Numbered from the stretch's first letter, positions 1 to 64,000 are shown. The stretch: DNA of 64,000 bases from a virus (IMGVR_UViG_3300043466_002666); one strand, 5' to 3'. Translations and numbers: made by a program. The notes: generated from the sequence alone by a model not told the origin.

Positions 1-54
1 CTGCATCATCAAATTACTAATCATGCACTGATTCATATCAACCAGTATCATAAA

Positions 55-285
55 TTAATCCTCTTCGTCTTCGTCTTCCTCTTCTTCAAAGCGTACAGCA
101 ATCAATTCTTCGGTAATATAGTTTCCATTTTCATCATACATTTCTGGATGTCCAGTTGCATTATTTGAAATTGGATTGAAGTATTCATTTGCGAACCATC
201 CAAAAACCATACCAACTAAAAATGATAATCCTATTAGAACAAAACCTACTGCAAATACAGTGAGCAAAAGTAATAGATTTGTCAT
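55..285 (-). CDS. Small membrane protein, DUF2973-like
   Basis: N-terminal TM helix followed by HPEMYDENG motif and acidic tail, typical of this cyanophage family. Confidence 0.6.
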   Translation of the reverse strand: MTNLLLLLTVFAVGFVLIGLSFLVGMVFGWFANEYFNPISNNATGHPEMYDENGNYITEELIAVRFEEEEDEDEED

Positions 286-305
286 GGTTCTCTTCCCGTT
301 GAGTG

Positions 306-464
306 TTAGTCTTGTATATCTTCTATAAAGATTTTAACTTCCACCCTATAGTTCCTTTTAAATATGGAAACTAATTTATCGAAGTGGAAGTCAGGCTTTT
401 GCAAGTCTTGTTTCCTCCCACTTATCATTGCTCTTACATTTTTATTTAGTAACTTTTCTGTCAT
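306..464 (-). CDS. Small hypothetical protein (52 aa, MTEKLLNKNVRAMISGRK...), not in ORF track
   Basis: Manual translation; ATGA overlap with upstream stop; fills the gap exactly. Confidence 0.55.
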   Translation of the reverse strand: MTEKLLNKNVRAMISGRKQDLQKPDFHFDKLVSIFKRNYRVEVKIFIEDIQD

Positions 465-1162
465 GCAATAACTTTGATTAGAATATGTTTGGAAGTCATT
501 CTTCCAGATGGAGCCTTTGGTTTAGTAGTTAGATGAGTGCCAATAGATTCAGCATTAAACTTACTACATGAAATAACCTCTGTCAAAAATTCTTCGGGTT
601 TTCTCAAAGTACGAACCCAAGATTTTTCTGCATCAAACCCATCAACCATTGTACGACGAACTGTAAGAGACCTACCAGTATAGTAACAAAGCTCCCTCTT
701 TTCTACATTGTAGAGAAACACATGTTTTGCACCAATGATTTCTGTTGCAGGAAGAGGTTTGTAAGTTGTGTCTCCAAATGAAATTGGCTTGTCATATAGA
801 GTCACATATTTGACCAGCTTTTCAGGAGTAATCTTACGCCGCTTGCGAACAATCTTTTTGGAATCTTTATATGCATAAAGATCATCAAGAATTTGATTTA
901 ATAGTTCTTTGAAGTCACGAAGTTCAGGACGACGAAAATGAGAATACCCTTCTTTTACAACTTCATCTTGATTGTTGAGAGCAATATCTATTTCTTCAAT
1001 TTGCTCATTTACAAATCCAAGTTTAGTCTCAATAAAATTATTGATTGTTCTGCGGTCAATATCCTCAGATTTCAAAAACTGCATAAAGCTCGCTTTAGGT
1101 TTTTTGCGAGTAATTACAAAGTCATCAATAACTGAATCAATAAAAGCTGCAATTTCACTCAT
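461..1162 (-). CDS. Hypothetical protein
   Basis: 233-aa ORF coupled to neighbours by start/stop overlaps. Confidence 0.8.
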   Translation of the reverse strand: MSEIAAFIDSVIDDFVITRKKPKASFMQFLKSEDIDRRTINNFIETKLGFVNEQIEEIDIALNNQDEVVKEGYSHFRRPELRDFKELLNQILDDLYAYKDSKKIVRKRRKITPEKLVKYVTLYDKPISFGDTTYKPLPATEIIGAKHVFLYNVEKRELCYYTGRSLTVRRTMVDGFDAEKSWVRTLRKPEEFLTEVISCSKFNAESIGTHLTTKPKAPSGRMTSKHILIKVIA

Positions 1163-1395
1163 AGTAGATTCTGCTCCTTTAGATAAGCAATAGTTTCAGA
1201 AGATCCTCCAGTCAATTTACCATCAATGACCACTCGTGGAAATGTAGAGTTCTCTCCAAATTCAGAGATAAAATTCTCTCTCGTAAAATCATTGCCAAGG
1301 GTATACTCAATGAAATCTACATTAAGTAAATTGAATACTGTTTTAATTTTTTCGCAATAGGGACAATCCTCTTTACTGTAAATCGTAACCTGCAT
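1159..1395 (-). CDS. nrdC: Glutaredoxin
   Basis: CPYC active site and TFPRVVIDGKLTGG motif. Confidence 0.92.
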   Translation of the reverse strand: MQVTIYSKEDCPYCEKIKTVFNLLNVDFIEYTLGNDFTRENFISEFGENSTFPRVVIDGKLTGGSSETIAYLKEQNLL

Positions 1396-1417
1396 AAGTG
1401 CCTTTGAATCACCCTGA

Positions 1418-1455
1418 TATCATAGCAGAAAAAAGGGGGTCTGTCAAGACCCCCA
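1418..1455 (-). promoter_or_regulatory. Sigma70-type early promoter overlapping a terminator hairpin
   Basis: TTGACA-17-TATGAT; GGGGTC-TTGACA-GACCCC followed by a T-run. Confidence 0.7.
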
Positions 1456-1460
1456 GAGGA

Positions 1461-1616
1461 CTAAAATTTTTTGAACATCCACTTAAGCTTAATGTATCTT
1501 AATTGCAGTTCTGTCAACAAATGTTTTACTTTAATGCTGATCCAATCCAATACATTTGGATCAATCACACAAACATAAGTAAATATCATTGCAAATAAAA
1601 TAAAATATAGCTGCAT
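1461..1616 (-). CDS. Small hypothetical membrane protein (51 aa, MQLYFILFAMIF...)
   Basis: Manual translation; overlaps upstream stop. Confidence 0.55.
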   Translation of the reverse strand: MQLYFILFAMIFTYVCVIDPNVLDWISIKVKHLLTELQLRYIKLKWMFKKF

Positions 1617-1801
1617 CATTCTAGTGGATCATCTGTAGTTACATTTTCAGCATTATCAAAATATCCGCTTTCAATTGCATCAGAAAGAAGTTGCTGTAAT
1701 AAATCTTCCACAGAAACTCCTTTTTCTTTTGCAAGTGCCTCTGCGATTGCCGCAGTCTCATCATCCAGTTCAATTTGAAGTTCTTCAGTTTCAGCTGCCA
1801 T
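1616..1801 (-). CDS. Hypothetical protein, possible ribbon-helix-helix fold
   Basis: LQIELDDETAAIAEALAKEKGVSVEDLLQQLL resembles the CopG/RHH pattern. Confidence 0.55.
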   Translation of the reverse strand: MAAETEELQIELDDETAAIAEALAKEKGVSVEDLLQQLLSDAIESGYFDNAENVTTDDPLE

Positions 1802-1803
1802 AG

Positions 1804-2004
1804 TTAATTAAAAGGTAAAGGTAGTTCATCATATCCTGGGGGATAATCATGTTCATCATTGTAGCATGGATTTATACATGGAGAATCAACTTTTCGATAT
1901 TGACATACTCTTTGTGCCAAGTAATTTAAATCTCCAGGTTTACCAAAAGAAAATTTGGCTATTCCGTCTTCAATAATTACCCCACATGCAGGACATTTTT
2001 CCAT
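1804..2004 (-). CDS. Cys-rich hypothetical protein
   Basis: CPAC...C..C..C pattern; GAGG SD. Confidence 0.7.
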   Translation of the reverse strand: MEKCPACGVIIEDGIAKFSFGKPGDLNYLAQRVCQYRKVDSPCINPCYNDEHDYPPGYDELPLPFN

Positions 2005-2028
2005 ATCAACCTCAGTTTAAAGGTGATA

Positions 2029-2184
2029 CTATTTAGTCTCAGCTTGATATTTGTGTTTTAATTCATTGACAATCATAATTGATTTTTTTAATCCCAGTGC
2101 ATACTCATTGTGTCCATGCTTGACGGAAATTTGTATGCTGTGTTGAATTCGTTCACATAGTTCTTTGTAAAATTGTTCATCCAT
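2029..2184 (-). CDS. Hypothetical protein (start MDEQF)
   Basis: Start shortened because the upstream part of the track ORF overlaps tRNA-Ser. Confidence 0.6.
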   Translation of the reverse strand: MDEQFYKELCERIQHSIQISVKHGHNEYALGLKKSIMIVNELKHKYQAETK

Positions 2185-2201
2185 AATGTAATTGTGAACA
2201 A

Positions 2202-2284
2202 CGGAGAGAACAGGAATCGAACCTGCGAAGCTTTTACACCCAGCCGCTTTCAAGGCGGTGTCCTCGACCAACCGGACTCTCTCC
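2202..2284 (-). tRNA. tRNA-Ser(TGA)
   Basis: GGAGAGA acceptor, CCGC-CTTGAAA-GCGG anticodon arm, long variable arm, GGTTCGATTCC T-arm. Confidence 0.92.
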
Positions 2285-2315
2285 AAAAAAGTAACCAAAG
2301 GTTACTTATTATATA

Positions 2316-2546
2316 TCAAGAATTTGATTGAGTCCTAGCGTCCATTTGCCTTACAGCATGAATAGGACTTTTCATATAACGTTTAATTTTTTTGAGCTGT
2401 CTATTTAATTGTTTCAAATGTTCTAAATCTTGTTTGATTTCTGATGGACTTTTAATTCGATCTTCATTCAAACTCAGTTCTGGAGTTAGAACTGTTTCTT
2501 CTTCAACTACTTCAGTTGATTCAACATCAATAATTTGATCTTCCAT
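2316..2546 (-). CDS. Hypothetical protein
   Basis: 76-aa ORF in operon context. Confidence 0.7.
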   Translation of the reverse strand: MEDQIIDVESTEVVEEETVLTPELSLNEDRIKSPSEIKQDLEHLKQLNRQLKKIKRYMKSPIHAVRQMDARTQSNS

Positions 2547-2549
2547 AAT

Positions 2550-2912
2550 TTAACTTCTTGTTTTTAAGTACTCTACTGCCTTATATAGGCCACTAAGATT
2601 ATCGCCAAGATTTCCTAATCCAACATTACATGGATCGCAAATCCATCCACGAAACTTTCCAGTATCATGGCAGTGATCAAGAACAATTTTTTTGTTGTGT
2701 GGGGGTGTCTTGCCACACAGATCACATACCTCTGGTTTTGGTGGTGCCGTTTTTTTCAATTGATACCGAAGTTTACTTTGCTCGCTAATACATGTTCTAC
2801 ACCTAGTATCATGCCTATCCTTATGTCCACGATGTCCAGGAAACTCAGACAGTTTTTTCGTTTTATTGCAATAGACACATGATTTAGTTTTTAATTCATC
2901 AATAATCTCCAT
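2550..2912 (-). CDS. EndoVII-type (His-Me) putative homing endonuclease, copy 2
   Basis: CxxC...DHCHDTGKFRGWICDPCNVGLG; probable start MEIID downstream of a sigma70 promoter. Confidence 0.85.
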   Translation of the reverse strand: MEIIDELKTKSCVYCNKTKKLSEFPGHRGHKDRHDTRCRTCISEQSKLRYQLKKTAPPKPEVCDLCGKTPPHNKKIVLDHCHDTGKFRGWICDPCNVGLGNLGDNLSGLYKAVEYLKTRS

Positions 2913-2940
2913 AGGCACCGGAGGCTTTGGTTGCTCTAGC

Positions 2941-2969
2941 ATCATAGCATGGTTTTCAGGGCTTGTCAA
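2941..2969 (-). promoter_or_regulatory. Sigma70 early promoter of endonuclease copy 2
   Basis: TTGACA-17-TATGAT with extended TG. Confidence 0.7.
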
Positions 2970-3391
2970 GTGCCCTTGAGGTACTCGACCATTGCTTGGA
3001 GAGTACTGATGTTGTCCCCTACAAGACCAAGAGCAGTATTGCAGTGGTGACATAATAGTTTTCGTACTTTACCAGTAGAATGGCAATGATCTACACACAG
3101 TTTTTTCCATTTACCATTTCCTTCATTGCCACAAATAGCACAAAGACCTTCTTGTTCCTCATACATTTTAGTATGCTCGTCAAGAGTTATGCCATAGTTT
3201 CTTTTCAAATCATTATTTCGGGTACGTTCTGGATTTTCCTTGTGTCTAGATTTTACCCTTTCTTTATCACACTCTTTGCAAGATGAATGACGAACTCCAG
3301 TTTTTTTATTGCGAACATAAAACTCAGTAGCAAATTTTTCATCACCACAAGTCATACAAGTTCTATACAAATCAGAATACAATTTAGTCAT
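2966..3391 (-). CDS. F-CphI-like free-standing EndoVII homing endonuclease
   Basis: YGITLDE...CAIC...LCVDHCHSTGKVRKLLCHHCNTALG; directly downstream of psbA, as F-CphI is in S-PM2. Confidence 0.85.
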   Translation of the reverse strand: MTKLYSDLYRTCMTCGDEKFATEFYVRNKKTGVRHSSCKECDKERVKSRHKENPERTRNNDLKRNYGITLDEHTKMYEEQEGLCAICGNEGNGKWKKLCVDHCHSTGKVRKLLCHHCNTALGLVGDNISTLQAMVEYLKGT

Positions 3392-3415
3392 TTCGTGCTT
3401 TCTTTCGTGCTTAAT

Positions 3416-3423
3416 TATTTATA
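3416..3423 (-). promoter_or_regulatory. T4-type late promoter TATAAATA
   Basis: Exact consensus about 25 nt upstream of the endonuclease start. Confidence 0.75.
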
Positions 3424-3448
3424 AAAAAGGAACTCCGAAGAGTTCCTT
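3423..3448 (-). terminator. psbA rho-independent terminator
   Basis: GGAACTC-TTCG-GAGTTCC followed by T-run (UUCG tetraloop). Confidence 0.85.
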
Positions 3449-3457
3449 AACATTATA

Positions 3458-5463
3458 TCAACCGATGGTTGGAGCAGTCAAGGCAACTGGTGTTGCTTCA
3501 ACTGATGCAAGGTCAAGAGGGAAATTGTGGGCATTCTTGTAAACCTCTTGAAAGTCTGATATTGCTATCAGGATTGGACTATATCATCACCAGTTCTGGT
3601 GTCGGAAGCTCTAGCCTGTTATTAAGGGGACTAAACCCCTCAGGTAGTCTCTGAACCTTTCCTAGATGCATCTAGGACTTGGCTGCTGATTGCCCGCTTG
3701 GGGTTTCCAGCAATTCATCCGATTTAAAGAGCGCAATACCCAAATCTACGCTCATGCATTACCTCCATACCGAGTCCACCACGATTCAGAATGTCTGCCC
3801 ATGTATTAATTACATGACCCTGACTATCTTGAATTGACTGGTTGAAGTTGAAGCCATTCAGGTTGAATGCCATCGTGCTAACTCCCAGAGCAGTGAACCA
3901 AATACCAACGACAGGCCAAGCAGCCAGAAAGAAATGTAGAGAGCGAGAGTTGTTGAAGGACGCATATTGGAAAATCAAACGACCAAAATAACCATGAGCA
4001 GCTACAATGTTGTAGGTTTCTTCTTCTTGTCCGAACTTGTAGCCGTAGTTCTGTGACTCATTTTCTGTCGTCTCACGTACAAGACTAGAGGTGACAAGAG
4101 ATCCGTGCATAGCAGAGAAAAGAGAACCACCGAAGACACCAGCAACTCCCAGCATATGGAAAGGGTGCATAAGAATGTTGTGTTCCGCCTGGAAAACAAG
4201 CATGTAGTTGAAAGTTCCTGAAATCCCCAGAGGCATTGCATCAGAGAAGGATCCTTGACCGAAGGGATAGACCAGGAACACTGCACTAGCAGCAGCAACG
4301 GGTGCAGAGTAGGCAACACAAATCCAAGGACGCATACCCAGTCGGTAAGATAGTTCCCATTCACGACCCATGTAGGCATAGATACCAATTAGAAAGTGGA
4401 AGACGACCAATTGAAATGGTCCACCATTATATAGCCATTCATCGAGAGAAGCAGCTTCCCAGATGGGATAGAAGTGCAGACCGATAGCATTGCTAGAAGG
4501 AACAACAGCACCAGAAATGATGTTGTTTCCATACATTAGTGACCCAGCAACTGGTTCACGAATCCCGTCGCTTACACCTAACAAACAACCATATCTTTTG
4601 ACTTAGGTTGCTTCTGTTGACGAATTTGATTTGCTCGTTTTGCGTTTTCTACTCTTCCACCATTCTCTACCCACTCTTTCCAAGTTTGTAGATGAGAAAT
4701 ACATTCTTTTATCCTCTCTCCTCGTCTTACTCCCATATAAGGAAGTATTTGTTGTAGAATGGATAAAACTTTTTCTTTTTCTCCGATGTGAAGTGTATAA
4801 ACTTGCTTTCCTTTTACAGTTTTTCTTGATGGTGAGAAGTATGATTTATCTAAAAGTTTACTCAACCTTTGGATAATATCTTCATCTACCATAGAAATTT
4901 TGATAAAAGGTGCTGGTGGAGTATTAGAAACTTCGTAACGGTCTTTGGAACGATTGTCTATTCCAAAGTATCCTTCACCTTCTAATAAACCAGCAATCCA
5001 AGCAACATCAGTTTCAGTTAAGTCTAACATTTTAATCTTGCGTCTTCTGTACTATTTATACAGCATTAGCAAGAAAAAGTCAACAGTAGATGTGTGGACT
5101 ATATCTTCACCCTTCAAAGAAGGGGCTGGGCACTTAAACCTGTTATTAAGGGGACTAAACCCCTCAGGTAGTCTCTGAACCTTCCTCAAGTGTACTTGAG
5201 GCTTGGCTGCTGATTGCCTTTCGGTTTCCAGCAATTCACCCAGTTTCGTCAATACTCTTACGAGTAAGGGACACCGATTAGTTAATGTCTACGGGAGGAG
5301 CAGCAATGAAAGCAACAATGAAACAAATAGTAGCAGCAAGAAGGGTAGGAATCATTAGAGTTCCGAACCAACCGACATAGAGACGGTTATCGGTAGAAGT
5401 TACCCACTCACAGAATTGTTCCCAAGTGTTACTTCCACGCTGTTGAGCGAGGGTAGCAGTCAT
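3458..5463 (-). CDS. psbA: Photosystem II D1 protein; spliced exons 5285-5463, 3748-4570, 3458-3535 (359 aa)
   Basis: Clear D1 sequence; joins PPVDI|DGIREP and VMHER|[10 protein letters not shown] restore a 1080-nt frame. Confidence 0.97.
3536..3747 (-). mobile_element. Group I intron 2 of psbA (212 nt, no ORF), after codon 334
   Basis: P1 GAGCGU/GCGCUC with U-G at the splice site, P10 GGUAUU/AAUGCC, core AATTGCTGGAAA, AATCAGCAG, GTTCAGAGACTA, GATATAGTCC, terminal G. Confidence 0.93.
4578..5030 (-). CDS. Intron-encoded single-motif LAGLIDADG homing endonuclease
   Basis: [13 protein letters not shown] motif, [11 protein letters not shown]...L. Confidence 0.85.
5053..5060 (-). promoter_or_regulatory. 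Late promoter TATAAATA inside intron 1
   Basis: Exact consensus 22 nt upstream of the intron ORF. Confidence 0.75.
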
Positions 5464-5525
5464 AGTTTTAAAAGAACGTAAGGTTTGTAAAAATATGTTA
5501 AGGAATGTGTTGATTCCTTAACACT

Positions 5526-5559
5526 TATTTATAGTAGCACGCCCCCTCAAATTTGTCAA
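5526..5559 (-). promoter_or_regulatory. Overlapping early (TTGACA-17-TACTAT) and late (TATAAATA) psbA promoters
   Basis: Both consensus motifs overlap at the -10 box. Confidence 0.75.
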
Positions 5560-5595
5560 GGGGTTTCCTAAATATAGTTGAGTTGGAAATTACAA

Positions 5596-5760
5596 ATGTA
5601 TAAACTTAACTCCACTGACATAGACTACTTAATTTTAGCTTGCAATGCTTACCAAGAAAAAACTGGTTCTGAAGAAATGTGGGATGTATATAGTGAACTG
5701 AAACAAAAATTACATACTTACATGGAGCAGAACCTATATGGACGAGAGAAGAACATTTAA
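5596..5760 (+). CDS. Hypothetical protein (MYKLNSTD...)
   Basis: First gene of a small plus-strand operon after CTAAATA. Confidence 0.6.
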   Translation: MYKLNSTDIDYLILACNAYQEKTGSEEMWDVYSELKQKLHTYMEQNLYGREKNI

Positions 5761-5935
5761 CACTCCTATTAGGGAACCTTGGAATGCACCTATTCATAAT
5801 ATATTAAAAGCTATAGATAATCATACAAGACAATATTTAAAAACTGAAGATCCTTGGCATGAAGAGAAAGCTAATATGTTAAGAGAATATCTACACGAAT
5901 TAAAAACCTGGATACACAAAGAAGAAAATGAATGA
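5738..5935 (+). CDS. Hypothetical cyanophage protein
   Basis: NTPIREPWNAPIH..LKAIDNH motif; overlapping operon. Confidence 0.7.
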   Translation: MDERRTFNTPIREPWNAPIHNILKAIDNHTRQYLKTEDPWHEEKANMLREYLHELKTWIHKEENE

Positions 5936-6053
5936 CTTTCCATGGGGAGTTTCAATAGGACTCGGAATAGTATTATTAGGCACATTAAGTTTTTTAATCT
6001 ACATTATGATGTTAGATCACTTAGAAGGCAATGACAAAAACAATACTCATTGA
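5928..6053 (+). CDS. Small membrane protein (41 aa, MNDFPWGV...)
   Basis: Manual translation; single TM helix; overlaps previous stop. Confidence 0.55.
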   Translation: MNDFPWGVSIGLGIVLLGTLSFLIYIMMLDHLEGNDKNNTH

Positions 6054-6198
6054 GTTGTTGATCATAGCTAGATTATTAACTAATGATGGAATGATGCTGG
6101 AAAATAGAAGACCTCAACCGAAAAGACAATCGGTTGAGGTTCTTCGTTTTATTCGTAGACCAGCTAAAAAAGGCAGAAAATTATTTAAGTTTACCTAA
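6031..6198 (+). CDS. Small basic hypothetical protein (55 aa)
   Basis: Manual translation; contains a strong inverted repeat at about 6106-6145. Confidence 0.4.
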   Translation: MTKTILIELLIIARLLTNDGMMLENRRPQPKRQSVEVLRFIRRPAKKGRKLFKFT

Positions 6199-6813
6199 TC
6201 CATTTTCCCATAAAGAACCCTCTGCTCGTCTTCTTCTAGCTAATCCTTTCTCTACAGATGATCCTGGATTACGATAACGATAAAGTGCTTCTGGAACAAG
6301 ATGCCAAGATTTATCTTTTAATACTTTGGTAATGGTATTAAACCCATCTGATCCATAAAAATTTGCACCAAGATTATATGCAAATGAAAGTAGTGCTCCT
6401 CTCATTTCTTCATTCATTTCATTCCAATATGGAATCTTGGTTAGTGGAGGAAGAAACTGATTCCTAGCTTGATACTCAAGTAATTCATCTGCCTGTAATT
6501 GAGTAATCTTGTCTGTAATTTTAAATGGTTTTCCATTTAAATCTTTGGTACTTCCCCACCCAATTGTAATTGGAAGTCCACCAGTAAGTGGATCATAATA
6601 AGCACTCAAATGACATCCTTCAAATTCTTTGATTAAATCCAATCCACATTCTGGAACTATAGATGGATTGGATACTTTATATTCGTTTCTAAATCTTTTA
6701 GCAAATTCTTCTAGTACATTGGAAGGAATATTTTTTTGAAGGTATTCCCAAGCATCCATTTGATGCATATATCCTTTTGTATGTGTAGCAGCATCAATGA
6801 GTTTTATAGTCAT
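6181..6813 (-). CDS. Lysozyme (GH24 muramidase)
   Basis: LIKEFEG...AYYDP...TIGWGST...ALLSFAYNLG...GLARRRRAEG. Confidence 0.92.
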   Translation of the reverse strand: MTIKLIDAATHTKGYMHQMDAWEYLQKNIPSNVLEEFAKRFRNEYKVSNPSIVPECGLDLIKEFEGCHLSAYYDPLTGGLPITIGWGSTKDLNGKPFKITDKITQLQADELLEYQARNQFLPPLTKIPYWNEMNEEMRGALLSFAYNLGANFYGSDGFNTITKVLKDKSWHLVPEALYRYRNPGSSVEKGLARRRRAEGSLWENGLGKLK

Positions 6814-6838
6814 AAAAAAAGGAGGTATTGAACCTCCT
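6814..6838 (-). terminator. Terminator after hli/petF operon
   Basis: GGAGGT-TCAAT-ACCTCC followed by T7. Confidence 0.75.
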
Positions 6839-6857
6839 GTATTTAGGAATTAATAAT

Positions 6858-6977
6858 TCACCAAACTCCTGGAATAATCTGCCCAGTCGTGAGATAGGTT
6901 CCGACTGCGACTACGAAACCAAGCATAGCGAGGCGACCATTAAGTGTTTCAGCCTCAGGTGTCCATCCGAATTTCAT
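6858..6977 (-). CDS. hli: High-light-inducible protein (39 aa), not in ORF track
   Basis: MKFGWTPEAETLNGRLAMLGF...TGQIIPGVW; AGGAG SD. Confidence 0.93.
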   Translation of the reverse strand: MKFGWTPEAETLNGRLAMLGFVVAVGTYLTTGQIIPGVW

Positions 6978-6994
6978 TTGTTTTCTCCTGTTAA

Positions 6995-7285
6995 TTAAAG
7001 GTTTTCTTCTTGTTCAGTTAGAATTACACAATCAGATTTAGGATATGCTACACAAGTAAGTACCCATCCATCTGATAGTTGATCATCATCAAGGAACGAT
7101 TGTTCCTCGTTATCAACTTCACCTTGAATCAGTTTGCCAGCACAAGCAGAACAGGCACCAGCACGACATGATGAAGGAAGATCTACTCCTGCTTCCTCAG
7201 CAGCTTCAAGGATGTATTGATCCTCAGCACACTGAATAGTTTGTTCAGTTCCATCAGGGGAACGAAGAGTAATTTGATAAGTCAT
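6995..7285 (-). CDS. petF: Plant-type [2Fe-2S] ferredoxin
   Basis: CRAGACSAC...LTCVAYP. Confidence 0.95.
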
Positions 7286-7371
7286 TAGTAAGTTTCAGAT
7301 AATTGATTTACAGCGTATGCCAACAACACAAGGAAGGCAACACTAGTAATTATAAAGATAAATTCAGTCAT
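7285..7371 (-). CDS. 28-aa single-helix membrane peptide [28 protein letters not shown]
   Basis: Manual translation; TAATG coupling to petF. Confidence 0.6.
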
Positions 7372-7384
7372 TGTCAATTATTTG

Positions 7385-7579
7385 TCAGAAGATCCCGAAA
7401 AAGAACTTGCCAGTGCCAAGATAAGAAATGAACCCAGCAATAATACCGACCATTGCCCAGCGCCCATTGTACTTCTCCTTTACTTGATTTGGAGTATCCA
7501 TTCCGTAGTTTTCATAATACATTACAGGTTCTTTGGCAAACATATTTTGTTGGCCGAACTCATTAGATGTTACAGTCAT
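7385..7579 (-). CDS. hli: High-light-inducible protein (64 aa)
   Basis: GQQNMFAKEP...EKYNGRWAMVG. Confidence 0.92.
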   Translation of the reverse strand: MTVTSNEFGQQNMFAKEPVMYYENYGMDTPNQVKEKYNGRWAMVGIIAGFISYLGTGKFFFGIF

Positions 7580-7585
7580 TTTGTT

Positions 7586-7603
7586 GTTACAAATTGTTAC
7601 AAT
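7586..7603. promoter_or_regulatory. HLR1-like (RpaB) direct repeat
   Basis: GTTACAAA-TT-GTTACAAT matches (G/T)TTACA(T/A)(T/A)-N2 repeat. Confidence 0.65.
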
Positions 7604-7637
7604 ATTATATATGAAAAAGGGGGTTTTGTCAACCCCC
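7604..7637 (-). promoter_or_regulatory. Consensus sigma70 promoter within a terminator hairpin
   Basis: TTGACA-17-TATAAT; GGGGGTT-GACAA-AACCCCC followed by T-run. Confidence 0.8.
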
Positions 7638-7650
7638 AATTGTCAGAAAA

Positions 7651-8532
7651 TCAGAACTTGAATCCCAGACCCGTGGTGAACACAGGAGAATAGGTTCCGT
7701 TGGTAGCACCATAGCTGTTAGCAGCATTGGTGGTAGGGAACTTCAGATCAGCAAAACCAACTAGTGAATTGGTTAGACGACCTTCAATACCTAGAGCAAG
7801 TACAACCTGACCCTTCTCACCAACAGCAGACTGGAAATTAGCCGCAGTGTTGTTCACGAAAGGAATCTGATAACCAACACCAGTATAGATGTTAGTACGG
7901 CTCACACCAGAAGCAGCCTTAGCAATACTCCAGTCATAGGCAACTAGAGCACCACCTGCAGCACCAATCTCACCAGCAGGAGTACCTACTAGGTTAGCAT
8001 AGGGACGAACAGAAACAGCATTCTGATTAGCAAAGGTCTTTACAGCATAACGACCTTGAACAGTAGCACCAGAGATAGTACGGTTCTCAGTGTAACCATT
8101 ACCATCAACGCCTTGCTTGTTTAGAAGAACACCAGCACCTAGGTAGTTACCTACACCCTGAGCCTTTTGAGCAGCAGCTACTTCTAGTGCAGTTACACGG
8201 GCATTAGTAGCACCGAGTTCCTTAGCAAATTCTGCACGAAGAGCAGCAGCTAGTTGTGCATCTGCAGCAGTTTGGAATTCGCTGATACGATCCAGACATG
8301 CATTAGTGAGTGCAGCAAGTTGAGCACGAGTAGCAGGTTCACCAGGACGGAAAGTGCCATCAGGGAAACCAGCAACACAACCATAACGGGATACTAGGTT
8401 AGAAATAGCCTGGTATGACCATTCGGTTGGTTGAACATCACGCAGTTGGGAAACACTGGTGACTTGTGCCATAGCAGGGGAGATTGCAGTTGCAGCAACA
8501 ACACCAGCAGCAATAAATGAACGAATCATCAT
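7651..8532 (-). CDS. SLH-domain outer-membrane beta-barrel protein (Som/porin-like N-terminus)
   Basis: Signal peptide, VTSVSQLRDVQPTEW...YGCVAGFPDGTFR SLH, coiled coil, beta-strands, terminal Phe. Confidence 0.8.
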   Translation of the reverse strand: MMIRSFIAAGVVAATAISPAMAQVTSVSQLRDVQPTEWSYQAISNLVSRYGCVAGFPDGTFRPGEPATRAQLAALTNACLDRISEFQTAADAQLAAALRAEFAKELGATNARVTALEVAAAQKAQGVGNYLGAGVLLNKQGVDGNGYTENRTISGATVQGRYAVKTFANQNAVSVRPYANLVGTPAGEIGAAGGALVAYDWSIAKAASGVSRTNIYTGVGYQIPFVNNTAANFQSAVGEKGQVVLALGIEGRLTNSLVGFADLKFPTTNAANSYGATNGTYSPVFTTGLGFKF

Positions 8533-8568
8533 AATTTTAAATGATTAACTACAGATTTTATTTAGCTT

Positions 8569-8638
8569 TGGAAGTGGTTGGAATCGAACCAACTACTGTG
8601 TGGATTGTCTCCGTGCCGCTCCAGTTGGCTTCACTTCC
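8569..8638 (-). ncRNA. tRNA-like RNA with aberrant anticodon arm (possible pseudo-tRNA)
   Basis: Perfect acceptor GGAAGTG/CACTTCC, D-arm and T-arm, but anticodon arm GGA-GACAA-TCC has a 5-nt loop. Confidence 0.55.
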
Positions 8639-8648
8639 ATGAAATCCT

Positions 8649-8682
8649 ACTATAGCAGGAGTTGTGGGGGCTGTCAACCCCC
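8649..8682 (-). promoter_or_regulatory. Sigma70 promoter upstream of tRNA-like RNA
   Basis: TTGACA-17-TATAGT inside GGGGG/CCCCC hairpin. Confidence 0.7.
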
Positions 8683-8684
8683 TT

Positions 8685-8843
8685 TGCAGGCTCGCCACCA
8701 GTTTTGATTACGAGAAAACTGGAAACTCGGCAGAGTAAAAACTCCTCATCCGCACCAGTCGGCATATTTTATGTCCATCCGACGAGGACTAAATTGGGTC
8801 ATACTTGACTCCACCAGGGCAAGTTTTTAAGTCATTCCGAGAC
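8685..8843 (-). ncRNA. Structured RNA resembling cyanophage manA/wcaG motifs
   Basis: Repeated hairpin/pseudoknot modules each followed by TGGYG; family assignment from recollection only. Confidence 0.5.
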
Positions 8844-9029
8844 TTCTATATCATTGTATATTTGCCAGATATACTGTTTATGTTCTTCAAGCTTTTGAAT
8901 TGTCTCGTGCATTTTAATATAATTTTTTAGATCTAAACGATCTTCAATTTGTTTTAGTGTTGTGATTACACTTTGTATTTCGTCACAAACATTCAATAAC
9001 TTGAGAGAACAATAAGTTGTTTTTTGCAT
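8832..9029 (-). CDS. Hypothetical coiled-coil protein (start MQKTT)
   Basis: ORF lying between RNA modules. Confidence 0.55.
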   Translation of the reverse strand: MQKTTYCSLKLLNVCDEIQSVITTLKQIEDRLDLKNYIKMHETIQKLEEHKQYIWQIYNDIEVSE

Positions 9030-9091
9030 GGGAATTAGGGGACGCATCCGACCAGTACTGTTATAGACCATCCGTGTCTCTGTGTATTTAG

Positions 9092-9244
9092 TTATTCTTT
9101 GGATTTTGGTTTATTGCATTCGTTACAATAATATGAAAATCCTGTCCTGAAATATTTTACCACTTGATAGTGGTCTTTGTCAAGGGGGTACTCAGTGTGA
9201 CATTTTGAGCACTGTCTAGTCCCACCACCAGCAGAGGTTTTCAA
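9092..9244 (-). CDS. Small zinc-finger-like protein (start uncertain)
   Basis: CSKC...YYCNECN. Confidence 0.5.
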   Translation of the reverse strand: MKTSAGGGTRQCSKCHTEYPLDKDHYQVVKYFRTGFSYYCNECNKPKSKE

Positions 9245-9797
9245 GCGTGTTGATGAACTGCTCGTAATAGACTGTACGACTTGGATTAGGTTTACCATCT
9301 TTCATGTCTTGGAGATACTGTATGATACCACGAACCACAGGGGTGTCCTGGAAGTATTCGTGCATTTTGTAACAATCAAACTTCTCAATGTATTCAACGA
9401 ATCCATGCAAAGGTGCCATGTTACGACGATATGCATAAATGAATACATCTTCATCTTTGATACCTTCTTTGTTTAGAATTTCTAATGGAGTATATTTTTC
9501 TCCATCATGTTCTTCTTCAAGTTCTTTTGCATCACCAAATACAAAATGAAGACCATCATAATATTTGTCATGCAACTCTTGGTCTGGTGCTACACGAAGC
9601 TTTTCATTTTGTTCCAAATAATAGTTCATGCGGGCTTTGGCGTCTTCATTCGTCAGGCGAAACACGATGTTACCAATGTAGTAATCTACAGGACCTCCAT
9701 ACATGTTTTCGGATGTTCTTTTTCTGAATGACAGATGAGTAATCTCAAATCCAGGTTCTTCGTATTCAGTTTCAACGAGTCCTTGTGAAATAGTCAT
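9216..9797 (-). CDS. Hypothetical protein
   Basis: 193-aa ORF, ATGA overlap. Confidence 0.8.
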   Translation of the reverse strand: MTISQGLVETEYEEPGFEITHLSFRKRTSENMYGGPVDYYIGNIVFRLTNEDAKARMNYYLEQNEKLRVAPDQELHDKYYDGLHFVFGDAKELEEEHDGEKYTPLEILNKEGIKDEDVFIYAYRRNMAPLHGFVEYIEKFDCYKMHEYFQDTPVVRGIIQYLQDMKDGKPNPSRTVYYEQFINTLENLCWWWD

Positions 9798-9997
9798 ACT
9801 TCAAAAGTATCAAGGTCTTTACCAGCTTTGATGGATTCTTTGCGGAGTTTCTTCAAATCCTTCATCATGGTTTTAATTTCTTTGTATGCATCATCGGCAT
9901 TCATCTTACCACCGATTTCCAATCCGACGATAAGATCTACCTTATCACCGAATCTAGCAAGTGCTCTTTCAAATTCAGTAAGTGATTCGTAACCCAT
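9794..9997 (-). CDS. Conserved cyanophage hypothetical protein
   Basis: FERALARFGDKV...EIGGK...AYKEIK. Confidence 0.75.
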   Translation of the reverse strand: MGYESLTEFERALARFGDKVDLIVGLEIGGKMNADDAYKEIKTMMKDLKKLRKESIKAGKDLDTFEV

Positions 9998-10018
9998 AAT
10001 AAGTTAATTAATTAACTA

Positions 10019-10089
10019 AGCCCCTAGACAGAATTGAACTGTCGTCTCCGCTTTACAAGAGCGGTGCATCACCACAATGCTTTAGAGGC
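10019..10089 (-). tRNA. tRNA-Thr(TGT)
   Basis: CCGCT-CTTGTAA-AGCGG anticodon arm; cloverleaf. Confidence 0.9.
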
Positions 10090-10092
10090 AAA

Positions 10093-10353
10093 TTATTCAG
10101 GCATATCTTCTGGATTTTCTAAGTCCACTGGAAACAAGCAAGGATGACATTCTTCATCAATTAAATAAAATGAAGTTTTGTATAGATCTTCTGGACTATA
10201 CTCTTCATTGTTTGAAGCATCAATTTGAATGTAAGGATCATCCTGCATTATTTGAGGAAGTTCTTCAAATGTAAACGGAACATTATTGATGAAATACATC
10301 TCAACAATTTCATTATTGTAAAAACAATACTTTGATGAGATTTTGTATTTCAT
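10093..10353 (-). CDS. Conserved cyanophage hypothetical protein
   Basis: MYFINNVPFTFEELP...EECHP motif. Confidence 0.75.
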   Translation of the reverse strand: MKYKISSKYCFYNNEIVEMYFINNVPFTFEELPQIMQDDPYIQIDASNNEEYSPEDLYKTSFYLIDEECHPCLFPVDLENPEDMPE

Positions 10354-10483
10354 GACTGTATCCTTCGATACAAATATTTAGTGGTAGGAGGGGAGAGCAT
10401 TACCTTAAGCCTCCCTCTTTACATTACCCAGCCAGTGACCAGGAAGAGGTTTTGGTTCCTACATTTGATACAAAATGTATCAA

Positions 10484-10555
10484 CTGGGGCGGCAGGGATC
10501 GAACCTGCGACCAATCGGTTAACAGCCGATAGCTCTACCGCTGAGCTACACCCCA
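10484..10555 (-). tRNA. tRNA-Asn(GTT)
   Basis: ATCGG-CTGTTAA-CCGAT; canonical cloverleaf. Confidence 0.93.
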
Positions 10556-10561
10556 AAGAAA

Positions 10562-11080
10562 TTAGCACCATTCTAATTTGTACTTTTCAAATCGTTTAAT
10601 TTGTTTATCAACAAATTCAGAATATTTAATTTTAAATTCATCAATCCATTCATTACGAGATATACGATTACGCAAAATAACTTTTCCTTCAGAAGTTCTT
10701 TTTGGTTGTAGAAGTCCTCTACCCTGATTAGAAATTTCGTAACAAACTTCTTCAATAAAAACTTCGTTGGTATTTATTAGTTGTAAAAGACCATTAACAT
10801 TTGTATATTCAATAAAAAGAAATTTTAAATTGTTAGAAGGATTTAACAGCCATTGATTTACTTCTGCAGTACATAACCTACCTTTATTTTGTTGGGATAA
10901 CAAATTATCAGTTTTAACATTCAATCCTTCATTGGAAGAAATCCAAACATCAGCATATTTTTCTCTTTTAGATTTTTGAATATATCCAAAATGAGTCTGT
11001 ATTTCATTTTGAAGAAAATCTGCTGCTTCAGTATTTGGAGTAATTGAATATGTTTCTTTAAGATTGTAAGGTAGGATCAT
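10562..11080 (-). CDS. Hypothetical protein, possible PD-(D/E)xK nuclease
   Basis: AT-rich ORF with ADVWI...NVKT motif. Confidence 0.55.
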   Translation of the reverse strand: MILPYNLKETYSITPNTEAADFLQNEIQTHFGYIQKSKREKYADVWISSNEGLNVKTDNLLSQQNKGRLCTAEVNQWLLNPSNNLKFLFIEYTNVNGLLQLINTNEVFIEEVCYEISNQGRGLLQPKRTSEGKVILRNRISRNEWIDEFKIKYSEFVDKQIKRFEKYKLEWC

Positions 11081-11240
11081 TATGATTTAACATGTATTCA
11101 ACAGTGTTTGCAATGTCATTCATTGCTACCCGAAGATCTGATTGTTGACCAGACTCCATTTTAATTATTGGGCGATGATCATCTACTAGAGTCCATCTCC
11201 ATTGATTTAATTCAGTACAATACCAAAGATTAATTTTCAT
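11058..11240 (-). CDS. Conserved cyanophage hypothetical protein
   Basis: MKINLWYC...QWRWTL...ESGQ. Confidence 0.75.
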   Translation of the reverse strand: MKINLWYCTELNQWRWTLVDDHRPIIKMESGQQSDLRVAMNDIANTVEYMLNHNDPTLQS

Positions 11241-11388
11241 TTTTAAAGTGTTCTAATTCTATCCATCTAAGGAGAGTGTTAAACGCATAAATTGATGCTT
11301 CAGTGCAATTGTCAGCTTCAAGCCTTTGAATATAATACTCAAGTGCTTCAATAACCATTTCTCTGTCTTTTTGAGAGATAAGTGACAT
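11230..11388 (-). CDS. Hypothetical protein (start MSLISQ)
   Basis: GAGG SD; upstream part of track ORF overlaps tRNA-Gly. Confidence 0.7.
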   Translation of the reverse strand: MSLISQKDREMVIEALEYYIQRLEADNCTEASIYAFNTLLRWIELEHFKNEN

Positions 11389-11409
11389 AGTAACCTCAAA
11401 TAGTGAGGA

Positions 11410-11480
11410 AGCGAATGACGGGGATCGAACCCGTGACACCAACTTGGAAGGATGGGATGTTACCGCTACACCACATTCGC
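11410..11480 (-). tRNA. tRNA-Gly(TCC)
   Basis: GCGAATG acceptor, CTTCCAA loop, T-arm. Confidence 0.9.
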
Positions 11481-11545
11481 AGGGACCCCTCTGTTTGAGC
11501 ATCATTCGGCGTCCCGAGATAGGCTTGAGAGGTAGATGATTTTAT

Positions 11546-11815
11546 TTAGGTAGTAAAATTAATCTCTGGATTTGGATTAATACCACCAAAAGTAATTATA
11601 TCATCATAGTTAGTTGCAAAAGGAATACCACCTTCTACACTAAAATCTTCTTTTGGAGTCTGTACTCTGTTCATGATAATAATGTAACCTAGCTTTTGTA
11701 AAGCTTCTGCAATAGAATGAAGAGTATATGGGTCTTCATGCATAGCACCTAGTTCAAGTGCAGAACGAAGTGCATGTTCAGCCTTTTCAATTTGATACTT
11801 AACTGAGTCTCCCAT
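11546..11815 (-). CDS. Hypothetical protein
   Basis: 89-aa ORF between tRNAs. Confidence 0.7.
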   Translation of the reverse strand: MGDSVKYQIEKAEHALRSALELGAMHEDPYTLHSIAEALQKLGYIIIMNRVQTPKEDFSVEGGIPFATNYDDIITFGGINPNPEINFTT

Positions 11816-11834
11816 AGTAATAATATAAAGGGAA

Positions 11835-11905
11835 TGGAGAATACCAGAGTCGAACTGGTGATTGATGCTTGCAAAGCACCCGTTTTACCACTAAACTAAT
11901 CCCCC
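11835..11905 (-). tRNA. tRNA-Ala(TGC)
   Basis: G3-U70 acceptor, TTTGCAA loop. Confidence 0.88.
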
Positions 11906-12064
11906 AGATGGATTAGGTGTGAGACCAGGGACCTAACCTCTATCCGTATGCTGACTTTGCAGTTCAACGTCAAACTAGTAAACTAACCAACGGCGATTGT
12001 AGTCTGTGTTGAATAATATACTAGTGGTCTTTACCGTCAGAAGGAAAGTTCTGTTAACGGTAAG

Positions 12065-12140
12065 TCCGAATGCTCGGATTTGAACCGAGATTATTCCTGC
12101 TCCCAAAGCAGGTGCCATGACCAAGTTAGGCGACATTCGG
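12065..12140 (-). tRNA. tRNA-Pro(TGG)
   Basis: CCTGC-TTTGGGA-GCAGG. Confidence 0.9.
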
Positions 12141-12346
12141 AGGTGAATGGTGGGATTCTGTCATACCCACAACTGGAAGGTTACACTGACAACCGTATTC
12201 CAGAACCTAGATTCTTCTTGGTGAGAAGTTCTATACCTTTGATTTCCCAACGATACAGCGGGCACCACCCCTAATCTATTACATTATCCCGTGAGTAACC
12301 ACAAAGATTATTCTGTCACATTCTTTGGAAACCCGTCGATTTCCAA

Positions 12347-12418
12347 TGGGAATACTGGGAGTTGAACCCAGACTAAGCCCTTATAAGGAGCCCGCTCTAA
12401 CCATTAAGCTATACTCCC
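12347..12418 (-). tRNA. tRNA-Ile(TAT)
   Basis: GGCTC-CTTATAA-GGGCT anticodon arm; canonical cloverleaf. Confidence 0.85.
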
Positions 12419-12422
12419 GAGG

Positions 12423-12505
12423 TGGGCATAGTCGGACTTGAACCGACAAGGGCAAAGCCCGACTGATTTTAAGTCAGTTGTGTTTACCAATTTCACCATA
12501 CGCCC
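12423..12505 (-). tRNA. tRNA-Leu(TAA)
   Basis: ACTGA-CTTAAAA-TCAGT, variable arm. Confidence 0.92.
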
Positions 12506-12513
12506 AAAATAAA

Positions 12514-12768
12514 TTAACGAACTTCGTAATCTAATTTCCTAACTTTTCTTTTAGGAACAGCTACTTGATCGTATATGGGTTGTCTTTGTTTTGGTTTAAC
12601 AAATCCACTTACCATTTCAACTTGGCTGATGTCCTCAGCTACTATAACAGGCAATCCGTTGTTGTCAAGTCGTATGTAAGCTCTATTGGGACACTTGCAT
12701 GACTGACCTTTGTTTGGAGCAGTTACTTGCAACTCCATGTTGCAATCTTTACATCTGATTTTGTACAT
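12514..12768 (-). CDS. Zn-ribbon hypothetical protein
   Basis: CKDC...SCKCPN; C-terminal RKVRKLDYEVR. Confidence 0.75.
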   Translation of the reverse strand: MYKIRCKDCNMELQVTAPNKGQSCKCPNRAYIRLDNNGLPVIVAEDISQVEMVSGFVKPKQRQPIYDQVAVPKRKVRKLDYEVR

Positions 12769-12797
12769 TGATTCATACCTTAATTATTCAGTTGTCA

Positions 12798-12870
12798 CGG
12801 GTTAGGCAGGAATCGAACCTGCGACACACGCTTTAGAAGAGCGTTGTTCTATCCGCTGAACTACTAACCC
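12798..12870 (-). tRNA. tRNA-Arg(TCT)
   Basis: ACGCT-CTTCTAA-AGCGT. Confidence 0.92.
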
Positions 12871-12882
12871 AATTACCTTTTT

Positions 12883-12911
12883 AGTGTAGCAGACTAGTCT
12901 TGGTTTGTCAA
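12883..12911 (-). promoter_or_regulatory. Sigma70 promoter of tRNA operon
   Basis: TTGACA-17-TACACT. Confidence 0.65.
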
Positions 12912-13292
12912 GGGGCAGTCTGGAACCCATGGAGCACAGAGTCGGATCTCTCCTCCCAATGCTTGACACTCATCAGTGTAGCACACGCTGGAGTCCACCG
13001 GTTTCACTGAGTATCGTGGTGATGGTATCGTAGCACGTCCATCGTCGTTTGTCAAGTCCTCATAATCTTTAATTGCTTTATCGACATCTCTCTCGATTCT
13101 TCTCTTGAGAAGCTTGTCGTCCTGTATTATATAGTCGTTTAATTGACCATTTGGAAAATACTTTCTTTGAATTTCGTCAATCAGGTCATACCAATGTATC
13201 TCATCAATCCCTGTGCATTTTGTAAGTACACCTACTGATGATGTAAGTATTACACCAATGATTGCAAAATTTATTACTTGCTTTTTATTCAT
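12894..13292 (-). CDS. Hypothetical membrane-anchored Cys-containing protein
   Basis: N-terminal TM helix; CYTDECQALGGEIRLCAPW. Confidence 0.7.
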   Translation of the reverse strand: MNKKQVINFAIIGVILTSSVGVLTKCTGIDEIHWYDLIDEIQRKYFPNGQLNDYIIQDDKLLKRRIERDVDKAIKDYEDLTNDDGRATIPSPRYSVKPVDSSVCYTDECQALGGEIRLCAPWVPDCPLTNQD

Positions 13293-13329
13293 GAGGAAGG
13301 GGAGATCACCTCTCCCCATTATTTATCTG

Positions 13330-13692
13330 TTAAGCTCTAGAGTAACAGACACTTACCACTCCCTGTCCAGGAGATGCAATAGTAGAGAATGCCCCGTAGG
13401 ACAGGTCGAGGTCTCGTCCTCCGACATATGGACCTCTATCATTCACTCGCACAATAACTGATCTTCCATTTCGTTGATTTGTCACCCGTAACCTAGTTCC
13501 GAATGGAAGCCATTTATGTGCTACAGATTTACCATATGCATTGTATCTTTCACCGTTGGCGGTGGTTTGACCGTGATATCCATCACCGATACCATAATGA
13601 GAAGCCATTGAACATCCACTGGCCGCTTCAGCTTTTTGGGGCGTAAATCCAAGAAGTGTTGAAGCAATGAGAAGTGTTGAAATAAAACGCAT
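13330..13692 (-). CDS. rlpA: RlpA-family lytic transglycosylase (DPBB)
   Basis: Signal peptide; TANGERYN...AHKWLPFGT...VRVNDRGPY...DLS. Confidence 0.9.
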   Translation of the reverse strand: MRFISTLLIASTLLGFTPQKAEAASGCSMASHYGIGDGYHGQTTANGERYNAYGKSVAHKWLPFGTRLRVTNQRNGRSVIVRVNDRGPYVGGRDLDLSYGAFSTIASPGQGVVSVCYSRA

Positions 13693-13812
13693 TAATTTGA
13701 ATAGAACTCTACATCCCAATAGAAAGGGGGTACACCCAACCTCTCGGAGGGCACTTTCCTGGGCACAACATGATAACACTCAACCGCTTATAATATAAAT
13801 TGGTGTTACCAA

Positions 13813-13903
13813 TGAGAAGGGAGGGAATTGAACCCCCGATGGTTCTTATGTAACGGTTTTACAGACCGCAGCCACACATATTGCCAACAGTAGCCACCTT
13901 CCC
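13813..13903 (-). tRNA. tRNA-Tyr(GTA) with enlarged D-arm
   Basis: GCGGT-CTGTAAA-ACCGT; variable arm; 14-nt D-loop. Confidence 0.8.
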
Positions 13904-13906
13904 GAA

Positions 13907-14013
13907 AAGCCTGAAACCAGTAATGCCTCCTTCTATGCTATCTGCATAGCGAGTAACATATTTCCAGCAGGACTCTTGGCGGAGATGCCAAAAGGTTTAC
14001 TGGCTTCAGACTT
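13907..14013 (-). ncRNA. Candidate small structured RNA
   Basis: 17-bp terminal stem plus internal hairpins, starting just after a sigma70 promoter. Confidence 0.5.
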
Positions 14014-14019
14014 AAGACA

Positions 14020-14048
14020 ATCTTAACACACTTCTATTTGGTTGTCAA
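14020..14048 (-). promoter_or_regulatory. Sigma70 promoter
   Basis: TTGACA-17-TAAGAT. Confidence 0.65.
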
Positions 14049-14071
14049 GGTGTTTGGGATATTTATAAAAC

Positions 14072-14767
14072 TTATGGTGTCTGGAAAACCCTACCCCATC
14101 CATCGTTGCCAGCAGGACACCATCTACGAGCTAGATCAGATCGTTTGTAGATTGCTCCTTTACCATTGGTCACTGGACCAGTATAGCTATCATTGAGGCT
14201 TCCGTAAGGGTCATTAACTACATAATCTCCATTTGGTGTCTTTCCAATTACAACTACCATGTGTCCTCCTGTCGGATTAGATAAAGTCCCCCTATGAAGA
14301 ATACCAATAACAACAGGTCTACCAGCGGCAAGCTCTCTATCAAGATCAGCAAAAGTAAGGGAATAGCTGAAGCTTGACTTAATTCCATAATACGCAAGAG
14401 CACGAGTTTGAACCAAGTGGTCTGTTGTATCTCCGATGGAGAAGACTTTTTGAACATATGCATCATCTCCTTTTGGTCCTTTTAATGTGCCTGGTTTAAA
14501 ATACTCAAGGCACATTGCACATGCAGATGAATTACAGGTTCGATTTGCATCTCTGTAATTATCTGTCTGAGGAAACCATGGAAAATTTTCTATAGTATTT
14601 GATTTTGGTTTTTCTGGTTTTGTTCTATAAATTCTTACCCAATTAGATGAATCATCTATTAATGGAGAATCCATTAAATCAACTTCAAGTTGCTCTACTG
14701 CAGCAACATGCTTTGGATTATTTTCATTATAGTGTTTAAAGAAATTGTGTAAATCAATTCTGGCCAT
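14072..14767 (-). CDS. Peptidase C39-like (papain-fold) protein, possible endolysin
   Basis: QTDN...RTCNSSACAM, GRPVVIG, GGHMVVVIG, VNDPYG. Confidence 0.8.
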   Translation of the reverse strand: MARIDLHNFFKHYNENNPKHVAAVEQLEVDLMDSPLIDDSSNWVRIYRTKPEKPKSNTIENFPWFPQTDNYRDANRTCNSSACAMCLEYFKPGTLKGPKGDDAYVQKVFSIGDTTDHLVQTRALAYYGIKSSFSYSLTFADLDRELAAGRPVVIGILHRGTLSNPTGGHMVVVIGKTPNGDYVVNDPYGSLNDSYTGPVTNGKGAIYKRSDLARRWCPAGNDGWGRVFQTP

Positions 14768-15101
14768 CTTTCTCTCCGAATAGTTTGATAAAGTACTCTG
14801 CGTCTATTACGACTAATGGTTTCTTGTGGTTCTTTTTCATGACCACTACTGGTTCATAATCACCACAATTTGCTTTAGCTTGTTCATATGCTTCCCAGAC
14901 ATTTAACTTCTCAACATTTTTACATTCTATTGAGAAAGGAAATTTACTTCTAGCTGCTCTAGCCATGATCAAATCTTCACCTCCAGCACCCATAGATCTA
15001 GATTCAATATCTTCAGGATGTATATCTAGTTCTTCTATGAGTTGATCTCTAACCCACTTTTGTAAATTCCTACCTTTAGCTTTAGCACTCTGAGGTTTCA
15101 T
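14754..15101 (-). CDS. Holliday-junction-resolvase-like PD-(D/E)xK nuclease
   Basis: SAKAKGRNLQ...GEDL...SIECKN. Confidence 0.75.
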   Translation of the reverse strand: MKPQSAKAKGRNLQKWVRDQLIEELDIHPEDIESRSMGAGGEDLIMARAARSKFPFSIECKNVEKLNVWEAYEQAKANCGDYEPVVVMKKNHKKPLVVIDAEYFIKLFGEKDGQN

Positions 15102-15130
15102 AATATATCTCTAATAACTTAGAATATTTA

Positions 15131-15178
15131 TCTGAACCCTGACAGAGTTATTGTACAGGGTTTCTTGGGTCTTGTCAA
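15131..15178 (-). promoter_or_regulatory. Sigma70 promoter with conserved downstream 14-mer (repeat copy A)
   Basis: TTGACA-17-TACAAT-AAC-TC-TGTCAGGGTTCAGA. Confidence 0.65.
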
Positions 15179-15364
15179 GCCCCCCCTTCTTTCAGGAATT
15201 AAACAGCTTATATGGCCAGTTAAAGGGGTCTATGACCCTTTCCCTAGTCAGCCCAGTTTAAAGGCCATAAACCGCTGTTTTTTAGGAGATTTTACTGGAA
15301 GTCCCAGACACAAAAAAGCCACCTACCTAGTCGGCAGATGGCTTGGATTACTTAAATATTTGGT

Positions 15365-16519
15365 TTATCCATCGTAGCTTCTTCTTGAACCAGTTTCAAC
15401 ATCTTGCCTACGCTGAGTTCCTACTACTGCATTCAATCTAGATCTTAATTTAGCTGCCTTCTTTTGCTCAGATGTTTTACCATCCCATTCAGTTGGAGTG
15501 TTATCTTTCCAATCATCATGCCTGCCAATATTTGCTTCACGACTTCTTGGTAGTTTAGTTGTTTTTGGGGATTGTGGCCTTTCTGGATATGGTGCAGTAA
15601 ATCCTTCAACAATTACATCAATCCAATCTTCACTCATGTTAACCATGATGTTTTCTGCTGAATCTACAGTATCAGCATATCCTTCTTCTAGAAGGTGGTC
15701 TAGAACTACATCATATACATCTACATCTTCACCTAGTCTTGATGCAAGATTTCCTGCTTTAGTAGATACCTTTCTAGCAACTCTGCCTAGGAAACCTCCA
15801 CCAGCTTTCTTTGCAGCAGAACCTGCTGCTTGCATCTTAGCTTGAGCAGCATCACCGGCAGTTTTAACGCCAGTCACTGCTCTTTGGCCGGTAGATTGAA
15901 CCGCACCCTTTACCTTTTCTACTCCACGCTGAAGCTTACTAGCAGCTCTTGATGCAAGGTGACCAACAACCTGTGAGCGAATGCCTCTACGAACAGAAGG
16001 ATCTTTTGAAGCCTGCTTCATACCAATAGAGGTTCTATTGAGTGGCTTACCCTTCTTGCTTGATACTAGGCCATGCTTAGCAGCATAATCACCTGCAGCG
16101 GTGTCTACAGCCTTTCTAGCTCTAGCTACAGCCTTACCAGGAGCATCCTTGACTGCTTGAACTTGACGCTGACGGGCAGCAGATACAACAGCTTGCCTTC
16201 TAGCTTGTTGACGCATTGCAGTACCCTGACCAGATGTTACTGGTGCAGAACGCCTATCAGTACTTAGTTTAGTATATCCACCACGACCTTTAGTTACAGT
16301 AGCCTCGGAGAAAATCTCATCTAAAGCTTCTTCAATATCTAATAATTCATATCCCTCTTCAAGCATAGCTTCGATTGTTTCTTCAACAATCTCTTCAATC
16401 TCACCATCATAGAGATAATTAATATCCTCAAGAAGTTCTACTTCTTCAGATAATGTTTCTCTTACTTCATCGTTATAAACGGCAAAGTATGATTCGTAAA
16501 GTCTTTGAGTTTCTGTCAT
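15365..16519 (-). CDS. Hypothetical protein with acidic/basic modules (possible internal head protein)
   Basis: DVYDVVLDHLLEEGYADT...MVNMSEDW module; late promoter at 16551. Confidence 0.7.
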   Translation of the reverse strand: MTETQRLYESYFAVYNDEVRETLSEEVELLEDINYLYDGEIEEIVEETIEAMLEEGYELLDIEEALDEIFSEATVTKGRGGYTKLSTDRRSAPVTSGQGTAMRQQARRQAVVSAARQRQVQAVKDAPGKAVARARKAVDTAAGDYAAKHGLVSSKKGKPLNRTSIGMKQASKDPSVRRGIRSQVVGHLASRAASKLQRGVEKVKGAVQSTGQRAVTGVKTAGDAAQAKMQAAGSAAKKAGGGFLGRVARKVSTKAGNLASRLGEDVDVYDVVLDHLLEEGYADTVDSAENIMVNMSEDWIDVIVEGFTAPYPERPQSPKTTKLPRSREANIGRHDDWKDNTPTEWDGKTSEQKKAAKLRSRLNAVVGTQRRQDVETGSRRSYDG

Positions 16520-16550
16520 TGGAGTTTCTATAAATGTTACTTTATAGTAT

Positions 16551-16558
16551 TATTTATA
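16551..16558 (-). promoter_or_regulatory. Late promoter TATAAATA
   Basis: Exact consensus. Confidence 0.7.
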
Positions 16559-16574
16559 AAAACTCCAGTATTAA

Positions 16575-17738
16575 TCAGAGTTTAAATCCAGAGAAAGTAT
16601 CTTTCTTCATGTCTTGTTTGATACCACCAATTACATAGCTCTCAATTTCAGTTTCCTGTGGAGCATTCTGCATCATCTTGGAATTGAGCCAATGCTCAGT
16701 CCAAGGAAGAGGATTGTTTGACATGGAGATATCAAACATTGGCTTGATACCAATTGCTTTCATTCTACGATTTGCAATATACTCAACATATGAAGAAAGT
16801 AATTTAGCATTTAGACCAATCATAGAACCATCCTTGAATAGATACTCCGCCCATGCTTTCTCTTCATTAACTGCACGAACATACATCTGCTTAACATTAT
16901 TTTCTTCCTCAGCAATAATATCTAACATCTGAGGATCATCACCATTCTTCCAGTTCTTGATAATGTTTTGAGTGATCACAAGATGCTGAGATTCATCACG
17001 AGCAATTAGAGAAATGATCTTTGCAGATCCTTCCATGAGTTTTAGTTCACCGAATGCAAAGCTACAAGCAAATGAAACATAGAAACGAATACCCTCAAGA
17101 ATGTTCACATTCATAACTGCACGATAAAGCTTTCGCTTCAGTTCCTTGAGTTCAATCTGTGCAGTTAAATGATCTCCTAGTTCCCAAAGAGTTCCAGAAT
17201 CCCATTGATGAGCACACTGAATTAGATCATCATATGCTTCAGTTACACTAGTTGCACGTTCTAGAATCTTTTCATCATTTAGAATAGTATCAAATACTTC
17301 TGTCACATCAGAATAGACATTCTTGATGATGTAGGTATATGAACGACTATGAATCATCTCCATAGTTTCCCAAATGGTCATGCAAGCTTCCAGTTCAGGA
17401 AGTGAACAGTATGGAATAAATGCAAGACCAGGACCACGACCCTGTACAGAATCAAGCATGATCTGATACTTCAGGTTGGAAGTAAAGATATGCTTTTGCT
17501 CAGGACGAAGAGTTTGATAATCTGCACGATCTTTTTGGAGGGAGACCTCCTCAGGTCTCCAGAAGTATCCAAGTTGTTGTTGAGTTAGCTTTTCAAAGAT
17601 AGGATACTTGTAGCTATCATATCTTTGAACTCCAAGTGGTTTACCAAAAAACATTGGTTGCTTTTTGGTATCTACATGATTACTATTAAATACGGTCATA
17701 CCTTTGATTTCACTGTTTGTATTTTTGATGAATTGCAT
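16575..17738 (-). CDS. nrdB: Ribonucleotide reductase class Ia beta subunit
   Basis: FWRPEEVSL, ExIHSRSY, EGIRFY, DESQH. Confidence 0.96.
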   Translation of the reverse strand: MQFIKNTNSEIKGMTVFNSNHVDTKKQPMFFGKPLGVQRYDSYKYPIFEKLTQQQLGYFWRPEEVSLQKDRADYQTLRPEQKHIFTSNLKYQIMLDSVQGRGPGLAFIPYCSLPELEACMTIWETMEMIHSRSYTYIIKNVYSDVTEVFDTILNDEKILERATSVTEAYDDLIQCAHQWDSGTLWELGDHLTAQIELKELKRKLYRAVMNVNILEGIRFYVSFACSFAFGELKLMEGSAKIISLIARDESQHLVITQNIIKNWKNGDDPQMLDIIAEEENNVKQMYVRAVNEEKAWAEYLFKDGSMIGLNAKLLSSYVEYIANRRMKAIGIKPMFDISMSNNPLPWTEHWLNSKMMQNAPQETEIESYVIGGIKQDMKKDTFSGFKL

Positions 17739-17749
17739 GTAAATTCTCC

Positions 17750-20050
17750 TTAGATTTTGCAGCTTTCGCAGTCGTCTTCGGTCTCTAGTTGCGAGACTAG
17801 TTGTGATAGAGCATCCGTTTTCTCTTCCGTATCACCATCAGATTTACTATCATATGTATTTTGATAGTATGATGTCTTCCAGCCATACTTATATGTTGTC
17901 AGTAGATCTTGTGCCATTACTGATGCTGGCACTTCATTATCTGGATAGTTTTCTGGGTTGTAGCTCCAGTTACCACTGATTGCCTGATCAAAGAACTTTT
18001 GCATCACAGCAACAATATTAATGTAACCAGTGTTATTAGGCATGTCCCAAAGAAGCGTATAGTTCTTCTTGAGGGTTTGATAGCTAGGAACAATTTGCTT
18101 AAGCGGACCTTTCTTTGATTTCTTAACGGACAAGTAATCTCTAGGTGGTTCAATTCCGTTGGTTTCATTTGACACAACGGAACTGCTTTCCGAAGGCATT
18201 TGTGCGGACAACGTGCTATGTCGTAGACCATGTGTTTGAATCTCGGAACGTAAAGTCTCCCAATCATAGTTCAGTTCGTTAGGTACTATTTCGTCTACAT
18301 CTGTTTTATAGGTGTCGATGGGAAGAATTCCTTGAGAATACTTTGTACGATTAAAATATTCACATGCACCCTTTTCTTGAGCAAGTTTATTAGAAGCTTT
18401 CAATAGATGATATTGAAATGATTCAGTCAAATCATGGACTAGTTTCCAAGACTCACGATCTTCATATTTCACACCATGTCTAGCCAGATAATGTGCAAGC
18501 CCAATATAACCGATTCCAAGTGAACGACGAGACTTTGTAGAAACTCTAGCAGCTTCAACTGGATAATCTTGATAATCAATTAGTTCATCCAAAGCACGAA
18601 TTGAAAGATCACAAAGTTCTTCCATTTCATTTAGATTATTCAATTTACCAACATTAACTGCAGAGAGAATACAAAGTGCAATCTCACCTTGTGGATCATC
18701 AATATGATTGATTGGTACAGTTGGAAGTGTGATCTCTTGGCAGAGATTACTCATGTTCACTTTGTCAAGGAAAGAACTATGTGAATTACAATGGTCAATA
18801 TTCATGATGTAAATACGACCAGTCTCTGCACGTTCTTTGAGAAGATCCAGAAACAGTTCCTGTGCATTTACAGTTTTTCTTGGAATAGACTGATCTCGTT
18901 CTGCACCCACATACATGTCATCAAACGAATCAGTCCCAAAAGCATCATACAAACCAGGAACGTCGTGTGGAGAGAATAGAGAAATTTCTTCATTTGTGAT
19001 GAACCTCTCATAGAATAGTTTTGAGATCTGAATGCTATAGTCTAGCTTACGAACTCGGTTATCCTCGGTTCCCTTATTGTTTTTTAATACTAGGATGTCT
19101 TCTATTTCTTGGTGCCAAATAGGGAAGTGAACTGTAGCCGACCCACCACGAATGCCGTTTTGAGTGCAACATCTGACCGTCGCTTCAAATTTCTTGAGGA
19201 AGGGTATAACTCCAGTATGGGCAACCTCACCACCACGAATTTTGCTATTGAGACCTCTGATCCTGCCTGCGTTAATACCGATTCCAGCACGCTGAGCCAC
19301 ATAACGGCCAATAGCCATGTCAGAGCTGAAGATAGAATTGAGAGAATCGTCAGAATCAATAAGCACGCAAGAAGCAAATTGACGAAGAGGGGTTCTAACA
19401 CCTGCCATAATTGGTGTTGGAATGTTAATTCTGTGCTTGGAGATTGCGTTGTAATATCGTCGGACATATTCTAGTCGAGTTGATTGTGGATATTCTGCAA
19501 AAATAGTTGCAGAAATTAACATGTACATGTATTGAGGAGTTTCATAAATTTTCTTTGAACTCCTATCCTGTACAAGATATTTGTCTACTACTTGACGAAG
19601 ACCAGCATAAGTAAAAATATAATCTCTTTCATGATCAATCCAGGAATTAATTTTATCCCATTCTTCATCAGTGTATTTGCCAGATAGGGCTTTATCATAT
19701 ACACCATTCATGATACCTTGGTACAGGTGATCACCTATTGAGGGGAACCCGTTCTTCCAATTAGCTCCAAAGACTTGTTTATATAAGCCGAACAAAAGAA
19801 GACGAGCAGCAACATACTGGTAATTTGGATTATCAAGACTAATGAGGTCACTAGCTGACCGAACCAAGATTTCTTGAATTTCATCAGTTGTAATTCCATC
19901 ATAAAATTGTAGTCCAGATTGAATTTCAACTTGAGATGCACTTACTCCAGCAAGCCCTCCACAAGCACATTCAACCATATTGTGAATCTTGTCCAAATCT
20001 AAAGATTCCAGAGTACCATTACGTTTTTTTACTTTAGTACCGTTACTCAT
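17750..20050 (-). CDS. nrdA: Ribonucleotide reductase class Ia alpha subunit
   Basis: ATP cone, PTPIMAG, SNLCQEI, C-terminal CESCKI. Confidence 0.97.
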   Translation of the reverse strand: MSNGTKVKKRNGTLESLDLDKIHNMVECACGGLAGVSASQVEIQSGLQFYDGITTDEIQEILVRSASDLISLDNPNYQYVAARLLLFGLYKQVFGANWKNGFPSIGDHLYQGIMNGVYDKALSGKYTDEEWDKINSWIDHERDYIFTYAGLRQVVDKYLVQDRSSKKIYETPQYMYMLISATIFAEYPQSTRLEYVRRYYNAISKHRINIPTPIMAGVRTPLRQFASCVLIDSDDSLNSIFSSDMAIGRYVAQRAGIGINAGRIRGLNSKIRGGEVAHTGVIPFLKKFEATVRCCTQNGIRGGSATVHFPIWHQEIEDILVLKNNKGTEDNRVRKLDYSIQISKLFYERFITNEEISLFSPHDVPGLYDAFGTDSFDDMYVGAERDQSIPRKTVNAQELFLDLLKERAETGRIYIMNIDHCNSHSSFLDKVNMSNLCQEITLPTVPINHIDDPQGEIALCILSAVNVGKLNNLNEMEELCDLSIRALDELIDYQDYPVEAARVSTKSRRSLGIGYIGLAHYLARHGVKYEDRESWKLVHDLTESFQYHLLKASNKLAQEKGACEYFNRTKYSQGILPIDTYKTDVDEIVPNELNYDWETLRSEIQTHGLRHSTLSAQMPSESSSVVSNETNGIEPPRDYLSVKKSKKGPLKQIVPSYQTLKKNYTLLWDMPNNTGYINIVAVMQKFFDQAISGNWSYNPENYPDNEVPASVMAQDLLTTYKYGWKTSYYQNTYDSKSDGDTEEKTDALSQLVSQLETEDDCESCKI

Positions 20051-21027
20051 ACTTTCTTCCATGTAGTAAATTTAACTTTAGCTTCCAACCCTTGAAATGT
20101 GTTTTCTTTGATTATTTGCTGTGGGTTGAGTCCAGAAATAACCATATCATTAATATCTTTTTCTTTTATGGTGCTTGGCCAAATAACGACCTTTTCTCCT
20201 GCAGTGATAAGCTTGTCATACCTCTGGACAATCTGAAGATTTCTTGGTTCATTATCCAATACAAAAATTCTGTCTCGGTAAATAGATTTTTCCAGATGCA
20301 CATCAGATCCACACATGGCAATTGCATTAGACAGAAAAAGAGAGTCAAATGGACCCTCTGTAACATAGATGGTTTTATCGAAGTCTAAAGAATCAAGTCC
20401 AAATAATTTAACGTACTTATCATCCAGGATGGTAGTAATATAGCGTAGTTTTGCAGTTTTGTCAAGAGCCCTTCCCTGGAATCCAAAAAGTTTTCCACTT
20501 TTGGACATGAGGGGGATGACGATTCTAGACTCTTTAAGTTTTGTGTCTGTTTTGGCCCAAGCATGAAAATCCTCTGCGTAATAGAACTTAGAAAAATATT
20601 TTTCTGGTATTTGCCTGTTGGAAAGATATTCTCTTGCTGGGTGTGAATTATTTAGTTCTGATATTTTTTTGAGTTCGGATAGTGGAGTCTTCTTGAAAAC
20701 TGGCTTTTGAAATTCAAACTTAGGTTCTTCAGTGTTTGTTCCACGACCAGTCAGTCCAGACTTAAATCTCTCCATCACGTATTCATCGTGAAGAGTTACA
20801 TCTAGATCTTTTAAAAAATTACTGAGAGTTCTACCCACTCCACAGTTATGGCATTTGAATACCATATCTGCATTCTTTCGATAGAAAAATCCCCTTGCAC
20901 GGTTTTTGTATTTTGCAGAGTCACCGCAATAAGGGCATCTGAAGTTATATAAATTATCTTGCTTCTTTTGAAATTTACTTAGTCTAATTGAAATGAGGTT
21001 AATGTATTTGTGGTCAATGTAACTCAT
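20047..21027 (-). CDS. gp61: DNA primase (T4 gp61)
   Basis: NFRCPYCGDS...CHNCG, EGPFDSLF, DNEPRN. Confidence 0.95.
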   Translation of the reverse strand: MSYIDHKYINLISIRLSKFQKKQDNLYNFRCPYCGDSAKYKNRARGFFYRKNADMVFKCHNCGVGRTLSNFLKDLDVTLHDEYVMERFKSGLTGRGTNTEEPKFEFQKPVFKKTPLSELKKISELNNSHPAREYLSNRQIPEKYFSKFYYAEDFHAWAKTDTKLKESRIVIPLMSKSGKLFGFQGRALDKTAKLRYITTILDDKYVKLFGLDSLDFDKTIYVTEGPFDSLFLSNAIAMCGSDVHLEKSIYRDRIFVLDNEPRNLQIVQRYDKLITAGEKVVIWPSTIKEKDINDMVISGLNPQQIIKENTFQGLEAKVKFTTWKKV

Positions 21028-21440
21028 TTTTTGGTGGTTTGCTCAGTCCCTCCATTATAGGGCATACCGAGCATGTTGTCAACAAGGGGAACCACCAGAC
21101 CGACCACTAAAATAACTGCCCCTGAGATGGCGGCTACCTGCCACCTAAATTTTAATAAATCTCCAACAGTTTTTTCTACTTCTGAAACTCTTTCAATAAC
21201 TTTTTTATGATCTTCGGTATTTGATTTTTTCATCTCATTCACCATCTGAATAATTACTTCATCAGACTTAGTTGAGTTCTCCAGTCTTTCTTCATGTATT
21301 GCCAACATTTTACTAATTGTCTGACTTGTTTCACTAATTTTTTCGATAGCTGCATCAATCTTTTTCATCATTTGTTCATAGATGCTAAGTTTTTCTTCTA
21401 GTAATGCTAACTTAGTTTCGGTGGTTTGAGATTGAAACAT
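21024..21440 (-). CDS. Coiled-coil protein with C-terminal TM helix
   Basis: MLAIHEERL motif followed by hydrophobic helix. Confidence 0.7.
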   Translation of the reverse strand: MFQSQTTETKLALLEEKLSIYEQMMKKIDAAIEKISETSQTISKMLAIHEERLENSTKSDEVIIQMVNEMKKSNTEDHKKVIERVSEVEKTVGDLLKFRWQVAAISGAVILVVGLVVPLVDNMLGMPYNGGTEQTTKK

Positions 21441-21453
21441 ACTACCTCTAAAA

Positions 21454-21840
21454 TTACTGTTCTGGAGAAATGCCTCTGTTGGATGCAAATGTAGAAATTT
21501 TTTCAAATCCAGAAGCAGATGAATTAATAGTTTTAATCATTTTAACTCTATTACTAGCATTTAAGTTTCGATACAAGTCAACTAATTTGTTTGCACCATC
21601 AGGAGAAATCTGAGCTTTCTCTCCATTATCAAACATAACGACTCCTTGCTGTCCTGCCAAAGCTATTTGCTTTAGTTGGTCAATTACTTTACCACCACTT
21701 TCAAATAGTCTTTGCTCATTCACTTTTTTTCTTTTCTTTCTTTTTGATGCCGGAATTCCAGGTGGCTCTACACTTGGAGGAATGGATACTGCAGATCCAT
21801 CTCCAACACAATTAGCAGCAACTTCTTCGTTATAGTTCAT
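21454..21840 (-). CDS. Hypothetical protein
   Basis: 128-aa ORF, ATGA overlap. Confidence 0.7.
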   Translation of the reverse strand: MNYNEEVAANCVGDGSAVSIPPSVEPPGIPASKRKKRKKVNEQRLFESGGKVIDQLKQIALAGQQGVVMFDNGEKAQISPDGANKLVDLYRNLNASNRVKMIKTINSSASGFEKISTFASNRGISPEQ

Positions 21841-22199
21841 ATTTTACTAAGCTCTTCTAAACAATAACTATCAGGTGTTATATGTGAAATTGAATTTGGC
21901 TCTAGCCTATCCAAAAATATTACAAAAGACTTCAAGTATTTCCAGTATTCCGGTTCAATTTTAAAAAATAAAATTGGAGTTGCTGCATCACCAAAAATAT
22001 TATATACAACTATAATATGATTTAACAAAAGATGAGTTTTGAGAATTCCTGTTTTATCATAACGTTTGAGTAATCTTTTGATATACTTAAATCGTTTTAG
22101 GTCTTCAAAAAAATCATCTTTTGTCATTGCATTTGGGTTGTCATAATGTTTAATTGCAAATAACAAAAAGTTGTCATCATTCAATTCATTAAATCTCAT
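21837..22199 (-). CDS. Conserved T4-like hypothetical protein
   Basis: LLFAIKHYDNP...EDLKRFKYIKRLL...LLNHII. Confidence 0.8.
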   Translation of the reverse strand: MRFNELNDDNFLLFAIKHYDNPNAMTKDDFFEDLKRFKYIKRLLKRYDKTGILKTHLLLNHIIVVYNIFGDAATPILFFKIEPEYWKYLKSFVIFLDRLEPNSISHITPDSYCLEELSKI

Positions 22200-22205
22200 A
22201 TGTTA

Positions 22206-22814
22206 TCAGGTACCAAATGTTAGAGTTGCAGTTCTAGAAATAACTTCTTCAGTACCACCAGCAGACGTGATCTTCACTCTATACTTGTAACCAGTAACTG
22301 CTGAAGTAGCACCAGTTAAAGTTAGGGTGTGAGTTGTGGAGCCGGTGTAAATTCCAGTGTTGGTAAGATTTGTCCAACGAGTTCCGGTTGTAGTTTGAAC
22401 CTGCCACTGATAAGCAAGAGTTCCTGGAGTTCCAGTTGTAGTGGTTTGACCGTTAACTGTAAATGTTGCTCCACCGGATGATGTAGTAGCATTCTGTGGA
22501 TATGCAACGTTAATTGTTACTGCTGATGCAACATCTGCAGCAATTGTATCATCAGCTTGAGTTTCGTTTGCATTGGTATCTGGATTGCCAAGTGCAACTA
22601 GCTTTTCTGCTTTATGGCGAGTATTTCCTGCAGCATCAGTATAAGTGAAGTAGGACCACCAACCAGGACCATCAATACCACGGGTACGGTTCTCGTTTAG
22701 TCTTGCTTCAGTTTCATCAACGAAAACAATTGTTTTTGCTTGTGCTGAAGCAGCAATAGTTCTTTCAACTTTAGTCTTATTTGCGTTAGAATCAGTTCTT
22801 CCGTATAGAGACAT
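22206..22814 (-). CDS. Virion structural protein with Ig-like domain
   Basis: MSLYG start, PGWW, YQWQ...GYKYRV Ig motif; late promoter 22846-22853. Confidence 0.7.
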   Translation of the reverse strand: MSLYGRTDSNANKTKVERTIAASAQAKTIVFVDETEARLNENRTRGIDGPGWWSYFTYTDAAGNTRHKAEKLVALGNPDTNANETQADDTIAADVASAVTINVAYPQNATTSSGGATFTVNGQTTTTGTPGTLAYQWQVQTTTGTRWTNLTNTGIYTGSTTHTLTLTGATSAVTGYKYRVKITSAGGTEEVISRTATLTFGT

Positions 22815-22865
22815 TTAAACCCCTCTTGAATTTTTATTCTATTAATATTTATAAAAAATGGGGAG

Positions 22866-23018
22866 TTACCTCCCCAGCATACGCCTTATAGTGTTTTTAG
22901 TAAAATCTATTATATTATTTTCTTTGAATCGTTTTGTTTTGCCAAGATATTCAGAAAAACTGAGGAGTAAAATTAAAATTAACTCAACCCCCCAGTTCAA
23001 CAGCAAACATTCAATCAC
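22866..23018 (-). CDS. Small membrane protein (50 aa, GTG start), not in ORF track
   Basis: MIECLLLNWGVELILILLLSFSEYLGKTKRFKEN...; GTGA overlap; terminator follows. Confidence 0.55.
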   Translation of the reverse strand: MIECLLLNWGVELILILLLSFSEYLGKTKRFKENNIIDFTKNTIRRMLGR

Positions 23019-23188
23019 TTACAATTCTTTAGAAGTGCAGTTCGTACAGTTGCTGCGATTACATTATCAATATCATTATCAGTGGTATTCACATAGCGAT
23101 CAAGTAGTTCAACTACAAGACGCTTAGTATGACAAGAATTCATTGCTGCAAGTAGTAGTGGTTTTACTACTTCTACTAATACTCCCAT
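23015..23188 (-). CDS. Hypothetical protein
   Basis: KRLVVELL..YV..TDNDIDN motif. Confidence 0.7.
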   Translation of the reverse strand: MGVLVEVVKPLLLAAMNSCHTKRLVVELLDRYVNTTDNDIDNVIAATVRTALLKNCK

Positions 23189-23245
23189 GATTTTTCTCCG
23201 AAAAGGATTCACTTCTATTTATTTTAGTCGAATCTTGAAGGCAAC

Positions 23246-25735
23246 TTAGTTATTATATTGCTTCCATGCGGTTGCATATACAATGCCTTTTTCTTTTTTA
23301 GTCAAACCACCTTCAGAATAACCCTTTTTAATATGCTTCACCATTCTTTCATATTTTTTGCCTGGAGGTGCCTTCTCATCAATGTTCTCAACTTCTTCAA
23401 TTCTATACGCACCAACGTTACCTGGCTTTGGGCGTTGAGGGCCATACTTAGAAGCTGTCCTTACATCATTCGCAACTCTATTTGCTGCAATATTTGCAGA
23501 AGCTCGGTTTACCATTTTATCCTTGGTTTTTTTCACATTTGCAATAGATGATTGAGTTGATTTTTGATAAGCTTCTAAATCAGCATCTTCACGTCTCATA
23601 TCAACCTGAGGATTGATGATTACACCATCCTTTCTTTTACCTTTCACATCTGGAGTGTTATCTGTTCTGTTAGATTGAGTTAGACTAACAAATTTTCCAG
23701 TTGCATCATCATCACTAGACTTTTTTTCGGTTAACTGCCTCCAGTCTGCAAAAGTAAATCTTTCAATGTCAAATGAATTTTGCAATTTTTCTTCAATGAT
23801 TTCACGAGCTGATGGACCAGACTCTTCTACCATTAGCATTGCTTGCTCAATGAAATAATCAAAATGCTCTTGATCAAGAGATTCAAAAATTTCTTGAACT
23901 TCATCATAATTAAATGCAATTTCAGATTCAATGAAATAGTGAGTTAGAAGTTCTTTCTCTTCCTGTCTCATCTTTTTAACAAAAGTTCCGACAGCTCTAC
24001 CTGCAGTTGCAGCAGCAGACTTGCCAGCTTTTCTAGCCTTTACTGCTTCTCCTGCAGCCGCTCCAGCAGCTCCCGCAGCCTTGACTGCAGTTCTACCTGC
24101 ACTTTGAGCTGCTCTACCAGCTGCAACAGTTGCCTTTCTTCTTGCCCTAGTTGCAGCTGCGGATTGCTCGGCTTCATTGCCCCTAGCTCTAACCGCATCA
24201 TAAGTTGCTTTAACTTCTGCAGCACGTCTTGCTCCTACTTGTCTTGCTGTGTTTACTGATTGTCTAACAGATGCAATATCCTTTTCTGCTCTAGCTTTAA
24301 GGGCACCTAGGATACCACCTTTTGCTTTTTCTTTAGTTTGTGTTGGAGTTGATTTAGTTGCTGGCTGAGATTTCTTAGCATTTGCAACTTTAGACTGACT
24401 CTTAAGAGCAGCAGCCATTCCAGATGATTTTGATGACTCAGCATCTCTTGCAGCTTTTCTTGATTTATGCTCAGCAGAAGCACGGATTGCTGCAGATTTA
24501 GCACCACCCTTTAGTGAGCCAATTGACTTACCAGACTTGGACATTCCAGAGCCACGTACTTTAGTACCACCAGCTCCACGTCTCCATTCAACAAGAAACT
24601 CTTCAGATGAAATCTCATCAACAAAATCACAGAAATCATCAATACCCATATCTTCGATTAGAAGATCAATACCATACTCATTGAGTCCTTCAGCAATTAA
24701 GTAGTCTGCTACAAACTCAATATCTTCTTGCTTGTATCCCTTTGCTTTAGGCACACCTTTTGAAGGAACACAGTTTGGCACTTCACGGCCACCCTTTTTC
24801 TTCATTCCAACTTGAGTATATCCTGTCCAGCATGGATCCTCTTCATTTACTAATTCATATGATTCACCCATGTTTGGACGACTTGCAACAGCACGAATCT
24901 TATTTGCTCTCTTTCCTTGACCTCTTTTTTCTAGTGCATTTGCCCTAGCTTTCATTCTAGCAGCAGGAGTCATTGCAAGTTCAGGATTTTGTTTTTTTGC
25001 AAAATCTTCTGGTGGCTCACCTTCATGAGCACCAGTTGTTGATCCTTTTGATCCACCATACTTAAACTTTGATCTTCTAGGATCAGGAACATCTTTACCT
25101 TGCTGTCTGTTACGCCAATGTGTAGCGTGTGCTTGTTGAGAAGGTGATCTTAGACCAGATGATTTACCTGTATTTGGATCAACATGTCCACCATATCCTT
25201 TGACTTCATCAAGTTGATCATCGGAATGTCTATTTCTCCAGAGTTCAGCAACATAATCTACTGCTTCCTTTCTGGTCTTTCTAACATCATCACCTGGCTC
25301 ATATGGAGTATCATCCCCATCAGAATTCCACCAAGGATTCTTACCCTTAAACTTACGACCTTTTAGTTTAGGTCTCTTCTTCTCCTGAACTAATTCAGTT
25401 TCTTCTTTGCGAACTCCACCCTTAGCATTTAATTTTGCCTGAATACGTTGCTTCATTTCTGGCATTGAAGCCACATTATAAAGTGCTAGAGTTGGAGCAC
25501 TAAATGTTTTTCCATTGGTGTATACATTAACACCCATGTAATCTCTAACTTTCTTGTCTTCTAGAAGAGTTAGAGCATACTCAAGAGTTTGATCAATTAG
25601 ATTTTCTCTTAGATAATCTTCTTGAGAAGTCACATCACCAGGAAAGTATGCAGAGGCAGACTCAACCATCTTTGTTGCTTTGTACATCATGTCTGGTGTA
25701 AGAGACATGAATTGAGATACAATAGATAAATCCAT
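23246..25735 (-). CDS. Large modular hypothetical protein (possible internal head protein)
   Basis: Alternating acidic and basic modules; DPCWTGY..VGMKKKGGREVPNCVP; KAPPG...YATAWK. Confidence 0.7.
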   Translation of the reverse strand: MDLSIVSQFMSLTPDMMYKATKMVESASAYFPGDVTSQEDYLRENLIDQTLEYALTLLEDKKVRDYMGVNVYTNGKTFSAPTLALYNVASMPEMKQRIQAKLNAKGGVRKEETELVQEKKRPKLKGRKFKGKNPWWNSDGDDTPYEPGDDVRKTRKEAVDYVAELWRNRHSDDQLDEVKGYGGHVDPNTGKSSGLRSPSQQAHATHWRNRQQGKDVPDPRRSKFKYGGSKGSTTGAHEGEPPEDFAKKQNPELAMTPAARMKARANALEKRGQGKRANKIRAVASRPNMGESYELVNEEDPCWTGYTQVGMKKKGGREVPNCVPSKGVPKAKGYKQEDIEFVADYLIAEGLNEYGIDLLIEDMGIDDFCDFVDEISSEEFLVEWRRGAGGTKVRGSGMSKSGKSIGSLKGGAKSAAIRASAEHKSRKAARDAESSKSSGMAAALKSQSKVANAKKSQPATKSTPTQTKEKAKGGILGALKARAEKDIASVRQSVNTARQVGARRAAEVKATYDAVRARGNEAEQSAAATRARRKATVAAGRAAQSAGRTAVKAAGAAGAAAGEAVKARKAGKSAAATAGRAVGTFVKKMRQEEKELLTHYFIESEIAFNYDEVQEIFESLDQEHFDYFIEQAMLMVEESGPSAREIIEEKLQNSFDIERFTFADWRQLTEKKSSDDDATGKFVSLTQSNRTDNTPDVKGKRKDGVIINPQVDMRREDADLEAYQKSTQSSIANVKKTKDKMVNRASANIAANRVANDVRTASKYGPQRPKPGNVGAYRIEEVENIDEKAPPGKKYERMVKHIKKGYSEGGLTKKEKGIVYATAWKQYNN

Positions 25736-25766
25736 ATTCTTTCTTTGAAATGAGTTCTATTTATTA

Positions 25767-26948
25767 TTATTTATCTTTTCGTCTACCTTTAGTAAATGAC
25801 TTAACTGGTTCAGTAGGATGCATTCGTTGTAGATATTCACGATAATCATCCGTACCAATTTCCAATGGTCCTGGGTGATAACTTAAATCTTTGACCCAGG
25901 TTCTATGAATTTTCTTTTGTTCGTCCACAAAGATAACATAATTAGAACCTCTGGTAACAATTTTTCCAGAGATACCAGTAATAGAATCAATTACGGTTTC
26001 ACCTAAGTTGTAAATATTTCCCTGATAATATTGCTCTCTAAGATTTTCAATATCTAATGATGGAGATATTTTCCATAAATCTTCTTTGAGACTCATGGAC
26101 TTACGAACTTGTGCATAGATTGCACGGCATTCTTTTTTGCTAACATTGCCAGGAAGTCCTTGCTTGAAGGTTTCGTAATCATTTTCAAGTGCTGCTTTAC
26201 GCATCATTGAGCTAGTAATTCCTTCAGTTTTATCCGTATCTGGATCAGACATTCCAGCACCAACTACTTCTACTCCATAAAAGTCATATACAGTTCCATT
26301 GTATTTTTGTGCGATTTTTTCATACTTTTGAACATTCTCATCTCCACACATAATTACTACATGATGATAACCTTCGTCGTGCAATGATGTCAAAATATCA
26401 TAAATGTTATCTCCGTTTTCTGGATCATTTATAATACTCTCAGCATGATCTGGGAATATATGTTGGAGAATGTTATACTTTGATTTGAAATCTAATGGAT
26501 TCTGCTTACTATCAGAAGTCCTACTTGGATAAATTCTATACTCAGCTTCTAGCTCTTCCGCTTGTTCCTGAACTGCATTTATGAGATTTTGATGTCCAAG
26601 TGAAGGAGGATTAAATCTACCAAAAGTAATAACCACTGCAGGACCATCTCCAGGTTGAATTTCTTCTGGAGGTTGATCTGCAGTGGTTTGATTTGTGGCA
26701 GGCGGCTGAGGGACATTTTGAGCATCAGCTTGTGAAGATGGACCCATAAGTGGAGTACCATCTTTTAGCTTTTTTTTATCTGACTTAGATATAGAAACTA
26801 ATTTTTGTCCGCCACCTTCACTTTTAGCGACAATTTCTCCTTTGGCATTTGAGTAGTAGCCTTTACCCAGATGGGTAAGACCTTTTTTCTCTGCCTCTTT
26901 GCCCGCAGGAGTTCTGGCTTCTGTTATAAATTGTCTAAAAGTTTTCAT
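25767..26948 (-). CDS. Cytidylyltransferase-family (HxGH) nucleotidyltransferase
   Basis: ITFGRFNPPSLGH, SSMMRKAA; N-terminal MKTFRQFITEA. Confidence 0.85.
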   Translation of the reverse strand: MKTFRQFITEARTPAGKEAEKKGLTHLGKGYYSNAKGEIVAKSEGGGQKLVSISKSDKKKLKDGTPLMGPSSQADAQNVPQPPATNQTTADQPPEEIQPGDGPAVVITFGRFNPPSLGHQNLINAVQEQAEELEAEYRIYPSRTSDSKQNPLDFKSKYNILQHIFPDHAESIINDPENGDNIYDILTSLHDEGYHHVVIMCGDENVQKYEKIAQKYNGTVYDFYGVEVVGAGMSDPDTDKTEGITSSMMRKAALENDYETFKQGLPGNVSKKECRAIYAQVRKSMSLKEDLWKISPSLDIENLREQYYQGNIYNLGETVIDSITGISGKIVTRGSNYVIFVDEQKKIHRTWVKDLSYHPGPLEIGTDDYREYLQRMHPTEPVKSFTKGRRKDK

Positions 26949-26983
26949 CAAAAACAAAAGTTCTACATCTATTATTTAGGTAA

Positions 26984-27442
26984 CTACATAGGTTTGATAA
27001 GCGTTTTTGCCCTCAATATGTTAGTAGCTACTACAATTGAATTATAAACATTAGTAGAATTGTCTTGTAAAAACTTTAGAATCGGATCTTTGTTTTGATT
27101 GTATAGTTTACTTTTCTTTCTCTTCATCAAATAAAAATTTACTAATGAAGAAACTAGTTCTTTTTGATTAGCTAAATTTTGTTTTGTCTTGGGATAAAAT
27201 CTCACATAATCTACTAGCAAAGTGTAAACAAAAAAATCATAATTTTTTGCAATAACATCTAGGAAGTCTGAGCACAATGGCAAGAATCTTTTTGTAGCAT
27301 TGATATAATTATCAAATCTAGGTTTGTCTGCTGGTTGAACAAATATAGACATTGAATCCAGTAAAGCTAAGCATTCGTTCACACCTTTACTACCATTTGC
27401 AAACAGACTAGAATGTATAGTGCTCAGACTTACTCCACTCAT
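26984..27442 (-). CDS. Hypothetical protein
   Basis: 152-aa ORF coupled to mazG. Confidence 0.7.
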   Translation of the reverse strand: MSGVSLSTIHSSLFANGSKGVNECLALLDSMSIFVQPADKPRFDNYINATKRFLPLCSDFLDVIAKNYDFFVYTLLVDYVRFYPKTKQNLANQKELVSSLVNFYLMKRKKSKLYNQNKDPILKFLQDNSTNVYNSIVVATNILRAKTLIKPM

Positions 27443-27882
27443 CAGATGTCTCCTTCTTTACGGTTTTCGGAATGGAATACACGGAATACGCCTTCGGGAT
27501 AACGTGCAGTTAGCTTTTCTACGTTGGTCTCAAGAACCTCTTCGATACTAGTACCAAGAGCAATACAGCCTTGTGCAATATACCACATTACGTCTCCCAT
27601 TTCTTTAATCATATGAATACGAGACTGTTCATTGTATGGTTTGCCTTGGAAAGCAATCTTTTTAACTACTTCTGCGAATTCTCCGCCCTCTGCAGTCAAT
27701 CCAATCGCAGCAGTTAAAAGTCGGTTCAAGTCAACACCAACAGCGTTTACGTTGTCTTCAGGAGTCTTTCGTTCAAGTTCATTAACCCGAGCAACGAACT
27801 CTTCTGGGTTGCTAGATGCAAGACTAGTAGTATCACCTACAAACTCTTGATATGCGTCTAGGCTAATTAGTTTCTTTGTCAT
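27442..27882 (-). CDS. mazG: MazG-like NTP pyrophosphohydrolase
   Basis: EGGEFAEVVKK...KEMGDVMWY...KLTARYP. Confidence 0.9.
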   Translation of the reverse strand: MTKKLISLDAYQEFVGDTTSLASSNPEEFVARVNELERKTPEDNVNAVGVDLNRLLTAAIGLTAEGGEFAEVVKKIAFQGKPYNEQSRIHMIKEMGDVMWYIAQGCIALGTSIEEVLETNVEKLTARYPEGVFRVFHSENRKEGDI

Positions 27883-29255
27883 ACTTTGAATCCTTCAAAT
27901 GTGCGTTGTGATTTTTTAAACTTGGAATCGTGCTCATCATCTTGACCTGAGTTGATCAGGGTCTTCTGAGCACTGTCCTCAACATTATACAGCTTCATCT
28001 TGGCTCTGTCAATACCCACGACGAATCTCTTGTGGGTCGTGGGGTCATTATAACGATTCTTGAGCTGCTTAATCATGATTTGATTAAGGTTTTCAAGCTC
28101 TTCCGTACTGATGAGTGCAAACATAAAGTCTGCAGTAGCAGGAAGACCAAAACTTTCAGATGTATCAGTAAGTTCTACATCAGAGTTACCATAACCTTGA
28201 CGAGTCGTTTGTGTTGCAGATACAATTGGAACATTACATTCTACAGCAAGTCCACGAAGTTCTTCTGCAATTGCTTTGACATAGGTATATGAATTTACAA
28301 GTGAACCTTTATACCTAGATGAAGCACAGATGTTTAGATAATCAATAAAAATAATATCTGGCCTAAATCCTTTCTTCAGAGCAAGATCATTTAGAAGTGA
28401 CTTAAAATGTCCTACGTGTGCAGATGCAGTCGGATATTCTTTAATGATTAATTTACCTCGTGTCTTTTCAGACAACTTAAATAACTTACTCTCATAAGTA
28501 CTCTTTGGCAAATTAGTAATATCTTGAATATTGACATTTAAGAGATTTGCATCAATTCTTTCAGCAATCCTTTCCTCTGCCATTTCAAGTGTAATGTAGA
28601 GAACATTGCTCCCCTGCAGGAGGATGGAGCTAGCCATGTGGCACATGAATAAACTTTTGCCGACACCCGTACCAGCAAGAGCGATATTGAGAGTCTTGTT
28701 AGGGAGACCACCTTTGGTAATTTTGTTGAATAGATCGAGATCAAACGGGATTTTGTCTTCTTTTTTGTGGTAGAAATCATATCGAGAATCAGAGTCTGAA
28801 ATATAGTCATGACCAATGTGGTCATCAAAAGAAACGGAAAGTGCGTCGGAAAGGATCGAAGGAATAGAATCTTTACTTCGTGTCTTATCCTTTCCATCTG
28901 CAATTTTAACTGAGTCTAGAAGAGCCAAATAAATGGCTCTATCCTTGCACCATTTTTCGGTAGTATCTAGTAACCATTGTTCATCAAACTTTTCTTCCTT
29001 TAATTCAGTAACTAGGCTAATTGATTTTTGGAATGCATCATCAGAAATGTCCTTACGGTTTTCAATTTCAATTTTTAAAACTGCCTTAGAGGGCACTGCA
29101 TCATACTTGGCAACATAATTATGAATCTCCTGAAATACAATTTTGTCTACAAGAGATTCAAAGTATGTTTCTTTAATGAAAGGAATTACCTTTCGTGTGT
29201 ACTTTTCATCATAAATTAAGTTTGATAGAATTTTAGATTCAATACTATCCATCAA
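27879..29255 (-). CDS. gp41: Replicative helicase (T4 gp41)
   Basis: [31 protein letters not shown]. Confidence 0.95.
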
Positions 29256-30292
29256 TCACTTTCTCCATCAAATGTTTCCACCGCACCATAACTATACTCC
29301 TTTTTAGCACATTCGTCAAGTGCTTCCATCACTTGGGGGGTGAAGAACCTCTCAGGATCTGAAAGAATTTGTTTAGCATAATGCTTGCCGCCATCAATTT
29401 CATAACGTCCACCAGACTTAACGAAAACTCCGTACTTCTCACCCAGTTCCAATAGTCCATAGTACTTGTCAAGTCCACGTTCATCATAGAATAACCTCGT
29501 CTCGATCAGTGAATTTTCTTTCGTGAACCTAGACTTAAATGCCTTACATTTGATAATGTTACCTACTACTTCTGTTCCATCTTTCTCCTTTGATTTGGAT
29601 AGGTAGATGATTGTAGATGCAGCATACTTAAGACCAGATCCACCACCCATTTCTTTGGTTGGCATATAGGATCCAATCACATCATATGTGTGATTCGTAA
29701 CAATCATAGGAATGCCTGCAGTGCCCAGTTTGAGGGACAGGATTCGGAACACGGACTTGATGACCTGAGAACGAGTCATGTCCCTGGTCTCCTTGCCTGC
29801 AGAGGCATCCTCAATCTCCTTGGTGGTGGCAAGCATCCCCAGAGAGTCTAGCACAAACATCAGGGGTGGGCGCTCATCCTTTTTAAGTTTCATGTACTCA
29901 TCAACAACCTTGATTGATTGAGTACGAAATTCCTGAACTGTAGACACTGGAACTAGACCAACACGCTTAGCATCAATGCCACGACTGGTCATCATATCCT
30001 TGGTAATTGCAGACTCAGTTTCAAAATAAATTACTTCTCCAGTAGGATTTTGTTGAAGGAAGAATTTAACGATTGAGAGAGCAAAGAAAGTTTTTCCAGT
30101 AGATGACTCACCAGCGAGAGCTGTAATCTTGTTGTTAGGTAGCCCCCCAAAAATACTGCCACTAAGGAGAGCATTAAAGATATAACTCCCAGTGTCAACA
30201 AAGCCCCCACAATCTCCTGCGGCGACTCCATCCTCGACGATTCCTGCATACTCGTTATCTAACTCTTTGATAACACTATTTAAGAAACTCAT
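29252..30292 (-). CDS. uvsX: RecA-like recombinase
   Basis: [26 protein letters not shown]. Confidence 0.95.
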
Positions 30293-30312
30293 GATTAACT
30301 CCTAATAATAAT

Positions 30313-32805
30313 TTACAAAAATGCTTCTAGTGTTCCTCGTCTTTCAGAAACCCAGCCAATAGAATTTAGCACAGAAATGAGTGGTTCTAGAAAGCTCTTG
30401 GAAAACTGCATATCAAAGTCAATATACTTATGCACATTAAACTCTGAAGGCAGTGTTTGAAAATATGATATCACATTTTCTTGGATTGGGTTAGGAGTTT
30501 TCAAGTATACAAACTTGATCTTTTCTCCTTCCTGAATGTATGGATACTTATTGGCAATCTTTAATTTTTTAACGAGATGATTGTATAAAATTGCTCCTCT
30601 AACTTGGATAGGAGTTCTCTTCTCATACAGTGTAGATGATCCCTTGTATTTGTTGAGGTTGTTCAAACTACGAGGGAATGATATGTCTACAATATCTTGT
30701 TTTCGTGTTTCCATCTTAACCTTATTGATAAAATCAATCAGAACATCGTTATCCTTCATCAAAATGATTTCAAATGCCTTAGTTAATTTATCCCTAAAGT
30801 ATGATGGAGTAGATGATCGTGCAGTTTCAAGACCCATGATTTTCATCTTGGGTTTCTCATATCGTACACCCTCTGAGTCCCATACGTTGAGAATGTAACG
30901 TTTCTTTGCAGTCCAGATTCCTTTGTCTGCAATGTTCTCACGTTTCATCTTCATTTTCTGGGAATATGCATTTACATAATCCGCCAGTTCTTGGTAAGAA
31001 CTTTCAATATAAGGCTCAAGTTCCACCGTACAGATCTTATCAATGAAATTGACAATTTTTTCAGTAGTCGTTTCTCTTCCTTTGAATATATGAGAGACCA
31101 AAGGACCCATATTGAGATAGATGGAATCAGTATCTGAAGCAATAACATAATCTTCATTATCTGTCTTGAGAATTTTATTTAGATAGCTATTCATCTTGTT
31201 TTCAATCCAGCGAATTGAAAGCTGTCCAGAAAGAGTAATAGCTTCTGCATTAGTGATTAGAAAATACCTGAAGTATTCATTTCCGATGGCACCATATGCA
31301 GAGTTAAGTTGAATCTTACGTGCCATCTGAATGTTATTGCAGCGAGCAATCTCTTTCTTCAACTCCGTTGTTGGAGTCTTTTCATATTGCTGTTTGGCAG
31401 CAAGCATCTTCTTTTTGTAGATGGTTCGGTCTTCATAGATCTTCTCCATCAATTTTGGAAGAAACCCTTGCTCATGAGTATCAAACATTGCTCCGTTGGC
31501 ACATACCGTAGAACATTCTAGTGAACTGGTATCAGCCTGTTTATGGAGAAGTTTATCTACATTAATGTTTGGGAATCTCTCCTGCAAAAGAGTTTCTGGA
31601 GAAATGTTATACTGCATGATAAGGTGAGGATACAGTGAGTTCAAGTCAAATGAGACTACCCAATCATGCTTACCTAGAATAGGATCTTTTACATATGCAC
31701 CTTCATATGCATAATCTTTCTTCTGATTGACTTTCGGAGGAACTACAATGTGCTTACGCTTTAGATAATTGAAGATGATATTGTCCCAAGTCTTTACCTG
31801 AGAATATACATCTTCAAAGTTTTCCTTTGCGTCATATGCCATGGTGATTGCCAGTTCAATCAGTTTCATCTTGTCATCTAGACGATCAACAAGTTCTACG
31901 TCACGAATGTTATAATCAATAAACTTCTGCCAATCTTTAGTGTAGAAGTCTTTAAAGTTTTCAAACTCGGAGTGATCTAGTTTTTTCTCTCCTAGCTCAA
32001 CAAACGCAATGTGATCTAGACGATATGATTCCTGATTAGTATAAGTAAACTTCTTATAAAGATCAAGATAGTCTAAAACAGATAGACCTGCAATTTCATA
32101 GATGATGTGTGGTCTTCCCATGATTACTACTTCTCTGTTGGTCACTACAGTCCAGGGAGAAATAGACTTCATATGTTTTGTAGATAGAACTTTATCTAGC
32201 CTACGCATGATGTATGGAATATCGTAAAGATATACGTTCCATCCAGTTACAACATCAGGAGTGTTATGAACCCACCAATTTAGGAAGTCTTGAAGCATTT
32301 CTTGCTCAGTCCAGAATACTCGATATTCTACATCTGAACGAGTGTTTTCATATTCACGAACACCCCACACAATCAGTTGCTTTGTATTAATATCTTTAAT
32401 TGTAATACAAAGCATTTCTTCTGCAGCAGCTTCCACATTAGGAAATCCGTTTTCACATGCAACCTCAATGTCTAGAGAAACAATCTTCATCGAAGAAATA
32501 TCAAACTTGATCTCTTCTTCAGGAAACTGATCTGCAATGTATTGATACAAGAACCTCTCATAACCGTAGACAACAAAGTTATCTACTCCTTCATATTTTT
32601 TGAGAAAGTCTTTTGCATCATTAGTCTTATCGAATTTGATAGGACTCACACATTCCCCATCTAGTGTTGTATACTTACTATTCTTTTTAGATGGAACAAA
32701 TAGAGTGGGAGAAAACTTTTCCTGAAATATTTCCTGAACTCCATTGTTGTATCCACGATAGTGAACTATATCACGGATGAGTTGTACGTTGGTGTAAAAC
32801 CTCAT
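30313..32805 (-). CDS. gp43: Family B DNA polymerase (T4 gp43)
   Basis: DIEV, SFDLNSLYP, KIQLNSAYG, SDTDS, KKRY. Confidence 0.97.
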   Translation of the reverse strand: MRFYTNVQLIRDIVHYRGYNNGVQEIFQEKFSPTLFVPSKKNSKYTTLDGECVSPIKFDKTNDAKDFLKKYEGVDNFVVYGYERFLYQYIADQFPEEEIKFDISSMKIVSLDIEVACENGFPNVEAAAEEMLCITIKDINTKQLIVWGVREYENTRSDVEYRVFWTEQEMLQDFLNWWVHNTPDVVTGWNVYLYDIPYIMRRLDKVLSTKHMKSISPWTVVTNREVVIMGRPHIIYEIAGLSVLDYLDLYKKFTYTNQESYRLDHIAFVELGEKKLDHSEFENFKDFYTKDWQKFIDYNIRDVELVDRLDDKMKLIELAITMAYDAKENFEDVYSQVKTWDNIIFNYLKRKHIVVPPKVNQKKDYAYEGAYVKDPILGKHDWVVSFDLNSLYPHLIMQYNISPETLLQERFPNINVDKLLHKQADTSSLECSTVCANGAMFDTHEQGFLPKLMEKIYEDRTIYKKKMLAAKQQYEKTPTTELKKEIARCNNIQMARKIQLNSAYGAIGNEYFRYFLITNAEAITLSGQLSIRWIENKMNSYLNKILKTDNEDYVIASDTDSIYLNMGPLVSHIFKGRETTTEKIVNFIDKICTVELEPYIESSYQELADYVNAYSQKMKMKRENIADKGIWTAKKRYILNVWDSEGVRYEKPKMKIMGLETARSSTPSYFRDKLTKAFEIILMKDNDVLIDFINKVKMETRKQDIVDISFPRSLNNLNKYKGSSTLYEKRTPIQVRGAILYNHLVKKLKIANKYPYIQEGEKIKFVYLKTPNPIQENVISYFQTLPSEFNVHKYIDFDMQFSKSFLEPLISVLNSIGWVSERRGTLEAFL

Positions 32806-33179
32806 TTAGAAATTAGTTGAGTGTAAAGATTTAGAATTTCAGGTTTTGGTTCAATGATAGTCATAATCTTATCAGAATTGAGAAGAATGTCTACATCATC
32901 AGTAAACGATGGATATCTATCTAACTGAGCGTAATCTGTCTGGACAACGGCAATTTCCTTGCCGTCTTTAATATTTTTTTCTTCGGTTGTTTTCAAAAAT
33001 ACTGCATTATCTGGGGGAAAATGTTTGTCTTCATCATTATAATCCCAATAAGTCAATGGATCAACTTTATATGGATTTTTCATATGCAGAGAAGGTTCTT
33101 CATCCAACTCGTCATATTCACAAATAATGTAATCATTGTTGATTAGCTGAATCATTTTAATATTCATGGTGGGCTCCAT
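32802..33179 (-). CDS. Hypothetical protein (Sm-like)
   Basis: Located between hsp20 and gp43; own sigma70 promoter TTGACA-17-TACCAT. Confidence 0.7.
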   Translation of the reverse strand: MEPTMNIKMIQLINNDYIICEYDELDEEPSLHMKNPYKVDPLTYWDYNDEDKHFPPDNAVFLKTTEEKNIKDGKEIAVVQTDYAQLDRYPSFTDDVDILLNSDKIMTIIEPKPEILNLYTQLISK

Positions 33180-33303
33180 CGGAACATCTCTATGTATGGT
33201 AGCATACTCAGGCTCGCTTGTCAAGGAAAAAGACCCAATCCCTGAAAGTTGCCAGGGTGGGTCTGTGCCGACGATATTTGGGGATTTCCCAATTCTATTT
33301 ATT

Positions 33304-33771
33304 TCAATCTTCTGTTAAAAGTTGTGGCTCTGTTTTTATTCCAGGAATATTCCATGTAGTTTTCTTCTGATGTTCTGGAATGATTCTTTCAATATCTACA
33401 GTTAGTAGTCCATGCTCAAACCCTACAGAGGATACTCGATGTTCATCTGAGAGTTGAATCTTACGGGTGAATGAACGCTTGGATAAACCTTTGTGTACAT
33501 ACTGTCTTGAAGTATCTCGTTCCTCAACTTTGCTGGCAATTGTGAGAACGTTTTGTTCTGTAAAGACTTCAATCTCTTCTGGTTTAAATCCCGAAAGAGC
33601 GACTTCAATTGTGTAGTTACTGTTGTCATGTTTGACGATGTTGTAGGGAGGATAGTTAACATTAACTGAATGATGCATTGCATCTAGTCTGTTAAACATT
33701 TCATCCAGACCTACAGCGAGTGGAGCGTAATCGTTCCAAAATGAGTCTAGTGATTGAGTGGTAAATTTCAT
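33304..33771 (-). CDS. hsp20: Small heat-shock protein Hsp20
   Basis: NYPPYNI...EVALSGF...HKGLSKRSF...GLLTV; AAGGAG SD. Confidence 0.93.
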   Translation of the reverse strand: MKFTTQSLDSFWNDYAPLAVGLDEMFNRLDAMHHSVNVNYPPYNIVKHDNSNYTIEVALSGFKPEEIEVFTEQNVLTIASKVEERDTSRQYVHKGLSKRSFTRKIQLSDEHRVSSVGFEHGLLTVDIERIIPEHQKKTTWNIPGIKTEPQLLTED

Positions 33772-33889
33772 TTTCTGAATCTCCTTATTAAGCGAGAGTT
33801 TTACTAGAGACCCCGAAGGCATCTCTTCACAATTATATATATGTGATGATAAATTTTTCAAGTTCGGATTTCCGAAAATAAATAGTAGT

Positions 33890-33979
33890 ATCGTTCATCC
33901 ACTTATGTGGACGGAAGTAAGCCGACTCGGAACGGATCGTTCATCGGGAAACCGACGCAAAAGCCGACTGAAGGAACGC
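33890..33979 (+). ncRNA. Tandem glutamine riboswitch (glnA RNA motif), aptamers 33890-33935 and 33936-33979
   Basis: Two ATCGTTCATC-stem-GACG(G/C)AA..AAGCCGAC..GGAACG units. Confidence 0.8.
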
Positions 33980-34010
33980 TCTTTAACCTAAAAAACTAAG
34001 GAGAAACCTA

Positions 34011-34157
34011 ATGTCACAAGCAACTTATCGTGGTGCTCATTACGACACCGAAACTCGTAAAAATCAAATCGCATCAAATTGGTTGACAGTTATTCGTCAG
34101 CAAATTGAAAAAGAAGAAAGACTCAAGCAAGCACAACTTGCCATGGCAATGAAATAA
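34011..34157 (+). CDS. DUF4278-like small protein (48 aa), not in ORF track
   Basis: MSQATYRGAHYD (TYRGxxY motif); AAGGAG SD; downstream of the riboswitch. Confidence 0.8.
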   Translation: MSQATYRGAHYDTETRKNQIASNWLTVIRQQIEKEERLKQAQLAMAMK

Positions 34158-34158
34158 T

Positions 34159-34185
34159 AAAAAAGGGGGCTAAATGCCCCCTTTC
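34159..34185. terminator. Bidirectional terminator
   Basis: A-run GGGGGC-TAAAT-GCCCCC T-run between convergent genes. Confidence 0.75.
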
Positions 34186-34188
34186 CTG

Positions 34189-34623
34189 TTATTCTGCTTG
34201 TTTCTTTTTTCCAATATTATATTTGGATTCTAGAGTCCACTCAGGTTTATCCTTAAAAGAAAGAACCTTAATTTGACTCAGTGGTGCCGAATCTGCAACC
34301 TGATCAGCGTTTACAATTTTAACTAACCCCCAATCCTGTAGCAACTGAGCAATTCTATTTTTACGTTGTACGTCATTTAAAAATAGATTAGCTCGTTTAC
34401 CATCAAGAGCAAATAACTCTTTGAAATGGACAATATAATATCTACCTTGCTTGTGCAGTATATGGCAAGATTGATATAGTTTTTTTTCTTTTCTTGATGC
34501 AACTCCAATACGAGTTAGAGTTTCTCTGACTTTTAGAAAGTCGTCTGGTTCGTTCAGAGTTACTTCAACCATTTGTTCTGGTGACCAACTCACTTCACTA
34601 TCAGCGTTCATGTTTTCCTCCAC
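34189..34623 (-). CDS. regA: Translational repressor RegA
   Basis: DDFLKVRETLTRIGVAS...QSCHILHKQGRYYIVHFKELF. Confidence 0.95.
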   Translation of the reverse strand: MEENMNADSEVSWSPEQMVEVTLNEPDDFLKVRETLTRIGVASRKEKKLYQSCHILHKQGRYYIVHFKELFALDGKRANLFLNDVQRKNRIAQLLQDWGLVKIVNADQVADSAPLSQIKVLSFKDKPEWTLESKYNIGKKKQAE

Positions 34624-34990
34624 GATTCAATTTAGCTTTTATAAATTCAAGTTGTTGTTGTGTTAATAGCTTTAAAGCAACTTTAGCTTTTTCATCACTA
34701 TAACCATAATATTGTTTTATGCAATCCAGAGAATCCAATTTCTCTTTCTTTAGCCAAGGAGAGAAACGTTTCTTTGGTCTGATAATATTTATATAAAAAT
34801 CATATTGTAACTTCTTGTCAATATGAGAATTTAAGTTCATCTCATTTGCAAGAAGTATAGTATCCATGAACCCAGAATAGCAACGATTGACAACGTATGG
34901 AGGATATTGACTCTCACATTCTGGATTAGAATCCATCAAATTTTCCTTTGAAATATTGATAGAATTTAAGTAATCTTTAAGTTCTGCCAC
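34601..34990 (-). CDS. gp62: Clamp loader small subunit (gp62)
   Basis: YPPYVVNR...ANEMN...QYDFY...YYGYS. Confidence 0.9.
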   Translation of the reverse strand: MAELKDYLNSINISKENLMDSNPECESQYPPYVVNRCYSGFMDTILLANEMNLNSHIDKKLQYDFYINIIRPKKRFSPWLKKEKLDSLDCIKQYYGYSDEKAKVALKLLTQQQLEFIKAKLNRGGKHER

Positions 34991-34994
34991 GAAG

Positions 34995-35282
34995 TCACAC
35001 AATAATTTTTTTATCTGGAGTAATAATATTACTATACATTTTAGTGTATTGGTCTACAATACCTTCATCTGCTTCAGCAATATATACCACAAATTTTCTA
35101 TCTACTGCAATTTCGGTTTGTGCTTTACTAATCATTGGAGACCACGGAGCAAATCCAAGTGTTCCTTGTCCAGTAGGAACTCCAACAATTGCATTCTCAA
35201 CAACAATGTAATCAAAGGTTTCTTTGATTACATTAGCAATTAGATCCTCACCAGAGGACATACGAATCAGTTTTACATTCAT
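34995..35282 (-). CDS. Hypothetical Sm-like protein
   Basis: VKLIRMSSGEDLIA...FAPWSP. Confidence 0.75.
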   Translation of the reverse strand: MNVKLIRMSSGEDLIANVIKETFDYIVVENAIVGVPTGQGTLGFAPWSPMISKAQTEIAVDRKFVVYIAEADEGIVDQYTKMYSNIITPDKKIIV

Positions 35283-35283
35283 T

Positions 35284-35670
35284 TTAAGATCCTCCATCCC
35301 GAAGTCCAGTCTTGGGATTTATACTAAATTTAAGTGGTTTTTTCTTTGAAGCTTTTGGTTTTTTGCTGTATCTTGTATCTCGGTCAAGTTTGGTAAAAGT
35401 AGGTTCAATATCAACTTCTTCAAATTTAACATATTTGAATAGTTTTGTTCCATCAGGTTTTACCATACTTAAACAATAATCTGGTAATGGGTTATCAAAT
35501 GTATACCACATACCAGTATTTCCTTGCCTAAAAAATCCTGTATCTTTTGGCAAATTTGGTAAAATTTCAGTTTTAAAATAATAGTGTTCAGAACTACCTA
35601 TCCATTTTGAATTTGCAGAAGCATCTAATCCGCCTTCAAAAATTTGATAATAAAATTTAGTTCGTTTCAT
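35284..35670 (-). CDS. Hypothetical protein
   Basis: ORF with ATGA overlap on the gp44 stop. Confidence 0.65.
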   Translation of the reverse strand: MKRTKFYYQIFEGGLDASANSKWIGSSEHYYFKTEILPNLPKDTGFFRQGNTGMWYTFDNPLPDYCLSMVKPDGTKLFKYVKFEEVDIEPTFTKLDRDTRYSKKPKASKKKPLKFSINPKTGLRDGGS

Positions 35671-36614
35671 TTGAATTTGCAATCGCACATCAATTCAGTA
35701 AAGCAAGCCAAAGTGTTGATCTCTTGATCTGCAACAAAGGCAGCTTGGTATTGGTATTTAGCAAAAATCAATACAGCCTGTGGTATTGATTGGGGTTCTA
35801 ATGATTTGTACATTTCATTGTAAATTTTACGAATAATTGCATTTACATCATTATCCAAATTCTCAACAACCCACTTACGAACATTGGCAAAGTTCTTTTC
35901 TTTCATGGATTGAACAAGATTTTTCAAATTTATGTCTGATACAGATGCTAGGATGCCAGTATCAATAACACCTCCAGAAGAATATTTCTGAAGTTCATTC
36001 AATACCCTACGCCAATCTGGCAAGAACTTATGAATTACCTCTGCAACAACCTTTGGATCATATTCGACATTTTGCTCCTCAAGTACAACCCGGACACGCT
36101 GGAAGAACTGTGCTGCGATTTTCTGCTTTTCTTTTCCTGAAATGTTGAAATCAAATGCTGCACATCGAGATTGGAGCGGCTCGATGATCTTATTCCTGTA
36201 ATTGCAGGTGAAGATGAATCGGCAGTTGTTATGAAACGTCTCAATATTAGCCCGTAGAAGGAGTTGAACATCGTTGGTTGTGTTATCTGCCTCATCAATG
36301 ATGATGACTTTGTGTTTACCAGTTGCTTGAAGTGATAGGGTCGAAGCAAAGTTCTTTGCCTGGTTCCGTACCGTGTCCAAAAATCGTCCTTCATCAGATC
36401 CGTTGATGACATAATAATCTACTCCAAGTTCATTACATAATGCTTTAGCAATTGTGGTTTTTCCAATTCCTGGTGGACCACATAAAAGTAGATTGGGGAT
36501 TTCTCCCCGCTCTACGAAATTTTGAAAAGTATCCTTAATATCTTTTGGAAGAATACAATCACATACTTTCTGTGGTCGATATTGCTCAACCCACAAGAAA
36601 TCATTACCAATCAT
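35667..36614 (-). CDS. gp44: Clamp loader large subunit (gp44)
   Basis: WVEQYRP, GPPGIGKT, DEAD, SRC. Confidence 0.95.
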   Translation of the reverse strand: MIGNDFLWVEQYRPQKVCDCILPKDIKDTFQNFVERGEIPNLLLCGPPGIGKTTIAKALCNELGVDYYVINGSDEGRFLDTVRNQAKNFASTLSLQATGKHKVIIIDEADNTTNDVQLLLRANIETFHNNCRFIFTCNYRNKIIEPLQSRCAAFDFNISGKEKQKIAAQFFQRVRVVLEEQNVEYDPKVVAEVIHKFLPDWRRVLNELQKYSSGGVIDTGILASVSDINLKNLVQSMKEKNFANVRKWVVENLDNDVNAIIRKIYNEMYKSLEPQSIPQAVLIFAKYQYQAAFVADQEINTLACFTELMCDCKFK

Positions 36615-36618
36615 TCAA

Positions 36619-37293
36619 TCAACCTCCAAAAGTGGAATCTGGTTCAAGTGCAATCCAATATTGCAAGTTATACTTAGTACTAATAAATTGAGAAATATTA
36701 CGGGGTGAAACTAGAACTTTATATACATCAGGAATAATCTTGATGTTTTCAATCTTAAAGTTAAAAGCAAACTCTTTGTCAGTCTCACCTACTTTAGCTG
36801 AATAGCTGTTGGATGTATCATTATCTTTGTTGCGAACTACAAGATTGATCTCCCCGTCCTCACTAATCAATGATAAGTCCTTGAGCTGGTAGACATTTGC
36901 TGCTTTCAAAAGTGATGATAGAACTTCTTCACTAAGCTCAAACTCAACATTCTCCCCATCCATAGGAATTTGCTTGTCTGAAGGACTAGTAATCAAACTA
37001 GGATCAGAGAAAAAATATTTTACTTTAGAACGACCACTTTTAATAGTTAGATGGCTAGAATTATCAAATACAAATTCAGCATCTTTGAATAGATACAAAC
37101 CTCCTAGAAATTCATTTAAATCATATAGAGCAAAGTCTTGTTCAAACACCTCTTTACATACATACTCAGCCAGAATATTTTTGACTGGAGATACTGTACG
37201 AATTACACTACCAGCTTTTACTACTAGAGAAGAATTGATAGTGGAGAAGTTCTTAAGAACATTCAAAGTTTCATTAGAGATTTTCATACTCAT
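36619..37293 (-). CDS. gp45: Sliding clamp (gp45)
   Basis: LKNFSTIN...YDLNEFL...YWIALE. Confidence 0.93.
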   Translation of the reverse strand: MSMKISNETLNVLKNFSTINSSLVVKAGSVIRTVSPVKNILAEYVCKEVFEQDFALYDLNEFLGGLYLFKDAEFVFDNSSHLTIKSGRSKVKYFFSDPSLITSPSDKQIPMDGENVEFELSEEVLSSLLKAANVYQLKDLSLISEDGEINLVVRNKDNDTSNSYSAKVGETDKEFAFNFKIENIKIIPDVYKVLVSPRNISQFISTKYNLQYWIALEPDSTFGG

Positions 37294-37598
37294 TTAAATT
37301 CCTGAAGACCGTTTTGTGTACGAGAATAGTGACTGTCAAAGTGAAGTAGTAGCATAGCGTAATGAATCACTTTGAGTAGATCTCTCTTATTGAGTCCATC
37401 TTTGTCACCATACCGGCTGCCATACTTGAGAATATTTGCTTGACAGAAGGGAGCAGCAAGACCTTTGGCTGCCATCAGATCAATTGTCTGAATGTCATTG
37501 TAGCCATCTTCATCACCGCAATAGTGACCATGATAGGTGCTGACTACATACTCTTCAATATCTTTGAGGATCTTTTCCTCGTTGTACTTCCATTGCAT
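37290..37598 (-). CDS. Conserved T4-like hypothetical protein
   Basis: YVVSTYHGHY...NILKYGSRYGDKDG...DLLKVIHY. Confidence 0.8.
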   Translation of the reverse strand: MQWKYNEEKILKDIEEYVVSTYHGHYCGDEDGYNDIQTIDLMAAKGLAAPFCQANILKYGSRYGDKDGLNKRDLLKVIHYAMLLLHFDSHYSRTQNGLQEFK

Positions 37599-37652
37599 AA
37601 TTAAGTCTCCAAATAAAAAATGGGGAGAGGAACTCCCCTTAGTATACCGCAA

Positions 37653-38765
37653 TCAGGAGGCGATGTCAAGTACCTCTTCGGTAGTTTCTGGGATAGCTTC
37701 TTCAGTAGTATCCAGATCAGAAGCATCAATATTCTTGTATAGATCTAGGAAAGAACTCTTCGTGTCATCATCAAAACGATTGATACATACATTGATTGCT
37801 TTCTTGCGATTCTTGAAGATAGCAAATGACTGAATGATGTGAACAAGACGACGAGTAGTGATAATTTCGTCTACGCCACCATCATAGAAGGTCTTACGAA
37901 TGGTGTCTGCCCAGACAATCAGTTTGTCCACAAACTCCTCATCAACAACCTCAAAAGAATTCATCAGGTTCATGAGAATCTTTTTCTCAGTAGCCATCGA
38001 AGGATAAGGCTGCTCAAAGGTGATTGGAAAACGCTCAAGGAAAGCTTCGTTCATAACGTTGGTACCAATGAAACGACCATCATCAGAACCTTTACCTTTA
38101 GTGTTTGCAGTGGCAATCACATTGAACCCTGCAGAAGGAGTTACATACTGGTTGATCTTCTTGAGGAAAACACCCTTGCCTTCTAGAACAGATTGCAGAC
38201 ACATGATCTTGTTGCTTGCAAGGTCGATCTCGTCGAGAAGAAGTACGGCACCACGCTTGAGAGCATTCACAACAGGACCGTCGTGCCATACGGTTTCTCC
38301 ATCAACGAGTCGGAAACCGCCAAGCAGATCATCCTCATCGGTTTCAATGGTAATGTTGACCCGAATCAGTTCACGCTTGAGATGAGCACAGGCTTGCTCT
38401 ACGCTGACAGTCTTACCGTTACCAGACAGACCAGTGATGAAGACAGGATAGAACATACCAGACTTCACGATTCGCTTTACATCAGTAAAGTTACCAAACG
38501 AGACATAGTTCTTATCCTTCTGGGGGATAAAGCTAACTACTGGACTTGCAGGGGTGGCAGACATAGAATTAAAGGTTTTTTCAAGTTGTTCGGTTACGGT
38601 CAAATTCCAGACTCCACGACTAGTTTTGTTGGGTTCAAGTGCTTTACAAATAGATGCAAGAGAAGTATCAGAGCTTGCAGCGTATTCGATTAGTTGTTGG
38701 CGAGTGACAGTCTCACCATAAAGAACAGACAGGTTTTGGACAAGCTGATCAATCATTTGAGTCAT
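37653..38765 (-). CDS. cobS: CobS-like MoxR AAA+ ATPase
   Basis: GLSGNGKT, LLLDEID, ANTKGKG, NEAFLERF. Confidence 0.88.
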   Translation of the reverse strand: MTQMIDQLVQNLSVLYGETVTRQQLIEYAASSDTSLASICKALEPNKTSRGVWNLTVTEQLEKTFNSMSATPASPVVSFIPQKDKNYVSFGNFTDVKRIVKSGMFYPVFITGLSGNGKTVSVEQACAHLKRELIRVNITIETDEDDLLGGFRLVDGETVWHDGPVVNALKRGAVLLLDEIDLASNKIMCLQSVLEGKGVFLKKINQYVTPSAGFNVIATANTKGKGSDDGRFIGTNVMNEAFLERFPITFEQPYPSMATEKKILMNLMNSFEVVDEEFVDKLIVWADTIRKTFYDGGVDEIITTRRLVHIIQSFAIFKNRKKAINVCINRFDDDTKSSFLDLYKNIDASDLDTTEEAIPETTEEVLDIAS

Positions 38766-38819
38766 AATGAAGTTACCTCGTTTGGTATGAATGTAGTATA
38801 GGGTAAAAGGCGTGGGTTG

Positions 38820-40979
38820 TCAAGCGATTTGCTCGATGAATTTCGATAAGATGATCTTATTGAAAGCTTTCTTTTTCATTTGAGTTTTGAATGTTACTAG
38901 TGGACTCGATGAGCTAGCTGGTGAGATATCAGTAGGAGTACTATTTCCAATCTCAATAAAATACAATTCATTATATCCTAAAGAGGTTGCAGTAAATGAT
39001 CTTGTGTTTCCCCACTCCGATGATACATCACTCCAAGATGAAAACTCATTTTTGAGATAACGAGAAACAAAAGATTTGGCACCATAGAAATCAATAAGCC
39101 TAAACCCTACAGCATTAGATCCAGTTACTTGTCGATAATAATCTACGAATGCACCAGTAATTCCCATACTACCATTCTTACTAATATTCATCATAGTAAT
39201 TTTGTTCTTTTTGTCCTGAAGACACAGAACGTCATTATTTTGAAGCCAACCAGCATGAACAATATTCCTTTGAGTTGGATTATGAACTGATGGACGATTG
39301 AATGATACTGAGTTCGATTCACCATCAGTCAAGAAAACTGTATTGACCTTATCGACGTTATACGTTTTTTTGAACTTTTCAAAAACATCAATAGCTGCAA
39401 AAATACATTCATTCAATGGAGTACTGCCTAGATCATAATGATTATACCCATAAGTTAGATATGTTTGATGATCTAAAGCATATGCAAGTTTCCAAACGTT
39501 TTTCATTTGATTTTCAAGTTGAGTAGTATTCATTTTACTGCTCAAGAAATTTACCAATAGAAAATCCTCAATAATATGAATCTGAGAGCCTTCCAGTTTA
39601 GTTCTTTTACTGCGAGACATTTGAGCATAATTTTTTGCTAGATTCCTATCATTGAAGGAATATACTTCAAAAGGAATTTGCACTTTCTTGCAGAATTGAA
39701 TTAGGTTAAAAAGTTGTTTGATGGTGCCTACTAGATTCCCTTGCATAGAACCAGACCAATCAAGATACATGATCAGACCATGTGACTTACCTTTAGGAAC
39801 AACAGTTACTTTCTTGAAGATATCGTCATTCCACTTGTAGGAATACATTTTATTTGTATCAAGAACACCAGTTCCAGCAGTAGCAGACCGATTGTATTCG
39901 GTTGCTCGCTTCTTCATTTCAAATTCCTTGATCAGATATGATACTGATTTCTTGCACTCATCTTTATAATTTTTGTAATCATTCTCTGCTCTGGCAAACA
40001 TGTTCTCATAATGAGTTTTATTCCTATATCCAGAATGACTTGCATCTTTGATGGTTTCTTTAAAAATATTAGGAAGATCATTTGCACAGTCTTTCCAAGA
40101 AATGATATGACTATCAATATTAATACTTGGAGGAGTTAGGTAGATATAGTTATTATTATTGATGCTAGCAAGTTGTTGTTGATTCTTAGCCCATGCTTTA
40201 TCAGTATCAGAAGTGAAGTCAGCTTCTTTTCCAGAATTATTAGAAGTTGAAGGAGTAGCTTCTTTAGGAGTATCTTCTTTTTTGTCAGAATCTGATTGAG
40301 TAGAATTTTGATTCTGGCTATCACTAACATTACTATCGAGACTTCGATTCTCACCAGAATCAGATTGTTCTACTTCTCCATCAGTATCATCCCCAGATGA
40401 TGAAAAAATCTGGAATTGAAGTTCTACTTCATGTTCAGTATGTTCTACAAGTTCTTTGACAATGTTCACTACATCATCAAAAGTTTCTACATTTGCAACT
40501 TTATCAACAATTACTTTTTCTTCTGGAGTGAAGTTAATAAACATTGCTTTATTGACATTGCCAAGTTTAAAATAAAGATTGATTTTATCAATAAACTTAA
40601 GTTGATTGATATCAATAGAATCAATCTCAAAGAAATCTTTGTCATTGAGTTCTGAATATCCACGATAGAATGCACGAGCAAGGCCAGGATACTTTCGCTT
40701 CATCAGCTTCTCAATACGAGCATCCTCGACAACATTCAAATACCCTTGAGGAAGATTCAGCTCACTTCCATACAAATCTGGAGTGTAGATGGCATGACCA
40801 ACTTCATGGCCCACGAGAAGGTCGTATACATCATTAGAAGTGCCTTCCCAGATGGGCAGAGTTAGAACTCGGTTGTGAGTATCAAAACTGGCAGTAGGAA
40901 CAGACCGATGCTCTACAGTGAGGTTTTCAGTGGCAAGAAGCTTCGCAAGAATACTTTTGGACTGTTGGATGTCGGACAT
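38820..40979 (-). CDS. Metallopeptidase plus VWA (CobT-like) protein
   Basis: HEVGH, LDWSGSM, TPLNE, LTDGE. Confidence 0.85.
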   Translation of the reverse strand: MSDIQQSKSILAKLLATENLTVEHRSVPTASFDTHNRVLTLPIWEGTSNDVYDLLVGHEVGHAIYTPDLYGSELNLPQGYLNVVEDARIEKLMKRKYPGLARAFYRGYSELNDKDFFEIDSIDINQLKFIDKINLYFKLGNVNKAMFINFTPEEKVIVDKVANVETFDDVVNIVKELVEHTEHEVELQFQIFSSSGDDTDGEVEQSDSGENRSLDSNVSDSQNQNSTQSDSDKKEDTPKEATPSTSNNSGKEADFTSDTDKAWAKNQQQLASINNNNYIYLTPPSINIDSHIISWKDCANDLPNIFKETIKDASHSGYRNKTHYENMFARAENDYKNYKDECKKSVSYLIKEFEMKKRATEYNRSATAGTGVLDTNKMYSYKWNDDIFKKVTVVPKGKSHGLIMYLDWSGSMQGNLVGTIKQLFNLIQFCKKVQIPFEVYSFNDRNLAKNYAQMSRSKRTKLEGSQIHIIEDFLLVNFLSSKMNTTQLENQMKNVWKLAYALDHQTYLTYGYNHYDLGSTPLNECIFAAIDVFEKFKKTYNVDKVNTVFLTDGESNSVSFNRPSVHNPTQRNIVHAGWLQNNDVLCLQDKKNKITMMNISKNGSMGITGAFVDYYRQVTGSNAVGFRLIDFYGAKSFVSRYLKNEFSSWSDVSSEWGNTRSFTATSLGYNELYFIEIGNSTPTDISPASSSSPLVTFKTQMKKKAFNKIILSKFIEQIA

Positions 40980-41002
40980 AGGTGCCTCAATTCGTTGCAC
41001 TT

Positions 41003-41042
41003 ATACTACCAAGCCCAACCCATCTTGTCAATGGGTTGGGCT
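41003..41042 (-). promoter_or_regulatory. Sigma70 promoter with -35 in the loop of a 12-bp perfect inverted repeat
   Basis: AGCCCAACCCAT-TGACAAG-ATGGGTTGGGCT; TTGACA-17-TAGTAT. Confidence 0.65.
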
Positions 41043-41053
41043 ATAAGCATTAC

Positions 41054-42766
41054 TTATATCTCGGTTACCTTGCTAAAGTTTTTAACTTTTTCAAACTGAA
41101 GAACTTTTTCAAATTTATCATTCAGTACATCTCCTTTATGTGATATGACAAATACATTAGTATCACTATCTATACCACGAATAATTTTCAGGAAATCTTC
41201 AGTTCCAGCTGTATCAAGTGAGCTATCAAATACTTCGTCAAGAATCAATAAATTTGTGCTGGCAGAATTTTTAAGTTTAGCAACAGATCTCCAAGTGAAC
41301 ATCAGAGATAAATCAATTCGCATTTTTTCTCCTTCAGAAAAAGAGCTGTAACTAAATTCATCACGAAATCTAGATTTAATAGTTTCCTCAAAGTTTTCGT
41401 CTAAGTTAAAGTTAACATAGAAGTCCATCAACTGAAGATATTTGTTGATAAGTTGATTCATCACAGGAAGATATTTTTTGATGATCTTTGATTTGATTCC
41501 AGTGTCTTTTAGTAGTGTAGATACGATTTCATAATAAGTCTTATTAGCTTTCATTTTGTCAACTTGCTTCTTTAGAGTAACACCTTCAGAAGCTAGAGTA
41601 GTCAACTTTTGTTTTTCGATAGCAATGTCTTTATCGGACTCAGAAATTTTTTGGATTTCATCTTTCAAAGAATCAATAAATTTAGTTAGACTTTTGCAGT
41701 TATAATTTTGACTTGCAATTTTAATGTTCAAGTCATTGATATCATTCAGAATTTTTTGTGACTGTTCAATAATTTCCTGTGCTTTTTCAATCTCAGTTTC
41801 TACTTCAGAAATAGCAGATTCCAATTTAGTAATTTCTGTATTACACTTTGAAATGTGAGTTTCTTTTACTTCCTCGGTTAAATCTTGATGACAGGTTGGA
41901 CAAACATCATTGTCATTGTAGAAACTTATGTTACTCTTGTGATCCGTTAGTTTGGTAGAAAATTTAGTTTTATATTTGTCTAGTTCTTTGATATTTACTT
42001 TAGGTAGTTGTATAAGCTCATCATTTTTAGCAACTAATTGCAGACATAACTCATCGTACTGCTCATTGCATTCTTTGATCTGCTGTTCATAATCTAGTAT
42101 CTGTTCATTTTTTTCATCAATGCTTTTTTGAGACTGTCCTGCAATATAATCAATATGATCCTTTTGCATTTTAACTTTTTCTTTTAGAAAATCAATTTCA
42201 GTCTCAAACGTCTTGATGTTATCATTATTAGTTTTAATTCTATCTTTTAGGATAACATTCATCGTAGAGAATATACGAATATCCAAAAGATCTTCAATAA
42301 CTTCTCGACGGTGTGCTGCAGGAAGTTGCATAAATGGCACAAATGTACTGGAGCCCAAGATTACAATCTGAGTAAAAGATTTGTAATTTAGTTTTAGAAT
42401 ATTTTGCTCCAAGTACTTTTGTTGATCTGATGCAGCAGCCACTTGATCTAGGATTTTACCATCAATCCAAATTTCAAAAATATTTGGCTTCAATCCTCGT
42501 ATAATTTTGTATTCTTTTGATCCAATACTAAACTCAATTTCTACTTTACAATCTTTCTCATTGATTGAATTGATAAGCTGATTTTTATTTACTTTACGAA
42601 AAGATTTATTAAATAAAGCAAACACAATAGCTTCAATTATAGTACTCTTACCAGCACCATTGGTTCCAACGATTAGAGTAGTATTGGCGTCGTTTAAGTT
42701 GATCGTGGTGGGAGTATTCCCTACAGCAAGAAAATTTGAGTACGTTACAGACTTAAATAAAATCAT
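41054..42766 (-). CDS. gp46: Recombination endonuclease ATPase subunit (gp46, SbcC-like)
   Basis: GTNGAGKS, CPTC, FSEGEK, LDEVFD. Confidence 0.95.
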   Translation of the reverse strand: MILFKSVTYSNFLAVGNTPTTINLNDANTTLIVGTNGAGKSTIIEAIVFALFNKSFRKVNKNQLINSINEKDCKVEIEFSIGSKEYKIIRGLKPNIFEIWIDGKILDQVAAASDQQKYLEQNILKLNYKSFTQIVILGSSTFVPFMQLPAAHRREVIEDLLDIRIFSTMNVILKDRIKTNNDNIKTFETEIDFLKEKVKMQKDHIDYIAGQSQKSIDEKNEQILDYEQQIKECNEQYDELCLQLVAKNDELIQLPKVNIKELDKYKTKFSTKLTDHKSNISFYNDNDVCPTCHQDLTEEVKETHISKCNTEITKLESAISEVETEIEKAQEIIEQSQKILNDINDLNIKIASQNYNCKSLTKFIDSLKDEIQKISESDKDIAIEKQKLTTLASEGVTLKKQVDKMKANKTYYEIVSTLLKDTGIKSKIIKKYLPVMNQLINKYLQLMDFYVNFNLDENFEETIKSRFRDEFSYSSFSEGEKMRIDLSLMFTWRSVAKLKNSASTNLLILDEVFDSSLDTAGTEDFLKIIRGIDSDTNVFVISHKGDVLNDKFEKVLQFEKVKNFSKVTEI

Positions 42767-43028
42767 AAGAAACAGTATCAGGAGGAATTACAAAATCGTC
42801 AGGGGTTATTACACAGTAATTATATCCAAAATTCTCACAGGCAATGATGGCATCCTCTTCTTCAATTTGCACTAGTTGCATTTCAGGAAAACCATCAGCT
42901 TCAAGAAGACCAATATAACGAAGAGCATCATCCTCGTCAACAAACATTTGCAAAACTTTACTTCCATCAGAAGTTTCTACTGCATATGCTCCTTCTTCTT
43001 TTTTGTCCTTGAGAGTTAGTATATACAT
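42753..43028 (-). CDS. Conserved cyanophage hypothetical protein
   Basis: EGAYAV...EDDALRY...DFVIPP between gp47 and gp46. Confidence 0.8.
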   Translation of the reverse strand: MYILTLKDKKEEGAYAVETSDGSKVLQMFVDEDDALRYIGLLEADGFPEMQLVQIEEEDAIIACENFGYNYCVITPDDFVIPPDTVSYDFI

Positions 43029-44077
43029 TACTGAATTTCAGAAGCTTCCAGGTAAATAGATTTTATGATAGATTTCAATTGAGATTTATCATGATTATTT
43101 TTCATATCTTCTATATATCTCTGCAGAGTGGTTAGGGTATCTTCGTGCTCTAACATTTCATCATCATTTTTATTCAGCAGAATTTGAGTATCTTCAATAA
43201 TTTTTAGATCATGTACTCCGATGGTATAAAATTTTTCAATTACTTTGTCAAAAGTGTATAGATCGGTTTTCTCTTCTACAATTACTTTAACGTAGCTATC
43301 TACGTATTCTGATAGATCTACTTTTGTATAATCATGTTTAATATCATCATAGTAAAATTTATTAAACATTCGATATGGATTACGAATAAATTTTAACTTT
43401 CTAGCATCCAGATCATATAGATGAAAACCTCTTTCTTCATTATAATCACTCCAAGTCATTTCATAAGGATTGCCAAGATAGTAAATATTATCACTTCTAG
43501 ATTTGTGATGAAAATGACCGGAGAATACTCGTTTAAATTTAGAAAATATATCTCTATCCAATCCACCTTCAAACATATGTCCTGGATGAGCTTCAAACCC
43601 ATTAATTTCAAGGTGTCCCATCAATACTTCTGATTTAGTATTTTCTAGGTGATTCATCACTTTGAACTGATTTTCGGAATTAATCCATGGAACCATTGTA
43701 ATGGTATTTCCTAGAACATCAATATCACAGATCTCATCGTATACAGTGATATTGTCATATGAATGTAGTAGTAGTTGGGGAGTATTTACTCGATTAGTAT
43801 TTTTATAATATGCTGTGTGATTACCGACAATCATATGAACCTGAATACCAAGTTCTTGTAGTCGATCATAGTAATGTTTTTTAATACGATCCCATGCAAG
43901 AAAGTCAATAGCCTTTCTATTGTCAAAGGTATCCCCAAGATCAAACAAAATCTTGATATTGTTTTTTTCTAATGTTGGGAAAAATACATTATCATAGAAT
44001 TTTAGAAAAAATTCCCAGAAAGCCTGAGAACCTTTTCTTCCATCCAAATGTTGATCGGTAATAATTGCACTGTTCAT
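43028..44077 (-). CDS. gp47: Recombination endonuclease subunit (gp47, SbcD-like)
   Basis: TDQH, GDTFD, GNH, SGHFH. Confidence 0.95.
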   Translation of the reverse strand: MNSAIITDQHLDGRKGSQAFWEFFLKFYDNVFFPTLEKNNIKILFDLGDTFDNRKAIDFLAWDRIKKHYYDRLQELGIQVHMIVGNHTAYYKNTNRVNTPQLLLHSYDNITVYDEICDIDVLGNTITMVPWINSENQFKVMNHLENTKSEVLMGHLEINGFEAHPGHMFEGGLDRDIFSKFKRVFSGHFHHKSRSDNIYYLGNPYEMTWSDYNEERGFHLYDLDARKLKFIRNPYRMFNKFYYDDIKHDYTKVDLSEYVDSYVKVIVEEKTDLYTFDKVIEKFYTIGVHDLKIIEDTQILLNKNDDEMLEHEDTLTTLQRYIEDMKNNHDKSQLKSIIKSIYLEASEIQ

Positions 44078-44544
44078 CGGTTGTTGCGATACTCAAGATT
44101 TTCTTTAATGCTATTCATATCAGACATATTAAATCCCATAATATTATCATCTGCAGCAAATACCTGATCGTAACCAGATCTTTCAAGTAATTTAGTTTTA
44201 ACTTCTAGTTGTTTCTTTTCTTTTTGAATTCTGCGAAGGAAAGCAAAGTAAATGATCTGTGTAAAATATGCAAATGGATTAGTAGATTTCTCTGGATCAA
44301 AGTTATCAATATATTGAAGACAGTTTTCTATACCATCACAGATCATATCATCCTTAAACATGTAGTTAACAAAATTAGGGCGATATGATAGGTGAGTAGC
44401 AATCTTTAGAAAACATTCGCCAATATAGTTAGGAACCCTTGGCTTTTCTCTACCTTCTTCTCTTGATAATTTAACTTCTTTTCTGTAAACCATTAAGGCG
44501 TCTAAAAATTCCTTATTGTTTACATAGTGTTCTTTTTTCTTCAT
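44074..44544 (-). CDS. gp55: Late sigma factor (gp55)
   Basis: HYVNNKEF...NPFAYFTQI..AFLRRIQKEK. Confidence 0.95.
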   Translation of the reverse strand: MKKKEHYVNNKEFLDALMVYRKEVKLSREEGREKPRVPNYIGECFLKIATHLSYRPNFVNYMFKDDMICDGIENCLQYIDNFDPEKSTNPFAYFTQIIYFAFLRRIQKEKKQLEVKTKLLERSGYDQVFAADDNIMGFNMSDMNSIKENLEYRNNR

Positions 44545-44569
44545 TGAAGGACTTGTTTCTGATGATACC

Positions 44570-44662
44570 AGTATAACAGCTTACTGTAGATTTGTCAAGG
44601 GGTAGGGGGGGGGGTTGACAAGGGTGCTGGATTCTGCTACAATAACCATGTCAGGGTTCAGA
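44570..44662. promoter_or_regulatory. Back-to-back sigma70 promoters: minus strand for gp55, plus strand antisense with conserved 14-mer (repeat copy B)
   Basis: Minus TTGACA-17-TATACT; plus TTGACA-17-TACAAT-AAC-CA-TGTCAGGGTTCAGA; poly-G spacer. Confidence 0.7.
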
Positions 44663-44690
44663 AATTAGTTCTTTAGAGTACTTAGAGACC

Positions 44691-45089
44691 TTAAGAATCA
44701 ATATTCAATTTAAATGACTTCTCTAGAAGCTTCCTTGCTTCTTCAATCTTATTTTTAAATCCTAGTTCCTTATCTAGAGATACTCTATTATTATGTTCTT
44801 CATTTAGATACTTTTTTAGAGTACTACGATACAGAGTTAATATTTTATTATCTGCTTCACCAACAGTAAATACTTTATTTTTATCTATAAAGAATATATC
44901 TTCCTTTGAGAATTTAATCCAAGGTCTCATATCTACTTTATACATTTCTCCTGCTGGAGTAGAGATTGGTTCTACAGATATTTCAAATGGATTCTCTACA
45001 ACAAATCCATCTTCTTGTTCACATACAACTATATTGCCAACTAACTCAGTACCATCAATTAATTTAATTACTCCATAGAATTCATTCAT
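44691..45089 (-). CDS. Conserved hypothetical protein (Sm-like)
   Basis: IKLIDGTELVG...ENP...PWIKFS. Confidence 0.75.
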   Translation of the reverse strand: MNEFYGVIKLIDGTELVGNIVVCEQEDGFVVENPFEISVEPISTPAGEMYKVDMRPWIKFSKEDIFFIDKNKVFTVGEADNKILTLYRSTLKKYLNEEHNNRVSLDKELGFKNKIEEARKLLEKSFKLNIDS

Positions 45090-46557
45090 GTTCTTTCCTT
45101 GTAAAATTTACTGGAATTATTTCATATTCAAAATTCTCTTCTGAATATGTTTTAATTCTTTCTACTAGATGATTTAAAGTATAATTCTTTTTTTCTCCTT
45201 TTGAGAAATCGTCTGCGATGTCAAATAATTTTGCTTTTGATTTGTTTTCTCCTTTTCGCAATACTCTTCCGATGGATTGGAGATTTCTAACTCTTGATTT
45301 ACTAGGGGAAGCAAAGATAACGTTATGTAGATTTCTAATGTTAATACCAGTAGAAAAAGTACCGTAAGAAGCAATGATGATGGCATTAGATTCTTCTTCT
45401 GTGAGTTTCCTTATTAATTCTCTTTCTTCGGTATCAACACCACCATATACAAAGAATACTTTTCGTTTATCACCTACATCACTATTTATTATTTCGTGAA
45501 GTATCTTGCCATGTTTTTCTACCATAGCAAATAAAATTAGAGTGTTTCCTTCCTGATTTATTGCAAGATTTTTAATATAGTTGTTTCGTCGTTCATGACG
45601 ACAAATGTAATCTATCTCTTCTTGATATGACTCAAATGGCGAATAACCATGTTGGAGAAGAAGGATATTGATTTTGAGGTTTGAGAGATACCCCTTGTCT
45701 ATCAAATTTTTGGTCTTAATAACCTTGTTAACAGGTCCAAATAACCCCTCTAAAACGAGTTGATTTGTGCTTGACCCATCCAGAGTACCTGTGAACCCAA
45801 TTCTATACTTGCAATTATGCAGTTTTGTCATGATCGTAATTAGTGACTTGGCTTTGAATTGATGAGCCTCATCTCCAATTACAACATCATACTTTTCAAA
45901 GAAATTTTTTGGTAACTTATAAATTGATTGCCAAGTTGTAACAGTTACTTGTTTGTTAGTTTGTTTTGATTTGCCAGCATAAATTTTATGCACATCATCT
46001 CCCCACCCATAATCTTGAAAGTCTTTTGATAACTGTTCTACAAGAGAAGTAGTAGGTGTGATAATAAGTACATTTAAATTTCTATCAATATAATATCTCA
46101 TGATGCAGTAAATCATTAAAGACTTACCAGATGCAGTTGGAGATAATAACAGTTTACGATTATTTCGTAATGCTTCGTAAATTGCTTTGTATTGATAATC
46201 ACGAACTTTAAATGGAATATTTAAAGATTTAACATAATCAACTAAACCTTCTGGAGTTATTTGTTGATTGGAATCTTTAGGCATTCCATAAAATTTATTG
46301 TCTTTGTCAATATATGTGTATCCTCTAGAACAAAGCCATTCTGTTAGATAATCATACAGACCAACATATATTGTGCCTTCATATGGACTGAATAATTTAA
46401 TCTTTCCATCCCATAATCTATTTTTATATTGAGGCATAAATTTCGCACCAGGAACCTCAAATGTAAAATACTCAGACAATTCATATTTTATATGAGGTTC
46501 ACATTCAACAGTCAGATATACTTCATTCTTTTTTTGGATAATAACGTCAGCCATCAA
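45082..46557 (-). CDS. uvsW: RNA-DNA/DNA helicase UvsW
   Basis: SPTASGKS, DEAH, QSIGRVLR. Confidence 0.95.
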   Translation of the reverse strand: MMADVIIQKKNEVYLTVECEPHIKYELSEYFTFEVPGAKFMPQYKNRLWDGKIKLFSPYEGTIYVGLYDYLTEWLCSRGYTYIDKDNKFYGMPKDSNQQITPEGLVDYVKSLNIPFKVRDYQYKAIYEALRNNRKLLLSPTASGKSLMIYCIMRYYIDRNLNVLIITPTTSLVEQLSKDFQDYGWGDDVHKIYAGKSKQTNKQVTVTTWQSIYKLPKNFFEKYDVVIGDEAHQFKAKSLITIMTKLHNCKYRIGFTGTLDGSSTNQLVLEGLFGPVNKVIKTKNLIDKGYLSNLKINILLLQHGYSPFESYQEEIDYICRHERRNNYIKNLAINQEGNTLILFAMVEKHGKILHEIINSDVGDKRKVFFVYGGVDTEERELIRKLTEEESNAIIIASYGTFSTGINIRNLHNVIFASPSKSRVRNLQSIGRVLRKGENKSKAKLFDIADDFSKGEKKNYTLNHLVERIKTYSEENFEYEIIPVNFTRKEHE

Positions 46558-46985
46558 ATACTACCTTGCATGAATTTTTGCCAATCAATACTATTCTTGA
46601 TTTGAAATCCTCGTGTGTTTATATTTTCAAGAATTTTTTCAAGAACAAACATCATTTCTTTATAATAATTTAGGATGTTTAAAGACTTTTGAATTTCTTC
46701 ATCAGACTCAATGTATAGTTGAACATCTTGTTTCAAAATTTTTAAATCAAAAGGTTTTTCCTTGTAAACTTCGGAATCTGCCTTTCCAGTGTAATACTCA
46801 AATTTTTCTCTAAGTAATCTTTTGTAATCCTGTTCCTTTTTAACTTTTATAAGCCTTACATCAGAAAGATAATTTAAATACTTGCTGTGTAGTTGTGGAA
46901 TTTTGATTGATTCGTGGTCTAATAAATCTTGATCCATTACTGAATCTTTTTTCCATTCATCTTTAACAAAGTCAATATCAATCAT
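46554..46985 (-). CDS. uvsY: Recombination mediator UvsY
   Basis: KIPQLHSKY...YYTGKA...RGFQIKNSIDW. Confidence 0.9.
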   Translation of the reverse strand: MIDIDFVKDEWKKDSVMDQDLLDHESIKIPQLHSKYLNYLSDVRLIKVKKEQDYKRLLREKFEYYTGKADSEVYKEKPFDLKILKQDVQLYIESDEEIQKSLNILNYYKEMMFVLEKILENINTRGFQIKNSIDWQKFMQGSI

Positions 46986-47518
46986 AGTTTGTTGTCATTA
47001 ATATCGTATATATCATATATAGTGTACTTAAAAGTGGCTGGTACAGTAAAATACTGAACATCAGTTGCATTAGTATTAAATGTTAATGCTCCAATATCTG
47101 TAGGAAACACATCATTAAATACTACTTTAAATTTCTTTTTAAAGTTTGAATCTAGAATAAACAATACTGCATCACTATAAGTTTTATCTTCTAGATCCTC
47201 ACCGGGAAGTTCTTGAATATCTTGCGATGAATATGGATGGCCTAATTTTCTAATCCAATTATGCACAGTAACATAATTAGACATATTTTCATCTACAATA
47301 AATTCTAACGATAAATCTTGAAAATTTATTTCATCACCTGGATGAGGAATTGCATTGTATCGTGTGGATTGATTTGCAACTGAAATACTAATCCCAGGTA
47401 TTGTTGCAGACTGACAAAAAAATGATACCTTTGGATATTTAATTAACTGAAATTGAAATCCTATACCAGTTAAAAAATTTGAAGGGCAGCCTGAGTTGGC
47501 TATAAAATTTGCAGCCAT
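46982..47518 (-). CDS. gp3: Tail tube terminator (gp3)
   Basis: FFCQSATIPGI...FIVDENMSNY...VFPT. Confidence 0.85.
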   Translation of the reverse strand: MAANFIANSGCPSNFLTGIGFQFQLIKYPKVSFFCQSATIPGISISVANQSTRYNAIPHPGDEINFQDLSLEFIVDENMSNYVTVHNWIRKLGHPYSSQDIQELPGEDLEDKTYSDAVLFILDSNFKKKFKVVFNDVFPTDIGALTFNTNATDVQYFTVPATFKYTIYDIYDINDNKL

Positions 47519-47539
47519 GGGTTTTATTTATATTTAGAT

Positions 47540-47566
47540 AAAAAAAGAGCCCCTTTTGGGGGCTCC
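47540..47566 (-). terminator. Terminator after gp23
   Basis: GAGCCCC-CAAAA-GGGGCTC followed by T7. Confidence 0.85.
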
Positions 47567-47586
47567 TGAATTATGTGAATCAGTGA

Positions 47587-48978
47587 TCACATTAGGTTGA
47601 TGACTCTGGTTCTTCTGTAGTAAACGTTGTCGTTTGCCTGTAGAGCACCAGAACGCTGGGTTAGACCACCTGCGAATGGGTTTGCAACCATGCCATAACG
47701 GGTCTTGAAGCCAATCTTTGGCTGGAAGGTGTCCTGACCGATGGAACGAACCATCTGGAGAGGTACATATGGGCAATAGAAGAGACCTGCATCATATGCA
47801 TTAGAACCCTTATAACCCATCACGTAGTAGTGATCGTTGGAGATATTTGCTGAATATGGATCAACATATACCTTGATGCGACCATTTATTGTACCAGCTA
47901 GAGTTGATACGGTGTCGTCTGGAGTGTCTGAAGTGTTGAGTAGTGGGGTGTAATCCATTACCTTAGCAGCAGCTAGAGCACTTGCAACGTCTGCTGAACA
48001 GACGATGAAGTTACCCTTTCCTCTACGAGTCTCATGACCGATTGCGTTTGCATCACGCTCAATCTGGAATAGTAGACCCTTGAACTTCTCAACTGACCAA
48101 CGACCATTGGAGTCAACGTCTAGGTCGAAAGTACCAGCGTTAGCTACGTTATTCTGAGCACCAGGCTTAGCGGTTACGTAGATGGTACGAACAACTTCAC
48201 GGTTGATTTCAGTTAGAATCTCTGAGCTTAGAATGTTAGCTAGCTCAGTCTCAGCATCAAGACCATGGATAGCCTTGAGGTCTTGTGCTAGTTCTAGGGT
48301 GTACTCAGCTTTTAGAGCACGGCTCTTTGCTGTTACAGTTACCTTCTCGATTGAGAAGCTCATTTCACGGAACTCAGATCCGCTTTCACCTAGAGCTTCA
48401 GCAGCGTTGGTGTTCATACCACCAACATAACCGTAATCGCCAGGGCTTGCTGCGTTTAGTACGCCAGGGTTGGTTGCACCTTCGCCAGTTGCAGCAGAGT
48501 ATGCACCACCAGCAGCAGAGAAACCTGAAGGAACTTCGTTGAAGAAGGTCTCGTTGTCGAATACGTTTGGAGTAGCACCGTTACCATTACGGTCAGTACC
48601 ACGATGAGCACGCATTGCGAAGATTAGACCAGTTGGACCGCTCATTGGCTGAACACCGCAAATGTCATAAGCAATTAGCTTAGGCATTGAACGGCGGATT
48701 AGGCTGATTAGAACTGGGTCGAAACCTGCAACAGGACCACCAGCAGCAGCGCCACCTGAGAAGCCGTGAGCGCCTACACCAGCACCACCTGAGGTGAATG
48801 AACCAGTGCTATTAACTGCAACCTCGGAAAGAACACCACGCTCTTCACGTAGGAATGATTCTTGGTTCTCAAGAAGAACTGCGGTTACGGCCTTACGATA
48901 TCTGTCTGTAATTGGGTTTAGATCGTTGTGCTCCAAAATAGGAGCCCATTTTCTTTGTAGCTGTTCTGAATTAAACAT
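47587..48978 (-). CDS. gp23: Major capsid protein (gp23)
   Basis: GVQPMSGPTGLIFAMR, KSRALKAEYTLELAQDLKAIHG, FQPKIGFKTRYG. Confidence 0.97.
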   Translation of the reverse strand: MFNSEQLQRKWAPILEHNDLNPITDRYRKAVTAVLLENQESFLREERGVLSEVAVNSTGSFTSGGAGVGAHGFSGGAAAGGPVAGFDPVLISLIRRSMPKLIAYDICGVQPMSGPTGLIFAMRAHRGTDRNGNGATPNVFDNETFFNEVPSGFSAAGGAYSAATGEGATNPGVLNAASPGDYGYVGGMNTNAAEALGESGSEFREMSFSIEKVTVTAKSRALKAEYTLELAQDLKAIHGLDAETELANILSSEILTEINREVVRTIYVTAKPGAQNNVANAGTFDLDVDSNGRWSVEKFKGLLFQIERDANAIGHETRRGKGNFIVCSADVASALAAAKVMDYTPLLNTSDTPDDTVSTLAGTINGRIKVYVDPYSANISNDHYYVMGYKGSNAYDAGLFYCPYVPLQMVRSIGQDTFQPKIGFKTRYGMVANPFAGGLTQRSGALQANDNVYYRRTRVINLM

Positions 48979-49026
48979 TTGGGGTAAACTCCTTGGTTGT
49001 TAAATTTATTGTTAGGAATCTATTAA

Positions 49027-49034
49027 TATTTATA
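49027..49034 (-). promoter_or_regulatory. Late promoter TATAAATA (gp23)
   Basis: Exact consensus. Confidence 0.8.
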
Positions 49035-49047
49035 AAAATCTAGACTA

Positions 49048-50184
49048 TCACTGAGCCCATCTGGATACAGCTTGTACATAAGCTGCCATTGGTCCCTCGT
49101 AGAAATCTTGATTCTTTTCAACTAGGTCTTCCACATAATTTGATTGAAGTCTTGGGAAATAATTTTCCTTAATAGTCTCAACCTTGTCACGGAAAGATTC
49201 TTCACTAATAAACTCAACACCTTCTGAAAGGTTGAACAGTTTTTCTTTCTGTGTTTCTGCTAGACCTTCGGATACTTCTGCAATAATTCCATTTTTAATG
49301 TATGATCCGATTTCTTGGTTTAGCCCAACATTGATTTCAATCTGTTCGTTGAGTTTTTCCTCCATCTCATCTAGTTTAGTTGCCATTTCGGCAACTACAT
49401 CTTGTTCCTCTTCAGGGAGATCAATATTGTTCTCCAGGAAGAGATTAGCAAGACCTTGCATTAGATTTTCAGCAATTTCGGTCTTGATGCCATTATCAAT
49501 AGAAAGCTGGTTCTCAGCAATCCACTGCTCAGCAACATAATCAAGGTGAGCGTCTACACGAGTCTCTAGGGACTCAGCAATCTCTTCGATTTCTTCGATT
49601 AGACGCTGTTCGTATAGTGCCTCAAACTTTTGAACTTCTTCAACTACTTTTGCTTTTACTGCAGCTTCAAAAATTGTAGCTGCCTTCTGCATGAAGTGTT
49701 CGGAGAGTTCTTCTCCGTAGAAAAGTGCATTGAGATCGTCGGTTACATCGACTTCAATCTCTTCTGCCTTCATTTTTGTTTTTTTCTTGGAAGACTCTTT
49801 CTCTTCCTTCTCATCTTCATCTTCATCTTCTTCTTCATCATCTTCTTGAGCTTCATAAATTAGCTCTTCATCATCTAACTCTTCTTCTTCTCTCATTCCT
49901 TTTTGACCAGGAGCTGAGCCTTGAAGACGAGCCATTCCATCTGGTGACTTTGCACCAGCATTTACTTTAGAAGATGACTTACTCATTCTTGAAGAAGCTT
50001 TCTTGCCAATTTCATCACCTTCTGGTTTGGTTGTGGAAGAACCACCTAGTTCCTCTGGTGATGCACCCTGGCCAGGAGTGCTGTGCTGTAGTTTTTGCAT
50101 ACGGTCTCCTGGTTTAGCGTGAGCAGTGACAACGTTTCCTTCTTCTAGAAATTCGTCAAATTCTGTATTTAATACATTGGACAT
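49048..50184 (-). CDS. gp22: Prohead core scaffold (gp22)
   Basis: KAATIFEAAV, LDYVAEQW; position between gp21 and gp23. Confidence 0.9.
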   Translation of the reverse strand: MSNVLNTEFDEFLEEGNVVTAHAKPGDRMQKLQHSTPGQGASPEELGGSSTTKPEGDEIGKKASSRMSKSSSKVNAGAKSPDGMARLQGSAPGQKGMREEEELDDEELIYEAQEDDEEEDEDEDEKEEKESSKKKTKMKAEEIEVDVTDDLNALFYGEELSEHFMQKAATIFEAAVKAKVVEEVQKFEALYEQRLIEEIEEIAESLETRVDAHLDYVAEQWIAENQLSIDNGIKTEIAENLMQGLANLFLENNIDLPEEEQDVVAEMATKLDEMEEKLNEQIEINVGLNQEIGSYIKNGIIAEVSEGLAETQKEKLFNLSEGVEFISEESFRDKVETIKENYFPRLQSNYVEDLVEKNQDFYEGPMAAYVQAVSRWAQ

Positions 50185-50226
50185 CGAAAAAACCCTCTAG
50201 AAATATGTGATATTTTCTACTATTAT

Positions 50227-50880
50227 TTATGAAATTTTTATATTACGGAGAAAACTTTCAAATACTTGAAGTTTTCTTTCAGTTAAACTATTAGAAGATG
50301 CATTATTAATTGCTCGTCTGTAACTATTAATTACTTTTTCTTCTAACATGCCATTATTCCAAATCCACTCCTTACCTTCCATAATACCTTGTACAAAAGC
50401 ATCTGGAGCAGAAGGATCTGCAACAATATCTGCAGCAGTAGATAACATGAAGTCATCCTTTACTACATTGATTCCGTTTCTTTCTTCAATAGAACCAATT
50501 CCTCTTGAAGATACACCTAGAGTAACGCCAGACTCAAGTAGAGATTTGGCAATTTTACCCATTGGAGTTTCTAGAATCTGAGCCTTACCAATAAAATTGG
50601 TTCCTTCTGAACGAAGAGAAACAATCTTGTGAGACACTCTATCTAGGTTAATTGTTGGACTATCTGGATGACCTAGTTCACCTAGAGCACGACCTTTTGC
50701 AACATAGTTCTCGTTATAAGAACCAACCTCTCTTTCAAGAGTTTGCATAGGGTACATACGACCATTGCGGTTTTTTAGTTCCGCCTGAAGAAATACTCCT
50801 TCAATGTATAGATTCCTTTTACCACCTTTTTCTTCAGTGATAACTTTGATATCTTCGATAGTTTCTGTGATTAGTTTCAT
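50227..50880 (-). CDS. gp21: Prohead protease (gp21)
   Basis: NRNGRMYP, GELGHP, GVSSRG, DIVADPSAP. Confidence 0.95.
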   Translation of the reverse strand: MKLITETIEDIKVITEEKGGKRNLYIEGVFLQAELKNRNGRMYPMQTLEREVGSYNENYVAKGRALGELGHPDSPTINLDRVSHKIVSLRSEGTNFIGKAQILETPMGKIAKSLLESGVTLGVSSRGIGSIEERNGINVVKDDFMLSTAADIVADPSAPDAFVQGIMEGKEWIWNNGMLEEKVINSYRRAINNASSNSLTERKLQVFESFLRNIKIS

Positions 50881-51134
50881 TGTTCGTACTCTTCTTCTGG
50901 TACATCTTCTTCATATTCATCGTCATCCTCATATTCAACTACAGAGTCGTCCTCTTCATAATAATCATCCTCATCTTCATAGTTTCCTGTTGCAAACATA
51001 TTCTGAGCAAGTTCAATTTTTCTCATTCCGATCTTTTCTGAGGCAAGACCAAACAGAGTATCATAAATTTTTTCATTTGCATTAATATTGTTTCTAGCAA
51101 TAATGCTATCAACAATTTCTTGTGACAAAGACAT
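50877..51134 (-). CDS. Prohead core protein (gp67-like, acidic)
   Basis: Position between gp20 and gp21; acidic tail. Confidence 0.6.
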   Translation of the reverse strand: MSLSQEIVDSIIARNNINANEKIYDTLFGLASEKIGMRKIELAQNMFATGNYEDEDDYYEEDDSVVEYEDDDEYEEDVPEEEYEQ

Positions 51135-51174
51135 AAAAACCTCAATAATATATGAAAATTACAATAACTATTTA

Positions 51175-52836
51175 TTAAAATTTACCTTTCCCATAATCAG
51201 ATGGAGCGATAAAGTCTTTAAATTGACTATTAATTCCGCCTCCTGCTGGGCCAGCTTCTCCAGATGCAGCTACATCAGGTTGTACCTGGTGATCTTGACC
51301 TGGGGGCAACATACCCTGCTGATCCATCATCATTTGATTTGGATCTTGGATAATTCCAATTTCTTTCTCTTTTTCAATTTGCATATCAATCTCTTCAATT
51401 TCATCATCAGTTTGTTTTAGAATTTGTCTACGAACATATTCTACTGAGAAATATTTACCTAAATATGGTTCAACTTGATTTACAATATTAAGTCTATCAT
51501 TCAAGATTTCAGATTCTTTTAATTCATTGAAATGGTTATCAAAAATATAATCGTATTGAATATATTCTTTCATTTCTTCCCAATCATCTGCAGTAATAAT
51601 TCCTTTTAGAATTAACTGAGTTCTGAGAAGATCATGGAATAAATCACTAAAACGCTTACGAAGTCTACCAACAAATTTAGCAAATTTAAGTTCGTCTCTA
51701 GTGATTTCGTTAGTTCTTCCGATGGTGAATGAAGATTCTTGCTCTAGTCTTGAAAGAGGAATATTAAGAGATTTGTAAAGTTTCTTCTGGAAATACTTAA
51801 CGTCCTCTAGTTCTCCTAGGTTCTGTCCGCCTGGGAGTGTGGTAATTTCTGTACCTCGACCACCTTCACGGCGAGGTAGCCAGAAGTCTTCAAGCATACT
51901 CATATGCTTTCTGTCATCTCTGATTTCACCAGTTGCAGAATCATATACAACTTTATTTCTATATCTACCCATAACTTCACGTAGATATTGTTCTGCCTTC
52001 ACTTTAGGTAGATTACCTACGTCGATATAAAAAATACGACGTTCTGGTGCTCTTGAAAGTCTGTAAATTACAAGTGAGTCTTCAATCATTCGGAGTTGAT
52101 TGACAGATTTAATAGCCTTGTATAGATAACTCAAGACCATGTTTCTGTTATGATCAAATAGTCCAGAAGGAACATAAGTTACAGCATCATTAGAAATTTT
52201 GATGCCATTTGCATCAGAACCTTTGTAACCTCTTGGAAAATAAATGTAGTATTCAATAAACTCACCGTAATCATACTTTTGACCCTCCATTGTAGTGAGA
52301 GAGTCTACGTTTTTTTGTCGTTTAATTTCTCGGACTCTTTTGATTTTTAGAGAGTCAATATATCTAAGTTCTTTGATACCTTCTTTTGGTTTATCAAAGT
52401 CAATAATTTTATGGTAATATAATCTGCCATCAATATACCAGCGACGAAAAATATTATGGCACTTTTTATCAAAATTTAAAAGACGTAAAATATTAGAAAA
52501 TTCTTCTTTAATTGATTTTTTAATTTTATCACTTGCTTGAAGAGTAGAAAGCTCTACAGATACTGGAGCATAATCCAAATCACTACTAATAGCTTCATTA
52601 ATAATATCATCAATAGCACTATCAATCTCTGGATGTAATGCAATTTCTCTATATTTTCTAACCAGCTCAAATTCATTATTATGTTGGCCAACGCCATCTA
52701 GATCTAGATACTGACCAAAATAGGCACCTGCGGCGACTACCGAGGTGCCATCATCATCATTAGGAGGCGCTGGTGAAAACGCCTTGGCTGGTTTCTTCTT
52801 TCTGTCTTCAATAGAGAAACCAAATAGTTGCGTCAT
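51175..52836 (-). CDS. gp20: Portal protein (gp20)
   Basis: RAPERRIFYIDVGNLP, EDFWLPRREGGRGTEI. Confidence 0.97.
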   Translation of the reverse strand: MTQLFGFSIEDRKKKPAKAFSPAPPNDDDGTSVVAAGAYFGQYLDLDGVGQHNNEFELVRKYREIALHPEIDSAIDDIINEAISSDLDYAPVSVELSTLQASDKIKKSIKEEFSNILRLLNFDKKCHNIFRRWYIDGRLYYHKIIDFDKPKEGIKELRYIDSLKIKRVREIKRQKNVDSLTTMEGQKYDYGEFIEYYIYFPRGYKGSDANGIKISNDAVTYVPSGLFDHNRNMVLSYLYKAIKSVNQLRMIEDSLVIYRLSRAPERRIFYIDVGNLPKVKAEQYLREVMGRYRNKVVYDSATGEIRDDRKHMSMLEDFWLPRREGGRGTEITTLPGGQNLGELEDVKYFQKKLYKSLNIPLSRLEQESSFTIGRTNEITRDELKFAKFVGRLRKRFSDLFHDLLRTQLILKGIITADDWEEMKEYIQYDYIFDNHFNELKESEILNDRLNIVNQVEPYLGKYFSVEYVRRQILKQTDDEIEEIDMQIEKEKEIGIIQDPNQMMMDQQGMLPPGQDHQVQPDVAASGEAGPAGGGINSQFKDFIAPSDYGKGKF

Positions 52837-52868
52837 AATAATCCTATAACTCTTTTATGTATTTATTA

Positions 52869-53504
52869 TCAAACTTTATCCTTGGTTACTTCAAAGAAGT
52901 TATATTGGAACTCTACAGTGAATTCTTCAATCTGATCATTTGCTTCAAATGATAAATCAATAGATGAAATTGCAGAAGGCCATGCATCATAGAATTTATA
53001 TGCACGGATTGTTTCCATGCCGTCTGTTCCACCATTAGTTGAGTCTGGACCCCTGGAAGGTGTCTGACCATCTCTGCTGAGTTGGAATACTGTCATATCC
53101 ACACAATATGAAGCTCCACCATCTGCACCATACCCTAACTGTGATACGTTTTCAGTTAAAGCATTGATTCCTCTTGACCATGTTTCAAACGCTTTACGAA
53201 TTTCAAAATTACCATCATTTACTATGGTAACTGACCATGGTTCAAAAGTTCTATCTCCAGCAACTTTAAGCATTCTTCCACGGAAAGGAACTTCAATAGT
53301 TCCAATGTTTGATGCTGGGATTTGAGCAGTTTTTACAAGAAATTCAGCTTGAGTGGTTAAATTTGGTGATGAGGTTGATGCTGGACCACCAACATCCCCA
53401 ATTTGATTTAGCTGAGGTGGGAAATTTAATCTAACTAGAAATAGATTAGGTCTTGCCCCACCTTTCTTTAAATATGATTTGAAATCTGAAATACTCTTAG
53501 CCAT
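52869..53504 (-). CDS. gp19: Tail tube protein (gp19)
   Basis: GARPNLF, VPFRGR..KVAGDRTFEPW. Confidence 0.93.
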   Translation of the reverse strand: MAKSISDFKSYLKKGGARPNLFLVRLNFPPQLNQIGDVGGPASTSSPNLTTQAEFLVKTAQIPASNIGTIEVPFRGRMLKVAGDRTFEPWSVTIVNDGNFEIRKAFETWSRGINALTENVSQLGYGADGGASYCVDMTVFQLSRDGQTPSRGPDSTNGGTDGMETIRAYKFYDAWPSAISSIDLSFEANDQIEEFTVEFQYNFFEVTKDKV

Positions 53505-53536
53505 TGTGTTCTCCTAGATGGTTTACGAAAAAATGA

Positions 53537-55570
53537 TTACTGAGTTAGTTCGCCAAAGGAAATGCCAGTTCTTGTAGCAACAAAGGTAATTGTGATGAAG
53601 TTGATGCTTCTTGCAGGCTTCACATAAATTTCAGCATTAAATTCATTTCTGTCAATGACATCTGGAGTATTATTGGTTTCATCACACACCACAAGGAAAT
53701 CATAGATACCTCTTCTTCCTTGAACACCTCTTAAGTAAGGTTCAACGGCAGATTTGAAGGAACTTCTAGTTACCTCATCATTTACTTCAAACAACTGGAA
53801 TTTAGAGAATCTTGCAACATTCTTTTCAAGTTCGATGAATAGTCTACGAACATTAATTCTATTGAATGCACTAGGAGAAGATAGTGCAGTCTTATCACCA
53901 AATAAAACAATACCTTGTCCAGGGAATGAAACGATAGGATTGATTCTATTGGTATAAAGTCTGTCTCTTTCTGATTGCTTTGGTGAATATGCAAGCTTAG
54001 TTGCATTTCTCAGATTTCCTCTATTATATCCTGCAGGAGAGAACCAAGTCTCAGAATTAATAGTGGTATTGATGCAAAGACCAGCAACATCTGCTGCACA
54101 TGGGACGTAACGATAAGTATCGTTGAACTTATCATAGATGTACTTATAACCAGAGTCGAACATTGCAAATGAGCTACTTGCAATTCCACTGAAGAAATCT
54201 ACAATGTTTTCAGTTTTAACAGCACTGGTAGAACTATTAATTACATCTGATCTTCTTGGAGAAATTACAGCTACACAATCTCTTCTTGATTCTGCAATAT
54301 CAATAAGCTTAGCTGCTCTATCTGGACTTATAGTTCCAGGGATTAGGAAATCAATATCATTGAAACTTTCAGAATCTCTGAATAGTTCATATCCATTGTC
54401 TATTGCAGCTGTTACATCAACTGTATCACCAGTGAAATTATAATCTGTTCCACCGCTTAAGCTAAATCCGATAACTGGAGAATTTGAACTAGAAATTGGT
54501 GAGAATACCTTATTTGAACTATTTGTTTCGCCAATCACTGCATTTGTTTGACCTTCTAAATTAATTTTAGAAGTTCCAACAAAATCAATTCCGGTTGAGT
54601 GACCTGGGAATACATACTTGGATCTTTCTGCAATTGCAGTATGGAAGTATACTAATGAACCATCTAGAGTGCTTGCATCTTTTGCTTTGGAAACAAATAG
54701 ATACTTCTCAAGAATTGAATTTGGAGTACCAGTAATAATTCCATCTTCATCTAATACTACAATATGCATTTCATCAAATTTGCCGCCTTTAGAAGCAACA
54801 GAAGAAGATGTTCCTGGCTGAGGAGCAACATCTCTCCATTTTAGTCCAGATGCATACTCAAGAGTGTCGTAATAACTATTATCTGGCGCTGCACTGATTG
54901 CACCAGCTGCAATTAAAGTTACTGGGGTTCCTGCATTGTCGGTAATGCTATATGCTGGATACCCATTGGTTGGATCATCTGAAGTTGGAATTCTCTTTGT
55001 ACTATCATTTAAAATGATATGAAGAGTATTATCTGTAGTGCTTGACTTGTAAATCCAGCCAGTTCCTACAGTAGTGCTGCCTTTTTTAATTACAATGGCA
55101 TCTCCTGCTGAGACTGTAGGATCTGCACCAGTGTAAGTAATAATTTGGTCTGCACCATGATCAACTGCAACTACTTTTAAAGAATTTAATTTTGTTCCAG
55201 CAGATCTTGCTGCAAATTTAAATGCAGTTCCAGTGTAGTTATCGTAATCAAATTTACTCTTAATAATGAAAGAACTTAATCCTGCATCAGATGAAGAATT
55301 TAATACAATACTTGAACTTGTTGGTCTTACTACCGCAGCAATTCCACCATACTGAATGATGGTTAATGCAGCAAACCAAGACTCATAGTTATCGTTATTT
55401 GGTGTACCAAATGTATCTAGCAATTCCTTTTCACTAGTAATGTAGGTTACAGTATCTACAGGACCAGTTTCTGCTGCAATTACAATTGCAGCAACATTTT
55501 GATCGGATACATTAATTGTAGGAGTTAAATCAATTTCCTTAATAGATACTCCAGGTGAAGCAAACGCCAT
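53537..55570 (-). CDS. gp18: Tail sheath protein (gp18)
   Basis: SPGV, WFSPAGYNRG, RINVRRLF, KPARSINFI. Confidence 0.95.
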   Translation of the reverse strand: MAFASPGVSIKEIDLTPTINVSDQNVAAIVIAAETGPVDTVTYITSEKELLDTFGTPNNDNYESWFAALTIIQYGGIAAVVRPTSSSIVLNSSSDAGLSSFIIKSKFDYDNYTGTAFKFAARSAGTKLNSLKVVAVDHGADQIITYTGADPTVSAGDAIVIKKGSTTVGTGWIYKSSTTDNTLHIILNDSTKRIPTSDDPTNGYPAYSITDNAGTPVTLIAAGAISAAPDNSYYDTLEYASGLKWRDVAPQPGTSSSVASKGGKFDEMHIVVLDEDGIITGTPNSILEKYLFVSKAKDASTLDGSLVYFHTAIAERSKYVFPGHSTGIDFVGTSKINLEGQTNAVIGETNSSNKVFSPISSSNSPVIGFSLSGGTDYNFTGDTVDVTAAIDNGYELFRDSESFNDIDFLIPGTISPDRAAKLIDIAESRRDCVAVISPRRSDVINSSTSAVKTENIVDFFSGIASSSFAMFDSGYKYIYDKFNDTYRYVPCAADVAGLCINTTINSETWFSPAGYNRGNLRNATKLAYSPKQSERDRLYTNRINPIVSFPGQGIVLFGDKTALSSPSAFNRINVRRLFIELEKNVARFSKFQLFEVNDEVTRSSFKSAVEPYLRGVQGRRGIYDFLVVCDETNNTPDVIDRNEFNAEIYVKPARSINFITITFVATRTGISFGELTQ

Positions 55571-55630
55571 GTTTATTACCTCTATGAGATTTTTTTTCTC
55601 AAAACTATTTATTTATCTTTATATTTTGAA

Positions 55631-57307
55631 CTACTTATATTCCCACATATAAGCCATATCACCATATTCATCAACATTCCACTTATCATCTGTAGCAGCA
55701 GTCCAATAATCTCCTTTAGTATCTACAAATGTAGTTTCAGTATCAGTCAAGCCATCCAATATAAAACCAAATGGAGCCATATCCTGCTCAATAGCCTCTC
55801 TTTGATCTTCAAAAATTCTTTTCCTAACATCATTTGAAGTAAGCTCCCTAAAATAAGGTTGAGTTGATAACCAAGAGAAAATTACGAGACACATTGCCAA
55901 GTCATCATTACAACCTTCCTCTGCAGAAAAAGTATCACTCTTTTGAATGAATGTAGTCAATTCACTAATAATGTCATAATCTGGAACTAAAAGTTTATCA
56001 TCTTCAATCATTGCTTTTAGGTTGGCACATCCATACTTTTTAACTGCCTTGGTCATCTTCACTCCCAGTTGTGCCTTGTTGGAAAATCCAGTTCCAACTA
56101 TCTGGCCAGCACGACCTTTCATTGCACACATTAGCAAGTTATCGTACTCTAGATCAAACTGCAGGATATCTGCTACTTGACCACCGATATCATTGACCTC
56201 AACCAATATATTGGCATTATTGTAGTTTTTACCGACTGTATCTATGATATTGGGGAAGAGGATGGGTTTTATCTCATTATTCTTGTATTTTGCTACCATT
56301 TTATAAGGGATTGTAGTGACATCCATTACCACGAAGGCAGAGTAATCATTTCCAACTCCCCTGGCAACGTCAACGGTCATTACATAATCATGACCATCTA
56401 TTGGGTCTTCATATACATCCAATCCACCACTTCGTTTTAATGGATCTTCATAAACCATTGCACGAAGTTTATTTGGATTGATTAAAGTATCAACAGATCC
56501 TAGGAAGGTACACTCAAATTCTTGCTCAAACTGTCGTTGAGAAGTGTTTGCAATAGTTTCTTCTTTCCACTTCTGGTCTCTTCCTGGAACATCCCACCAG
56601 TTAACTTCCAATGGTGTGTAACTGTTCTTTCCTCGTTCTGCATCGTGCCAGAACTTATAGAACATGTTCATTCCATTTGGAGTGGAAATGATAATTACTT
56701 TAGTAGTTTTACCAGATGAAATAGTAGGGTATACAGAACTAAAAAACTGTTCTGCAATGTGGTTCGGAATGAACGCAAATTCGTCCAGGAAGATGATGTT
56801 GAATGAGTTTCCTCGGACAGCAGATGATGAAGTAGAAGCAGCAATAATCTTGGATCCGTTCTCTAGCTCCAGTGATCCACGGTTCCAAGAACCCACGCCC
56901 TGCTGTAACCATTTAGGTAAGTTTTCGTATGATAACTGCAATCTGGATAGAAGTTCCCTTGAGGTCTCTGCTTTGTTTGCAAGAATTGCGATTTTTACGT
57001 TGGGGTTGAACAAAGCATAATGTAACAGGTAGGAAACAACCGTAGTTGATTTTCCAGTCTGTCTTGGAAGCTTTGCGATATTAAATCTATGCTTATGGAA
57101 ATTGTCAATCAATTTTTCTTGGAAGTCCCACATTTTAAATGGGACTAGACCTTCATCAAGAGAAACAATTTTGATGTACTTTTTTGCAAAGTAAATTGGA
57201 TCTTCTTGACATGTCAAATACTCTTCTAACTGTTCAGAAGTAAATTGTATTTGTACGTTAGAAGGTTTGAGGTTAGGATTACCTTTATAACTAGATCTTT
57301 CACTCAT
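55631..57307 (-). CDS. gp17: Terminase large subunit (gp17)
   Basis: PRQTGKST, LDEFAF, DVARG, NDDLAM. Confidence 0.96.
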   Translation of the reverse strand: MSERSSYKGNPNLKPSNVQIQFTSEQLEEYLTCQEDPIYFAKKYIKIVSLDEGLVPFKMWDFQEKLIDNFHKHRFNIAKLPRQTGKSTTVVSYLLHYALFNPNVKIAILANKAETSRELLSRLQLSYENLPKWLQQGVGSWNRGSLELENGSKIIAASTSSSAVRGNSFNIIFLDEFAFIPNHIAEQFFSSVYPTISSGKTTKVIIISTPNGMNMFYKFWHDAERGKNSYTPLEVNWWDVPGRDQKWKEETIANTSQRQFEQEFECTFLGSVDTLINPNKLRAMVYEDPLKRSGGLDVYEDPIDGHDYVMTVDVARGVGNDYSAFVVMDVTTIPYKMVAKYKNNEIKPILFPNIIDTVGKNYNNANILVEVNDIGGQVADILQFDLEYDNLLMCAMKGRAGQIVGTGFSNKAQLGVKMTKAVKKYGCANLKAMIEDDKLLVPDYDIISELTTFIQKSDTFSAEEGCNDDLAMCLVIFSWLSTQPYFRELTSNDVRKRIFEDQREAIEQDMAPFGFILDGLTDTETTFVDTKGDYWTAATDDKWNVDEYGDMAYMWEYK

Positions 57308-57313
57308 AGTAAA

Positions 57314-58315
57314 TTATTTTAATTTTGGTTTTCGCCAATCGGGACCTTTTAATTTTGCTTTTGCTGCAGATTGTTCTCCTGCACTTGTTGTTCTATCTGC
57401 AAGATTTCTAATTTTTGCTTGTCTTCTAGCAGAACTATGTCCAGAACCAATTTGAAAACTTACATTATCTGCTTCATTCATAAACTGAGAGAAAGACTTT
57501 GATTCACCTCTTAGTTGACGATAATGAGCTTTTAATTCTGCTCCGCCAGAAGATTTAGCACCTTTGAGCCAAGGATCTTCATCTGAATCATTTGACTTAC
57601 TAACTGGTTTGGTGCTTGATTTATACTTAACTTTTGACGAAGTTGGTTTGCGAGGCATATAGACTTTTCCGCCACTTGCAGTTCTCTCACCAGTATCTAC
57701 TCTATTCTTCAATCTATCTACAATTCTGCTAAGCACTCCTTCATCAATTTTCTCATCTGATGCCAGATATTCTGCAGCAGTATCTACAAAGTCTGCAGCT
57801 CGTGTAATTTTTGATTGTACCCATGCAGGAAGTTGTTGATCAGATTTGCGAATAATTCTGCGAAGCATAGCAATAGATCTTTCCATCTGATCCAATTCAA
57901 GCCTTGCCATATACCCTTCATGGTCTTTAATCTTTCCACTATTAATTTCTTTATGATCTTCTTGCATGTTCAAAAGACTGGTATTCATTTCCCATGCGCT
58001 TGGACCATATGAACATTGTGATTTAGTTTCTTTCTTTTCACAAAGATGACAATAACGAACTTCTTGTTTCTCTTCTTTGACGGATTTTTTTCCATCTTTC
58101 CATTGAGACTTTAATTGCTTTTCCATTTTTAGTAAATGCTTGTAATAGTTAGGAAACTCAGCAATATGTTGGAGAGCAATTCCGTAAGCCTCTTCATGAG
58201 TAGTTACGTGCTCTCTTTCTACAGTAGAACCAACTTCTGCCTGTCTAATAACGTAATCAACAGATACACCATGTTTCTTGGCGATTTCTTGTTCTGTAGG
58301 AACTTTCTTTTTCAT
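57314..58315 (-). CDS. Modular hypothetical protein (DUF5661-like N-terminus)
   Basis: VEREH...IALQHIAEFPNYY; LPAWVQSKIT module; internal KSFSQFMNEA. Confidence 0.7.
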   Translation of the reverse strand: MKKKVPTEQEIAKKHGVSVDYVIRQAEVGSTVEREHVTTHEEAYGIALQHIAEFPNYYKHLLKMEKQLKSQWKDGKKSVKEEKQEVRYCHLCEKKETKSQCSYGPSAWEMNTSLLNMQEDHKEINSGKIKDHEGYMARLELDQMERSIAMLRRIIRKSDQQLPAWVQSKITRAADFVDTAAEYLASDEKIDEGVLSRIVDRLKNRVDTGERTASGGKVYMPRKPTSSKVKYKSSTKPVSKSNDSDEDPWLKGAKSSGGAELKAHYRQLRGESKSFSQFMNEADNVSFQIGSGHSSARRQAKIRNLADRTTSAGEQSAAKAKLKGPDWRKPKLK

Positions 58316-59679
58316 TAGTAAATCTCCCTCCACTGAAGACCTGCTCTGATTGTTCCAGCGTTATTACCCATGTTCGTTACCAATACAACATATACTTCAG
58401 ATGAACTTGAGTCAAAATTTTGAACGATAATGTTTTTCTTTGCTGCTGAAATAGAACCTGTTGAAGCAGATCCTAAAGAGTTTTGTGAAGAACCAGCAGT
58501 TACATAACCACCAAATAAGACATCACGATTTGCTGCTGTATAACCAGTAGCACCTACAGAATATTGAACGCCACTATCAGCATCAACATCGGTCCAAGTA
58601 AGTGTTCCTGCCAAACTTGCTTCGCTAGGTAGTTTAGCAATTTGAAATGCCATCGTTTCGCCAGTTGGATACAGAGCAATATTATTCAACTTGACAGAAA
58701 TTCTGTTTGGATAAGATTGGAATGTATTTTTCAAACGAATTGCTAATACTGGTAGAGTGGCAGCTGCTCCAACTGCTCTTGATGCTGTCATCAAATGCAT
58801 AAAGTCAATACCACTTTCTGTGTATCCACCTTCTGACATTACAGTAGAACAAATCTGATCCATCGAACCACCAGAAGTTGTGCCTGTGTTTAGGATCTCA
58901 CATCTTACTGGGAGGTTTGGATTAGACATATAAACTTCTGATAGCACATTAGAGCAGTAGTATTCATGTGCTAAAATGATCTGACCAGCATGAACAAATC
59001 CACAACGAACTCTACCAACTCCAAGCCACTGAAAGTCAATATAAACCAGTTGAGTTTTTGAAGTATTGATGTTGAACTTGGAAGGACCAGTTCCATCACA
59101 AGGATCAATATTCCATTCTGATTGAGGAACTCTTCTCTTGTAGTCTCCTACTGTTGCTTCACTAGCACTGCCGCCAGCATAGGAACGAATTACAAAATTG
59201 AGTGTACCATTTGTTGTGCCGTTGGAAGTTCCATTTCCAACTTGCTCAAAGTAAATGCCATCTCTGTCATCAAAGTATCCAGTTCTCTTGGTTACATTCT
59301 GCTGGGCGTAACCAAAGCATACCGAACTAAAGATAACCTGTGATTTACCTGGCTGGTAATGATGATAGAACTTTGTTTGATGGGAGGCACTAGAAGCAAC
59401 ATTAGATGTTGTTGTCATCGTAGCACATGCTTTATTCACGTCATATTGAATGTTCCCACCATTCAATGTTCTATCGTTGAAGTTAGGATCAATAGCATAG
59501 AGATGCTTATAATCACCGAGAGTGAATGTCTCGGCAACTCTCAAACGACCAAAAGCATCATTAGCAGTTGCACCAGTACCAGTAGTAAGATTGCCGAAGT
59601 TATCGGCAAGCATCACTACTTCATACTCATCATTATTATCACTAGCTAGTGATTGGTCTGAACGGTAAAACTTTGCCAT
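58315..59679 (-). CDS. Putative virion structural protein
   Basis: DAFGRLRV, YQPGKS, QWLGVGRVR motifs; beta-rich. Confidence 0.65.
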   Translation of the reverse strand: MAKFYRSDQSLASDNNDEYEVVMLADNFGNLTTGTGATANDAFGRLRVAETFTLGDYKHLYAIDPNFNDRTLNGGNIQYDVNKACATMTTTSNVASSASHQTKFYHHYQPGKSQVIFSSVCFGYAQQNVTKRTGYFDDRDGIYFEQVGNGTSNGTTNGTLNFVIRSYAGGSASEATVGDYKRRVPQSEWNIDPCDGTGPSKFNINTSKTQLVYIDFQWLGVGRVRCGFVHAGQIILAHEYYCSNVLSEVYMSNPNLPVRCEILNTGTTSGGSMDQICSTVMSEGGYTESGIDFMHLMTASRAVGAAATLPVLAIRLKNTFQSYPNRISVKLNNIALYPTGETMAFQIAKLPSEASLAGTLTWTDVDADSGVQYSVGATGYTAANRDVLFGGYVTAGSSQNSLGSASTGSISAAKKNIIVQNFDSSSSEVYVVLVTNMGNNAGTIRAGLQWREIY

Positions 59680-59682
59680 CTA

Positions 59683-60231
59683 TCAACCACCAACAATTTG
59701 AATTTCTGTTGCATATACTTTAGCACCACCACTTCCAGCAATTGTAGCATACTTAAAACTATTATTTAGAGTGGCCGTTCCAGTAAAATCAGCATAACCA
59801 GAAGAATTAAGAGCAACCGAAATTGAAGTATCTGTTACTGCAGTTACTGCTAGGTGTGCAACGCCAGTATTATATGCAGCAACCGAAGAACCAGTTAGAG
59901 TAACATAATCACCAACAACAAACGAATGTGCTGGACGACCAACATCTTGTCTCATATTTAGAACAGTTGTACTCGCACCCTTAGTAATACTAGCAATAGC
60001 AGCTCTTTTTACAGAAGCAACCTTGACTACAATCTCATACCCATCATGGATGTAAAGTGTGCTGTTTGCTGCTAGAGGGTTTCCTCCCCATGCAATTCTT
60101 GCTGGACCTTTTGCAATATCAGCAATAAAACGAATTACACCACTATTGACGATAAATGCAGTAGATTGAGTATCTGTAGTATCTGTAGTATCTACTATAG
60201 GTAAATCTTGTACAACTTTAATGACTGACAT
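59683..60231 (-). CDS. Putative virion structural protein
   Basis: Beta-rich; H.F.VGDYVTLTG. Confidence 0.6.
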   Translation of the reverse strand: MSVIKVVQDLPIVDTTDTTDTQSTAFIVNSGVIRFIADIAKGPARIAWGGNPLAANSTLYIHDGYEIVVKVASVKRAAIASITKGASTTVLNMRQDVGRPAHSFVVGDYVTLTGSSVAAYNTGVAHLAVTAVTDTSISVALNSSGYADFTGTATLNNSFKYATIAGSGGAKVYATEIQIVGG

Positions 60232-60251
60232 TTAAATTCTCCGAATTGTTA

Positions 60252-60668
60252 TCATTCTTCCGTATTATTTATTTTGGATTGTTTTAGAAACTTTTGAAGT
60301 TCTGCGGTGCTTCCGATAAACATTGTATTGTTTACAGTAGATGGACCTTTTCTGGAAGGAGTATCTTCTTCAATGGTCTTCATTTTTTTCTGAAGATCAA
60401 TTAATTTGTCAGTCATATCAGCAATATTTTTGATGCCTTGGAAAGCAACTTCATATGCTCTTGGATGATCACTATTTCTAGCTACATCCATGATGCCATC
60501 AATCGCTTCCTGACCCTTTCCAATTAAATTATATAATTGTTCTCTACTATATTCATAATCTTTTTCAATATCTTTTATATCATCTTCAAGTTTTACAATT
60601 TCTGTTTCGGAAACTGTATCTTGAGGGACAATATTAAAAGCGTCATCTAATTTATCGAATGTTGACAT
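60252..60668 (-). CDS. gp16: Terminase small subunit (gp16)
   Basis: DYEYSR...HPRAYEV...FIGSTAELQK. Confidence 0.92.
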   Translation of the reverse strand: MSTFDKLDDAFNIVPQDTVSETEIVKLEDDIKDIEKDYEYSREQLYNLIGKGQEAIDGIMDVARNSDHPRAYEVAFQGIKNIADMTDKLIDLQKKMKTIEEDTPSRKGPSTVNNTMFIGSTAELQKFLKQSKINNTEE

Positions 60669-60670
60669 GA

Positions 60671-61468
60671 TTATTCAGTCCAAAGTTCATTAAATCCAAA
60701 ATCATCATCTGCTTCTACTAAAGCATCATCTAGAGTATTAATAACTCCATCGTTATTATTATCTTCTAATGCTTTTGGAGTTACACTATATGTCACATAT
60801 CTGTTGGCGTTAATTGCAGTACCAATATCAACATTGACCTTTTTGATTATATCTGAAGTTGTAATTGGTCCGTAAATATATGACTTTGCAGTAAATGTTA
60901 GAGTGTAAATAATAGTTCTTCTGACAGTAAAATCTCCTTCATAATCATCTTGAATAGTTACACCATTTAGTAAAATTGGAATATCTTTTTTCTCATCTGT
61001 CTCTGCGACCATATTGATCGTAATTGAAAAATATGGCTGAAAGAAAGGTAAAATTTGTTCTAAAATTTGAACAGCATCGTCGTTATTTTTGCTGATGATA
61101 GCAAGCTCAAAATCTAAATTATATGGAACTGGCATATAATGTGAATATGATATATCAGTTTCTCCATTCTTTGGAGTTCTGCATACCTGAGTTGGTCCTA
61201 ACTTTCTTGAGGGATCATATGTGATTCCTTTTAACTCAAACGCAATTCTAGGTAGCTGAATCTGAGTAGGTCTTCGTTGATCTAAATCTGGTTCTGCTTC
61301 TACTCTTGCTAAAAATTTCTCAACAGGACCATATGCAAAAGGAACTTTAATGGATTGCTTAACAACTCCATCTTTGTCTTTTCTTCTGAGTTCTATATTA
61401 TTAAATAGAGTGCCAAATCCAATAATTGTTTTACGAATTGATTCGTTATAAAAATGTGTGCCTAACAT
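60671..61468 (-). CDS. gp15: Tail sheath stabilizer (gp15)
   Basis: FGTLFNNI...LPRIAFE...QILEQILPFFQP. Confidence 0.93.
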   Translation of the reverse strand: MLGTHFYNESIRKTIIGFGTLFNNIELRRKDKDGVVKQSIKVPFAYGPVEKFLARVEAEPDLDQRRPTQIQLPRIAFELKGITYDPSRKLGPTQVCRTPKNGETDISYSHYMPVPYNLDFELAIISKNNDDAVQILEQILPFFQPYFSITINMVAETDEKKDIPILLNGVTIQDDYEGDFTVRRTIIYTLTFTAKSYIYGPITTSDIIKKVNVDIGTAINANRYVTYSVTPKALEDNNNDGVINTLDDALVEADDDFGFNELWTE

Positions 61469-62565
61469 TAAAATTCTCCCATATTTGAATATTCACCGAA
61501 TGGATTTCTTTCGGACCAGTCGATAATTTGGTCACCTTCATCTTCAAACCATTTGTTTTCGTTGAAGTCATCATTTTCATTTTCAATAGAGCTAAAGGTA
61601 CTGATTACCCACTCTGCATTACTAGTTCCTCCGATTAAAGTTTCTCCGTCTTTAAACTTTCCTACTATATCTATAAGCTCAAGCTCTTTATTAGTTACAT
61701 CATATCTTATAACTTTTCCTTTGGCTCCGCTTATAGAACCTGTTACGATCTCTTCAAATTTATAGATGCCTTTTGGTGCCAATACTGCCTGTGCAGATGC
61801 TCCATTTCCAGCACCACCGATAATTACTGCAGGAACAGAATTATATCCAGATCCAGGTTGAATAATTTTAATTCCTGTAATTACTCCTGCAGAAACTGTA
61901 GCAGCAGCTTGAGCACCAGATGCTCCACTTACAATACCAAAAGTTACAGTAGTTCCAGATGCAGTATATCCGGTGCCTCCATTGAGAACATTAATTTGCT
62001 TAATTCCTTCTGTAAGTTTAAATGTAATAGAATATCCTTCCTCTCTTCTAATTTTATCTATTTCTTCTACCCCAGTTTCAAATCTTTCACTGGAATCCTC
62101 CATTACTTCACAAACTAGTTGATATGTCGCAATCTGTCCTAATTGTCGAAATGGTTTGTTGTGCTCTACAAATTTAATTTGAAATAGTTGATTTGTTAGA
62201 GGGAAATAAATTACATCACCTTCATTAGGTCTTTCGTTGGTGAGTAAATTGTTTGATGAGGAGATTAGATCTTCCCATCTTCTCTTTGAAATTATAAATG
62301 TTGCCTCTTCTGCAATACGTACTCCAAATTTAGTTAATAACGTTCCTTCCCCGGTAAATCCTTCGTAGTTAGAAACATACATTTCTATCATGTAGTTTTC
62401 ATCAAATAATGCAAGAGGATCTTCTTTGAATAATCTGTCATCATCTGAAAATTCTCTTGGCAAATAATAAACATCAAAACCATAAATTTTCAAAGATTCT
62501 ATAATTAAATCTTCATACAATCTTTGTTCTGATGATGTTCCGTGGGAAAAGTAAACGTTTTTCAT
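61468..62565 (-). CDS. gp14: Neck protein (gp14) with inserted beta-repeat domain
   Basis: ESLKIYGFDVYYLPRE, RPNEGDVIYFP, SERNPFG. Confidence 0.9.
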   Translation of the reverse strand: MKNVYFSHGTSSEQRLYEDLIIESLKIYGFDVYYLPREFSDDDRLFKEDPLALFDENYMIEMYVSNYEGFTGEGTLLTKFGVRIAEEATFIISKRRWEDLISSSNNLLTNERPNEGDVIYFPLTNQLFQIKFVEHNKPFRQLGQIATYQLVCEVMEDSSERFETGVEEIDKIRREEGYSITFKLTEGIKQINVLNGGTGYTASGTTVTFGIVSGASGAQAAATVSAGVITGIKIIQPGSGYNSVPAVIIGGAGNGASAQAVLAPKGIYKFEEIVTGSISGAKGKVIRYDVTNKELELIDIVGKFKDGETLIGGTSNAEWVISTFSSIENENDDFNENKWFEDEGDQIIDWSERNPFGEYSNMGEF

Positions 62566-63386
62566 TATCCTACCATATCAAGTGGTGGCAGTTCATATGT
62601 ACTTAGAAGTTCTTCATATAGCTTATCCAACTCTCCAGATGCATCATCATATAATTGACGACCATTGAAAGTTACCCCACCTGGCATCTGAATACCTTCA
62701 AATTTAGATAAATTTTGACCCCACTGCTTTTTGATAAGTGAAGTTAAATATTTTTTGACCCAAATTTCATTATAAAGTTTATTGAACTCATTTGGATCCA
62801 ATGCTCTATAACAATCAATAACAATAAAATCATCTTTAGATTGCATACCCCAATCAAGATCAATATACAATCTATTTTGAACTTTATTATAACGAATATC
62901 TTTGTTGCCTTCTAACATAAAATCTAGTGTTTCTAGATAAGTCAGCACCATATAATAATTCATAATATCATATGAATAGAAATTATAAAAGTCATTTAGA
63001 AAGAACTGATATCTAAAACCAAACATGTTATTAACAAAAGCATTTGATACTTTAAAAATGCCTTGCACTGCAATAACGTGATCTGGAACTGTTAGATATC
63101 CTCTTCCTTCTTCAAAACTTAAAGTCCTGGATGAATCAGAATCATTGGTGTCAGTTTTAGTAGTAGTAAAATTTCTTTTCTTTCCATTATCAAGATCTTC
63201 TTGGGTAAGTTTGTACTTCAAGTACATCCTTTCCATGCCATTATAGGCTCTCTCATTAAAAATTTGAATTGTGTCGTCGATGAGATCTTCTATTTGATCG
63301 TCATCAACATTAATTTCAATCACTGGTTTTCCAAGTCTACGAAGACAATATTCTTTTAATTGTACTCTACTACTTGGTTTTGTCAT
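62565..63386 (-). CDS. gp13: Neck protein (gp13)
   Basis: YCLRRLGKPVIEINVDDDQ, KQWGQNLSKF. Confidence 0.93.
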   Translation of the reverse strand: MTKPSSRVQLKEYCLRRLGKPVIEINVDDDQIEDLIDDTIQIFNERAYNGMERMYLKYKLTQEDLDNGKKRNFTTTKTDTNDSDSSRTLSFEEGRGYLTVPDHVIAVQGIFKVSNAFVNNMFGFRYQFFLNDFYNFYSYDIMNYYMVLTYLETLDFMLEGNKDIRYNKVQNRLYIDLDWGMQSKDDFIVIDCYRALDPNEFNKLYNEIWVKKYLTSLIKKQWGQNLSKFEGIQMPGGVTFNGRQLYDDASGELDKLYEELLSTYELPPLDMVG

Positions 63387-63601
63387 TATACTGACCTTCT
63401 AGATTTTGTAAGTTCTTTTGTTGGAGTTTCAGATTTGTCATCAAAAGAACCCCCATCTGAAACTAAAGGTTGCTTTTGGGTAGCAGTTATCATATTATTA
63501 AGATAAATCACTTTAGCTTCAAGCATTATGTTTTGGGATGTCAATTCATTTATCTTTTTTTGCATTACTGCTAATAAATTATTTACTTCATCTGAGTTCA
63601 T
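63386..63601 (-). CDS. Hypothetical coiled-coil protein
   Basis: QNIMLEAK; conserved position upstream of gp13. Confidence 0.7.
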   Translation of the reverse strand: MNSDEVNNLLAVMQKKINELTSQNIMLEAKVIYLNNMITATQKQPLVSDGGSFDDKSETPTKELTKSRRSV

Positions 63602-63627
63602 AATTACCTCATAGTTTTAGTTATTTA

Positions 63628-64000
63628 TCAATAGGTTCCACCATCAAGAGTTGTAGTCCAAACTGGAACACCAGAACCATTTACAGTTAAAATTTGATTT
63701 GATGTTGTTTCATCAGAAGTTCCTGCAGCAACTGTTCTTGTTAATCTCTTGTATTGATCAAAGAAAGCAACACCATTTAATACCCCATCATCAAGTTTTA
63801 CTGTTTTGAAATATGCACTACCTCTAGTTCCATTGAATACATTTCCAGAATTTGTGGCATCTGGAATGTATGTAAAATAATATGTTGTTACATCTTCAGA
63901 GATTCCAGACTCATCATAACCGAAGAAACCAGTTTTTAAGCTGCCATTGTAGTATCTGTATTCGATACCACGATCCATATTATCGTCTGCACCTTGAGTA
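63628..64000 (-). CDS. C-terminus of a tail fibre/baseplate-associated protein (truncated by window)
   Basis: DRGIEYRY...GFFGYD; ends TTTLDGGTY; frame is open to the window edge. Confidence 0.6.
   Translation of the reverse strand, partial: TQGADDNMDRGIEYRYYNGSLKTGFFGYDESGISEDVTTYYFTYIPDATNSGNVFNGTRGSAYFKTVKLDDGVLNGVAFFDQYKRLTRTVAAGTSDETTSNQILTVNGSGVPVWTTTLDGGTY

Follow-up and report, generated by a model that had tools for sequence, protein, structure and literature searches.

Cyanophage wcaG RNA in its very probably complete form, a chain of four pseudoknot modules

The array and its parts

What kind of RNA is encoded where short pseudoknots, each followed by UGGYG, stand in a row on one strand of a phage genome and are interrupted by a small ORF? 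The question was raised by a locus in a 64,000-nt stretch of viral DNA (the window; all coordinates are window positions, and the element is on the minus strand). The window comes from a T4-like cyanomyovirus whose nearest named relative is S-CREM1 (Kyanoviridae), and it also carries a tRNA cluster, a manA RNA, psbA with group I introns, and hli and ferredoxin genes. A sequence-only reading had described an array of four pseudoknot units and a 65-aa ORF at this locus, and all of them were found on the minus strand at the places given, with the ORF interrupting the array between modules 1 and 2. The analysis presented here indicates that this stretch is very probably the complete form of the cyanophage wcaG RNA, in which four compact H-type pseudoknot modules form a chain; the Rfam wcaG model spans modules 3 and 4 only. 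The general unit consists of a pseudoknot, single-stranded UGG-Y-S and a short G-rich hairpin. The parts are listed below from 5' to 3'.

9085-9091, minus strand: CTAAATA, a T4-type late-promoter-like motif and putative promoter, six bases 5' of module 1, beside which it had already been noticed
9050-9079, minus strand: module 1 (type 1a; unit four of the sequence-only reading), AGAC-ACGGATG-GTCT-ATAACAGTAC-TGGTC
9038-9049, minus strand: linker hairpin of module 1, GGATGCGTCCCC, read from the sequence; the counterpart of the GGGAGCAAACCCC linkers in other loci
8832-9029, minus strand: 65-aa ORF (stop codon included in the coordinates) for a two-helix hairpin protein, from protein clusters, synonymous changes and structure prediction
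8812-8844, minus strand: module 2 (type 1b; module A of the sequence-only reading), AGTC-TCGGAAT-GACT-(13 nt)-TGGTG
8796-8811, minus strand: linker hairpin of module 2, GAGTC...GACCC; its 5' strand GGAGUCA is kept in 49/51 type-1b modules
8753-8789, minus strand: module 3 (B), H-type pseudoknot with S1 GTCC/GGAC and S2 GTCGG/CCGAC, then UGGUG; Rfam P1
8729-8752, minus strand: single strand CGGAU and the wcaG P2 hairpin, conserved, from the Rfam alignment (the GCGGAUG tail was found in 118/122 loci)
8693-8729, minus strand: module 4 (C), H-type pseudoknot with S1 CGAG/CTCG and S2 CCAGTTTT/AAAACTGG, then UGGCG; Rfam P3
8683-8692, minus strand: 3' tail AGCCUG and a short spacer, conserved
8649-8682, minus strand: stem-loop GGGGG-TTGACAG-CCCCC (8666-8682), then TATAGT; a PeSL-type terminator/early promoter, here without a U-run

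Module 1 is built from a 4-bp stem (AGAC/GTCT), a 7-nt loop (ACGGATG) and an A-rich tail that leads into UGGUC. In module 2, the loop and the 3' strand of the stem also contain the UGA stop codon of the 65-aa ORF. What had been read as loop pairing in the two core modules corresponds to Rfam P1 and P3, and the short stems GTCC/GGAC and CGAG/CTCG are their pseudoknot partners. UGGU occurs three times and UGGC once in the array. The linkers differ by type: UGGUC-GGGAG..CCCC in 1a, UGGUG-GAGUC..GACCC in 1b, UGGUG-CGGAUGGG..CCC in B and UGGCG-AGCCUG in C.

Elsewhere in the window, psbA is split by two group I introns (3555-3793 and 5078-5294, minus strand; 84 and 66 bits), and a 157-aa ORF between psbA exons (4578-5051, minus strand) may be an endonuclease encoded by an intron. 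On the opposite strand, 33890-33982 (+) matched the glutamine riboswitch (glnA RNA) with 51.4 bits.

Conservation and covariation of the modules

The suspected likeness to wcaG was borne out by the Infernal search, in which Rfam RF01761 matched 8684-8791 (minus strand), that is, modules B and C, with 49.8 bits (cut-off 42; E = 4.4e-08) over model positions 1-98 of 98. The layout of the Rfam alignment was present as well: a hairpin followed by UGGUGCGGA, a short hairpin, and a hairpin followed by GUGGCGAG, with pseudoknotted 5' flanks. No other Rfam 15 family matched 8400-9400, even at E up to 10, and the upstream type-1 modules (module A and unit four) are absent from Rfam. These modules were also not described in the wcaG literature that was searched, the coverage of which was incomplete.

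For comparison across phages, 120 viral contigs carrying the wcaG core were collected. More than 20 contigs contained the 32-nt unit four with about 97% identity, although their cores shared only 70-77% identity with that of the window. A type-1 descriptor was then applied (a 4-bp stem, a 7-nt loop with GG, an A-rich tail and TGGT[CG]), and at least one type-1 module was detected within 700 nt upstream of the core in 104/121 cyanophage loci. The descriptor matched 158 times in 79 kb upstream of cores versus 123 times in 1.98 Mb of background, an enrichment of about 32-fold. The window itself contains two canonical type-1 copies only, module A and unit four.

The covariation in homologues on which the sequence-only reading had been made to depend was present both in the S1 stems and in the loop-tail pairs. 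In the core, S1 pairing exceeded that under permutation (52% vs 25% for module B; 49.5% vs 35% for module C), with many compensatory types, including CGAG/CTCG, CTGG/CCAG and CCAG/CTGG in module C. The type-1 stems showed compensatory variants (AGAC/GUCU, AGUC/GACU, CGUG/CACG and UGCC/GGCA), and their pairing rate alone is not evidence because the descriptor itself demanded a paired stem. Between loop position 2 and tail position 4, CG was found in 21 modules of the 12-nt-tail class, UA in 11 and another combination in 1, and the corresponding counts in the 10-nt-tail class (43 distinct modules) were 31, 12 and 0. Between loop position 5 and tail position 5, GC was found 18 times, AU 11 times, UA three times and another combination once. 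When the partners were slid as a control, pairing dropped to 22-43%. Both type-1 copies of the window obey this covariation: the loop position 2-tail position 4 pair of module 1 is C-G, and the loop-tail pairs of module 2 (C-G, A-T and A-T) agree with the pattern across loci. These loop-tail pairs therefore show that the type-1 modules are also minimal H-type pseudoknots.

Architecture and distribution of the array

The order of the modules was tallied, as follows, in 103 distinct loci for which 720 nt or more of upstream sequence was available.

1a, an ORF-sized gap, B-C: 35 loci
1a, 1b and B-C without a gap: 16 loci
1a and B-C without a gap: 10 loci
1a, a gap, 1b and B-C (the form in the window): 8 loci
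1b, 1a and B-C without a gap: 5 loci, with more gapped forms in either order
type-1 module not detected: 13 loci

The second and third rows show that arrays without any ORF are common. None of 61 host-family genomes matched wcaG, and the search detected the RNA in 3/3 phage records used as positive controls, once in each, one of these records being a complete genome. The wcaG RNA thus looks phage-specific and single-copy. S-CREM1, grown on CB0101, and S-RIM2, grown on WH7803, are culturable relatives with a wcaG RNA.

The 65-aa ORF and other embedded genes

The 65-aa ORF is a real gene. Its relatives fall into 26 protein clusters with 69-100% identity, nearly all of exactly 65 aa, and the four differences from the closest contig, L003, are all synonymous. 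The product was predicted to fold into a two-helix hairpin (helices 2-29 and 34-64; pLDDT 91), for which a fold search returned generic helical hairpins only; no PADLOC, Pfam or PHROG match was found for the ORF, and neither it nor its neighbors matched a defense family. In 16/16 viral loci that encode it, the gene is located between 1a and 1b modules. A 79-aa version starting at an ATG in the module-1 loop was rejected, as the extension is not conserved and relatives with the loop ATGGAGA stop at once.

At least eight unrelated small-gene families occupy the gaps between modules. A 75-79-aa protein with two transmembrane segments is by far the commonest, and the others include the MTPYELRF family, a coiled-coil protein, the MSEVNMRF family, a zinc-ribbon protein, a cupin, a GIY-YIG endonuclease and the family found in the window. 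Embedded ORFs typically start 15-16 nt past UGGUC, behind the GGGAG linker, with GGGAG 10 nt ahead of the AUG, and ORFs upstream of a module stop inside that module, at a UAA in the A-rich tail or a UGA in the loop. The linker is the same whether an ORF or the next module comes after it. Given this diversity of gap families and the unchanged linker, the 65-aa ORF is read as cargo in a permissive gap and not as a dedicated partner of the RNA. The core itself was considered as a coding region and rejected, because the frames opened by the AUG in the module-2 linker differ greatly in length between loci.

The exchange of genes exactly at module boundaries, together with 32-nt blocks that are about 97% identical across diverged phages, would also be expected if the modules were mainly patches of DNA homology at which small genes are shuffled by recombination. 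Such shuffling has a precedent in the promoter-early stem-loops (PeSLs) of T4-type phages (PMC2839356, PMC4122927). We nevertheless consider this account most improbable for the array, since compensatory changes in the stems and loop-tail pairs indicate selection on RNA structure, the module order is largely fixed, and the arrangement around the 65-aa gene has been stably kept among relatives whose proteins are 69-100% identical.

The same data bear on the main idea of the sequence-only reading, namely that the array serves an RNA-binding protein of host or phage, which would recognize UGGYS or a bulged GG, as a scaffold or sponge. Four similar modules with invariant single-stranded motifs would suit such a protein, as would the invariant GG between the two covarying loop-tail pairs and the four CGGAUG copies in the element, which are 4 of the 8 copies of CGGATG on the minus strand of the 64-kb window. 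This explanation is nonetheless unlikely, as no protein gene is conserved in the neighborhood, the embedded ORFs belong to unrelated families, and the best-known case, CsrA with GGA hairpins, was excluded. A CsrA sponge had come into question through the loop ACACGGAUGGU, which resembles the CsrA SELEX site. It was rejected because CsrA (PF02599) was found neither in three host-type genomes nor in two phage records, whereas the controls (Escherichia coli, Bacillus subtilis and Thermotoga maritima) were positive.

Transcript context of the array

The likely terminator that had been noted after the array was recovered as a terminator-type stem-loop 3' of module 4. In about 90% of 108 distinct loci, a GC-rich hairpin follows 5-35 nt past the core, mostly with a T-run and TATAAT. 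The hairpin loop is TTGCAT or TTGACA, and the TATAAT after the T-run is part of the early promoter of the next gene. In the window, the stem-loop at 8666-8682 is followed by TATAGT, and 11/12 promoter positions match. Since the terminator carries the early promoter of the next gene, the array is read as a 3'-terminal RNA and not as a 5' leader. In this respect it resembles the PeSL elements: the closing stem-loop bears the -35 box of the next promoter, and short conserved elements stand on either side of small variable genes. It differs from them in that the wcaG modules are pseudoknots with covariation at the RNA level and not promoter-terminator hairpins.

A second GGGGG-TTGACA-CCCCC stem-loop is present at 7619-7637 (minus strand); its loop likewise holds a -35 box, a T-run is present, and the promoter matches perfectly (12/12). 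Near-identical copies of both stem-loops (7619-7637 and 8666-8682) were found in unrelated contigs. Downstream of the array in the window is a tRNA-like gene (tRNA-Met or tRNA-Gly in relatives), followed by the gene for an SLH-domain protein. The tRNA-like gene (8570-8638, minus strand; fold z = -2.56) was not called by ARAGORN or the Rfam tRNA model. Its acceptor stem is 7-8 bp long, a D arm and a perfect T arm (GGTTCGATTCC) are present, and the anticodon arm is reduced to a 3-bp stub with a 5-nt loop. Contigs L114 and L003 carry a nearly identical gene although their flanks have diverged. The SLH protein (7651-8532, minus strand; 293 aa; Pfam SLH, E = 9e-11), encoded directly after the array, has a signal peptide and appears outer-membrane-like. 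Its only relatives in genomes (72-77% identity) are on short contigs in Proteobacteria and Acidimicrobiaceae MAGs, which are probably mis-binned phage DNA.

At the other end, (C/A)TAAATA was found 5-9 nt ahead of module 1 in 10/16 loci of the window's lineage. CTAAATA has been described as a late-promoter consensus of a T4-like phage (PMC1524935). Its 16 copies in the window equal the 16 expected by chance, yet 14/16 are on the coding (minus) strand, and several are 20-40 nt before ORF starts (6840, 8559, 9085, 10375 and 11543). The transcript probably starts at a late-type promoter before module 1 and ends at the stem-loop past module 4. With this predicted start and end, the array would give a small mRNA its structured 5' and 3' termini, and in phages without an embedded gene it would probably be an sRNA of roughly 200 nt. 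Most loci have same-strand tRNA genes close by, of which some stop 2 nt short of module 1 and others begin 29-58 nt past the core. Upstream of the array in the window, a 68-aa zinc-ribbon ORF (9092-9298, minus strand) overlaps, in a different frame, the end of a 193-aa ORF. Its PHROG matches, to the endonuclease VII N-terminus and to Lar-like proteins, are weak, and it contains a promoter-like site (9154-9183; 11/12).

Such a transcript layout invites the explanation that the modules are elements of RNA stability, processing or translation coupling, which either keep RNase E/J and 3' exonucleases away from the termini of short late transcripts or tRNA-cluster transcripts, or link termination of one small ORF with initiation of the next. 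Module 1 at the predicted 5' end, modules 2-4 directly before the terminator, upstream ORFs that stop within a module, and the fixed 15-16-nt distance from UGGUC to the embedded start codons would all fit. We regard this explanation as somewhat unlikely, because ORF-free arrays are common, the linker does not change when a module instead of an ORF comes next, and a stabilizer would leave the invariant UGG-Y-S and the conserved tails unexplained.

The transcript context also bears on the established label of the motif. wcaG is an orphan riboswitch candidate from a 2010 survey (Weinberg et al., PMC2864571), and phage papers still annotate it as a cis-regulator of exopolysaccharide genes. A small-molecule riboswitch, with the pseudoknots as aptamers for the ribosome-binding site of the embedded ORF or for read-through of the terminator, would agree with that rating, with the compact pseudoknots, A-rich third loops and conserved nucleotides reminiscent of small pseudoknot aptamers, and with the GGGAG linker ahead of the embedded AUG. 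The array, however, is not built like a riboswitch expression platform, since the terminator stands at a variable distance and uses none of the motif's strands, so that neither overlap nor competition with an aptamer was found. Moreover, the downstream gene has its own promoter within the terminator and is inconsistent between loci, and the modules vary in number and order and are separated by ORFs. A riboswitch is therefore decidedly unlikely, and the earlier doubt about a 5' riboswitch for the next gene is upheld by the terminator and early promoter that intervene in most loci.

The element thus shares with RF01761 the P1, P2 and P3 helices, the UGGUGCGGA and GUGGCGAG strands and the occurrence in a T4-like cyanophage. 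It differs in being about twice as long, with two further pseudoknot modules upstream and a gene inserted, and in the terminator with its own promoter that separates the motif from the downstream gene. Because of this intervening terminator and promoter, followed in the window by the tRNA-like gene, the Rfam 'Cis-reg' leader label does not fit. The catalogued motif is very probably no more than the last half of a modular chain.

Complementarity to host tRNA 3' ends

UGGN is the sequence by which T-box RNAs pair with the NCCA end of tRNA. The psbA protein of the window is 96-98% identical to those of freshwater and estuarine picocyanobacteria, and as possible targets all 43 tRNAs of one complete host-type Synechococcus genome were tabulated. 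In module B, UGGUGCGGAUG is perfectly complementary over 11 nt to CAUCCGC-A-CCA, with which mature tRNA-Leu(CAG/GAG) ends; the module's tail UGG-UGCGGAUG forms 8/8 Watson-Crick pairs past UGG, and the matching tRNA end is present in 115/121 host-family genomes. In module 1b, UGGUGGAGUCA pairs with tRNA-Ala(GGC) over 11 nt with one G.U, so that its tail UGG-UGGAGUCA reaches 8/8 past UGG with the G.U counted, and the rare 1b variant GGAGCCA is a perfect match to the same tRNA. For module C, UGGCGAGC forms eight contiguous pairs with tRNA-Arg(CCG), followed by a C.U mismatch that the tail keeps even though this tRNA is invariant in the hosts; a full-length target for the C tail was not found among the host tRNAs.

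Type 1a always reads UGGUCGG, the complement of CCGACCA, an end that among host tRNAs is carried only by tRNA-Pro (C1:G72). The 1a variant CGGGAUG fully matches tRNA-Pro(CGG), the tail in the window (CGGAUGC) matches tRNA-Pro over 7 nt and no further, and the commonest 1a tail, CGGGAGC, has no tRNA target among 121 host genomes. At the two G.U sites of the tRNA stems (Ala G3.U70 and Arg G2.U71), the tail has A, indicating that it complements the 3' strand and is not a copy of the 5' strand. The phage tRNAs of the window gave at most three contiguous pairs with the tails.

These matches were compared with chance expectation. The probability of an 8/8 match with G.U allowed was 0.098 in a null of random sequences with tRNA-like composition, 0.046 among background TGG[TC][GC] sites and 0.012 among all TGG sites; for 8/8 Watson-Crick pairs it was 0.018. 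Two strong matches of four, together with the Pro-specific C, beat the null models only moderately and are suggestive without being conclusive. Local hairpins partly sequester the tails, and the energetics of invading a 7-bp acceptor stem from a 4-nt toehold are marginal. Pairing of UGGUG to the 16S rRNA 3' end was considered as well and gave no fit by inspection.

From these complementarities, we tentatively propose, at less than even confidence, that the modules form a multivalent platform, working in trans, on which host tRNAs dock with their NCCA-3' ends. CCA would be bound by UGG and the discriminator by the base that follows (U in the case of A73, C in that of G73), and the conserved tail would extend into the 3' strand of the acceptor stem of host tRNA-Pro, tRNA-Ala(GGC), tRNA-Leu(CAG/GAG) and tRNA-Arg(CCG). 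The pseudoknot could stack on the short helix between tail and tRNA. Host tRNAs that read G/C-ending codons might in this way be sequestered or disabled, while the phage would supply its own U34 tRNAs. A more far-reaching version, which we hold to be doubtful, is that the array is an anti-host tRNA RNA: using the ACCA end as a toehold, it would remove host tRNAs for G/C-ending codons from aminoacylation and translation, and the A/U-reading phage tRNAs encoded next door would escape. If true, this would be a new way to bias translation toward the phage, and the long puzzling tRNA islands of phages would be linked to an RNA that acts on the host tRNA pool. A chain that stands ahead of a terminator with an independent promoter, and whose tails complement specific host tRNA ends, shifts the apt assays for wcaG to tRNA binding and transcript-end mapping and away from ligand screens.

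Comparison with T-box, ToxI and manA RNAs

The array is like a T-box in its single-stranded UGG-N beside a structured helix, where N fits the discriminator base. It differs in lacking Stem I with the specifier loop and the antiterminator/terminator alternative, in offering four sites per RNA, in complementarity that continues into the acceptor stem, and in being phage-encoded and probably acting in trans. No T-box match was obtained in the Rfam scan at E up to 10, and no alternative pairing with the terminator was found. The array would work like a T-box in its UGGN pairing at most and is not a member of that family.

The sequence-only reading had also offered a type III toxin-antitoxin decoy. 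As in ToxI, repeated pseudoknot-forming RNA units adjoin a small gene; in the array, however, the units are not tandem direct repeats, and the gene is inside the array and interchangeable. Tandem Repeats Finder returned no rows for 8500-9300, where the modules differ in sequence, and no ToxN, AbiQ or CptN-type toxin was found with PADLOC, Pfam or PHROG. With neither tandem repeats nor a toxin gene or defense-family match, and with an ORF that is a 65-aa helical hairpin read as cargo, this proposal was dropped. A tmRNA-like reading of the pseudoknots, ORF and tRNA-like end was likewise rejected, as ARAGORN detected no tmRNA and the embedded ORFs are ordinary genes.

The manA RNA (RF01745) occurs in the same phages and the same tRNA-cluster neighborhood as wcaG and is likewise an orphan with pseudoknots from the 2010 survey. 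Its fold is a multi-stem junction in which UGGYS modules were not seen. manA RNAs are now reported to form kissing-loop cages of 8, 10 and 60 copies (bioRxiv 10.64898/2026.07.01.735769), and nothing comparable is reported for wcaG. That report and the shared neighborhood would favor a self-assembling architectural RNA, in which RNA-only oligomers form through intermolecular loop or tail contacts. We judge this very unlikely for the array: wcaG is not mentioned in the manA preprint, no self-complementary conserved loops were found in the array, and arrays split by ORFs speak against a fixed protomer geometry.

In the window, the manA RNA (12140-12345, minus strand; 118.5 bits) is flush between tRNA-Ile(UAU) and tRNA-Pro(UGG), and S-CREM1 is arranged alike. 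Because it abuts both tRNAs without a spacer, it is probably released by tRNA processing. ARAGORN also called two further tRNAs on the minus strand, one with the anticodon CUA (12797-12871), labelled Pyl and thus of the amber-suppressor type, and a tRNA-Arg(GCG) with an unusual length of 91 nt (13813-13903).
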